A DNA stretch of 63,455 nt, filler included, from Intoshia linei (Eukaryota; Animalia; Orthonectida), in NCBI GenBank assembly GCA_001642005.1. It is 10 parts of 10 records of this genome, joined end to end, with 100 filler letters (N's around TTAATTAATTAA, not from the genome) between each part and the next. Parts side by side here need not be neighbours in the genome. Positions count along the whole stretch, not along the records: positions 25,549 to 45,581 come from LWCA01000695.1; 9 more parts are not named here. One strand, given 5' to 3'. The position numbers and the translations under genes are program-made. This document shows, in pieces, positions 1 through 63,455 of the stretch (positions are counted from its first letter, which is position 1; each line of letters begins with the position of its first letter). Below the pieces are notes generated by a model, which was not told where the DNA came from, made no database searches, and saw only the letters and a list, made by a program, of their open reading frames with translations.

Positions 1-612
1 TCTTTAAACTAGGCTTTTTTGTAATGCTGGAGTGTATTTTAACCTTTAATACTGTCAAGCAAAAGTTTTTCTTGATTCTCTTATCATAATAGTCTCTTCT
101 CTGGCTGTCAGCCTGCGTTTTCAATCTGACCTTGTCAAGTAAGCTATGCATAAACCCTATTTCTATTTTTTAATAATATTTTGAAACGCACATCGATAAA
201 TACTAAAGGTTTTACTTATAAAACCCTGACTTTTTCCTTTTTTGCATTAAAATATCGCATTATATCTTTTTTTGTCATTTATTCGTGTCATTTACTAAAC
301 AAATAGTTATTTGTAATTTATAGATCATTAGTAATTCATTACCTTTTTCGTTTTAATGCATATTTAATGAAGTTTAATTGAAATTATCAAGGTGCCTAAG
401 ACTTATGTCGTCAATATTTTTAATATCGCAAACAAAACCGTATTAAAATGTATCTTTTTATAGGTAGTTTATGACATCAGCATGGTTAATATTGGTAAAA
501 TCATTCTTCAATTAGTCTGATCTTTAATTTCAAGTTCAAGATTCGCCTTATTAACTTTATAGTGGTTTTTAATGAGAATGTGTAGTGTGCCTAAGATTTA
601 TGTCTCGCACTG
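1..612 (-). mobile_element. 5' part of a decayed Tc1/mariner element (IR/DR type), truncated by the window edge
   Basis: Terminus CACTG|TA at 608-614. The 18-mer GTGCCTAAGA(T/C)TTATGTC occurs at 587-604 and 392-409 (direct repeat inside the TIR). The minus strand of ~70-140 reads RSD*KRRLTAREETIMIRESRK, resembling the Tc1 GRPR linker and second HTH, with a stop. Confidence 0.7.
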
Positions 613-639
613 TACTTGATTAATGATCGACCGATGACT

Positions 640-1590
640 ATTTCAAAAATTATTGCAAAATTAATTGAAAAAAATTTACAGAAGAATACATAAATAAGGT
701 TAAAATTGCAAAAAACCACAGAGTTTATCTTAGAACTGTATATAGTCTTTCAAATCTGAATAGGTCGATCAAATCAAAACGAACTACAACAGTCCAGAAA
801 GAAAAAATTCAAAAAACATTAAAAAGGCAAGTTATAGAGTTCAAAGTTCTGGAAAAATAGTGACATTATCATCAATGGCTCACCGTATGCGAAATACCCC
901 ATAAACATCTACCATTTGTTGAGCCCTCAAGGATAGGGGTCTAAGCTTTAAACATTTAGGTCAAAAACTCATTTTAAACGAAACACAAAAGAATGGGCAC
1001 ATAAATTTATTCGATGATGTATTTGTTCACTTTAAAAACATCGGCCAGGATTTATATTCCAATAAAATAATCCCTGCCACATGTAAGCAAGAAAACTCTT
1101 TCGATGTTTGCGTTTGAATCAATACAGTTGTTGAATTGTCCCCCTTATTCCCAGATTTATGTCATATCGAGAATTTGGAGTCTATATTTAATAATCAATT
1201 CTATGATGGTACACGACTTTATTAAAAAAAAGTCTAGTGGTAAAACATATCTCATATTGTCCAGAAAATCAATCTGAATGAAAAAAAAATATCAGATAAC
1301 TCCATCAATCTTTTAATTCAAAAGTATACAAAGCCTTAATGAGTAATGGCAATTTGATTGATATTTAACATAATATATTCTGTTTTGCAAAATTGTTGAG
1401 ACTTTCATATTTTCTCAAAAATTAAAAAATGAATTATCTACAAATAAATTCAATTTATTTTTATAAATTTGTAATCAATGACGGTTCTTACTAATATGTA
1501 TCATATAAAAAATTCAGAAATTTATATGTTAATTTAGACAGGCTTATATCAATTGCAAAATTTTAAATTGCTGGGAGGAGATATATAATA
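640..1590 (+). mobile_element. Highly decayed Tc1/IS630-like transposase remnant
   Basis: ~1133-1180 resembles a frameshifted WPPYSPDLxxIENLW motif. The ~1380-1590 end is similar to the ~5720-5910 end of another Tc1 remnant. Boundaries approximate. Confidence 0.45.
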
Positions 1591-1983
1591 TAATTTTATA
1601 TAAGTAAGGATTATATTAGCTTGATTCTTATGTACTTTATACAAACAGCATATTAGCTCTGACGAAAGCGAAATTTTTTAATTCTACCAATAAAATAAAT
1701 TAAACAATAAAACCTTACTTAAAATGCAACTCACTATTATCAATCCTTTAAAGTGGTTCCTAAACTTGTTTTCATTTTAAAAAAAAGTTAATCTGGTGTT
1801 TTTATCGTGAAAATTATTTTTTTTAATGTTTTCATTGATGATAATTCTTATGCTTTTAAAAACTATCCCAGAATGTATGTTGTATAAAATTTTAAAACTT
1901 TTTTCATTTTTACAAAAAAAAGTAATTTGTGGTTTTGGACGTGAAGATATAAGATTAATAAATTGAAAAAATAATTTACGTAC

Positions 1984-4254
1984 TAATAACAAGTAAATTC
2001 TTTAAAGTCGCACATAAAGCGTATAAAATATCTGGAGAACACTTTTCATTGATTTTAACAGTAATTTCATTAGCTAAATTCATTTCAATACATTTAACGT
2101 TGAAATTTTCTAAAATAAAATATTTTTAAATACTTTTTAAAAAAAAACTATTTCTACATAAATTTCCAAAAATCAACATGACATATTCATAGATTGTATC
2201 CTTATATTTTAGAAAATGAAATAATTTTTTGGAAACTAAATCAAAATCGATTTCGTCAATGCAATTATCTAAAAATTAAATTATAAACAATTTTAATCAG
2301 GAATTCCTATACTTTCTTCACAGCGGACCCGTAATTTACTAAAAAAATTCTCGCGGACCACAAAAACAAAATTATAAAGCCAAATTTAAAAAAATAATAT
2401 AAACTTAATTATAATACTTCTCTTTTAACCCTAGAGTGACAACCCTCTTTATAATTGAACTAATCAAATTATTTTGAAAAAATTTTCCATGGTACTTGGA
2501 CCAAGGATTTTGAAAGCGCTGATTTAAAGTGTAGTTTTATAAAAAAATGAATTCACTAAAACTAGGCGCTAATTCAGAACTATCAAAAATAATCTACAGG
2601 ACCCAGAGATAAAATAGTTAAATAAATATTACTAGCCTCAGAAAAAATAAATATGGTGTTTTATATTATATTAATACCAACTCCATTAATATTATTATTT
2701 GGAACAAATAAAAATTGAATTAAATTTGTGGACCACAATGAAAAAAGGTTGAAAAGCCATAAAATATACCATAAGAAGAAAGAAAAACAACAAGTTTGAG
2801 AGATTTTTCCAAATATGTATCATTTTGATTTAAAAGTGTTTCAAAACATTTTTTATCAATCATTAGTTTCATGCATTTATCTAAAAAATGAAAATGAAGG
2901 AAAAATAAAAAAAGTACATAATAAAATCAAACCATTATCGACTATAATATTTGTCAATATTTCAAAAACATACTCAAGAATCGAGTTTTCAGTAGATTTA
3001 TTATTCAAATTTATAATAAGGAAATCAACAAAATCATCAGATAAAATTTGAGATGAACCTATTGGCAAAAATGTAACAATGTAAAAAAATAAAATATACC
3101 ACTTGCGCTCAAAACCGACAAAAGTTGCCAACTTAGATCAGTGTATAACGCATTCTCTGAATCCTTCAATACATTCAAAACACAATTCAATACTCCAGCT
3201 TTAATAAACATTGAACAAAAATTGACTAATTTAAAATTAAATTTTAAAATGAAATAAAAATACAAGAATCAATGCAAAGATTAAGAACCATTCCAACAAT
3301 TGCTTTAATAAAATCTTGAGATTCTTTTTTATTGATTAATACAACAACATGGTTTAAATTTGAAATATTTTCACATTTCAATAATTTTTGGCGAGTTTCG
3401 CCTATTCTGATACAATTAAAATAAACCAAAAAATCTACCTGATTCATATGTAATATTAGCCACTAGTCTAAAATACTGTTTATTGAAATTGTCTTTGAAT
3501 AAATTTAGTACTATCTCATAATCCAATTTTTCATGGCACAGTTTTCTTCCTTCGTCTATATTGTAAAATGTAAATCAATGGTTTATGTTCTAATTTACTA
3601 CTGTTCTAAGGCCGCACTAACGTCCAAAAAAATTTAATCAAATACAGCAGTGCTTCTCATGAGAGTGACGAGTCACCCCAAAGGGGTGAATATGAAATTT
3701 TTAGATGATTAAGTAAATGATAAATTTTTAGTAAATTTTATGGGAAAAATTTACCAACCCTAAAGGAAAAAATCCCTCTATCTGGTCCCAAAATAAAAAA
3801 CCTAATTTTACCAACCCTTAATGAAAAAAACGGTTTTACTAATATTTATCTAAAAAATCCCATTCTACTAAAAATTAATACTTTAAAAATAATATAATAA
3901 ATAAAATAATTTTAAATGAAGAATAATTCAAATTGTTCAGAAGGCCAATCGTTGGGTTATCAATTAGTAATATATAACGACGTTAGTCAAAATTTGGGTA
4001 CAGGGTGTCTGCATTTTATGAGGTTAGAATAAAAAAAAATTAACCTAAACGACATAAATTTGCAAGAATTTCACAAGTGATGTTACTGTTTTCGTTGGTT
4101 TTTAAAATATCGTTAACAGAATTAAACCATTCTTCTTCAGGTAAATAATTTTCTAAAATTTTAAATTTAAAAAAGGTAAAGGTTTCGTATTGAATTTACC
4201 GTTTTTAACTTTTTCATTCAATAAATGCAATTGATTAGAATAATTTACTGACAT
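1984..4254 (-). CDS. RAP1GDS1: Armadillo-repeat protein, RAP1GDS1/SmgGDS-like; 9 exons visible, 3' end not found in the window
   Basis: Exons 4254-4200, 4152-4045, 3555-3439, 3401-3264, 3225-3100, 3058-2933, 2880-2770, 2268-2149 and 2109-1984 splice GT-AG in frame. Peptides RLVANITYES, AIVGMVLNLCIDS, YVFEILTNI, LIFGNLCRN and LYALCATLKNL follow the order of SmgGDS RALGNICYDS, VFCGMLMNYS, MIFEVLAPL, LAIANFARN and HAALSALRNL (recalled). Confidence 0.7.
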
Positions 4255-4340
4255 TCACTTCAAATTTATTTAAAAAATAGTTTATTTTCTTACATCATAT
4301 TTACAATCGTTTTCAAATTTTATTTTTGTTTATAATAAAA

Positions 4341-4498
4341 TAAAGTGGCCAGAAAAATACGTACTATCACTTTTAGTTTATTTGGAATTAATTTTAAGCC
4401 GAAAATTTTTATTCGTCATCATAGATAAGTAGTTTTGGCTTTACATTTAACACCAAATAAACTAAAATTGATAGTACGTATTTTTTCTTGCCACTTTA
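4341..4498. mobile_element. Palindromic ~157-bp MITE, family A copy 1 (7-bp TSD AATAAAA)
   Basis: ~45-bp TIRs TAAAGTGGCCAGAAAAATACGTACTATC... AATAAAA lies at 4334-4340 and 4499-4505. Close copies at 48920-49074 and 56292-56448. Confidence 0.85.
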
Positions 4499-4755
4499 AA
4501 TAAAACGTTTATAATAACAATGAACTTTATTGTTAGTTTATTTATGAACGATAAATTTTTATTTAAAATACGATCTATGACTCTTAGATATACTAAGACG
4601 CCTTGCAGTGTATTCCAGTTGACCTAGATACAAAATGTCACCCTGGAAAGTCTTGTATTCCTAATTAAATTGTAATGGAACTTGATTAGTTGGACAATTT
4701 GAATATTTATAAATTTAATGTACATGTATTATCGTTATCGGATTTTATTAAATAA

Positions 4756-7700
4756 ATGTTAACCAAATTTTTTTCATTCATGGCTATCAAAGTTTTAAGA
4801 AAAATGGTAAACTGTAAATCTGCCAAAATTAGTATAATTGGACTACCGAATTGTGGGAAATCTACCATTTGTAATTTGTTAGGTGGATGGAAGGTAATTT
4901 TATACTTTTACAATTTTAGTATAGTGACAATTTTTACATGATGTATATGGAAATCTACGTGGTCCCAAATTTCTAGGTCATATCCATACCGGTTTTTAAA
5001 ATTTTTAAAGTAATTATATTACTTAGTTCAGTAAATACATCTTCAAATAAAATTTTAATATACGAATTGCTATTATTAGTATGGTCCAATTTTCTAATCA
5101 TAACTTTCCCACAAGATGTTAAACAACCCCAAATCATTATGGATCCACCTTAAATGCTCTTTTTCGGAGTTTTAATGGTTTCCATATGAGATTATCACTT
5201 CCATCTAAAGAAAATCTACATTCATCCGAAAATACGATTTTATCGATATCAACCCTATTAAAAAAAGGTTGCATACAAAATTTAGACGGCCATTTTTTTG
5301 TGCATCAGTCAAGGTCAGTTTTATCAATGAACGTCGATACTTCAAACCTCTATCATTAAGGACCCGTCAAATAGTCGCTCTTGAAGGAGCACATCGTATA
5401 CAGGCAGCAACGGATGTGGATGTAACAACTCTTCCAGATTTTTGCATCCCATCAGCAGCCTTTTTAATTGCTTTTTGAACTATTTCTTTTTTGAAAGTTG
5501 TAATTCGCTTCGATTTGATTGATCTTTATTCATTTGAAATATTATAAATTGTTCTTAGGGAAACATTGCGGGTTTCTGCGATATTTACCTTTTCAATACC
5601 ATCCTTCAAATCTTTTTCTATTAATTTTGTAATAATATTTGACAGTGTCATTTGCGATAATGAAAACAGTTTAAAAACAATTATTTGTCAGGAAATCCGA
5701 GTTTATCATGTTTTCAATAGTTTTGCAAAATTGGTGAGACGTTTAAAGTAACTAAATCATTAAATACTTCAATTTCTACAACTTTTTTCAGGTTTATTTT
5801 ATTTTTTTACCAATGAAAGATCTTGCCAAATCGGTTAATATATAAAAAATTGAAAAACAGCATGTTATGTAGATTGATTCATATCAATTGCAAAATTGCT
5901 GCGAGGTAGTATACAAATATACTTTCTTTTATAAATAATTCGATTTCATCAATTTTTATATTATATTAGTATTTATTGTATAATTTATATTAGGAATTGT
6001 CATATGCGTCTTTTCGCAGTGTTCATTTATCTTTTTCCAGCAATATTTAATTGTTTCCACTGTTATTTTTCCCCATGCTTGAGAAATTATAACAATAGCT
6101 TGCCTTATGTTTAAATTAGAAAAGTAATTTCATAATTCGTCACAATTAATAGTTAGGAAAAATTCTCTCATTACATTATAATAATGGTTTTGAAACGATT
6201 TTATGATACACATATCAAGTGGTTGAATTAAAGCTGTTGCATTCTTTGGTAAAAAAACCAAATTAATATTTGAACAATCTAACTGTTTATGGCAACTAGC
6301 AAAAATCCAAAATCGGTACAATTTTTCTTTTTTGATCCTTCATTTCACAATTCAAAACCATCATCTATGTATAAAAAATATTGCTTGTCATCCATGCATT
6401 TACCGATGAATTAAATAAAACTCCGAAATCAGATGAAAAAAAATTTTTCATACATCGAGGATTCTTACTTTTTCCTATTACCAATGGCTGTAGCTTTTCC
6501 CCCTCCAAAATACAACATAAAAATAATGTTACTTTTTGTTTCATTTGTTAAGTTCCTTTACATTCATCTTTTTTTTACAAATAATTTCTTTAGAAGGTTT
6601 TTAATATATAAAGCGATTTCGTCACAATTGAAAACATTCTCACTTTTATATTCACGTATGTGCTCATTGTAAATTGCATAAAAATCAATTAAATTCGACT
6701 TATCACATGATTTTTTTTCACCATAAATTGACTTAAATAATAATTTATGCCTGGATTTGAATCTATCTAACCATCCAATTGAGGCAACATAATTGTTAAT
6801 ATTCAATCGTGTAGACACGTTTAGAGCAATATGTTTTAATGTCGTACCATTAACCGAGACATCTTGTTTCCTAAACTTTAAGAATGTCTCAAACACGGCT
6901 TTATCTAATTCAACATAACAATTATGTGTGCTTGATGACCGTATTGCATCAACATTGACATTCATCACTTGATTATTTAAAACTGGTAATATTTCCTTTT
7001 TAATTCTAGATATTGTATCTTTACTCGTTGCATACAATGCACACAATTTTCGTTCGGAGAACTTTTTATCTTTGAATAATTGAGCTATTTCCAATTTTGT
7101 GTCATAATTTAATTTATCGTTCATTTTCATTTAAAATTTTTGTATAAAAATAAAGTTTCCCAAAACGAGGTTTATTTGACACTTATTTATAGGACATAGT
7201 ACATAATACTACGATACTAATACGATATTGAAAAAGTGCTCCAAAAAGCGAGGGTACATGCTGTCCAAGTTCGCCCCAAACCGCGATCGAACTGTATTAA
7301 AATAAAAAAAAATATTTATAAAATTTTCAAATTCTCACGACCCCGGTTGAAAACTACTGATTTATACGGTTATAGATTGGCTAATATAATATTTATTTTT
7401 TTTGTAATTCATAATTACGTAAATTCAACGTTGACGAACTTTTTAAGGAAAATTTTTAATGAATACAGCAATATTTTTTTTAATTGAATCAAATCTTATG
7501 TTATGTCACATTTCACAATTTTGGGTATTTTGAATAGTAGATAGAACAGAAATTTTTAACTATAACAATTTGATAATTTTTTATTTACCACTGAAAATAT
7601 TATTTTATTCGAATTACAGGGTGGAAAAAGGTTAAGAACCCACTAATCAGATATACTATTTTAATGTGTTTAATTTAACTGTTTTAATTTTGAATCTTAT

Positions 7701-10700
7701 GAATAAAATGTGTATAGTTTAGCGCAGTATCTAAAAAAGTTCATACAACTATCAAAAATGTTAAAGCTGTTGTAAATCAAGATGGTTTTCAGATGGTAAT
7801 TTTTTTAGTTGGATAATTATCTGTAATTATTCGTAAATTATAATTTAATTTATTAGACATTAATTGATACACCTGGATTAATTTCCGTTGATGATATTAC
7901 CAAGTAAAATTTAATAATATATTAAAATTCTGGTTAATTGAATTTGATTTTTTAAAGAAACACAATTTCAATTTAATCAAACAATAATAGGGTAAATATG
8001 AACATGAAAATTCATGAGAAACAAAAAAATCAATAAAAAAAGCCAATAATTCACTCGTATTTTTTAAATCGCATCCCTCTATAATTCAATAAAAAAAATT
8101 ATATATTTTTAGATCTATAAAGATCTTTATAGAGGTTAGTAATTATTAGAGGATAGTACGTTATTAGTAAAAAATAATTTTTTAGATTATGTATTTTCTG
8201 AAATATTATAGAAAAATCACGATTCCTCTACCGTTGAGAACCACGTCTATATATCATCAAAATTTTTAACTGTTAAGTTCCAAATTAAATATATTTAACT
8301 TTCACTACAGTAGTCCGTTAGAGTTAAATGGATGGAATTAAGCCAATGTTATTTACCAAACTTTTTTTTGAGCTTTCTTGAAACACATCGCTAATCTAAA
8401 ACTGAATATTTTTGAGAGATACCATTGTATTGATAAATTTTAGATATAATTTGAATAAAGAAATAATAAAATTACCAGAAGAATCAATTTTGGAAGCTGA
8501 TATAGGTTTATTTTGAATATGTGGTATGATTACATCAAATTAAAAATTTTTTAGTCATGTTGATTGTGGATGTTTCAAATGAAAACTCGATTCAGTTCAG
8601 TGACCAGATGTTTTCAATTTTGATTAAAAATATACATCAGAAATCTGTGTTAATTTTCAACAAGGTAATCAGTTTTAAAGTACATTATACAGTGCACGCA
8701 ATAAACATAGGTACAACCGATTTATATTATTTTTTGGTCTATTAACATTAATTTTCATGAATATTTCATCTCAATTAAATAAGGTATTAAAAAGTACGCT
8801 TTTTGATACCATTATTTTTCTTCTGCCACCTTTATATGAAAAGTTATCAGACAAATCGGTAATTAACCGCGCAATAAACATAGGACACTTCAAATTAAAA
8901 TTACTTTTTTTATACAATAATAAAATTTAAAAATGTAATTACCATTTTCATTATGTTTATATATATAGTATCTTCTCAATAATATATAATTTATTTATTT
9001 ATGTATATTTTAGCAATGGCAGAGGTAAACATTTAACTGATTTTGAACAGTGTCAAATTATGGCATCAGGTTATTATTATGTTGTCAACATTAATTATTC
9101 TTAACCTTGAGTTTTGAGCGCAGCGTGAAAATTTTTTGTGGGTCCTCTTTTACTTTGGGGTCTCTTTTTCAAAAAATAATAACAGTTTACACACAATTTT
9201 TATTGCAAATTTCAAAATGTATACTTTAAATTTTTTATAGCAAATAGCACATTTCAAAATAACTTCATGATGAATACTTTAGAGAAAAAAATTATAGAAT
9301 ATAAATAAAATATGTCTAATTTGATGATTTTAATTGAAATAATTAAATTACCCGGATAAATATCACTTAGCCCTGAGCCCTGAGTTGGATTAGAAAACCA
9401 CAATTCTCAGGGGGAAAATAACGCAGTTAACAACCCTGTATGGCATTAAAAACTGAAAATAAATCACACAAATACATTGCTAAGCAGATTAAAAGGTCTA
9501 GAAATGTGGTATCGAGGTTTATACACAACCCAGAGTCATATGGAAAATCAAAAAGTCCAGGTAGGCCCAAGAAACTTACTTCAAAAATGGAGTCTCATAT
9601 TATACGTGATGCTTCAAGCGGTCAATATACAGCCAGAAAAATCATACAAAATTTAGAATTAGACGTGAAACTCCGTACAGTTCAACAAGTGATAAGTAAT
9701 TGTTCCCACCTTCAACGGAGTAAACGATATCATGCTCCGGTCCTTTCAAAAGCTCATTAAGAAAATAGGATTTTTTTGCCAGAAAATACGTGGATTTGGG
9801 TCCAAATTAGAATTCTGTGATATTCTCGGATGAAAAGATTTGATTTGGAAGGTCCTGGTAGATTCCAGTTTTATTGGCATGATCTACGAAAGGAAAAAGA
9901 AGTCTACTCTACGCGGCAAGATGGAAGTGGATCGGTAATGGTTTGGGGAGAATTTTCACAGAAAGCAAATTCAAATTGGCGATTCTGAATGGAAATTAGA
10001 ACTCTAAGGATTATATTTTTACCTTATCTGAATTTCCATTTACTTACTTTCATTATGGTACAGATTACATTTTTCAACAAGATAATGCTCCAACCACACT
10101 TGTAGTAAGGCAAAACATGGTTTGAAGAACATTCTGTTAATGTAATGAACTGGCCATCGAAGTCTGCTGACCTTAACCCAATAGAAAAATTATGGGGAAT
10201 TTTGGCAAGGTCCGTATACAAAAATGGCAGGCAATTTAAAACTAAGGATCATCTGACGCAGATAATATTGACAGAATGCGAAAATATCCATAAAGATGTT
10301 ATTGAACTGTTAGTATTGACCATGAAGGATAGATGCTTTGAAGTTGTGATCAATAAAGGAGAAAAGACACATTATTAAATTGTAAATAAATTATTTTGAT
10401 TTGAGGTGTCCTATGTTTATTGCGCGGCTAATTAGAGATTTGTGTTATAACTTTTCATATAAAGGTGGCAGAAGAAAAATAATGGTATCAACAAGCGTAT
10501 TTTTTGATACCTTTTTTAATAGAGATGAAATATTCATGAAAATTAATGTTAATAGATCAAAAAATAATATAAATCAGTTGGATCTATGTTTATTGCGCGC
10601 ACTGTACATCACGGCCAGCCAAATTCTGTTCGTATAGATCCCATTTTTTTATAATTAAATAATTTTGTAACTTTTAAGAATAAAAATTAACTTGTGTTTC

Positions 10701-12276
10701 TATGATCCCTACAAAGTTTTAATTGACCCCAAATATTGTTGATACAGTATTCTAGCCATTCTTGAGATTTAGAAAAAGTTGGCGAGATAGAGAATTTAAA
10801 ATTATAGAAACAGCAGATAAAACCTTTAAATTGAAGGTTAAATTGCAATAAAATGTTAATTTTAATACAAAATAATTAAAATCTATTTTATCAAAAAATT
10901 TATTTTTATAACTGAAATGAATTAATTATTTTTTTAATTAAATATTTTCTAAAAATTATGTTTGTATTAAAAAATGAGTTTACTAAATAGTAAATGGAAT
11001 AGAATATAAAGACAATTTTTTATAAGCGTAATATGCATTGCATATCCTTTTTTTTAAATTAATGTATTATCCATCTGCCTTATTAAATATTTAAGTTTTT
11101 ATACGATTTAGACGCATTTTAAATTTCAACGTGACTTAAAGCTTAATTATAAATTTTATAATTTTCAAAAATGGTTTTAAAACTTTTAGTATTATATTTT
11201 AAAATTAATGACCAGTTATGGAATAAATTTTTAATATTTCTATACTACAGTAATAATCATTTGGCGAACTACAGAATTGGTGAGTTGTGGAGAGAATATG
11301 TATATCCATGGGGTCAATATTGACCAACTTGGCGAACATTTATGTACAACATAAATTTATTCATATTTTTAACTGCGCATTCTGATTTTAATAATTTTGA
11401 ATGTCTGATGGTCTTGTGAATCCTTATAAAAATATGTGTCAGTGTGTAACTATTTGTTTAAATTGAATTTCAATTATGATTGAGTCCCAGAAATTTAATA
11501 AATAAAAATTCAAGGTAGTGTCTAACCTAATATAAAGATGAATAATTATAATTTTAGGTAGATATTCTAAAAGAAAAAATAAAATTATTAGATTATACAC
11601 GTCTTTTGACAAATGGAAATTTAAAATGTAATACAGCTCTAAAATCCCAATTTTCTAGTTTGACTGAAATAAAGGAAAATGATATCAAACATTGGCCTTT
11701 TTTTGATCGTGTTTTTATGGCATCAGGTACATAATTTCATTACTTAAAAAAAAGTATTTAGCTAAAAAGAAATCAGGAATACAGGATATTATTGTTTTTA
11801 GAGTAAATGCCATTTTATTTACAATTTAGAATTATATATATGAAAATACAATCGATCGAAATGAAAATGTATATAATAGAGCAACCAATCAATCTGAAGT
11901 GGAAATTATTAAAAATATTATTAGAGAAGCTATGCTTGAAACCCTACCACAAGAAATTCCGTATACTGTTGTACCTGTAAACATTTATCATATCGTCATA
12001 ATTTTAATTTAAGAAAATTAAAACAATCAATCAAATGGAGGACTGTCTTGATATTTCCGTTTCTCTTTCATGTCCAAATAATCGATGCATGGTAGTTTTT
12101 AAGTGATATAATTTTTAATATGGATTTAGTCTTCTCTACTGTGCTATGAAGGACGTAACATTAAAAATATTGTCGCCATTGCAAAAACTCAACTTTCTAA
12201 TGCTTTTAGAGTAAACGTCATGTTGAAAGTTTCAGCTATAGTTGATAAAAAAAATGAAAAAATTGAAAGTAAATGA
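4756..12276 (+). CDS. ERAL1: Mitochondrial GTPase Era (10 exons)
   Basis: Exons 4756-4893, 7718-7795, 7857-7903, 8444-8505, 8555-8664, 11558-11726, 11762-11793, 11830-11976, 12014-12091 and 12130-12276 splice in frame. Motifs: G1 GLPNCGKS, G2 SKKVHTT, G3 DTPG, G4 NK|VD, G5 FMASA, and the KH-domain IIREAMLETLPQEIPY. Confidence 0.93.
4980..5912 (-). mobile_element. Decayed Tc1-family transposase in ERAL1 intron 1
   Basis: The minus strand reads IVFSDECRFSLDGSD (~5240-5200) and GGSIMIWGCLTS (~5150-5115), with frameshifts. Boundaries approximate. Confidence 0.8.
6000..7130 (-). mobile_element. Tigger/pogo transposase pseudogene (CENP-B-type HTH + DDE) in ERAL1 intron 1
   Basis: ORF 6564-7130 contains ASIGWLDRFKSRH, IYGEKKS and VFNCDE. 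ORF 6130-6321 contains FLPKNATALIQPLD. The frame is broken between them. Confidence 0.88.
8690..10604 (+). mobile_element. Full-length but inactivated Tc1/Tc3-like element with ~215-bp IR/DR TIRs in ERAL1 intron 5
   Basis: TA|CAGTG...CACTG|TA termini and long inverted repeats (8690-~8905 and ~10390-10604), each carrying GCAATAAACATAG twice. Transposase pieces GRGKHLTDFEQ, SPGRPKKLT, IFSDEK, QQDNAP and WPSKSADLNPIEKLW with stops and frameshifts. Confidence 0.95.
9067..9438. mobile_element. hAT-type non-autonomous element inserted in the Tc1 transposase
   Basis: Perfect 8-bp TSD TATGGCAT (9059-9066 and 9439-9446) and CAGG...CCTG ends. Removing it restores ...QCQIMALKTENK. Confidence 0.85.
10745..11300. 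mobile_element. ~550-bp TA-flanked MITE with CAGTATTCT termini (Tc1/pogo type)
   Basis: Inverted copy at 52090-52619 with CAGTATTCTCTC...GAGAGAATACTG ends. A related start lies at ~34820. Confidence 0.65.
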
Positions 12277-12339
12277 TGTATATTTTAATCATAAATATTC
12301 AATTAAAATTTTAAAATTCTGGAGGTTCAGTATAATTAT

Positions 12340-13158
12340 CTATTCGCAAGCTAAAAAACTTTTCTTGTAATCACTGTCTGGTATTTTATCCATGACCTGA
12401 ATACATTTTAAATTATTGGAATAATTAAAAAATTAAGTATTACCGAAATTAGTGCATCAATATAATTTTGCATAGCTTTATCTTTAGAAATGTCTTTTAA
12501 TCCATCCCATGTATCCCATTTTGATTTTCCAACAAAATCCAACATGCCGGGTCGTTTTGTATTGCAGGGACCTTTCATTTAATTTTAAAATGCTTTTTTA
12601 TTTTGATATTAAATCAGCTACTTATATTTATTTATTCCATATTAACCCTTTCGTTTTTGAAAAAAATTAATACCCTAGTGTTGATATGTTTTAAAATATT
12701 CAATACCTTCAGTAGCTTGTTTATAATTTGAATAAAAAATTAATTTTTCAGAATTCGATGGTGCATATGAACCTAAATTTATAAAATATAGTTTATATGA
12801 TTTCTATCGATAAATGTTAATAATCAGAGCCGAACCTACCCAGCTCGAGGCTACGTCAAAATGAAAAATAGACCAAAAATTTTTTTACTAAACAATGCCT
12901 AATGTTATATATCCCTTATTCACTTATCCTAGAATCTTGATTTGATATTTTCAATTAAATACAAAAAATAGTCATGATATTCAAGAATATACATACCCGA
13001 GAGGGTCTCGGATACGGTAGGTTCGGCACTGTCAAATATCGCGAGACTGAATTATATTTTATTAGTTTCAAGAATAATACATTAAATTTTCAATTACTAT
13101 CTTTAGGCAAATTATTTATGACCAATACGGCTTTATCAAATTTTTGTACCAAAGTCAT
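12340..13158 (-). CDS. Acyl-CoA-binding protein, 103 aa, with an ACBD4/5-like ACB domain (4 exons)
   Basis: Exons 13158-13098, 12772-12707, 12571-12444 and 12396-12340 give [64 protein letters not shown]...LACE*. YKQAT and KWDxW are ACBP signatures. Confidence 0.93.
12825..13031. mobile_element. hAT-type MITE family B (CAG(A/T)GCCGAACCTACC TIR) in ACBP intron 1
   Basis: CAGAGCCGAACCTACC ... GGTAGGTTCGGCACTG ends. Sister copies at 32358-32582 and 49265-49531. Confidence 0.8.
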
Positions 13159-13548
13159 TGTGATTGAAGTATGTGAAATGAGTTTTATTCAAATTGATTT
13201 CGGTAAATATTTGATTTTATCATTGTTGACTACAATGCATAGTAATCGTTGATGTATGATACAAAATTATGTGTACTGTGTATAGTAAATACTGCACAGC
13301 TGCAAAAAACTATGAGATTATTGAATGGTATTTTAACCTTCAAAAATAAAAAAATATAAGACTACCTCATTATTTTTCAATCTTAGCTTACATTATAGGA
13401 TTGGCAAACAATAAAACCACGTTTGACAACTATTACACTGTCCAACATTGCAAAAAGAAACTTAATGTAACATTAAAATTATCAGCTAATTTTTGTGATT
13501 CTAACGATATAGATATTTTTATAATTAACAGTGCACGACACCTTAGAC

Positions 13549-13743
13549 CAGTGGTTTTCAACCTTTTTGTGTTCGCAACCCCCTTATAAACATAAAAAAT
13601 TTTCTATATACTCCAAACATCTTATCAATTCACATAAATGAAAATATTAAAAAAGCATATTCAGTTTTATTTATATTTTATACTGTGTTCAAATTCTCAC
13701 GACCCCCTGATAAATTTCGCGACCCCCTGGTTGAAAACCACTG
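13549..13743. mobile_element. hAT/Charlie-like MITE, family C
   Basis: TIR CAGTGGTTTTCAACC / GGTTGAAAACCACTG. Perfect 8-bp TSD CCTTAGAC (13541-13548 and 13744-13751). Confidence 0.9.
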
Positions 13744-13765
13744 CCTTAGACTCTAAGGCTTAAAG

Positions 13766-13965
13766 CAGTGCTTTTCAACCAGGGGGTCGCGAAATTTATC
13801 AGGGGGTCGTGAGAATTTGAACACAGTATAAAACTGAATATGCTTCTTTAATATTTTAATTTATGTGAATTGATAAGATGTTTGGTGTGTGTAGAAAAAT
13901 TTTAGGTCGCAAAAATTTTTTATGATTATAGGGGGACGCGAACACAAAAAGGTTGAAAATCACTG
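13766..13965. mobile_element. Second family C MITE, inverted relative to 13549-13743
   Basis: Near reverse complement of the previous element, 22 bp away. No clean TSD. Confidence 0.85.
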
Positions 13966-14125
13966 CTCTAGTGTGTCACATTTTTTGGAAAATTTTAGAA
14001 TTCGATGGGGAATTAGCACTAAAAGTGTGTATTTTTAAAATAGAACAACTAATTCGCAATCAAAATTTTTTAATTTCAGGTAATGATAAAACTGGTGTAG
14101 ATTTTAATGCTAATTTTAAATTTTC

Positions 14126-14225
14126 NNNNNNNNNNNNNNNNNNNNNNNNNNNNNNNNNNNNNNNNNNNNTTAATTAATTAANNNNNNNNNNNNNNNNNNN
14201 NNNNNNNNNNNNNNNNNNNNNNNNN
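14126..14225. other. Artificial contig linker (44 N + TTAATTAATTAA + 44 N); also at 15729-15828, 23940-24039, 25449-25548, 45582-45681, 51755-51854, 54886-54985, 58794-58893 and 61927-62026
   Basis: Nine identical 100-nt spacers. TTAATTAATTAA places stops in all six frames, a known pseudomolecule linker design. Confidence 0.97.
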
Positions 14226-14787
14226 AATACAAAAAAAACTACACTCAATTGCCTCGAATCTGCATAACATTTTACATATTGTCATACAAAAATTATAAAA
14301 ATTAATTGATTAGAACAAACAGTTTAATTTTTTAGCTCGGCTTCTAGAGAGTTCATATTACTTTTTTTTATTAAAATGTTTTTAAAACGTTAATAACTGA
14401 ATTTCAACATGGGACACTCAGATTTTCATATTTATAATAAATTTATTGTTATTATAAATGTTAGTATTTTTAAATTTGACCAATATTACAAAAACTACTT
14501 TTTAAAAAAAAAACACTCTGTGAGGTTAAATATTAAAATTTTTATGTGCAAATTTGGCATATGTCTTAGTGGGCATACATTAATTATATCCATCTTTAAA
14601 AAAAAAGAAATGGCGCCAATTAAGAAAAAGGAGAAAAGCGCGCGAAAACCTTAAAATTCAAAAAGGGTACACATTTTTATAGTCATTTTTTCTAAAATTT
14701 TATTTTTATGGGTTTTAAAGTATCCTCTTCAAGGTAGGGGATGGATTTTTTTCGAATCGAAAATTTTGTAAAAAATGAACAGCCCTA
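14226..14787. repeat. ~560-bp repeat ending in a hAT-like TIR (AACAGCCCTA), near-identical to 25734-26296
   Basis: Direct high-identity duplicate. Both copies lie at or near contig starts. Confidence 0.85.
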
Positions 14788-14799
14788 ATATACATGTAT

Positions 14800-15080
14800 A
14801 TTAATTATTTAAAGGTATCTATGAAACCTTGGTCCATTGGTTGCAAAAGTGATATTTTATTTGGCGGCAGATATATGAATCTAATATTAGGATGGTTATG
14901 ATGTAATGATGATGGATGACCAGATGCATTATCTACAAGAAGTAGCACATGAAATAAAATATCTTTGTCGGTACAATATGTTTTAAATTCCGTTACAAAG
15001 TGATTCGAAAACCTGTGTTCAAATAACGAAGCAGTAACCCAAGATTTTTTATCAGCTTTCCATAAGATTAAAAATGAAGC
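14800..15080 (-). mobile_element. Tigger/pogo DDE-domain fragment
   Basis: The minus strand reads LWKADKKSWVTASLF...VLLLVDNASGHP...IYLPPNKISLLQPMDQG. Confidence 0.85.
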
Positions 15081-16937
15081 CTTTACAACCCTTATATGGT
15101 CAAAAAAGATATTCTGGTAATATAATTTAATGAAAAATAGATTGGATTTGTTGAAATACCCTAAAGAACGGCTTACATGTTGAAGAAATCTAGTAGTCGT
15201 CGATTATAACAAGTATTACCCCAGTGTGACTTTTCACCTTGTAAATTTTAAGTCCTTGATTAAATCTTAAAAAATCAATTTATAAGTATTATTTTGTATT
15301 TTACAGTGGGTCCAACATTACAAATAATTTCGTAAAATCATTGCACGACGATTTGAAAAGGTTCATAGCAATATATGAGAACTATACAAATTCTACCCTA
15401 CCAATATATAACAATCTACCAAATAAAGAAGAACAGAGATTAGATAATTTGCTTTTATTAATATGTATCAAAGTGGTACGTTATTTACATTCGACAAATC
15501 TTTTCTTTGGTATAACTTCAAAATTTTTTTGTAGCATATTTTAAAGAGGTTTTTAGGGAAATTTTTTGTACCAAGTTTTCAATTATAGTGATCAATTTAT
15601 ATTTTTATCTAATTACATTAATACTATTTATGGTTAGTTAAATTTATGAATTCTTAATTATAAATTTAATTTTAATTTAATTTTTCTCAATATATAAAAA
15701 ACAATTTAATTTAAGAATTAAAGTATAANNNNNNNNNNNNNNNNNNNNNNNNNNNNNNNNNNNNNNNNNNNNTTAATTAATTAANNNNNNNNNNNNNNNN
15801 NNNNNNNNNNNNNNNNNNNNNNNNNNNNCAACATTAAACCAAAAAAATAAATCTAATTTATCATTTTAATTTTTGCTATTTTAATATTTAGTGTAGAGAA
15901 TGGGCCATTATACAAAATACAAAGTATATACGACGCGCAAAAATGCATAAATAAAAGTATATTGTGTAATTTTAAGCTGCATTAAGCCCACATAATAGAA
16001 TATTAATAGAAATAATTACATATTCCTTTTTTGACGAAAAACTACTATAATCTGTGTTGGTATCTTCGATTTTTAAATGTGATAAATCTTCAATTTCACA
16101 ATTGCTCACTTCATCACAACTAAATAATTTACTTTATTAACTTGTAAATTAATAAATAATAAATTATACATCTATGAGTACAATCTAACTATAATAATAA
16201 ATAAAAGCTTCAATTTTAAAATAATAATAACCTTAAATTGAAAGGCAGCCAATCCTTCACGTACTTATCACTTTTGTTGTACATTATATGTGAAAAGAAA
16301 TAGTATATACATTTTTTAAAATATGATTTCCATTCTTTTTACATGTCAGTATGAAGAAACATTAGATAAAAAAACTCTATAATTCAAGCTATGAAATAAA
16401 TATTCATATTTACTACAAATGGATCCAATAACAATATTACATGTTTACTAATATATTGGTTTCTAAGAGTGTCTTTTTTAAAATTGAAAATTAAGAAATT
16501 ATAATTAATGGTACAATTCAAGGCATATAATTAATTTTATTAAATGTAATGTAGATAATTTTGCAGCTTAAACATATCCTAATAATTACAATAGAAAATG
16601 TAAAATTTGAATACAATACATGTATTCAAATCTCATTTATAAATTGTTATTTGAGTTGAGCTGGCATGTAAATAATTAATAAAGTTTTGCGAATTTACAT
16701 ATCCTGGAATTGAATTGATATTTTATATTTTGTCAATATTCAGCTACAATTTATCGCTACCATTTGCTGTGATCCAAACTTATTTACAATTGTACTATGG
16801 TAAATTACTAGAAAATTAATTTGAATTTTTCTAAGTTTGATGTAAATTCATGTATATTATATATTGGATATCTTATGAATGAGTAAAATTTTCAAAAATT
16901 TATCATTTTACACAGAACTACAAATATTTCCCTTTGA

Positions 16938-19900
16938 ATGCTCTCCAGTGATAACAAGGATATTATAATGTTTATTACTCGCTGTATAACGTCACTTATA
17001 GAAGATAAGGAAATTAAAAGAAACAGATACAAACACCTCAAATCTGTTGCCATTCAAACGATAGGTATCTTGTATTTATATAGATGTATCATTCTTTAGA
17101 AACTTTAGAACCATACAGGTATAATTCATCAATTTTACATTTCATTGATTTCTAAAGATATAAAAGTGATAATAATATCGTTTTACCTGCGCCAAATCGT
17201 TCTACCATTGTTCCTGTCAGTCTTTATATCAATGCCATTGGATTAGCTTGTGAAACCAAATGCACAAGTCTTGTAAATATAGCTCTAGATTGTTTGCAGG
17301 TTAACTTTTTTAATATTTTCAACAAGTTTTACTTTTATGTACATTGTACCACAGTTTGTATCAATCAACTATGGATGGGTGTTTAGATTTATATTTTAAA
17401 ATGCCTTTTTTATTCAAAAATTTAAATCCCTAATGATGTCATAATAAATATTACAGGTAAAACAAAAATTGGAATAATCATTGGATTGGCAGGGTCACGG
17501 GAGTAATGTATAGCATTAATATTGTATTTTTTATCGTCAAGTTTGATTCGTATCATATCCTTACTTATAAATGTGTCGTATTGATATAATCATGTTTTCA
17601 TTTGATATGGTTATGTTTGCATTATTAGGTATCAGGGATTGGAAATAATTGATTTCAATAATAATAGTAATAAATAATATTTTGCAAATAAAATAGTTTG
17701 ATATCCTTATATAATATGCTACACAATATTTGTTTGTGTGTGTGTGTTCCACTTTATTTCAATAAGTACCAGTCTTAGAATTTTATAAAGTCCACATTTC
17801 AATTACAGTTTTTTCCGGGTGATAATAAGATAAATTTCAATCTTCCAAACTCAACTTACGGGTTAAAACCCCAATTGTCTTTTTTTTTGAAAAATAAACG
17901 AGTTGGAGAATAAAAAAAAAAATATACGCTGATAAGGATTTTAATGGTTATAAAATGGATAAGGATGATTATAAATATAAAGGTAATAACGTTTTATTTA
18001 ATGCAAAAAAATTTTCTTAAAAATTATAATTTTGTAAACTATACTGTATAATGGAATTTTATTTTTTCATAAAGCAATCTTATTCAATACCAATAATGAA
18101 AATATTTGGTAAAAGTGGATTTTTACTTGAGGGTTGTTAAAACTGGTTTTATCATTTTAGGGTTAGTAAAACTAAATTTTTCTTTTTAGGGTTGGTAAAA
18201 CTAGATTTTTCCCTTAACGGTTAGTAAATTTTGATTTTTAGTAAAAAGGGTTCCATTTTTGAATTCATATATAAACCATTTGAATTTTTTGATTGATTCA
18301 TAAAAACTGCACCAGATGTACTAGGTTTCACAAAGAAAATTTGTTAAAGTTAATTTTTGTTGATTAGTGTAATATATTAAAAGTTTTATCTATTATCATA
18401 CATCATTAAAATCGATGACCACTACATTAAATGACCATTAAAATTGGTTTTTTTTGAGATAACCTAATAAAATTTAAAAATATTGAAGGTTCTATTCATT
18501 AGCTATTTTTTACACTTAACTGGTTGGTTGGTTCAGATCAGCCGCCATAGAGAAATTTTCATTTTGAAATATGAAAGTTAAGAAATAAATGAAAAAAGTT
18601 AAAATAATGACAGATAAACATTTAAATGACTAACAAACTACCTGCTCTTTGAACTGAGATTATTATAATTATATATATTTAAAAATTTTACGTTTTTCAA
18701 TATTGCACCGTCTAGTATAATTTTAAATAATTCCGATTCAATGCATGTAATTTTAAATATTAGAAACTTTCTGCTTACGGTCATTTGCATTTTGGCCATG
18801 AAAATTCAAATAAAACTAATATAAAATCAACTAATGCAATAATAGAAATGATTTGTGCATGCTTTGATGGCGAAACCACACATCCTTCAACCCAGCTTTT
18901 AATTTTAAAGGTAAATGTTAATGTGATATTTTTTTAATTTTGAATAATTTTTATGGAAAAATTAAAATTAGGTGATTTTAAATTTACTTTTATTGAAATT
19001 GAAATTTTGTTATAGGTTATGATCCATATTATTTTCAGTATAAAATTTTATAAACATTGTAGGCTTTGTTGACTTTTGCTACTGCACCTTGGTGTCAAAT
19101 TCATGATCAATGTTTGATGTTATTAATTAGGACCGGTTACAACATATACATCGTTTCTGATGATAATATCAACAAAATGACTTCGCGTGCCACCATTATG
19201 CAAATTATTAACAATGTTTTTAATTCGATGGAATTGGAATTTGCCAAAATTGAAAATACAAAGGATAAAAATACCGACCACGTCATTTTAGACCAAAAAG
19301 AATTTAATTTAAATAAAAAACAAGTATGTGAAATGGACGTATTACCGGAAATAATTTTACTGGTTGACGATATGATTAACCAAGTTGTTAAAATTTCTAC
19401 TGATGGCAAAGAAAATATGGCATCTACTAAATCTACCCTGAAACTTGTTGACGGAGAAAGCAATTCCAGTCAAATCGACGATGTCATGGAAGACTATCAT
19501 TCCATCTATCATCGAGATGCCGTTCTAGTGTTTAGAGCACTATGCCGAATGTCTTCTAAAAACATAGCAGATTCTAAAATTGACATAAAATCTAAATCAT
19601 TGGCTTTAAATCTTATTAAAATGATTTTACACAATTCGGGGAAATTGTTTTCAATTTCTCATGTTTTAATTAATGATATTAGGCAATATTTGTGTATTTC
19701 AATTTCCCAGAACGCCCTTTCTTCAGATCGAGATATTTTTGAATTGTGTCTAAGTATATTTGTAATACTGGTTATTAATTTTATGAAACACTTGAAATTG
19801 CAAATTGAAGTTTTTATGGAAGAGGTTTTATTCAATTTATTGTTGGAAAATTTTTCAGTTTACCACAAAACCATTACCCTACAAAGTTTAAAAATTATAT

Positions 19901-22900
19901 GTAGCAACCCTCAATCATTGGTGGATTTATATGTTAATTATGATTGTGATTTATCAAGGTCCAATTTATTCACTAAAACAGTTTCAGTCTTGTCCAAACT
20001 AATAAATTACGAATCTAACAAGATGAAAAATCCCACCAAAGCAATTAGTATGATTGAACAAGAAGTTAGGGTGTTGGCACTTGAATCTCTTGTAAATATT
20101 TTGCATTGTATGGTTAAATGGTCGAGCGACTTGTATGTGTCTTCAGTAATTAGAGATAAACTACCATCTATGAGTAGCAATGATAAAATTAATAAAACTT
20201 TTCAAAATACTTCGATAGATGAAATGTCGCCATCAATTGAATCGTCTACGTTGAATGATTCCATGTCAATTAATGAAGAGGTGGCTTATATTAATTCTAT
20301 AAAGGAAAAGAAGGAAATTGTGGAAAAAGCTGCTCTAATTTTTAAAAAGAAACCTCTCTCTGGTTTGAGGTTTCTTTCGACTCATAAGATTATTGAATAC
20401 GATGCGGAGCAAATTGCAAAGTTTTTATTGGATGATTATTTTAAATGTGATCCAAATCCTTTAGGAAAGTTACTCTTGGGATCTGATCCTCTGTGTATCC
20501 AGATTATGTATCATTATATTGAAAAATTGGATTTTAAAGACGTTGAATTCGTACTAGCTTTACGAATGCTGCTTTCACGTTTTGTTTTGAAGGGCGAATC
20601 TCAACAAATTGATAGAATGATGCAAAAATTTGCAGAAAAGTATTTTAGCGACAATAATAATCATAAACTTTTTGAAAATAGTGATACTGCATATGTTTTG
20701 GCAGTGTCTGTTATCATGTTGACTACTGATCTTCATAACCCTCAAATAAAAACGAAAATGACAAAAAAGCAATATATTAAAATGAATAGAGGAATCAATG
20801 ATTCTCAAGATTTACCTCCAGAATATTTATCAAAAATTTATAATGAAATTAAAAATGAACCTTTTTATATGCCACCTTCAACAGAAACCAAAATTCGAGA
20901 TTCTAAAAGGATATCAATGAATATGATGTCGGAATCTGCAAAATTGTTAATGAAATCTTCCCTCCTGTTATATAGCAAATTTACAACTGCCACACACCAC
21001 GAACATGTGAAACCAATGTTTGCTTTGACATGGAGTTATTTTTTAGGCTCATTTTCTCTTTGCTTGAATGAAAGTGAAAATGAACAAATTGTTATGATTT
21101 GTTTATCTGGTTTAAAATTCGCAATTAGAATAACTTGTATTTTTCAAATGAAACTAGAAAAGGATGCATTTATTCAATCATTTCCCAACTTTACTACCCT
21201 CAATTTAAATATGCCTACCCAGGTTATGAAGAAAAAGCATTTACTTGCCATTCGAACCATTATTGAAGTTGCGCAAAAGTTTGGCAACTATTTGGGTAGT
21301 AGTTGGTTTGAAATATTGAAATGTATTTCTCATCTAGAAATGGCTCAACTTATTGGGTCAGGAATGGTTAATAATGATTTGCTAAAATTACCAGTAGAAA
21401 AATATAAAGAAATTCACATTATAAAAGGTTCTTTGGAAGAAGTTGGATCTCAAAGCATGCTTGTTGCAGTGGATAGAATTTTTACTCAGTCTGTTTATCT
21501 TGATGCAAATGCTATTGTACACTTTGTTGAAGCTCTTTGTAAGGTTTCTCAGGAAGAACTAATGAGCCGCCAAAAACGTCGTTTCAGTTTGCAAAAAATT
21601 GTTGAAATTTCGTATTACAATATGGATCGAATTCGTTTAGTTTGGTCCAGAATTTGGTTAATATTACGGCAACATTTTGAGCAAACTGGGTGTCTTGAAT
21701 CTGAAGAAGTTTCTATATTTTGTGTAGATTCTTTGAGACAATTGTCTTTGGCATTTTTGGATAAGGTGGAGCTCTCAAATTTTTCATTTCAAAAGGAATT
21801 TTTAAAACCATTTCAATACATATTCAACCGTAATCAAAATAAAAGCATTCAAAACATGATAATTGATTGTGTCATTCAAATGGTCAACAAAAAAATGTCA
21901 AAAATTTTATCCGGTTGGGATATTATATTTTGCATTTTGAACATTAGTAAATTTAAAAATATCGACCAAGCAAAAATTTTTATTATTTTTGATTGTGTAA
22001 AATTGGTCATTGAAACAATGACAAAAAAAAACCATACGCTAACCGTTTACGCATTTTTGCCATGTATTAAGTGTTTGGGTTGTTTTCTTAGTAATTACAT
22101 TTCATCAGAAATTGCCATGGAATCTATACGACTATTGAGACTTTTAGCCACCCATATTGACAATCATAAACAAGATTATTTTCTAAAACCTCAACTGGTC
22201 AATCAAATGTTGAGAAGCACCGATAGTTTAAATAAGGACAGAACAGAATCTGACGGTCAGAATAAAAACTATGTTACTAATTTTCAGTGGAATTATGGCT
22301 GGAAGCCAATTATTTTTAAACTTTTTGAAGTTATTCATATTTCTTCTCTAGACATTAGAACGAGGGCTCTAACTGTACAATTTGATATTGTCAAGAGCTA
22401 TGGGTCGCTATTTGAAAATGATTGGTGGACTGAGTGGTATGAACAGATTAAGCTAATTTTTGCCAACCCTAACGGCTATGAATATGTTGAGTGGTCTCAG
22501 ACAACAAGTAACCATACAATGTACGGTGTAATTGATGTGTTTACAGAAAATGTCAATAAATTAAAAGGCCTCATTCTAAATGAAATTTTTAAACAACTTC
22601 AAATTTTTTGTGATCAACAAAATATGGATTTGGTAATGTCAGGAATAAAATGTTTTGAGAATGTTGTCGCTTTAAACGGTCACAGTTTTGATTCAAATGA
22701 TTGGGAACTGGTTTGTAATTTTTTTGTGGGGTTTCTTCAACAAACTATGCCACATTCAATGTTAACTTGGAAGCCTGTTGTTTATTTGAATACTGAAAAA
22801 AAAATTAAACAAAAAAACGAATATAAATCAAAATTTTTTACTAATATGCGTCGAAATGTTTATTTGCAAATTGAAATTATAAAAACTATACAAAATGTTT

Positions 22901-23535
22901 TATTCGCGCCCGGAATGTCAAAAAAATATGACGATACACTCATGATGTTTATTAGTGGAGATCAAGGGTTTGATACAGATGAAGATTTGTTCAATAAGAG
23001 TAGTACTGATTCAAAAGTACACAATAATGTAGAGAGAAATGCAAACACGCGTTTATCTTTGGATGGTATGATTGAATTTTTTACAAAAAACCAATTTAAA
23101 CAAATTATTGATGTACTCCTTGAATCTTATATGATTGCTAAAGCGTTTAATGAAAATAATGAACAGCGCAATTTGTTGTGGCGAGCTGAATACGACAAAC
23201 AGAATAAACCCAATTTAATTGAATTGGAAGTTTATAGCTTTAAATGCGCCATCAAGTTACTTCTTCATATTTATTTTGATTCACTGGAATTAAATTCCGA
23301 TTTAATTGGCAGACAGTATAATATTTTAAACAATGAATTGATTAATGTCTATAATTCTGGAAAACTTATTGATCAAGAGACACCTCATACAATCTCTGAT
23401 GTTAGCAATACATTTAAGGAACACATTATTTTATCAAAATTTTTAAATAGGTTTGTTTTTTCGTTGTTTATATACTCCCTTGCAGCAATTTTGCAATTAT
23501 TAGAAACTAGTCTCAGTGATACTCTAAGTGTCTGA
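16938..23535 (+). CDS. ARFGEF1/2: Brefeldin A-inhibited Arf GEF, BIG1/BIG2 (Sec7) family; C-terminus uncertain
   Basis: Exons 16938-17064, 17100-17118 (19 nt), 17158-17299, 18764-18910 and 19063-~23450/23535. DCB (MFITRCITSLIEDKEIK, ALDCLQ|KLSAYGHL), HUS box LYVNYDCD, Sec7 FVLKGESQQIDRMMQKFA and IMLTTDLH, HDS FSLQKIVEISYYNMDRIR. Confidence 0.95.
17704..17950 (+). repeat. Repeat with a Helitron-like 5' end and TG microsatellite; relative at ~61430-61640
   Basis: The two loci share ATCCTTA..TATAATATGC..TGTTTGT(G/C)TG and TTACAGTTTTTT..ATAATAAGATAAATTT blocks. The Helitron assignment is inference. Confidence 0.45.
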
Positions 23536-24039
23536 ATTTTTTATGTATGAATCAGCGAAACAAGATCTATCGTAGGCTAAAAAAATAAAAAAATGGGCCG
23601 AATTAATTCGTAGAAATTTACCTTTTTCATTTATACGTAGATATGAAAGTTTCAACAGTTTTGCAAAAAATAAATTTAATTATTTATTGATATATTAAAT
23701 ATATATTATATTCTATACATCTATCAAATTTCAATTATTCATCCTAACCTCGTACATTTTTGAATTTTATCACTTATGTAGCCTTATAATCATGTCTTTT
23801 TCCTTTAAAATTATTTCCTGGACAATATGAGATATTTTCTGCCATACATACATTTTCGAATTAAATTTTGAACTATCATATAGCTGATTCTTCATAATTG
23901 ACCATAGATTTTCTATTGGGGATATATCAGGAGAATAAGNNNNNNNNNNNNNNNNNNNNNNNNNNNNNNNNNNNNNNNNNNNNTTAATTAATTAANNNNN
24001 NNNNNNNNNNNNNNNNNNNNNNNNNNNNNNNNNNNNNNN

Positions 24040-24715
24040 TGGTTTTGATTCAGAATCGGTATATCATGTTGACGTTGTGGTCGAGGAACTTGCATGAAGA
24101 AATCAGTAAGCTTTACAGTCTTGGACATTAAATTCAAAGTCTTTTCTTGTTTCTCTTTTGATAGTTTTCGCTTTTGCGCACCACTTAATTGAATACGTTT
24201 CATCTTAATCTGGGTCTGAAAAATAAAGATAATTTTATTAGATATTATTGTATATAATGTGGCAATCAACACAGTTACAATATCATATTTTTGGCATACA
24301 CAACCAAAATGAATTTAAATATAAATGGCAATTAAATTTAACTCAACGGAAATATCAACTCAAAATGTTGAATACAAATTAAATCGAAAGAAAGAACTGA
24401 AAGAAGCATATATATATATAATAGCTTAAAATATATATAAAAAACGGGAGCTTAAAACTTACGTAGAACATAGTTATTTTACGTCAAGGGGGGTGTACAA
24501 TCTCTAAAGCTGGATTCACACATTCGTCGACGAAAATAGTTGATAAGCAAACAGATTTGTAAAAATTATGAATTTGCACATTATTTTGCGCTGAAAAAAA
24601 AATTATTGTATAATAAATCCAATGTAAATGTTATTTATTAAATATTATTTTTTTAAATTTTAAATTGTCTGGGGTGTTCGGCGAACACCTTGCACACTAT
24701 GACGCTACGCCACTG
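24040..24715 (-). mobile_element. Left end of a hAT element (ZMYM1-like transposase N-terminus), cut by a linker
   Basis: TIR CAGTGGCGTAGCGTC on the minus strand (24715-24701). The ORF MKRIQLSGAQKRKLSKEKQ...KLTDFF is typical of hAT transposase N-termini. Confidence 0.7.
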
Positions 24716-25274
24716 CTAACAATTGTGTAAAGAATTTTAAAAACCTTTTTGTGATCCTATTTTTTTAATTTATTAGAGAGAATGAGTGTATAATCTTAAA
24801 AATAAAGTCAATATAGTACAATCCTAAAAATTGTCATAAATAGCTATAGCTTAAATTCCAGAAAAATAAAATAAGAGATTTTGAACTTTTTGAAAATAAA
24901 AAATTCTGTAGCATTAAAAAAACCGAATGAATTCATTTATGAGATTTCCACCCATATCTCTTTATTGAAAATGTGTAGACGTTCAATGCACATTTTTTTG
25001 AAATGGTTAAATGAATAATATTCACAATATTGAATTGAAATTTGAATATACACATTTTAATTTTTAATTTTACGTGTTAATCGAAACGTGTTAAATTCCG
25101 AAACTTTTTTCACGATGGACCGGTAATAAATTATAAAATTTATCGCGGAACATTAAAGCGAAATTATTGACAACATTAAAAAAAATTCACAATTAATTAG
25201 CGGACCAGAATTTGGGAAATGCTGTGTTACGCCAATTATTTGAAAAATATTGATATACATATTATACTATATAG

Positions 25275-25448
25275 AATCCGCTTTTACTACCATAGATTAG
25301 ATTTTGCACCATCTGTCTTAATGGATACAAGTTTATGGATAAGAATATTTTTTGTTGACAATAACGTTTTAAATGAGTTATATAAATCAATAACTCTTGT
25401 TCTTTCATTAAGGCTTATCATTCCAATCATTTCTTCTTTTGTATTCCA
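25275..25448 (-). mobile_element. hAT (Buster/SPIN-like) transposase fragment
   Basis: The minus strand reads KEEMIGMISLNERTRVIDLYNSFK...KLVSIKTDGAKS, which includes the second catalytic Asp motif (TDGA). Confidence 0.75.
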
Positions 25449-28282
25449 NNNNNNNNNNNNNNNNNNNNNNNNNNNNNNNNNNNNNNNNNNNNTTAATTAA
25501 TTAANNNNNNNNNNNNNNNNNNNNNNNNNNNNNNNNNNNNNNNNNNNNATGAAATTTGTGAGAGATCTCTGGGATATGTAAAAAAATTTGTCGACCGTAA
25601 TACTGTTGACATTGAAACAAAATTACTGTTAAATTTTAAAAACTATTGTTTCCATGATTTATTGTAATTTTTTCAAGATAAAGTATTTTCGTTTTTTTTC
25701 CTGATTGTAATTAATTAAAACGAAGAAACTAATAATACAAAAAAAACTACACTCAATTGCCTCGAATCTGCATAACATTTTACATATCGTCATACAAAAA
25801 TTATAAAAATTAATCGATTAGAACAAACACAGTTCAATTTTTTAGCTCGGCTTCTAGAGTTCATATTACTTTTTTTCATTAAACTGTGTTTAAAACGTTA
25901 ATAACTGAATTTCAAACATGGGACACTCAGATTTTCATATTTAAAATAAATTTATTGTTATTATAAATGTTAGTATTTTTAAATTTGACCAATATTACAA
26001 AAACTACTTTTTTAGGAAAAAACACCCTGTGAGGTTAAATATTAAAATTTGTGTGTGCAAATTTGGCATATGTCTTAGTGAGTTATACATTAATCATATC
26101 CATCTTTAAAAAAAAGAAATGGCGCCAATTAAGAAAAAGGGGAAAAAGCGCGCGAAAACCTTAAAATTCAAAAAGGGTACACATTTTTATGGTCATTTTT
26201 TCTAAAATTTTATTTTTATGGGTTTTAAAGTACCCTCTTCAAGGTAGGGGTGGATTTTTTTCGAATCGAAAATTTTGTAAAAAATAAACAGCCCTAATGT
26301 ATGTATGTTAATATATGTATGTTGCATTTTAATTTTTAATTGTTATAAACCAGTGAAATTTGTAACTGATGTGATATATTGATGAGAACAAGTTTTATCA
26401 TTTACGATAAATGGCATACAAAAAGGAATTCAAGTACTTTTTCTGGGAAATACATTTCCGTCATATAAATTAACCTGTTTTTTATGACGATAAACAATTT
26501 TAAGAATAAAGAATAACATTCATTTAAAAGGTACTTACATATGACGGAATTGACAGAACAAAACTTGTAAATATTCTATTTTAAAATAATTAAATTTAGT
26601 ACAAGTGTTAGTGTATATTAAATCTTTCTACATGCATAAACTTAATATTAAATATATACTTAATATATATGTATAATGTTTAAAAAAATATAAATGTGTA
26701 ATGATAATTATTGTGGTGAATTTAACATTTTTGCGGCTGAATTGGTGGAAAGTTTGTGCACCCCTGATCTAGTGATAAATATAATTATACTCATGATAAT
26801 ACATCAATTCATGACAAATTTTCAAGAATCGCTATTTAAATTCAAAAAAAAACTATTTTTTTTTTGGACACTGTGTGTGATGCCTAGCTTATTGATTTTT
26901 AATTTTTTATGTTTGCGTACTTCCTTTCTGGTGTTGATAAGATTAACATTTTTTTATTATTTCAATAAATTTAATATTAGAAATTAAGTAAAGAAAATGT
27001 TTTTTAAATTTTCAAGGTTTAAATTATGCATATCCATAACCAAAATATATTAATTTATTTTATATCACTGTTAAATTAAAATAAAAAAATAATTCTTTCA
27101 TTTTTGAAATTTAAAAACTGATATTTTCCACATATATTTTATATGTACGTTTTATTACTTTGAATAGTTGACATAAAATTTAAAGAATTGATAAAGCAAT
27201 AAATTGGATCAAAAAATGAATTATTTTTGAATAATTATTTTAATAACTTGGTAAAATTAGATCTAATTATTGAATAAATTTAAACGTTAAAATTGGTATC
27301 ATGTTGTAAATGTTTAACAGTAAACCTATTTTTTAGTTTTCATTGATCCAATTGTTGATTTGTAAACATTTTGTTGCAAATATATGTCATATAACAGTTT
27401 CGTAAAGATGTACCTTTATGCATTCCTAGAATGTAATCTACTGACATAAATAAAAATGGGAATAGTATGACAACAGTATATTGTACTAGCACAAATAATA
27501 ATAAAAACACGTGTATTCAAGTGAAATTTTAATTTACATTTCTGTATTGTTTTGCTTTATTTCTATACTGGGACAATAACAAATTTGCAAATTTGTTTTT
27601 TCAATTCAAATTGTTTATTTTAAGGCGTACATTTGCTCTTAAATTTGTATATACACAAAAATTTATCCAAAAATATACTGGTAATTTTATATATCCATTT
27701 TTTACCATTTTGGTTTATAATTGATGGTGAATTTTTGTTATTACAATTTTGTACATTAATCTACTAATTACAGTGTATGTAATAGCCATACAAAAGTTTT
27801 AACTTGACTAAAGTAAATTTGTTAATGGCATTTTTTTCTTTGCTGACCTTGACCGACATTTAAAATTATAAAAATAAGATAAAATCTACTGTTCATTTTT
27901 AGCGTTTAGTAATTTTTGTGTATTTTGAGTAATACTACATAATTATGATTTAATCATTTAACTAAATGGGTATGAAATATATCCTAATTATGATAAATTT
28001 TCTTTTGAAGTCACTATTTAATTAATTGATTAAAGTTTTGATATAAACGTCATTATTATGTTAAGTAAATTTTGAAAATATTTTTATATTACAAGACTAT
28101 ATTTCAAAGAGAAAAATTAGTGTTAGAAATTGTGAAAATATTGGTTATAAACTTGTGTTTATGTGTATTTATTCTTTTTCAGTAAAACAGAACAAAATAA
28201 GCTACATCTATCTAAATATTAGCACTGTTTAATACTGAATACTATTACTATTATTTGATTACACCCTAGCAGCTAATTATCC

Positions 28283-31200
28283 ATGGACAGCTTAAACATG
28301 CCAATAGTTGAAAAAGTCATGTCGGACAATGAAATAGATGTTGTAAACATTGATTTAAATGCCATGAATGGGTACATGAAACAAAATTCTGTAGAAAAAG
28401 AAAATTCAAAAGATCCAGAATCAAATGACGATAAAAGTGGGTCTGCTGATATTACAGACTGTGATATGATGATGTCTGGTACGTCTACTCTACAAGAAGA
28501 CAAGTTTTTCGATACTCTGGACGAAAAGCCTTCCAGTGTGACAAATAACGATTTTCCACTTAACCTTGTTTTAGTCAAACAGGAAAATATTAAAGGAAAT
28601 AGAATTTCAAATATTTGTGCTGGTAATTCACACTTTAATATTTTTAACGTCAAAACTTTTTTTAACATAGAATTAAGCAAAAATAGTTACAACGATTTGT
28701 ATGTACAATGTACATCAACTATTTTACATTGAAAATAAATTATAAACAGACCATATTTACTATACATTTTTCTGTTTTTATCGTACCAGTGTAACATATT
28801 CGTGTTAAACGATTCACTCAAACGTACAAACGGCTTTATTTTGATAGTATTAACTTACACTACTCAGTCATGTATACGTTTCAATCATTTATACGTTAAA
28901 ATTTCGTTCTTATTTGACAAATTAATCAATTTTAACAAACATAAAAATAGTACAGTTATATCTAATTACTATAATGTAAATTAACTAGCTAATTTTAACC
29001 TTTTCAACTAAATATTTGAATTATGATTAATATATCCAAAAAGTGACGAATAATTAAATTAATACCAAATATAATGTAATTATGACATGGATAAATACTT
29101 TTTTCTGTACAGTTGACCTATTTCTGTGGCAAGGTCAAAACTCAACCAAGTAAATTTATTAAATTATTAACCTTATTAAATTGCAAGTTTTATGCAGGTA
29201 TAATATTTTTAAATTACGGGACCTTTGTCATAAAATTCAGAGCTTTAGAAAAGGGCACGCAGAAATTTTCTAGACCATCGTCTGTCATTCTTTGCGGTGT
29301 TTACATTTTGTAAACTCTAAAAATAATGTTTGCGTTTATAAGAATTACTGATATAATTAGAATTTAACCTATGGTGTAGATTTTTTTATTAGAACAAATA
29401 ATTTTGCACATTAATGCCTTTTTCGTTTTAAAAATTTAAAAAAATTTTGAAATCTGTTCAATTATTACATGAGAGGAAAGATAAATAAATTAAGTTAATA
29501 CAAATAAGTAAACGTTAAATCAAAAATTAAAAAGTTCAAAATCTTATATCTTTTTGGCCAAAACTACAAATTACCCTTTTTTGAAAATGAAAATTTCAAT
29601 TCCAGAAAACATACGGTATACATTGAATTTTTACATCGTTAATTGCTGATTCCGTTTAATTTTGTTAGAATCTCAATAATAAAAATGATATTTTTGGTGA
29701 ACAGTAATAATGGAATAAATATGAATAAAGAGCCTAATTTTTTTATTCCATGGGTCTATTGGAATCAATTTAACCACCCCTATCGTATAGGTGATATTGA
29801 TTTATTATTCCTTTCTCAAATATAGATACATTTTGATGTAAAATAAAAAGTACGTGTGTTATTTCTTTTTTTTTATATTAAACATGCAAAAATGTTAGTA
29901 TTATAATAACGTATTTGATATATTTATCATAATTTTATTGACTTATCGATGAAATTAGTTTCAAACGAATGACGCAAAATTAATACGGATTAACAAACTA
30001 ATAATTATAGTTATGACACATAGCGATATTCTTTATATTTTGCATCTTTACAAATATTGAATTTGTTGATTTTGTTCCATGTTAATTATCAAATGTTTTA
30101 TTATTGTTGTGATTCCATTGTCTCATCGCTGTTGATTTTTCCAGTTTGTTGATAATTCGTTGGTTTTATGGAAATAAATAAACAAATTTTATTTACACTA
30201 TTAATAGTTTGATTGTCATTTACAATTACAATAATTTATGGGTAATTTTGAAAAATTTTAAATTTGTATGGTAATATATTAACATTTAGCTCTACCTGCA
30301 AATTCTAAAGAAGACACAAGACCTATTGAAACTAATTGCTTAAATGATGTGGATATTAAACCAAATGACATAAAACTTGAAATGAATAACGGTAAAAGAC
30401 ATAAAGAGATGGAAAATAACGTTGAAGATAAAAGAAGTAAATTCTTTAATTCTGTTCAAGAAATCAACCAATTTATGCACGCCCTCAGCAATTGTACACA
30501 GAATGGTAAATATGACGAGTTATTGAATAGTTTGAAAACTAATGGAGGTTTGATTTTTAATTTTTAAAAATATTAAAATTTTAAATTTTAGTGAAAAACA
30601 ACTCTGAAAATGACAAAGTTAAAGAGTATATTTACAAATTTGGAAAACTAGCTCAAAATTTTAGTGAGACTTCCCTTGATACAGAAAAAAATTTATCAGG
30701 TGTAGATAAAAACATAATGAAACAAAATAGTTACATAAACTCCACCATCAATCAAGGTAGAAGTCTTGAAAAAGAAGCAGAATTAAATGACAAACCTCAA
30801 CAAGATATATTATTGTACTTGAGAAATTTGCAAAATATGGATAAAAAGAAGAATATGAACGGAAATGATTGGAATGGAATCAAGGTTGATACTTTAAACC
30901 CCTTGTACCAAAAAGAAAAAAACACATCAAATTTAAACGACAAAAATGCATTTTTTGAATCTTTACAATCAAATAACCCAAATTCAAATTTGTCACAATT
31001 TCTCATGAACCTCCTACCAAATTATAATGCGTCCATGATTTCCAATATATCAAACAATTCTAATGTCTTTCAAAATACCACTCTCACAAAATCCCTTATC
31101 TATGCCAAAGTATTGGATTCACTCAAAATGCAATATGCGGGGATAGAAGAAAATGTTATACAAAATCAAAATATCCATGAAATGGCAGCACATTTAAAAG

Positions 31201-32229
31201 AGTTTATTAATCAAAAGTATTGTCAATGGCCAAATTGTAACACTCAATTTTACAGCTTGGATTCTAGCTTATCGTAATAATTTTTGTTTACTATTATTTA
31301 TTTTTGGATTTAGCCATATGTACTTGTCCCACAATTTTGATCAACAAAGTATTAAAAATCTGGCGGATCAGCGTAATAAAATCAATCAGTTGGAATTTCA
31401 GTTGCAAAAAGAAACTAAACTCTTTAATTTAATGAAAAGACATCTTGAATTTCTCAAAATTATTGAAGATCAGGCGAATTTTCAGGTTTTTTTGTAGTAA
31501 TTTCGTTTTTCATTTGATTAGAGCAATTATGACAAGGCCAATTTTGAAAAACCCAGTCAGTATGATTGGTTAACTAATAATCAGGAAAATCGACCAAAAC
31601 GCCAATTATCCAATTCTGCTCAACGTAGAGCCGGATTCATTAAATTCAAATTTACCGCACCCGATGTAAACCATAGAAAACACTATTTACATTCGGATGC
31701 ACGACCACCATTTACCTACGCTGCTCTAATTAGACAGGTTTAAATTATATTTCCTTCTTCATATTCATTTTCCATTTAGGCCATCATTGAAAGTTCAAGT
31801 TCTCAGCTGTCTCTAAATGATATATACACTTGGTTTGAGAAAAATTTTGTATTTTTTCAAAAAAATAGATCTACCTGGAAAGTAAGTTAAAACCAAACAG
31901 TTATTATATTATATACTTAGAATGCTGTAAGACACAATCTTAGTTTACATAAATGCTTTATTCGTGAAGAAAATGGTCGTGGTTCAGTCTGGACTGTAAA
32001 TGACACTGAATTTGATTCTCGTAAATCTCGAAGAGTTAGTCGATTTCTCAAACCATCTAATATGGTTTTAGGGAAAGAAGAAACCTTTATTAATGAACTA
32101 GAATCTGATTATCCGAACGATTTAATTGACATGATGGAACCTCTCGATTTACAAATGAAGGATAGCTCTATCCATTCAAATATCAAAGATGATGACATTT
32201 CAAGTCCGACCTTTAAAAATCCTTCATGA
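28283..32229 (+). CDS. FoxP: Forkhead box P transcription factor (7 exons)
   Basis: Exons 28283-28622 (least certain, phase-compatible), 30290-30547, 30592-31273, 31314-31485, 31522-31737, 31780-31881 and 31921-32229. C2H2 finger CQWPNC...HMYLSH, zipper [11 protein letters not shown]...MKRHL, forkhead [12 protein letters not shown]|AI...STWK|[13 protein letters not shown]. Confidence 0.95.
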
Positions 32230-32357
32230 TGTGTCAAATATTTATTTTTCTAAATTTTGATATTTTAATGTTTGTTAAATACGAAAATCTGTATATGAAT
32301 AAAATATATTTTTATGTATTCCATTCAGTTTCGTGTAAACATTTCCGTATTGGGCTG

Positions 32358-32582
32358 CAGAGCCGAACTTAGTAAGCTCGAGGCCATCGAAAATTAAAAC
32401 TCGCCCTTAAAAATTTTCTCAAAAAAATTGTAGTGACATAGCCCTTAACCTCAACCATCTCTCTCAGTCTCTTGAGTTGATATTTTAAATTTAAAACAAA
32501 AGGTATGATATTCAAGAATAATTATTTGTAATTTGATAAGAAGAGGCCCAAAGAGATGTCGGGGACGATATGTTTGGCACTG
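32358..32582. mobile_element. hAT MITE, family B copy
   Basis: CAGAGCCGAAC...GTTTGGCACTG ends. Flanks TTGGGCTG / TTTGTCTG match 6/8. Confidence 0.75.
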
Positions 32583-33231
32583 TTTGTCTGGCTTAATTTT
32601 GAATTTTTTTATGTTTCGTGGGTCACTTTCTAAATAAAATAAATTTTTATAAAATTATTGCAAAAATATCGTATAATTGAGTAAATTTAAAAAAAGTTGG
32701 CCGCTGAGCACTCTCTGGATTTTCAAATTTATCAAAGTAAGGTTAAATTAAACTTTTAGACACTTTTTTTAAATGCAAATTTTTTTCCAATTTATCCACT
32801 TTTTAAACAATTATTTTCATTTTGTTGTAATCTTGTATATAAATTCCAGGGAAATTAAATTTATATCAATACAAAAATTGCAAAATTTTTAGTTATTCGT
32901 TTCATTTTACTTTATTGTTTTATTTCACCTTTTAAATTTCAAAATTTTAACAAACTTGACTAAAAAATGGTAAATTTCCAATTGAATAAATAAAAATAAA
33001 ACTTAATTATTGTACAGTTAATTTTAATGAAAATGCTAGAAGGATATAATTAATAATAAACAAATACAATGCATAAATCAAATGCAATATATTCCATATA
33101 CTGTATTTAAATTGAAACTTAAAATGTAATTGTTGAATTGTTTTTTATACGTGTATGTTAGAAACAGTAATAGATAATTAGAGCAGAAAATAAAAATTGA
33201 AAATATTGATTATTGAATATAACTTGAGGGT

Positions 33232-36200
33232 ATGGGGACCAACGGAATAATAGAATCATTTGAATGTTATTTTTATGATCAAAACACAAAAGAAAACTTA
33301 ATGGAAGAGAAACATTTTCGTCGACGTCAACGATTGAACCGTTTGTTTTCGAGTAACATAAACACTAAAGAAAGTACAAAACAATCTATAAAAAATGCAC
33401 AAAAAAAAAAACAAATAAATGTATTGCAATCTTTAGATAGTACAGACGATAAACAGACATCCTTGGAATTGACAAGTAAAACGTCGACAGACATATCCCT
33501 AGAAAAACCTAGTGAACATTCTAGTAATGTCAATTCAATATTTCTTAATAATGAATATTTTCAAAATTTTCAAAGACTCAATTACTATCTGTTAAAGAAA
33601 GAGTCTTCGAGAATACTATTGATGTTAAACACTCAATTAATAATACTGGTTCCAAACGTAAAGTCAACCTGTTTCCATAAAAATTTTTTTAAAAATATAA
33701 ATTGGCCTAATGTGATAATTAGATATTTAAACTTTACAACTACACAATTAAAATCACAATCTAATCACTCTTACCGTACCTGGCAAACTTTATCATCGTA
33801 TACCTATTCCACACCGACTAAAAATTCTGAACCAGTGATTAACAAACACGACAAAAATTTAGAAATAAAAATAGATTTCAATCCCTACACTTCGCAAACA
33901 CCCGTTAAAGGGGTCAAACACAAAGACCTGAAAGATCAAAACGATGTCAAACTAGATGATTCTACTAAAACAATTAAAATTATCATGAATGGACCCACAT
34001 CAAATAAACAAATTTACCATGAAACTAACCGTTCCAGCAAAAACCCGGGTACATTTAAATATCATTTAATAATCCATTTTTATAGAAAGGAAAAGCTCAG
34101 TGTGCTCAAGTCGACTGAGCCGACATGAAAAATTCAGCAAAACTGTATATGATATTTCAGGGTACCATGCAGTTATCCAACTACAATTATCATCCCTCAA
34201 ATGTAAAGAAATGGGTTGGATTAATGAAAACGCGACGTCTCCAAAACTTGTAAATATTTACAGATGCGCGTTACACTATTTTGTAACCCTAATGAAAGTA
34301 AAAAATGATCGAGAGGCTATTAAGACAACTAGAAATGTAAACAATTTGAAATTATACAGTCGAAGCAGGTTGAATTCAGCAAAATCCCATCTATCTAGAA
34401 TAAAAAGTGCTCCAAGCGTATCAACTAAAGTCAATTTTTTAAAAATTGATAACTGGGTTAGAAATTTGAGTATATTTAGTTTTAATTTTCCGGATGGCTC
34501 CAATATACTCAGGTATCCAAATAAATTAATAGCTATTTTGCACATGAAAAAAATTATGATTATTTACGATATTGATGGAAAAATACTGGCACAGTATTTG
34601 TACAAGACTAACAATTTCATCGTTTATGATACTAAAAATGATGTGGATAAAAGTTTACTCTGTTTCAATAACAGTCGGAATATTAAGTTCCAATGCGATA
34701 AAACTGGTGTATGGAGTGTTGGTCGGAATGGAAAAAATATTACCTTTTTCAAATGGAGTCAATTTATAGTTTCATGTCAATTTGTCACCATCTCGGTAAT
34801 ACATTCAAAAAATTAAATACAGTATTCTCTCTCCAATTCGACATTTTTCTCAAAAGAGGGGTGACCCTAGATTTTTTTAAAACTTGAAAAAATTTAAGTT
34901 TTAAAACAACTTTAAAGTATAATTTGTAAACGTTCATATAATATAGTAGAATCATGGAGTCGTCAAACTTTTTTCGTCATAAACCCTCATTTTTAATATA
35001 AAATTAATTTATATATATTAAATATTAAAATTAAAGTGTCCACTTTTTTAATGTCTAAAATTTAAAAAAGCACAATTTCTAATAAAGATTTGCGAAAATG
35101 TTGCATTGACGAAATTGAGTCCTTCTAAGTTAAAAACCCTTTTCTTTTTTTTAAGTTATCAAATAAAAAAATGAATACCAAAGTGTTTTTGACTGTGAAA
35201 GCGTCACCTTGTTGGTTTAAAATTTTTTGTGTGTGTTAACTGGATACAATCGTATCATCAGTAATTTTTTTTAAATTCTAGGGCTGTTTTCATTTTTAAA
35301 AAAAAGGGTAAGATGTGGTTTTTATCATGAAAATATAGGTTTCTGAGGCTGAAATTTATAAAATGTTAATGCTTTTAAAACGCCTCCAAGAATTGATGTT
35401 TTTTGAATATTTAGGGTTGATTTTAGTTTTAAAAAAGGGCAAATTAGGTTTTTTACCCTGAAAGACTCAATTTGAAAACTGTATTAGAAATCGGGGTTTT
35501 TAAATTGTACGATGTAAATTATTTAAATAAACAGTAATTTTATATACGAATTAAAATTTGCGTTTTATTACACAACATTTTGCAAATTAATACTAAAAAA
35601 ATAGTGAATAATTAAAAAATAACGAATAAAAAAATAAAATAATTTTAGACCATTTTGTTTCGTTTTATAGAGAAAAAAATCTAACTCAGAAATTTGCGTC
35701 CGGTCAAAAACACAATTAAAATTTTATTTATTATAATATTAAAAAAAATAATAATTATGTTAATTGATCTAAAAGTACAACTAAGAATTGTAAATATTGA
35801 TGACAGAGCCAAATCTACCTACCGAGACACCTTTTAGGGGGACTTTAACGAAAGTTTTGACTATCTTTACTATTTTCTGTGTTAAATTTAAAATGTCAAA
35901 ACCATATCCGCAAAGTTTTGTGGCAAAACACAATTTTGTTAAAATAAACATTATTTAATAGGGAGTCCGTAGATTTTTAATTTTAACTCTTTGAGAGTCC
36001 ATCGCATGTATTCCCCTTATTTAGATTAACGTTAATAACATTTAAATAATATTAAGGATATTATTAAAAACCTTATAACCTAGCTCAACAAATGGCTAAC
36101 ACTTCGAATAAAGTCAAGTGTTAATATTGAATTAATTTTCAATTGTGACTACGAGAATTATTGTATAAATATAACGGATCCCTGTGAAATAACTTATACA

Positions 36201-37960
36201 CTGCAAAAAGAAAATGAAATGGATGAATTTTCTTACAAATGCGCAAATTATGATAAAAAGGGTCAAAGTGCTCCAAATAAAAGGTTACCTAATAAAGATA
36301 ACAATAAACAATTTTTGGACATTAATAAACCAGCTTTATTTTGTAACATCAAGTATACATCGAGAACTGCTAGAAAAATAATTCAAAACATGAAAAGTAA
36401 AAATAGGGACAAAAGTTCCATTAAATATGCCAAGACTAACTTGGTTTGTCATATAATGTATTGATATTCATACTATTTTAGCAATCGCAATCTTTAGCCC
36501 ATAAAAACAGTATACTTGTTACAATGAATCAAAAATTAAGGTAAATCCTTGTAACTTTGTTACTAATTAAGTATATACGTTATACTGTACAATAGCCATT
36601 GTTTCAGTTTTGAACGGATGGCCACTGGCCTCAATTCTAAAACATAATAATAAAAATACATGTAATGAATGTATAATACAGAACCAGGAAGCTAGGGGTC
36701 TACAACCGTAAATCTGACTAAATATTTTCTTGATACATTTCGTAATCGTCTTAAATTCTTTACTTTATTCTGATTAATATAAAAATAAAATAAAAATGCC
36801 ATATTTTTTAACCATTTCTAATATTCATGTTATTTTGAAACTACTGGTAGAGTAAATATTCATTTATTTTAAATTACAATTTGGAACAGGTCAAAGCACG
36901 ACACGACTCAAAATATATTGATTATTCAATTAAATTTTTAGATTCCTGGCAGATAAATGGTTACAGTTTTACCGAAAAAAACTAAAAATTATTAAAACGT
37001 CATTAGAAAAAATCCAAGGTATCAAAGATATAACCATTTTATAAATATATTTAGTTAAACAAACATTACCTAGTGTATCATTTAGGTATCTTTTATTTTA
37101 CACATTTTTATATACAAAAAAATATATACATTTAATGTATATTTTATAATTAAAAATATTAAATTTAAGACGTGAACATGATTTAAATGCATATTACCTA
37201 AAAAGATTAAAATCACTGAAAAGAGATACATTTATTTGCCCTGAAAATCTGCGTAGGGCAGTCTATTCTACAATATCATTGAGTAAAGACTTCGATAAAA
37301 ATAAATGTTTTTGTTCCGTCAAAGAAATCACCCATCTCTCTGATTTTGAATTAAAGTATTACATAGACTCTTCAAAAGTTACTCAACAACTGCTGATTCT
37401 CATTATAATTGCTAGCGGGTATAAAATAAAATTGAAAATATAATATCCCATTAGTTCAGTATACGACAAAACTGGATACAACACTATGCTAAACCTTTAC
37501 GGAAAGATGCAAAAAGATCGAGTACACGTGTGCAAGGAATCTGAAAACGATAAATATCGTTTATTTTTATATGACATTGATCAAGATTACTTTAAAAGGG
37601 TGTATAATTGCAGTGTTCATCCAATGACAAACATTCCGTCTTCCATTTTAAAAGATCGACACAACATAAAACCCGGAATGTTCATGGTATATTAAAAATT
37701 TTAATTTATAATCTGCACATCTACACTGTATAATAATCTTAGATTTACAAAAATGGAGTATTATTATTTTGTAATTATATATTTGATGGATACGGTAAAA
37801 CTATTCGTCATTTTAACAATCAGGTGACAAAATTGGCTGATCTATCCCAAACAGGGTTTTATATTCCGAATGATTTTCAATTTAGGTAAACGTTTTGAAA
37901 ATAAGTTTAATTTTCAATTGTAGTTCGAACGAAAGACTGACATCAAATTTTAATAAATAA
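33232..37960 (+). CDS. FAM194-domain protein, C3orf20-like; middle exons tentative
   Basis: A 37-nt intron (34049-34085) fuses ORFs 33232 and 34100. FPDGSNILRYPNKLIAI...FFKWSQ resembles FAM194. Later exons read CPENLRRA...CFCSVKEITHLSDFEL, YRLFLYDI, HNIKPGMFM|IYKNGVLLFCNYIFDGYG and GFYIPNDFQFS, matching the recalled C3orf20 C-terminus. Stop at 37958-37960. Confidence 0.75.
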
Positions 37961-37985
37961 AACTATCCCTTTTATAAATTGGTCT

Positions 37986-40900
37986 TTAATTAGTATACTG
38001 CTGTATATATTCTTCTGATGAGGGAATGTTGATTATTCCAAAACACCGTTTGCATAGATTCGTGTTTTTTTGACGTTTATAGTTTCTGCATCTCTCGCAT
38101 AATTTTGTCGACGTTTCGCGAATAATTAAGTTACCATGCTCTAAATAATATAATAATATGGTCTACCAATTAAACTTACCCAGTTCAATACTATCGCTTT
38201 TCTGCAAAGTTTCATCTAAAGGAATTTCTAAAGATTGATTCAGACTTTTTATTGTTAAATTGAATGAATTGCATTGAAATAAATCGGTTATATCTGAAGC
38301 GTGGTTATTTACAATATCCTATACATTTTTGATTATTAATGGATTTAAAATTTACCTGTAATTGTTGACTTTCATTGTTAGTAGTGTATATTAAATCAAA
38401 TTTCTTTGGTCGTTTTGTTTGAATGTGAAGGTAGAAAGATTTTCGGATTTTTAAGAGTGTTTGGATTTCTTTGTTGTCTTCAAGTTTGACCCTATTATTT
38501 TTACTTTTTAAGCCTTTGTCATAAATTGGGTTTAATAAAAATGAACACTTCTTTTTTCCTATATTATTATAAAAAAAATAAATAAAAATTACCCAGTATC
38601 TTGTTCAAATTTGAATTAATTTCTTCGGCGAGATAGGGTAAAACAGGAGATGTCAAAATGGTTAATTTTTTTAGTATGTAAATCAATGTCAACTTGGTAG
38701 AGTGCAAACGATCTGAATCATCATCATCGCAATATAATCTGCAAATTTAATATACTACGAAAAGTGAAACGACTACATAATCAAAAATAAAATCATTAGT
38801 CAAACGCAAATAAACACACAATTGGTAAAATAAAAATTTAATATTCACAATTAGGGTGCATTAATCTTGTTGGAAACTTTAATAAGAATTTCTGAGGGAT
38901 CCAATAACCAATTTTTAATATTTTTCATTACTTGGCACCACATTTCGCCGTGATGAGGTTCAGCTTTAATGCAACAATTTTTTACGTATGCTTGTTTCTC
39001 AGAATCGCCATTGATCAGTTCAAATTTATAAAAATGACACCACGAATCACCATTGTCTCCATCAACTTTGATTGCTCTATGGAACCATTCTCGCGCTTTG
39101 TTAATTTTACGATCCTGCCAAAACATTCTTGCGGCAGCGACTAAAACTTGCGGATCGTGTTCACATCTTCTGAGTGCATCGATACACCTAGCTTTCGACT
39201 GAGCTCTAGTTTCAACTTCAATAGTTTTCGCCCATAGAATTCCAGAATTCGGACACTCCTGGAGAGCTTTAGATAGTAAAATTTTAGCAACGGCCATATT
39301 TTCAATGCTGATTTCTATCCTTATAGACTCTAGCCACAATCGATCAGTTTTTGGATTTGCTAAGCGGCTACGCTCTAAAATAGATCTACCTTTTGGAATT
39401 CGGTTCAGTCTACACTCGAACCTACTTGCCAATATCCACAAATCTATTGACCTAGGACATTTTTTAATTGATTTTGCAAATAATTCAGGTATTTCATCAA
39501 ATTTTTTTTGTTGTTCCTTTATTTGTGTTAAAATCATCCATAATTTAGGCTCAGATGAGAAAGTTCGCATTGCATCATTGACAAGTTTTAACGCCTCGTC
39601 AATGTTATCAAGACACCACTCTAATTTGGCAGATTTAATGTAAACTCTAGCGGTAGGTGCTTTGGCTCTAGCACTAGTCAATAATTTCCTAGCTCTATCG
39701 TGGTCATTGTTTTCACTCTCCAATTTCACTGCCGCTAGCCATATTTTTTCATTATAAGGGTTATATTCAAAAGCAGCCTTTAGTACGTCTCTAGCCATAT
39801 CTACTTTACCCCGTAGCCACAATTCTTTTGCTCTCATCAACCAAAGCAAATCGGCTTTCGGACAAATTTTTACGGCTCTTTCTAAAACATTGTCAAAACT
39901 TTCACTTGTTCCGTAATTTTTTTCAAAATAAGCCAAAGCTTGCCATATGGATTTTTTTTTCGGCATCTTTGTTACCATATGTTCATAAACTTCACGCGCA
40001 CATTCTAAACAATTGTGAGATATGAAAGACTCTGCATCATCCATCCAAATTGATTTTCTATCTTCTTTGTCAACGTCAATATCTATTACACACTGCACAA
40101 TTTGTTTTGCTGTCAATATACTTTTAGCGGTTTCACACAATTCTGCTTCTTTGAGCCAATCGTCTCGTTTTATTTCCACGCTATTTGCACGTAACATTGT
40201 CAATCCTCTTTCTAATAACATTTTAATCATGGCTATATTATCATTTGATTCTTCTAATTGAGCAGCCGCGATCCAGATGATCCTTTCAGTGGGAATGCTT
40301 TGACGAGATTTATTCAAAACTTGACGCGCATTTTCATATGATTCAAGCTTAGCAAGAGCTAACCATAAATCTACACTAGTAGGACAGCATTCAACGGCTC
40401 TAGTTAACATGATTCTTGCATCTTCTTTTTCTTCCAATTCTACGGCTAATTTCCAAAGTCTAACAGAATTAGGTATGTATTCGAGGGCTTTTCTGTATAC
40501 ATTTTTTTTATTATTCAAACTGTCTTCTAATTCTGCCGATTTAACCCAAATTTTCACAGAATTGCTGAGGTTTCTAATCGACAAGGCAATTATACTTTTA
40601 GCTTCTTCCCTAGACAATAATCTCACTGCTTCAAGAATCATATCTTCACTGTGGGGACATTTTTCAATTCCTTTCAATACATAATTTTTAGCAGTTTGTA
40701 GTTTACCAGTAACTTCTTCAACTCGGGCAGATGCTATCCAACCCGGTGCATGATTTGGATTAGTTTCTCTGACAGATTTCAACAACAATCGAGCCTTTTT
40801 CACGTCGTTAATATCACCACCTTGGTTAGGATTCATAGATTGAAGGTCTGTCAGGTATCCTTTAGGGTCAACTACAGTTTGACCCGTAACAGAATCGCTA

Positions 40901-43900
40901 ACTTGATTTAATCGAATATCCATAAGTGTGTTTCGAGCTTCACCAATTTTTTTCATGTCAATATCAGCAACAGGTGTGGAAAGACCGCCCGTAAATGGAG
41001 TTGTAATTCCGCCAAATTTTTGTTCTCTCGAAGAAACTGCCATGGAATTTTCAGTGGCAGTCACAGCACTGCGCAAAATACTGTCTGGCACTGGAGTAAA
41101 TTTTTCCATTCTGGGGTTCCTTTGTCGCTTATTTCTCGTATCACCTACTTCTGGAATACTCATCCAGTCATCTTCAGAAAGTTCTCCCAGTGGTCTTTTT
41201 AAATCAGAAAATTGTTGCTGAATTTTGGGTCGTTCTTTGTGATAAATTTCTAACAATTTCTTACGTTTAAATTCTCTACGTTGTTTACGTTTTTCGTCCA
41301 TTCTACGATCAATCGAATCATATACTTCATCTGCTTCAACGTCATCTTTTTCATAGGGATCATTACTGCACAAACTTCCACCATATCCTGCAAATTCGTC
41401 AAAATATGCATCGTTCAAATCTTGTGTTCCATCATCCTTAGGCGACGATCCAGCTTGCGGTATATCAATAGCTGCTCGAGCGGGCCCAATATCTGATCTA
41501 GTCGTAAATCCTGATGCGCCACGGCCTATTCCAGGTACATAGCCCGGCGGTGCATCCTGTGTCATAAATAGACGATTCTTTCTGTTATCAATCGACATTT
41601 AGAAATTTATATTTTTCTATTAAATAAAATTAACTTCATTGTATATATTTTTCATAATTGTTGTTAACAATATTATACAATAGAATGTCCCACTTTTTTT
41701 TATAGAAAAAGTATACCCCGGCAATGTTTCCCATTTACCTCAAGGGTATTATATATAAATTTGTAAATCATAATATTAAGGTTTGGTCAGGCGCGGACCG
41801 AATGAAATTTTAATAATAAATCAGAATGAACATAAAGTTATTTATGAATATTACCTGAATTACTATTCATGCTTTTTATAAAATGGATATTACTAAGCGT
41901 ATCAAAATAAATTTAGATTAAATATATAATTTACAAAATCACATATCGAACCTCTATACTTGCTTTCACTGGAAATTCAGAATATTTGTAAATTTATAAA
42001 ATTACTATTTATTACTTATATAATAAAATTCTATAAACAACAAAAGGATTCGAATAAATAACCAAGATTTTAATTTTTCTGTTTTAAAATTAATTGCACC
42101 TCATACAGATGACTTACATGATAAAGATTATAAATACGGTCAAGTTGATGTTATATCAGTAAAAAAAGCCGATATGGCATCCATTATTACAAATACCTCT
42201 ATTTGAAAAATCAATTCAATGCTAAAAATGTCCAACAATGAATCAAATAAAGGTTCAAACCAAGTAAAAGTTCACTATTTTATAATATAAACAAAATTTT
42301 AAAAACCGTTAAAAAAACTTTAATAAATAATGTATCTTCGTTTATCCAGAACTTATGTTTACATTTTGACGGAAAAAGAATAATTAGATATGACGGCCAT
42401 AAAACTGAGAAACTGGCTGTTTGTATTTCTGGAGAAAATTATTCAATACTCATTGCTTTACGGTCATTAAATAATAGTAAGGGTCTTACAATATACCAAT
42501 AAATTCTAAATGTCTTGAAGTTATTTACATTATTGTTAATATTAATGATAAAATATCAATGATGATTTGCGACACAAGAAGCTCCAACACCGGTATTCAC
42601 CAGGGTGTAATAACTTATTTGAAACAGATTTTGCCAGAGTTTACATACGAAGGTTGTCGGTTTCATATATTAGACCTTATACTTAAACATGTTTTTTATA
42701 CTGTTTTTCAAGTTAATACAAATTCGTCCAATATTCCATTTTCATTTGTAACAAAACTTAAAGAAAATTTTATTATAAAATCTAAATATATCGGAGAAAT
42801 TAATATAGAACGCAATGCTAATTTACAGGGAAATTGGCGTAATGACTACAAAGAATTATCTGAACTAATAGACGCTTATAAAACTAATAAAATACCAAAA
42901 AGTCCAATTATCAAACTTAAATAGCCGAGTGCATTTCTAATTCTCGTTGGAATGCAAAAGCATTGAAATCATACATCTTAAATGTGGATAGAGCACCAAA
43001 GATGAATCAAATCTGTGATTTTATAGCAAATGTTTGGTTTACATGCAGATTTCAAACATTTGAAGAATGGGGTTCCTTAGAAGCAGAATTGCTATTAAAT
43101 TATCCAACGGTAGCTAAATGTTTGAACAAGCATTGGCTTCGCAAAAACACTTTGAGCGGAAGGCTAAAAATTTCGTACTCAAACGAAATAGCAGAACGGG
43201 CTTTAAAATGCATGGATGACTATTTCATTTGATGAAAAATTGGAACAAATGTATATAAAAAAATTAAAAATTATAATTAAAATATTTAAAATAAACTTTT
43301 ATCTAATTATACGACTATAAAAATACATTATTTTTTTGAAAATAAAATTTTCGTACTTCGCCTGACCAAATTAAGATTAAATTATAAATTAAAAGCGACA
43401 TCTTACATTGTATACAAAATGGGACATATATTCAAAAATACTTTTTGAATTTCAAACAAAAATGTTAAATTGGGACACTCTATTATACAAGTACATTTTT
43501 GGTTAGTTATCTAATTTTAGTATTAACTATTTAATTTCAGTGGTTCTTAAACTTAGATCCACAGATTCGTTATTTCAATAAAAAATTTTGATAAAAAACG
43601 TAATAAACTGAATTTAAACTACATGTAGTAGTCGAATGTAGCAAAAATTTACTAAGTAAAACCATTACTGGTTAGCAAACCGCATTTGGGAAACGCTGGA
43701 CTAAAGATTTAATAATAGCAAAAAGTGAAAAGACCAATGTGTGATACTTAAGGAAATTTTGCATTATCTGTAAAAAGTGTACCATGAATCAGAGCTGACC
43801 ACACATGTTCGACGCCCACGCAAAAATTAACAATATACCTAAAAGTTTTTGCAAACGACGTGTAATACCATATAGCCCGAGGGACACAAAATAATTGTAT

Positions 43901-45215
43901 GGTCAAAAATAAATAATATACACGGTATAATTAAAAATGTATGTGTTTAAGTTTAAAAAAAAAAGAAAAACAACCAAAAATTAAATAATAAATTAAATTA
44001 ATTATTATTATATTTTTAAGTTAAGGTTTAAACTAAATTTGTATAATATTTACCTATCTTTAATGGCAGTGAAATAAATTGCAGAGAGATCATTGGTAAT
44101 GAAATAATCAATAGCGTTCAAACCTTGGTCGTACTTAAAGTTATGATAATAATTCCAGACTTGATTGTAGGTTTCGTCCATCGAACATTTTATATAATCA
44201 TCTAGAAATCCAATCTTAGATTTTTCATTTTTCTGACGATCTATTAATTATACTTTTATTCATACTTATCAATAAAATGTTTATCAAACTTTAAAATTAA
44301 TAGACAGTGTATGTATAAACTCAAATATGAATTTACAGGTCAGTTACAAATATTTTTATTTTTTTGTATTGCAAACCAAAAATTATATTCTCAAAGTATC
44401 AAGTGTTATACACTGTGTAACCATTTATTTAGAAAACTGACAGCCCTATACATTTCAAAAATAAAAATTAGTAGTCCATTTTTTTCTGCCTCTGAAAGTA
44501 AGATACATTTAAACTTCAAAAATTGACATCTTCACGACCAAAAACCCAAATTATTCTTTTCTTTCTCAACCTGTAAATCTTTTATACATATACACTTTCA
44601 TTATACCAGTGGTTCACATTTCAAATAGTATAAGGACCCCATTTCAAAATATTTATTTTTTTTGAGCCATAAAGGAAACATAAAATATAAAACATTAAAA
44701 AAATTAAAAGTTTTTTTCTCATTAGATTTGGTAAAATTGTGTTTTTCAAAAAAATATTGGATAAATAAGATTTTTCCGTAAAGGGTTGGTAAAATTGGAT
44801 TTTGAAAAATAATATTGGAAAAAGGGGATTTTTTATTTCTAATTTGGTAAAATTGAATTTTTCCCTGAGGGTTTGAAATGGTATTTTTTATTTAATTGGT
44901 TTAATGGTGGGATAAAATTTGGATTTTTGTAAATAATAATGTAGCTGTCATCTATGCTTTGTGATAAATTACCAACATCTGGCAACTCTGTAATAAATAT
45001 TAAAAATTCTCCTATAAAAATAAACAAAAGTTGATAAAATTTTATTTGAATCTCACGGACCTCCAGGCAGTTTTGTATCACTAGTTTTGTATACCAAGAG
45101 GTCCAGGGACCCCAATCTGGAACCACTGCATTACAAGTACAACTGTATAATATAAAACAAAATAAAACGTACGCTTGTTTAAATTTCCGATTATAAATTT
45201 AACAGAGTTTCTAAT
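37986..45215 (-). CDS. IARS2: Mitochondrial isoleucyl-tRNA synthetase, last 6 exons (anticodon-binding domain and Zn finger); 5' part not found before the 45582 linker
   Basis: Exons 45215-45173, 44240-44054, 38738-38593, 38558-38356, 38318-38180 and 38140-37986 splice in frame: [26 protein letters not shown]|[22 protein letters not shown]...LCKRC. These are bacterial/mitochondrial-type IleRS motifs. Confidence 0.9.
38851..41598 (-). CDS. PRPF6: Pre-mRNA processing factor 6 (U5-102K), intronless, 915 aa, nested in an IARS2 intron
   Basis: [62 protein letters not shown] repeats and a C-terminal AEPHHGEMW. The ORF is open and full length. Confidence 0.98.
41681..43482 (+). mobile_element. hATm-like DNA transposon with a decayed transposase, inside the IARS2 intron
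   Basis: TIRs TAGAATGTCCCA / TGGGACACTCTA and perfect 8-bp TSD TTATACAA (41673-41680 and 43483-43490). Transposase motifs [31 protein letters not shown] and [10 protein letters not shown], interrupted by stops. Confidence 0.88.
44607..45128. mobile_element. hAT-type MITE with an internal ~30-bp repeat array, in an IARS2 intron
   Basis: CAGTGGTTC...GAACCACTG ends. Flanks CATTATAC / CATTACAA match 6/8. Internal TTGGTAAAATTG repeats. Confidence 0.7.
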
Positions 45216-46439
45216 CTAAATAAAATGATGCACAAATTTAGACTAACAGACCGGTTGCATTATTATGTAATGCACCAGACAAAATTAATATCATTAGAAA
45301 GAATTTTGATACTTTAAGAATGAGCTACACCCATGGCCGTGAAGACCCAGCAATAGGCCCGGTCAGATGACAATTATAAGGCCTATAAATTTTTTTTAAA
45401 TTGAGATGTCTATATAATGTTTAACCCATTGCAACATTGACATAAAAATGATGTTTTAATGTGCTTTTTTATAAATGTTATAGTTACGTATATTTTATAT
45501 TTCACTGACAAATCGTATTATTTATTATTAATTAATTACTTAATTAATTGTAATTTAAATTTTAATCAATCAAAATTATACNNNNNNNNNNNNNNNNNNN
45601 NNNNNNNNNNNNNNNNNNNNNNNNNTTAATTAATTAANNNNNNNNNNNNNNNNNNNNNNNNNNNNNNNNNNNNNNNNNNNNTGGTTTTTGTTAGATATAT
45701 TAAATCTAATACATTTAAGGAAGAATTTTTGTTCTATAGTGAGCTCTAAACCCATACAAAAATTATAGATATTTTTAAAAATGTTTAAATGAAACTCAAT
45801 TTAAGTCTTAAATAATAATATTAATTTTGGCGGACTATCAATTGATCGTAAAAATATACTAATACAATTATGTAATACATATATTAAAATTTACAATTTA
45901 ATTAGATAAAAAATATTCTCTGGTGTGAATACCATATGGTATCTTAATATTCCAGTTTTAACTTGGGTCTGTTGATCTACGATCATTTGAAAGGACACGA
46001 TAATGATGAATGTTGAATAAATTCAAGAGCTATTAAGTTTAAATATGACAATTTTTACGGATTAATAAATAATATTAATACGCATTAACGTTTTTTAATA
46101 AGCTACGCGTATGTCTATTACTGAAATGTCCTCCAACGAATATTGTTTGAAAGGAAAAAAGCATGTTTTCATAATAGTTTCACATGAAATATGTTAAAAC
46201 AGGACTTAATATTATTGGAAAAACGAGAATTAAACATAAATTAAAAATTTTTTTCAATGATTAAAGAATTGCTGCCAGAAGAGAATCGAATAAACGTACC
46301 AATTTTGTAGAAAAACTACTAAATATATTTGACTGTACAAAATCAGATCTATTAAACATTTAAATTTAAGTAAAAAATGGGGATTAGGTATATGACTGAA
46401 CCATCCATATTTTTCAATTATTTTGATTAAAATAAAAAT

Positions 46440-47141
46440 ATTGATGCTACAATTTCAAAAAAAAATGTGCATGAACGTATATACATTTCCAATAAAGAAA
46501 TATGTGAAAATCTATATAATTCATTCCTTCAAAATTTTTAAATTATTTTCAAAACTTTTGGTATAAAATTTAAATTATAACACTACAGCAACGAATTTAT
46601 AAAAGTTCAATTTTGATACTTATAAACGTGCTATTTTTTTAATTATAATTGTTTCAATTAACATAAAATGGAAAAGTGAAATTCAGAAGCAAACAGGCCA
46701 TAAAGGTGAAGAATGGACGTCTCAATGATTCATGATATTGAAAATGACCAAATAGGTTTTTTTAATTTTATTTTTTCTGGAATTTATGACAATTTGACTC
46801 TTACTTTATTTTTAATATTATACACATTCAGTCTAATTAAAAAAATGGGATAAAAATTATTTTTAAAATTCTTTACGCAAATGTTAACAAAAAAATTAAG
46901 ATGGAATGATTCACTTTAAAGTAAAAAGTAATGATATAATGGTTCCACCTGAAAAAAATTTGGGAACTATCCTTTAAAGGATTGATAATAGTGAATAGTA
47001 AGATTTTTTACGTTAGATACATTAATTATTGATTAAGATTGGTTAGATTTTCAACGTGAATGAATTTTTCTGGTGGAATAAAAACGTGGTCTCGGCAGAG
47101 CTAGGTGCTGTTTGTAAGTAGTACATCACAGTCAACCTAGT
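46440..47141 (+). repeat. Dispersed repeat, possibly a non-autonomous Helitron; relatives at ~1600-1750 (-), 24716-25010 (-), 53500-53790 and 60880-61100
   Basis: Shared blocks TACTTTATTTTTAA(T/G)ATTATACAC, TGTTAACAAAA and GATTGATAATAGT. This copy ends with a GC-rich stretch followed by CTAGT. Confidence 0.5.
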
Positions 47142-47322
47142 AAGAATATAAAACGATTAAAGCAGTATACTGATTAATTCTGAGAATAAAATTATAAATA
47201 TTTATTTTAAAATGATAGCGATATTTATATTTTAACAAATACAATATGTATGCTAGAATCAAGATTTAACAGATACTATTTTTATGCAATAAATAATGCA
47301 ATTATATACAGATACAAAAGAT

Positions 47323-48092
47323 CTACATGTTTACAAATCCACCGGTCTGTTGAGCAAACGCATCGATACAGTCTCCATCTTCAAGTCCAAGCTAATAAAA
47401 ATATTAATAATTTCATATCAGTAAAGGTCAATTTTATCACTTCAATGAGACAGAAAGGGTATAAGATGTATATATAAAAGAATATAATATAAGTACATGA
47501 TAAATTTAAATAAAATTGATTTACAATAATTTAATTGTTAAGAAAAAAATACCCAATCTGAAAAATGACGTACTAGTCAAAATTAAATATATTGAAATTT
47601 TCAGTGTTACTCATAAATGGTATTAATGTAAGTCTATCGTTTCATTATACAATTACACTGGATACCAAAAATTAAGAATAAAAAGAACCAACGTTATTTT
47701 AAAAATGAAGACTAGTTACCGAATTAGGAGTGTCTGTTTCATTAATTGGGTCTCCATCAAATCGGAATCTACTAGTTTCATATCGCATAGCCTAAATTCA
47801 ATTAGAAAGGAAATTAATTAAAATACAGTTTTTTCCGTGAATGCCTTCATTAATTTTCTCATTGGTGTGGTTCGCTTGATTTTAAAAAGGACCTCTGTAC
47901 CTTCTTGCTCACATACTTTGAGATTGATGTATTCTACAGATTTTTTTTCTTTCTAAATTAGAAATTCAATTTTGTATTAAAACGATTGGGCATTTATATA
48001 AAATAACAAAAGTTAATTAATTTAATTATTTATATACCAATTTTAAAAGTAACCTTTTCTGTTTCACCGTTTGATTTATGATCTTCAGCCAT
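47323..48092 (-). CDS. SUMO: Small ubiquitin-like modifier, 101-aa precursor (4 exons)
   Basis: Exons 48092-48054, 47952-47827, 47791-47720 and 47391-47323 give ...EYINLKV...FKIKRTTPMRKLM...RFRFDGDPINETDTPNS|LGLEDGDCIDAFAQQTGG-FVNM*. Confidence 0.96.
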
Positions 48093-48919
48093 ATTAATTT
48101 TTAAATATTATTTATAACGTGTCAACGATAAAAGATAATGTAATGAAAATGTTGCCATAAATTAAATAATTTGTCTGCAAAATCTAGTACGCTGTTATCA
48201 AATTCTATATAAAAATTACAATTGCTATAGTTTATAGCAGAAAATATAATAAAGTTATACCAATTGTCATGGTGTGTCATGGCTATTAACGTTTACTTTT
48301 TATTTTGCTAGAAAGGCTTTCTTTATTTTAAAACTTGCAATACAAAATTAGATTAATGTCTATAATGCAGAAAAATACGATTTTTCAAGAAATACATTTT
48401 AATTTTATGTCAATAGTAGGTTATTCTACTTTGGAAAATACAAGTTATATTGACGAATTTAGACAATTTTACCAACACAGCATTGTTGATGGTGTTTCAT
48501 GATTCATGAATTATTCAAATGCTAATGTTAGGGACTAAACCTAAACTTTAGGCTAAACAAAATGAAGAGAAATTAAATAAAATTAGAAGAACCGCATAAA
48601 ATTTTATTTTTAATTATTTTTACATTTTCCCGTAATACTTATGTCATACATTACTTTTAAAATATTTATAACTGTTCTCATATTATTTTTCTCTAATTTT
48701 TCAGCATAATAATAGTACTGGGTAAAAGCAGTAATTATATTGAGGATATCCTATAATATGAGACCACTAAATGAGCCATTGAGGATTTGATAAAGTTACA
48801 GTTTTTGGAACGAAATGTGTTATTTCTTATTCTATGAAAATATTAGTATCTCAAAAATCAAAATATTTTAACCTTTGGAACCATCACGATCAAATAAAGG
48901 ATAACTATTTTCATTCATC

Positions 48920-49074
48920 TAGTGTGACCAGAAAAAAGACGTACTATCAATTTTAGTTTATTTGATGATAAATGTAAAGCCAAAACTACTTATGATGACA
49001 AATAAAAAATTTCGACTTAAAATTTATTCCAAATAAACTAAAAGTGATAGTACGTCTTTTTTCTGGTCACACTA
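48920..49074. mobile_element. MITE family A copy 2 (reverse orientation, 7-bp TSD ATTCATC)
   Basis: TIR TAGTGTGACCAGAAAAAAGACGTACTATC. ATTCATC lies at 48913-48919 and 49075-49081. Confidence 0.88.
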
Positions 49075-49264
49075 ATTCATCTGCAAAAGGAACCTACAAT
49101 AGGGTGTCACATTTTATAAAATTTTTTAGCTTTTCATAAACCTGTCATACAGTTTATTTATCATACCCTAGTAAACTTTATTCATATTTGGTGATATCTA
49201 ATGTAAAGAAAAATACGATGTGTTTCCTGTATTTATTACATTTCACACTAAGAGTGTGTAATAC

Positions 49265-49531
49265 CAGTGCCGAACCTACCAAGCTCAAGGTCACAGAAAA
49301 TCAAAAATCGGCTCCAAATTTTTTTTTGTCCACAGTATATTTGTAGTGTCATATAATAATGAATATGCCCCTAGCTCATATCGGAGGTTCTTCACTTGAT
49401 ATTTTAAATTTAATAGACAAGATAGTTGTAATATATTTTTTAATATTCAATTTCGAAAATGTAGGTCGATTTTATCAAAATTTCGATGATCCCACCCGAA
49501 GAGGTTCTCGGGTACGTTAGATGCGGCGCTG
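49265..49531. mobile_element. hAT MITE, family B copy
   Basis: CAGTGCCGAACCTACC start. Flanks TGTAATAC / CGTAATAC match 7/8. Confidence 0.8.
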
Positions 49532-51539
49532 CGTAATACACTTTGGTCCATCCAATTTTCTTATAAAATTAAAATAAAACTGAGTAGTTATAGTATTATC
49601 ATAATTAGTTATGATTGTTTCATGTTAACTAAATATAATCATAGTTATGGTTATCTATTATTATTTTATTATGGTTAGTTGTTATTCCCATATTTCTTAT
49701 TTTTGCTTCTACATACTTCAATTGTAGTTAACATTAATTGCGATTATTTATCTTTATTTATAAAAATATGACTAATTGAGCGTAAATCGTGTTGCGTGAT
49801 CTACTTGCTCATTTAGTTGTGAATTGAAAATAAAAATTTAAATTATTTGTTATTATTTCTATAGATTACCTATTTTTCCCACGGTTTATTTCTAAATTAA
49901 TTATTTCAATTTACATTATTCAAAATTTTTTCTGTTTTTCGTAACTCCAATTTTTTATTGGCGATATAGTTCATATAGGTAATTTAGAGATCCTGTTTAG
50001 GTGAGGTTTTAACAAATGCCAAATAATAGAGATATTTTTAGTAAAATCAAAAAAAATGCAGTCTAACAGTTAAATATACTCTAATCATAATTGTGATAAC
50101 TACACTATAAGAGGTATAAATTTTTTCTTTTCTCTCTATGACTCGTAGTCATTAACCATGAAGGTAAATCTAGAGATGAAATAATATGGATTATACCGCT
50201 GACTAATATCCATAATAATTTTGTAGATTATTTTAATTCGTAGCAATTAAATCGGACATATATATTGATAACAAACAAGGGTATATAAGTGACGTAGTAT
50301 AATGTACTATTCCGAGTTAGTTTAGTAACTTTATAATAAGCGTTTATTTACTTTCAGACTAAATGAATTTCGGATACCATCGTATGCTCAGAAATCAGTG
50401 TAATTCTGCAATACTAGTTGGAACATGTATATTGCTCGTAATTTACCATCTATCCAAGAAACTTGATGTGAAGTAAGATCGACTACTATTACTAAGTTTA
50501 TTTCTACCAAAAAAATTTTTCGATTGATACTGATGATACTTTAGATACTCTGGTTAATCAGCCAGAGTCTGGGTTATGATTATATTGTCCAAAATAGACT
50601 GTGACATCATCTACATCTAAAATATTAGATATCATTAACTCAGTCACTGAGTAGAACAAAGGCGAAATACATTCAGTAGATATGATTATCCCCAAATGAG
50701 TTTTTAAGGGTATTTTGAATATCCTCGCTGCCTCAAATGCATGTCGAATCAATAATGGATTATAAATAATCGAAAAATTATATTTTAAACATTATTGTAC
50801 TTGATTCAGGGCAGTGGAGAGCCAATTAATCTTCCCATAATCAAGTCAACATCGAACTGTATCGTCCATCACAGGTATTAGTAAAAATAGTTATCGCTAT
50901 TCACATATTTTAACAACATTGTATCATGTATTATGAGATAGATCATTATTTTCGCTGTTGGTAGCATCTCGAGTATATGCATTGTGTGATGCTCATCTTT
51001 GAAATGTATATTCTATTAAAACATAATATTCAAACAGGATAATGTCATACGTAACTACGCCAATTTGATGTTCTTGTATTGCCAATTTGTACATAACATT
51101 AAAGAAACTCATTCCGATGTCGTATTTCGACAATATTTTTAGCCTAGTATTAATATTACTAGGTTGACTGTTATGTACTACGTACAAACAGCAATTAGCT
51201 CTGCCAAGGGCACATTTTTATTCTACCAAAAAAATAAATTACCCCTAAAAATCCTAATATTCACTGTCATCAATCTTTTCAAATCGTGGTTCCCAAACTT
51301 GTTTCAGGTGTCACCGTCATATCACATTACTTTTTACTTACTCACATTTAAAATGATAAAGAGTGATGTGCACATACGGTCTGCCGATAAATCTATTATT
51401 CATGTATATGGATCAATAAATTTAAGGTATAAATCTGAAAGTGTCAAATTTTATATCACTGACGTCTTTTTCCTTTAATAAGAGAATTTTCATGTGTATT
51501 TTCTAATACACCAGGTTTGTGTAACGTCGGCGAGCATCA

Positions 51540-51754
51540 AATTATTATTGAACCAAAGAGACTAACATGATAGTGCCATTAAGAAATTAATTCAAGACAA
51601 TGTTATTGAACCAGTACGAGCAGTTTTCGCTCGAGTACCTTTTTTGTTAAAAAGAAAGATGGTTTAAATCGTTTGATTCAAGATTTTCGTAAGTTAAATT
51701 CTGTTACAATTAAAGATACATATCCACCACCTTCTCTTAAACGATGTTTAGATT
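51540..51754 (+). mobile_element. Ty3/gypsy reverse transcriptase N-terminal fragment, cut by a linker
   Basis: IKKLIQDNVIEP...FFVKKKDGLNRLIQDFRKLNSVTIKDTYPPP. Confidence 0.9.
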
Positions 51755-52089
51755 NNNNNNNNNNNNNNNNNNNNNNNNNNNNNNNNNNNNNNNNNNNNTT
51801 AATTAATTAANNNNNNNNNNNNNNNNNNNNNNNNNNNNNNNNNNNNNNNNNNNNTGTGTGTATAACTAATTATTGTGAAAACTGACATTAAACAGTTCCA
51901 AAAATTTAAAAAACCAAAATTCAATTTTTCCGTTGTAGAATATAAAAAAAATTCCAAAATCAAAAAATGGCACCTTCATGATGGATTTTCATCATGATAC
52001 ACATCTCGGTTCAACTTTTTATCTAGATTAACTTGAATAAACTATCATAATAATCTGTTTTTTAAATTATAGTACCATTGATTATAAAT

Positions 52090-52619
52090 CAGTATTCTCT
52101 CCACAACTCACCAATTCTCTTAGTCGCCATCAATTTAAAATATAAAACTAAGTTTTAAAACCATTTTTGAATATTAATTAAGATTTTATATACTTAAGTG
52201 TTAAATTACGTTGAAATTTAAAATGCTTCTAAATCACAAAAGAGAAGGTTTAATAATGCAGATGGATAATACAATTATTTAAAAAAGAAGAATCTGTATA
52301 TTACGCATACAAAAAATTGTATTTATATTCAATTTACTGATTTACTATTTAGTAAACCCATATTTGTATTAAATTGTAATTTTTAAAAAATATGGAATTA
52401 AAAAACTAATTAATTTATTTCAGTTGTAAAAATATATTTTTTGATAAAATAGATTTTAATTATTTTGTATTAAATTTTACAATTTGTGTTACAATTTACA
52501 TTTTATTGCAATTTAACCTTTTATTTAAAGGTTTCATCTGTTGTTTCTATTGTTTTAAATTCCCTATCTCGCCAACTTTTTCGAAATTCCAAGAATGGCG
52601 AGTTATAGAGAGAATACTG
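52090..52619. mobile_element. MITE, inverted copy of 10745-11300
   Basis: CAGTATTCTCTC...GAGAGAATACTG|TA ends. Confidence 0.7.
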
Positions 52620-53848
52620 TAATTATGTAATATTGCTTATTTTAAAGAAATTTATGTAGTCAAAGCTGTATTACATTTGATTTTTTTAAATTNNNNNNNN
52701 NNNNNNNNNGTTTCATCTGTTGTTTCTATCGTTTTAAACTCCCTATCTCGCCAACTTTTTCGAAATCCCAGGAATGGCGAGTTATAGAGAGAATACTGTA
52801 ATTATGTAATATTTCTTATTTTAAAGAAATTTATGTAGTCAAAGCTGTATTACATTTGATTTTTTTAAATTTTAAGACTATTACTTTTTTTAATTTTTCA
52901 AAATATTGGGTAATTTTAGGTTTTAACCGTGAAGATATAACAACTAGAGGTTTAAATTTATGACAATGTTTATGATTTTAAAATCTGTTTTAGAATGTAT
53001 ATTTTTTTAAATTACATATATATATATGTATAAAACTCTTTTAATTTTTTAGAAATGGCGTAAATTGGGGTTTAACACCCAAGGGCTTATTTTCTGAAAA
53101 TAAAACTTGCATAAAAACAGCACTCTCGAAAAACAGTATTAAAATTGGATTTTCTGAAATTCTAGGACTGTTACTGTTAATACAATAATAAACGGTAACA
53201 CGCATGCAGACATTTAATTTTATATAATTATATATATCTTATAAGTAAAGGATTGGTAACATTCCTTCATTTAAAAATGTTTTTAAATATGCTGAATCTA
53301 TTAATTATTGATAAATAATATTTTTTAACATTTAATCACAAAATATAATACAAAATACAAAATATCGTAAGCGGATATAAATAAATTAATAAATAAATAA
53401 AATAAATATAAAATTATATTGTATTCGTAACATTACAATAGAATAAAATACCACATGTATTTATGACGATTTTTAGGGTTTTATCTATAATTGTACTATT
53501 TTTACTTTATTTTTAAGATTATACACTCATTGTCTCTAATAAATTAAAAATATGCATCACAAAATTGTTTGTAAATTGTTTGTACCAATGTTAACAAAAT
53601 AACATTAAGTGTGAGTAATTCAGTTTTAATTTAAAACAATGGATTAGTTATAGTGAATAGTAATATGTTTGGTAATAGAGATGTTTATGTAAGATTTTAG
53701 TATTGAATTCATTTTTTTGTAGAATTAAAAAAGTTATCCCTCGGCAGAACAAAATACTGTCTATACGAAGTACATAGCATTTAATCTGGTAAAATATTTT
53801 TTAATCACAATTATTATTACAAAAAAAAATGTAATTATAAAAAAATAC

Positions 53849-54848
53849 CAAGTTGACTGATTGCTTGAGTTGCAATAATAAAATAAGATTCCCTATCTGA
53901 AGATACTTCTTCCAGAAAGGGTAACTTGCATAAATTGATTAAATTATTCAAGGGATCTATGTACAGGTTGTTTAAATTTGATCTATCTGCACATATATTC
54001 ATTATTTTGAAAAAAAAGACAACATCCTTTAATGGCTACATAAATTTTAAAAATTTTAATGTATAAAATTACAATTCCAAATTTGAAAAACAAGCAAATA
54101 TTATTCAATGCGACAACATGTCTATTCACCATCAACACCTACATTAATGATACAATTGATAAAACAATAATTTAAAAAATTTTGTCTAGTCTGCCAATAC
54201 TGGGGCTTGCATAATTTTGACCCAAAATAGAAAAGAATTTAGCCAAATATATCTTAATCTATTTAATCATCGATAATTCCACTCAATAACCACTTTTTAT
54301 TAGAAAATTTTTATACCTTGGTTCTCGTTAATAAAAGCAACATTTCCAAAAAATTTCTTGCAATCTATAGACCTGGTAAACGATTGAACTTGACAATTGT
54401 AGAGGGAATATTGTATTAAAACTATGTGTGGTATCTAATGTTTATGACATATACTAAATTCAATAGTTGGAAAATATAGAAATTTCAAACAGTGTTCAAA
54501 TTTTACTGCACGCATAGTGTCAATATTTTTATGAAATGATAAATTTATTTACGGAATGTTTGTCGCATAATAGCTTTATCACATTCTGCAGGTTTATAAA
54601 TCTTGATTGTTGATGTAGCTAAAAAATGTAGAGTTTACCGTCATGTATAAAATTAAGAAAACAATTAAAATTGATTATAAAGTATATAGATCCATTAGAA
54701 AAGATGAAATAACGATGATCACGTTTATTTTTAATTCTGATGGTATTTAGTATACGTTATTTACCTTTATATGATTCTGTTTAAGTGCAGTTTTTGAACC
54801 CGTACAATATTTTGAATTTGCTGGAGTATCAGTTTTAACGTCAGTCAT
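53849..54848 (-). CDS. CFAP69: Cilia- and flagella-associated protein 69, first 4 exons only
   Basis: Exons 54848-54765, 54618-54553, 54138-54073 and 54035-53849 splice in frame: INLQNVIKLLCDKHS...PLKDVVFFFKIMNICA...LINLCKLPFLEEVSSDRESY...AISQL. Recalled CFAP69: LNRVIKLL...PLRDLAQIFKILNLC...IKLCGLPFLKKKVSDE. Confidence 0.75.
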
Positions 54849-55859
54849 TGTATTTCGAAAAAAATTTAAAAGTTGGAATGTTCTCNNNNNNNNNNNNNNN
54901 NNNNNNNNNNNNNNNNNNNNNNNNNNNNNTTAATTAATTAANNNNNNNNNNNNNNNNNNNNNNNNNNNNNNNNNNNNNNNNNNNNTTATAATAAAGTTAC
55001 AATAAAAACGACATTACTTATGAAACGACCTAATACATATAATTTATAATGAATTTAGAGAAAATGGTTTTTCATTTTGTAGGGTTTTTAATGGAATATT
55101 AACATTTTAATCATCTTAAAAATCGGGTGAAAACAAAATATAAATAAGTATATACGAATTATTTACTTATTTGAAATACTAATATCAACTTTAATGTATA
55201 AATAAATTAAAATAGACTATTTTGTTATATTAAATTCATTTCTAGCTCACTTATTTTGGTATTTTTAGTGATGTTTGAATTCCCCATAACCTTTAATAAG
55301 GAAGCTGTCACAATATCGTGTTTAAAATTAGTGGACAGAGTGTATAAGTCTAATATTTTATTATATAAATAAGATTAACAACTTGTTTTACTTTGGTTAG
55401 TACGATTTAAGAGAATGTATATTATAATTACAAATTCAAAATATTAATTTATTGTTGCAGTACAATATTAAATATATTTTATTGTTAATTCTTAGCCAAA
55501 ATTTAAGTTGTTCACTTTACAAATCAATGATATTTGAAATTAGTGAATTTTAAGCTTTACATTTTAGTGTTTTTTAACATTTCAAAAGTGAAATTTTTTG
55601 CTTTCAATTTTGAAAATCAGCATAGTCTTGTAAGGGTTAAAACTTAATTTAAAAAAAATCTGGATGATCAATAATTTTTTGTCATAGGATTATATTTGTG
55701 TCTTCTCGTGTAGATTGTACTGTAAAAAAATATCCCAGAAATTCTTTAAAAAACCTATGATTAGAGTATATTTTTATTTTTTTTTTTAAAGATAATTTCA
55801 TAATTAAAATTTGTATAGTTTTATTAGATTCACCATATTTAATGATGTATTTAAAAAGT

Positions 55860-56760
55860 ATTAGTTATCCAAAAAAGTTCACAATAAATATACGAAATGA
55901 GCCAAAAAGAGGCAATATACTCGAGAATAAATTGAAGCGAAAATTTTCCTTTAAAACTTATTAAGATTTAAATCGGAATGTTGGTTGATTATCTTTATGG
56001 ACGATACTAATTTCAATATTCATTTATCAAGGTAGAAAGGTGAGATAATAAATCAAAATTAGATTAATGCAATTACGCGGATTAGTGCGTGGAACGCGGC
56101 GTAGCTACAACTTCAAAAGGACCGAATGTACAAATTAATTATGAAATCAAGAGAGGGTCGTTTACTAAAGAAAGATCTCATACCTGGATACGGTCGTGTT
56201 TACGTTAGGCATGTCTGAAACATGGTAGGCCTATAGGTTTGGTAGTAGATAATGCGCATTGTCATTCAAAAATTGAAGATATCCTATTAGATAAAGTGAC
56301 CAGAAAAATAGATACTATTACTTTTAGTTTATTTGGAATAAATTTTAAGCCGAAAATTTAGATTCGTCATCATATATAAGTAGTTTTGGCTTTACATTTA
56401 TCCCAAATAACCTAAAATTGATAGTATGTATTTTTTCTGGCCACTTTATATTAGGTATTTCACAATATAAAAAGTTGTACCATTTTTATGGAGCTGGAAT
56501 TTAATAAACATTTAAGACTGGCTCCATATTCTTTGATGTTTAATCCAATTGAGAATATTTGGTCGATTTTGAAGTCTCAAATAAAAAGATAATTAACTAT
56601 TGAAATGGCCAATTTTCTCATGATTTTACCGGATGGGATATCTATAAAAGAACATCGACTACGAAAATTGGAATAAATTTGCCTACAATGTTTGCTCTAT
56701 AGCGAATATAAAATCAAAACTCATTGATGCAATGAATCTTTCTGATATGCAGTATTAATT
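55860..56760 (+). mobile_element. Decayed IS630/Tc1-superfamily (TRT-like) transposase interrupted by a MITE
   Basis: FMDDTNFN, LVVDNAHCH and LRLAPYSLMFNPIENIWSILK. Boundaries approximate. Confidence 0.75.
56292..56448. mobile_element. MITE family A copy 3
   Basis: TAAAGTGACC...GGCCACTTTA ends. Flanks TATTAGA / TATTAGG match 6/7. Confidence 0.85.
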
Positions 56761-57464
56761 TAATAAACGTTAATTAAAAAATTTTCACAAAATATCCATT
56801 AAGACTTAATATTAAGATTTATACTTAATTTAAGTATAATAGGCTGTAAACATTGTAAAATTCTCATTTAGTAATTAAAATGGAAAATTATTGTGTACTA
56901 CATTATGTAGTATTCTATTTACATAGGTGTATTACAACTTTATCAAACTGATACCAAAGTTAAATAGAGGCGTTATAATAATAATGACTTACATAATATA
57001 TAATTTGAACATACAAGTATGAATTTGAAAATAGTTAAAATTTTCGTTGTTTTGATGTGGATCCACTTTGCTATGGGGTATGATATTTTATATATGTAAT
57101 GATTGTATCAAACCGAGGCAAAATGTATAGGGGTGGTATAAGTTGTACTGATACCAGCTTGATGTTGGCACCAGTTTTCCCAGAGCGTGTTTATATTTAT
57201 TTTTCAGTTTCAGAATTTGAGTCCTTCAAAGTCAAAAACCCAATTTTCCCTTTTGTTTAAAAAAAATCAGCATAAAAATCTAGTAAAATATTGTCTGGGA
57301 CAGTGTATTATCAATCAATTACAGCAATTGATTATTGTGTCAATAAAGTATTATTTTTTTGCAATTAAATGAATGAAATCAACCAAATCTTATCAAAAAT
57401 CCACTTCATTTTATTTCATAATATATAATTCTAGTTAAAAGTTAGTATTAATTATTAAAATTTG

Positions 57465-57535
57465 TATACAAACCAATATAAATTTATGAGTGTAGTTTTT
57501 GGCATCTATACATGCAATTGTCTCGTAAGGGTTAA
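57465..57535. mobile_element. piggyBac-like terminus (...TCTCGTAAGGG|TTAA); near-identical at ~59274-59345, related end at ~55625-55640
   Basis: A repeated ~70-bp end finishing in GGG followed by TTAA, the piggyBac terminal/TSD signature. Confidence 0.6.
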
Positions 57536-59459
57536 AATTAAGTGGGAATAATTTATTTTAAATAGGGATTAATTAATTTGTCAGTATTTAATTAAAATAC
57601 TGACATTTTTTAATAAAAAATGTTCTGTATTTTCAACATAAAATTGTCAGTATACACATAAAATATCACCAATAAAAAGTATTTTATTAGTATTCAATTA
57701 CATATTTGTCAGTTTTTAATTGCTTTCTTGTCAGTAATTAAATTGTAAGTTTGATGATTTTAGAGTGTCAGTATAAAAATTAAAAATCTAGTTTTTGAAA
57801 TAATATATCATCCACTACAGACCCAAGTTAAAACTGAAATATTAAGATACATATGTACCATATTATACCTACAAATCATATTACAAAAAAATTAGAAATA
57901 TTCTATGGTGTTCACACCAGAGAATATTTTTTTATGGAATAAAATTTTTTATCAGTTTCATTTTATGCAGAACATTCAATTTGAATACTGACAAAATAAT
58001 TTTCATCCAACTTGTTTCTCTAAATACTAATTAAAAATATGTTTGTCGTCGAAAATTACACTTTCATCGAATACACATTTGTCCATATTTCGTAAAAATA
58101 ACAAAATAACGCGCTTACAGTAAATATTCGTAAAAATATAGTAATTTATAATAAAGTTACAATAAAAACAACATTACTTATGAAACGTACTAATAATTTA
58201 ACTATAAAATTATTCATGGACCCAAAAGATGGATCTTTAAAGTATTGATTATTTAAATGTCTATCAAAAAATAGTCAATGTAAAAGTTTTACACTAATTT
58301 TTAAAAATTTATAAAATATACTAAAATTTCTTTGCGGCGCACTTGAACTTTACTCATGGCGCAAGAATCACTAGATTAAACTAAATATTTATAATTAACA
58401 ATTAAATGTAAATAAATTGTTTAAATATTTTACCGAATCTTACGTTACGTTACGTTCGGACTCGAATCGACTTGGTTCCAATCCATAATTATATCATTAT
58501 AACTATATATATCTTAATATAATTAAAGATATATTATAATTATATAATATTAACAATTACTTAATAAAAATAAAAAATTTAATAACTTTAAAAAACACTT
58601 TTCGAGAGTGTACTGTACTAACAGTATGAGTCAATTTTTTTCGAATTACTCGAGAAATTGCAAGCAGTAATCAAAATGTTAATGTTTTAAAAATATTTTA
58701 TATTATATTTTAGGTCAAAACAGAGAGTGCTAAACCATTATAGGTACATACAAATAATTTAATTAACTAAAAACAATTTCAGACTTACACTCCNNNNNNN
58801 NNNNNNNNNNNNNNNNNNNNNNNNNNNNNNNNNNNNNTTAATTAATTAANNNNNNNNNNNNNNNNNNNNNNNNNNNNNNNNNNNNNNNNNNNNTTGAAAT
58901 CTTAGAAAATGCTCAACATAATATATCTATCAGTGATTCGAACGTGGAACATTGAAAAATTTTATGACGGTTATAAAAAATATTTCGCAAAAATATCGAA
59001 TTTCTTATTAAAATTCTGCTGATAAAACATGAATATGCTAGACCAGTATGGCTAATTATTTTATTGTTTTTACTACACAGTAAAAAAGTATAATCATATG
59101 AAATATACGATTTTCATAAAATTATTTGATATCGTTTGTTATTATCATTGATATGTACATCGCATCTTACATGTTATTGTATAAGCAGTAATTTGTTCAA
59201 AATTTATATTGGTACCGCCTTATTATGGTTTGTCTACAAACCAATGTAATGTTATAAGTGTAATTTTTGGCATCTATACAAACCAATATAAATTTATTAG
59301 TGTAGTTTTTGGCATCTATACATGCAATTGTCTCGTAAGGGTTAATAGAGCCTTAATATTAATGTTTCTATAATAATTTTGTAATATCCTGAAAATATAC
59401 GAATCAAACTAACAAACAACGTAAAAAGAAATATGGTAGCATATAATTTAAAGTTAAAT

Positions 59460-60557
59460 TTAAATTCACCCAAAATATAGTTATATTGATCCAACTGAGC
59501 ACATCGAATTTTATAATTTAATTCAATTAAACAAAATTTATACATTTATTAATTACACATTTCAACTGATTTAAAATGCAAAATATGTGAGCATCATATT
59601 GTGCAAACCTCCAAACTCGAGTAAGTCCGTGTAGAGCTCCACTAAATTCATTCCTGTGCAAAGCACCAAAATCTGCAATTTTTAAAGGCACCTCTCTCCA
59701 CAATCGCATACGCGATTTAAAAATTAAACAATGTAAAAGACAGTTCATTGGTTTCATCGACAACATTTCATTATCCACCTTAAAGGAAAACATGTTATCG
59801 TCGTAATGCTAATAATGACTAGAAGTTTGAAACAATTTGGTATTAAAAACATTTGGTGTAATCACTTTATAATTTCGTTTCCAATAAATTTTTCGTAAAA
59901 ACCAAACTAACCTATTGTATATATGAGTACCGTGAGGTAAAAAAAATGCTGATTTAGGTGAGAGATCATTAAACATAAACAATTGCTGATGACGTTCAAT
60001 AACACGATGGCTTTGTATTTCGGCTTCTTCGCAAAATGTTTTCCATTCCATCAATTCCTTGCAAGATTTAAACGAGATTCCGTATAGTTTTTGTAATTGA
60101 TCTAAATTTGGATTTCCCTGCTAATAAAAGCACCCACTTTTGTATATACATATAGAACCAATCAATTTATTGTTTGGAATATGGGGTCCGCGACAAAAAT
60201 CAATAAATGTACCAAAACGGTAAACTGTGGATTTACCAGTCACTTTCTCAACCAATAAATTTATTCTTGTAATTATTATCACTGAAAAGTTTTAATAATT
60301 GTTTTTTTGATAATTCTAAACGTTCAAACGGTTGTTTCTCACGAGTAAATTAAGTGAATAATTTTTTTAATTTTTGGGTAATCAGTTTGAGTAATATTTC
60401 TAGTTTTATTTTGAAAATCGTAAAAAAATCCATCTTTTACAGATGGACCATGAACAACATGGGCTTGGTATAACATTTCGACACATTCTCCTTTGATATG
60501 AGCAGATAAATGCCAAAATACATCCATAGCTTCTTCGTGGTCCATTTTTAACAATTC
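59460..60557 (-). pseudogene. TARS: Threonyl-tRNA synthetase fragment with frameshifts and stops, no introns
   Basis: VFWHLSAHIKGE, GPSVKDGFFYDF, EKQPFERLEL, FIDFCRGPHIP, FFLPHGTHIYNRL, MKPMNCLLHC and DFGALHRNEFSGALHGLTRV..DAHIFC fall in different frames. The C-terminal third is absent. Confidence 0.85.
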
Positions 60558-62619
60558 TAAAAATTAATCTTAATGAAAATTTTTATATTTATTACAATGC
60601 TTTGCAATATTGGTAAAATTCACTTTACATATGTTTATAAAGTACTTATTCCGTTAATTATAAATACATAAGTGGTATTTTTAAGTATTTATCAAATTGG
60701 TACTGAATATATATTATCACATGGAAAATGACAAAATTGGTTTTTATAATTATATTTTTATGGAATTTATGCTATTTTCGACAATTTTCATAATTGGAAT
60801 GTTTTTTCTTTATTTTTAATTTTATACTTTCATAATAATAATAATAACTGTTTAATATATTAAAAAAATACAATAACAATTGTTTTTAAATGTTAACAAA
60901 AAAAATTAAAATTAAATAATTCACTTTAAACTAAAAAGTAATGATATATGATGGTTCTACCTAAAACAAATTTGGAAACTAGTGTTTTAAAAAATTGATA
61001 ATAGTATATAGTAAAATTTTTGAGTTAGATTTTCAACGTGAATTTTTTTTGTTAAAATAAAAATGTGCATGATAAATTTTATTAATTTTTGACTAGTTTT
61101 ATCATTTCAAAAGTGCTCATTTTAGTCTAATCTAATAATCAAGATATATAAACAGACAAATATTTATTTTCATATTGATGTGGTAACACTTCCTGTCTAA
61201 ATATGTTACGTAATTATTTAATTAATATTTAATGTAAATATAATATCAACATTGTAACTAAGTAAAAACAAGTAAATAATATATATTATATATTGTAAAT
61301 CTGATTATATTTATTTTACATATTACAAGTTACAGCTTACATTAAATTCAATTTTTCATGAATATTTTATATATCATCATATTGTTAATAACAATTCAAC
61401 TTAATTCAAAAGATTTGTATCATAATGGTAATCCTTACGTATATAATATGCTTTGTTTGTCTGCCTGTATGTGTGTTATCGTTTATTTCCATTACAGTTT
61501 TTTTTGAGACATATAATAAGATAAATTTTAATTGTTACAACTATCATCTTATGGGTCAAAAACCTCAATTATCCTTTTTTTAAAAATTAAACAAATTTGA
61601 GAATTTAAATAAATATATACGCTAATACGAATTTCAAAATCAAAAACATCATAAATTTATATTAAAAAAAATTTTATCTTTAGGGCCAAAACTACAAATT
61701 ACCTTTTTTTTTGTATTATGAAATAAGCTCTAGAATTTATAAAAATTTACAGGTGGTACAGTCAAAGCCGTAGAGAGCCAGCCGTAGGCCGTATGTAAGC
61801 AATGTAATAATTATAAACCGATTGCGAAATCTGTGAAACAAATTATATATTATACAATAAAAAATGTAAATATATATATATATAATTATATAAAGTTACA
61901 TTTTTATGTTATAAGTTAATAAAGTTNNNNNNNNNNNNNNNNNNNNNNNNNNNNNNNNNNNNNNNNNNNNTTAATTAATTAANNNNNNNNNNNNNNNNNN
62001 NNNNNNNNNNNNNNNNNNNNNNNNNNATATTTAAAAGTGTTTGATAATTTTATATATAGAGAATGTCTTGAGTAAATATTAATAAAGGTAAATGTTTATA
62101 TTCATTGCGTTGCGTCATTGTTACGTACACGCTACAAACTGAATCTCTATTTTTTATTTCAATAATCAACATAACACTTGTATTTTATTTCTAACAAAAA
62201 AAACGTAGGGGGAAAAAATTACTTGATTATAGTGTTAATTACTTTATAATGTAATGTTTTGGTCCTCGAAGGTCTCCGTTAAATTCCGTTAAATAGGAAT
62301 TAGCCTGTATTTAGTAACATCGTAAAATTTACACAGTTTCATGTTTTTTTCTAGGTGTTTTTTTAATCATCTCATTTCAAAAATGGTAAATACAGTCTAC
62401 ATCTAATGGTTAAATAGATTCTTTAAATTTTGAAAATGAAATAATTGGTTATTAGAAGAGGCACACAATTACATACCGAAAAATCTATACTCGAAATCTA
62501 GCTTTTTTTAAGAAACTATACTTACTTAAATATTTTATTAAACTCAGAATGAAGTTTAAATAAATTGAGCAAATATTTATATTTCTTGATAATTTAGATA
62601 TTCCTCGCATATATAAAAA

Positions 62620-63116
62620 ATGTTTTTTTTGATACTTTTGGCATATTTTGATATGCATGTAAATGCAGATATTATATATAGCTACGTGGTATGTTACGTT
62701 TTTATAATTTGTATAAATTGAGTAGATGCATAGATGTGGTAACAGAACTCCTAAACACTTCATGAACTTTGATTATCAACATTGGAAAGAAGGTGAAGGA
62801 ATGTTAACAAATGTATTCACTCATTAAAATGCCATTAAAATTATATATCTTATAGAAAGGAGAAATAGGATCTAAAAAATTAGGCCAAGATTTACGAAAA
62901 ATGTACATTGATACCAATTTTTTATCTGATAAATATAATGTTAAACAGGTATCAAATGTGAAATTGATGTACATACAAATTTAGGTTCTATTTCAAAGTT
63001 CATATATTCAGCGAAACATTGATTCAGCTAAAAATGTGTACAAAGGGTTGTATAATATAACAAATTACGATTCTAAACAAGTGACAATTCGTGCTAGTTC
63101 TACAGATATCGGATTT
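62620..63116 (+). CDS. Signal-peptide histidine acid phosphatase (branch 2) homologue with RCG in place of RHG; 5' 4 exons, remainder presumably beyond the window
   Basis: Exons 62620-62688, 62726-62812, 62856-62948 and 62985-63116 give MFFLILLAYFDMHVNA-DIIYSYV|MHRCGNRTP...WKEGEGMLTN|KG...LGQDLRKMY...FLSDKY...|VLFQSSYIQRNIDSAKNVYKGLY. This parallels ACP2/ACP3 RHGDRSP, WPQGFGQLT, LG..LR.RY and RSTD.DRTLMSA...GLF. Confidence 0.85.
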
Positions 63117-63455
63117 GTAATATATTTCTAGAAACTGATGTTAACAATATTTTTATTTTTTGATAATTTTATTTCATTTTGTTGATAAAAATGATTGGAT
63201 CGCATATTTAGAATTAAATTCATATAGTTAGAATATAACAGTGGTCTCAAGTTAAAAAATGTTAGCCTTTCAGTGTTTAGTCATTTTCAAAGTAAAACTA
63301 TTCTTAACTTTATATTGACTTAATTATTTCCCCAGTTTTTTCAAACATTAAATAGTATTTTATGTATTTGTAATAGTGTGTTCAACTTTTTAAAAGTACT
63401 ATTACCGACAACCATTAACTTTTGCCTATCAGTGCCGTCCATATTTGATGTGCAA

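Follow-up and report, generated by a model that had tools for sequence, protein, structure and literature searches.

The window, the whole stretch of DNA analysed here, comprises 63,455 nucleotides, filler included, from Intoshia linei (GCA_001642005.1). The piece under study comes from LWCA01000695.1, a single gap-free contig of 20,033 bp. Its minus strand carries five exons assigned by homology to IARS2, the mitochondrial IleRS, and one of the introns between them contains an uninterrupted reading frame assigned to PRPF6. The features, in the direction of transcription, are as follows.

44054-44240, minus: IARS2 exon A, anticodon-binding domain (Anticodon_1, E 7e-5; ileS 690-745; cDNA with 0 mismatches)
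38739-44053, minus: host intron, 5,315 nt, GTAAAT...TTGCAG, no N; joint of 38738 to 44054 in 3/3 runs
41673-43490, plus: decayed, repeated DNA element bounded by 24-nt terminal inverted repeats, with remains of a putative, frame-shifted hAT-like transposase
41699-41704, minus: TATAAA box, candidate PRPF6 core promoter (hexamer scan), 54-84 nt upstream of the cDNA contig 5' ends
38851-41598, minus: PRPF6 CDS, 915 codons plus TAA, no intron; colinear cDNA contigs without joints
38878-38883, minus: ATTAAA, candidate poly(A) signal within the final PRPF6 codons; the cDNA contigs share an end at 38854, 24 nt downstream
38741-38850, minus: spacer of 110 nt from the PRPF6 stop to the IARS2 acceptor AG, without any cDNA contig
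38593-38738, minus: IARS2 exon B, (R)LYCDDDD... (Anticodon_1, E 7e-6; ileS 747-791; cDNA)
38356-38558, minus: IARS2 exon C; cDNA joints set the flanking introns of 34 nt and 37 nt
38180-38318, minus: IARS2 exon D; upstream joint in cDNA, downstream 39-nt GT-AG intron inferred from frame
37986-38140, minus: last IARS2 exon, CxxC...CxxC and TAA (zf-FPG_IleRS, weak); ATTAAA overlaps the stop

The host gene, its long intron and the nested reading frame

Exons A and B match adjacent parts of the Pfam Anticodon_1 model (positions 3-49 and 52-87, respectively), and the best match of both is NCBIfam ileS TIGR00392 (E 3e-5 for exon A, E 2e-5 for exon B). Together they encode the anticodon-binding domain of a class I synthetase, including the IleRS motif KDRLY. 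The homology searches were run exon by exon, and the frame continuity of the joined protein was counted with a local script; the five-exon chain is open, giving 275 aa followed by TAA, with GT-AG introns of 34, 37, 39 and 5315 nt. A search of solved structures in the PDB returned a marginal match of exon A to a 920-aa IleRS and nothing for exon B alone, and the zf-FPG_IleRS match on the last exon (E 0.012) falls under its Pfam cut-off. Bacterial-type IleRS proteins are near 1,000 aa long, as against ~1,260 aa for the cytosolic type, and the IARS2 cDNA contig has room for at most ~960 codons. Judged by the anticodon-binding domain and its motif, the host gene is an IleRS, probably the bacterial-type (mitochondrial) one, IARS2.

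The host intron extends on the minus strand from 44053 to 38739, with its donor GT at 44053-44052 and its acceptor AG at 38740-38739. It interrupts the IleRS motif KD(R)LYC by splitting the Arg codon, exon A ending in ...AIKD plus AG and exon B starting with A followed by TTA TAT TGC (R-L-Y-C). That a 5.3-kb GT-AG intron splits this motif had been proposed from sequence, and both the coordinates and an exact cDNA joint bear it out. The 5' end of exon A is set at 44240 by RNA, with an acceptor AG at 44242-44241. It had also been stated that the whole arrangement lies within one gap-free contig; this holds for the intron and PRPF6 but not for the host gene. The contig holds the last 275 codons and lacks the 5' two thirds of IARS2, and since ~2 kb of IARS2 mRNA map upstream, the gene extends beyond this one contig. 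A catalytic HIGH/KMSKS domain, an editing domain and a mitochondrial presequence would fall in that upstream portion. A three-frame view of the 1.3 kb upstream of exon A (44243-45581) displayed no IleRS-like reading frame, and we take this stretch to be intron. It also contains 29-nt tandem repeats.

The nested reading frame (41598-38851) lies entirely within this intron. It begins with a PRP1_N domain (E 4e-49) and continues with HAT/TPR repeats (HAT_PRP39_N and others). Its alignment to animal PRPF6 spans 100% of the length, at 55-60% identity, and it retains the residues that show no variation among eight animals, F11 to L905. At this composition, 915 codons would run without a stop by chance with P ~5e-32. 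On this homology the ORF is PRPF6 (Prp6), a U4/U6.U5 tri-snRNP protein, and by orthology it would be expected to act in tri-snRNP assembly. Domains and full-length alignment thus uphold the earlier claim of a complete 915-aa PRPF6 on the strand of its host. The putative promoter and poly(A) site of PRPF6 are motif matches, and are accompanied by a separate PRPF6 contig that is not joined to IARS2 exons. A bacterial-type promoter scan upstream of PRPF6, of a kind inapplicable to an animal gene, gave a chance-level score.

Further upstream in the intron, the terminal inverted repeats of the decayed element are 83% complementary. The cDNA contigs that map to it are numerous, short and mismatched, and have loose ends at 41717 and 43482; the ORF of the element at 42559-42921 has 98 homologues. 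One of these, of 614 aa, resembles hAT/ZBED/FAM200 RNase-like folds (TM ~0.5), and this structural neighbourhood is the lead for a possible kinship with hAT transposases; Pfam detected no domain in the plus-strand intron ORFs or in their 500-614-aa homologues. Across the whole piece, scans for Rfam families (E up to 0.1) and for tRNAs gave no matches, so that the intron contains no known RNA gene.

Splicing across PRPF6 and expression of both genes

Transcripts were followed in assembled contigs of cDNA type, which come from three public runs, all belonging to a single study, and are of unrecorded library type; such contigs are uninformative on transcript starts, ends, strand and rare isoforms. 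The junction of 44054 to 38738 that the sequence-only reading had predicted is present in all three runs, exact and with 0 mismatches, skipping 5315 nt (CT..AC on the plus strand). The contigs that bear it measure 5670, 2905 and 5506 nt and reach 1886-2055 nt upstream of exon A. In each of the same runs PRPF6 forms a separate, colinear and unspliced contig, which extends from 38854 to 41620, 41639 or 41645. Both genes are therefore expressed, PRPF6 apparently as a transcription unit in its own right.

In none of the three runs did a contig fall on 43661-44053 or 38739-38853, join exon A to the intron or to PRPF6, or retain the intron. The intron sequence adjoining exon A has zero cDNA depth, and the depth in the bin 38661-38860 is wholly explained by exon B and 7 nt of PRPF6. 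Sequence and cDNA contigs agree with the earlier statement that the host pre-mRNA carries a complete sense PRPF6 and must be read through it.

The public gene model at this locus is wrong. The last five IARS2 exons on the contig are uncalled, and the 896-aa PRPF6 model is closed by a false intron of 170 nt and an exon of 1 nt that is taken from the IARS2 acceptor. We rejected this model as a real PRPF6-to-IARS2 splice because the cDNA contigs are colinear through 38909, although such a splice may occur as a rare isoform.

Comparison with other nested genes and probable origin of PRPF6

PRPF6 within IARS2 is an ordinary gene-within-gene arrangement. As in other animal host/nested pairs, a complete gene sits within one host intron that is far longer than typical (human and mouse: PMC11694760, PMC3192792). 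Single-exon nested genes are likewise common in human, at ~41% (PMC11694760; figures quoted in PMC3192792). The sequence-only reading had stressed that nested genes are mostly antisense to their hosts. This is overstated: in human, ~63% of nested genes are opposite in strand to their host (PMC3192792), and the two orientations are termed "broadly similar" in a survey of 2024 (PMC11694760). The same-strand share in human and mouse is roughly a third to a half, so same-strand nesting is a known kind. The present pair differs from others in that both partners are essential housekeeping genes, and in its setting, an extremely compact genome. Introns of I. linei have a reported median of 57 bp (PMC6543705) and those next to the host intron measure 34-39 nt, so that the host intron, at ~90 times the median, is an extreme outlier.

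PRPF6 is without introns here, as compared with at least ~13 introns in the annelid Capitella and ~23 in the annelid Owenia, where tblastn finds at least ~14 and ~24 coding pieces; the Adineta and Drosophila genes exceed their CDS in length. No IleRS gene was found within 10 kb of PRPF6 in any of these four animals. An intronless gene with no such neighbour elsewhere makes it likely, but unproven, that PRPF6 was relocated as a copy mediated by reverse transcription. Retroposition is not demonstrated, as there is no A-run after the PRPF6 stop and no convincing direct repeat flanking the ORF. Intron loss in place followed by relocation may be an alternative route. Orphan retrogenes are retrogenes that have replaced their parent. 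PRPF6 resembles them in being an intronless copy of a gene that has many introns in relatives, in its new place in the intron of another gene and in having apparently no other copy (the protein database held no second relative between 100% and 60% identity); it differs in having no poly(A) tract or target-site duplication.

Independent units or a coupled pair

We consider it very probable (about 0.85) that the locus is a same-strand nested pair, in which an independent, intronless PRPF6, probably a retrocopy, lies in a precisely spliced IARS2 intron and the pairing is accidental. In this compact, AT-rich animal genome, IARS2 is transcribed through the 5.3-kb intron, which is then precisely removed. 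The 5' ends of PRPF6 transcripts would lie roughly 25-50 nt or more ahead of the ATG, with the TATA box at 41704 as the probable promoter, and their 3' ends at the stop codon or very close to it, ~110 nt before the host 3' splice site. The intron would owe its size to having taken in a gene and a hAT-like transposon. A reverse-transcribed copy most likely accounts for the arrival of PRPF6 or for its total intron loss, and that copy would now be the sole functional PRPF6.

A chimeric contig, joined through the hAT-like repeat so that exon A is not truly 5.3 kb upstream of PRPF6, is suggested by the multi-copy nature of the element at 41673-43490, with its many divergent cDNA contigs and loose ends at the borders. 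Such an artefact is highly improbable in a contig without N. It would alter the length and content of the intron upstream of 41673 alone. The unique sequence 38593-41672 sets PRPF6 110 nt upstream of the exon B acceptor and the mRNA joins A to B, so that PRPF6 must lie in the A-B intron; the nesting is therefore independent both of repeat assembly and of the true intron length. We give the least credence to the idea that the exons are a dead or partial duplicate, with the working IARS2 elsewhere. In its favour, the contig is limited to the final 275 codons, for which the public annotation has no gene. However, exons A-C equal cDNA contigs with 0 mismatches, ~2 kb more lie upstream, totalling roughly 960 codons, and the reading frame is uninterrupted across tiny canonical introns.

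The sequence-only reading had further suggested that spliceosome capacity and mitochondrial translation could be linked by a feedback loop, which is unsupported speculation. PRPF6 is needed for the removal of any intron, and the host intron is not special in this respect. Under cap-dependent scanning, an ORF far downstream of another reading frame is not expected to be translated. In an IARS2-initiated transcript ending at the PRPF6 poly(A) site the PRPF6 ORF would be so placed, and no PRPF6 yield is expected. A regulatory coupling, in which cleavage at the PRPF6 site and host intron removal are mutually exclusive on transcripts begun at IARS2 and tri-snRNP supply, through PRPF6, sets the amount of full-length IARS2 mRNA, could draw on the short spacer between stop and acceptor, on the ATTAAA close before the common contig end and on the matching strands. 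In human genes, nested units are documented to cause transcriptional interference and cryptic polyadenylation, and the locus shares with them a same-strand promoter and poly(A) signal, here candidates, in a read-through intron (PMC3192792). It differs in that no prematurely ended or intron-retaining host transcript appears among the contigs, none of which joins exon A to PRPF6, with zero depth beside the exon. The arrangement is also absent in the four other animals, and hence is no conserved device. Coupling of this sort seems very doubtful to us, and we think it still less likely that a poly(A) site at the PRPF6 stop codon competes with IARS2 intron removal so that IleRS output depends on PRPF6 supply.

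The layout of the locus, the host splice over PRPF6 and the distinct expression of each gene are established here, and we infer the promoter and poly(A) site of PRPF6, its retrocopy origin and the absence of coupling in the pair; bringing together two housekeeping genes was most likely an insertion accident and not a regulatory device. The value of the locus lies mainly in a corrected annotation and a clean example, and it opens no long-standing question. In an animal whose introns are typically tens of bases long, an essential gene can evidently tolerate having a whole gene and a transposon inserted into it, and the 3' UTR of PRPF6, apparently close to zero in length, hints at tight packing of such units.

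Structure of the IARS2-PRPF6 locus

The contig LWCA01000695.1 of assembly GCA_001642005.1 (window 25549-45581) is 20,033 bp long, about 25% G+C and free of N throughout. Its minus strand carries five exons of the mitochondrial isoleucyl-tRNA synthetase gene IARS2, and the intron between the first two of these, exons A and B, contains the whole PRPF6 ORF. The sequence-only reading had placed the intron with PRPF6 in one gap-free contig, and this holds; the 5' part of IARS2 lies beyond the contig.

Features of the locus (window coordinates, strand)
44240-44054, minus: IARS2 exon A, ending ...TAIKD + AG, then GTAAAT; 5' edge from cDNA contigs
44053-38739, minus: PRPF6-hosting intron between exons A and B, 5,315 nt, GTAAAT...TTGCAG
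41673-43490, plus (ORFs): repeated, decayed DNA transposon with terminal inverted repeats and subterminal motif copies
41704-41699, minus: TATAAA, candidate PRPF6 promoter (hexamer match)
41598-38851, minus: PRPF6 ORF, 915 codons, wholly inside the intron
38883-38878 (24 nt upstream of 38854, within the last PRPF6 codons), minus: ATTAAA, candidate poly(A) signal (in-frame motif match)
38738-38593, minus: IARS2 exon B, after TTGCAG (AG at 38740-38739), beginning A TTA TAT TGC (R-L-Y-C)
38558-38356, minus: IARS2 third exon, frame continuing from exon B
38318-38180, minus: IARS2 fourth exon, frame open
38140-37986, minus: IARS2 last exon, CxxC...CxxC peptide, then TAA
33232-37960, plus: FAM194-domain gene, 904 aa (public record)
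28738-32229, plus: FOXP-type forkhead gene, FOXP-CC + Forkhead (public record)

Profile searches were run for each IARS2 exon separately, and the joined model was counted for frame continuity alone. Exons A and B match consecutive parts of the same models, positions 3-49 and 52-87 of Pfam Anticodon_1 and positions 690-745 and 747-791 of NCBIfam ileS (TIGR00392), and across the five exons the frame stays open for 275 codons before ending in TAA. The last 830 nt of IARS2 hold four introns, the host intron and three of 34-39 nt. The IARS2 intron upstream of exon A exceeds 1.3 kb, extends past the contig edge and includes three 29-nt tandem units (TTTTTC...GGTAAAATTG) at 44713-44828. At the other end, the IARS2 stop codon (37988-37986, minus), which is overlapped by an ATTAAA at 37990-37985, converges on the end of the FAM194-domain gene with 25 nt between the stops. 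The 3' ends of these two genes would overlap in antisense, since cDNA contigs of 5.5-5.7 kb from two runs appear to cross both.

The PRPF6 ORF encodes PRP1_N (E 4e-49) together with HAT/TPR repeats. Its entire length can be aligned with PRPF6 of animals, and positions that do not vary across eight animals are conserved in it, from F11 to L905; a stop-free run this long has a chance of about 5e-32 at this base composition. Its closest outside relatives, from molluscs, a brachiopod and annelids, show just 55-60% identity. The public gene set for the contig comprises only PRPF6, the FAM194-domain gene and the forkhead gene, and all five IARS2 exons are uncalled. Its PRPF6 model has 896 residues over 41598-38738, for which one structure alone fits: the ORF is cut after TG at 38909, and a 170-nt "intron" opens with GT at 38908 and uses the acceptor of IARS2 at 38739, so that a 1-nt last exon, the A at 38738, makes TGA. 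This model looks like a prediction artefact, because the cDNA contigs pass colinearly through 38909 without that splice.

Transcripts of host and nested gene

Three runs of a single study contain this sequence, and their contigs were aligned to 38261-44260. The runs, listed without a library type, behave as cDNA: they show splice joints, and matching sequence does not cover the intron. The predicted junction of 44054 to 38738 was found exactly in all three (CT..AC on the plus strand, thus GT..AG on the minus), skipping 5315 nt. The contigs that carry it are 5670, 2905 and 5506 nt long, match with zero mismatches and also splice the downstream 34- and 37-nt introns. They carry a further 1886-2055 nt absent from the window, which is what the catalytic two thirds would need in an IleRS of some 960 residues. 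This IARS2 copy is therefore the expressed gene, and its 5' part lies off the contig.

In each run PRPF6 forms a contig of its own, colinear and jointless from 38854 to 41620, 41639 or 41645. No contig of the three runs covers 43661-44053 or 38739-38853, the latter including the 110-nt spacer between the PRPF6 stop and the IARS2 acceptor, and none links exon A to intron sequence. Being assemblies from a single study, the contigs show that these forms exist, but not where transcripts begin and end, which strand they come from, how abundant they are or whether rare isoforms occur.

PRPF6 appears to be an independent transcription unit. Its contigs start 22-47 nt upstream of the ATG, and TATAAA at 41704-41699 may be its promoter. 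While these 5' ends vary, all three contigs stop at one and the same position, 38854, immediately before the TAA. The simplest reading is that cleavage and polyadenylation would occur at the stop codon or no more than a few bases away, leaving almost no 3' UTR; alternatively, polymorphism together with a very short 3' UTR clipped by the assembler may account for the shared end. Ending PRPF6 at its stop codon would leave the host branch site and acceptor free. The host polymerase must pass the PRPF6 3' site. As no contig connects exon A with intron sequence, IARS2 transcripts seem as a rule to be read through and spliced.

Assembly, transposon and origin of the nested gene

The middle of the host intron is a repeated element, and a chimeric join of the contig inside it (41673-43490) is possible. 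In unique sequence that takes in exon B and PRPF6 (38593-41672), however, only 110 nt separate the PRPF6 stop from the exon B acceptor downstream, and the mRNA connects exon A to exon B. Because of this linkage and this joint, PRPF6 must lie in the A-B intron whatever the true intron length. Exon-model matches, the intact 915-codon ORF and the cDNA joint thus bear out the proposal of a complete PRPF6 on the same strand within IARS2, and the nesting is real and well supported.

The remaining bulk of the host intron is a decayed hAT-like element. Its inverted repeats, of 24 nt each, lie at 41673-41696 and 43467-43490, and its plus-strand ORFs are frame-shifted. Its homologues are uncharacterised animal proteins of 500-614 aa in which no Pfam domain was found; their modelled fold is nearest to hAT/ZBED/FAM200 transposases (TM about 0.5), which we take as a lead only. 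Diverged copies of the element give rise to transcripts. The terminus nearest PRPF6 is 75 nt upstream of its ATG and includes the TATAAA that may serve PRPF6.

Annelid PRPF6 coding regions are in at least about 14 pieces in Capitella (4.4 kb) and about 24 in Owenia (42 kb), and PRPF6 of Adineta and Drosophila is also intron-bearing. I. linei is reported to resemble dicyemids in intron density (4.9-5.3 per gene) and to have introns with a median length of 57 bp (PMC6543705). That a 2.7-kb CDS in a lineage-specific place has no intron at all suggests a reverse-transcribed copy, an origin to which we give about even odds; neither a poly(A) remnant nor a target-site duplication was found around PRPF6. 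The protein database holds no second PRPF6 above 60% identity, and for this reason the copy here seems to be the working gene.

Comparison with other nested genes

Nested genes are common in animals. The premise that they are mostly antisense to their hosts is too strong: in mouse and human, according to a survey from 2024, nested genes are only slightly biased to the opposite strand and favour long introns of their hosts (PMC11694760). In Owenia fusiformis PRPF6 spans 42 kb and is a host in its turn: an SNF-family transporter gene lies antisense within one of its introns (19992-29020 of L003, a separate stretch with its own numbering). Owenia PRPF6 also contains a coding-like unit of 20 residues, repeated in tandem about 20 times (45231-47185 of L003).

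The feedback loop suggested from sequence finds no support here. The arrangement is not conserved in the four other animals compared (no IleRS lies within 10 kb of PRPF6 in Capitella, Owenia, Adineta or Drosophila), no shared transcript was seen in the contigs and every intron needs PRPF6 equally; regulatory coupling of PRPF6 and IARS2 is speculation. An intronless gene on the same strand in a long intron is a known kind of nested gene. PRPF6/IARS2 is unusual in its setting, a very compact genome and two essential genes, with a host intron about 90 times the reported median intron of I. linei. PRPF6/IARS2 is an ordinary nested-gene arrangement with interesting local anatomy.
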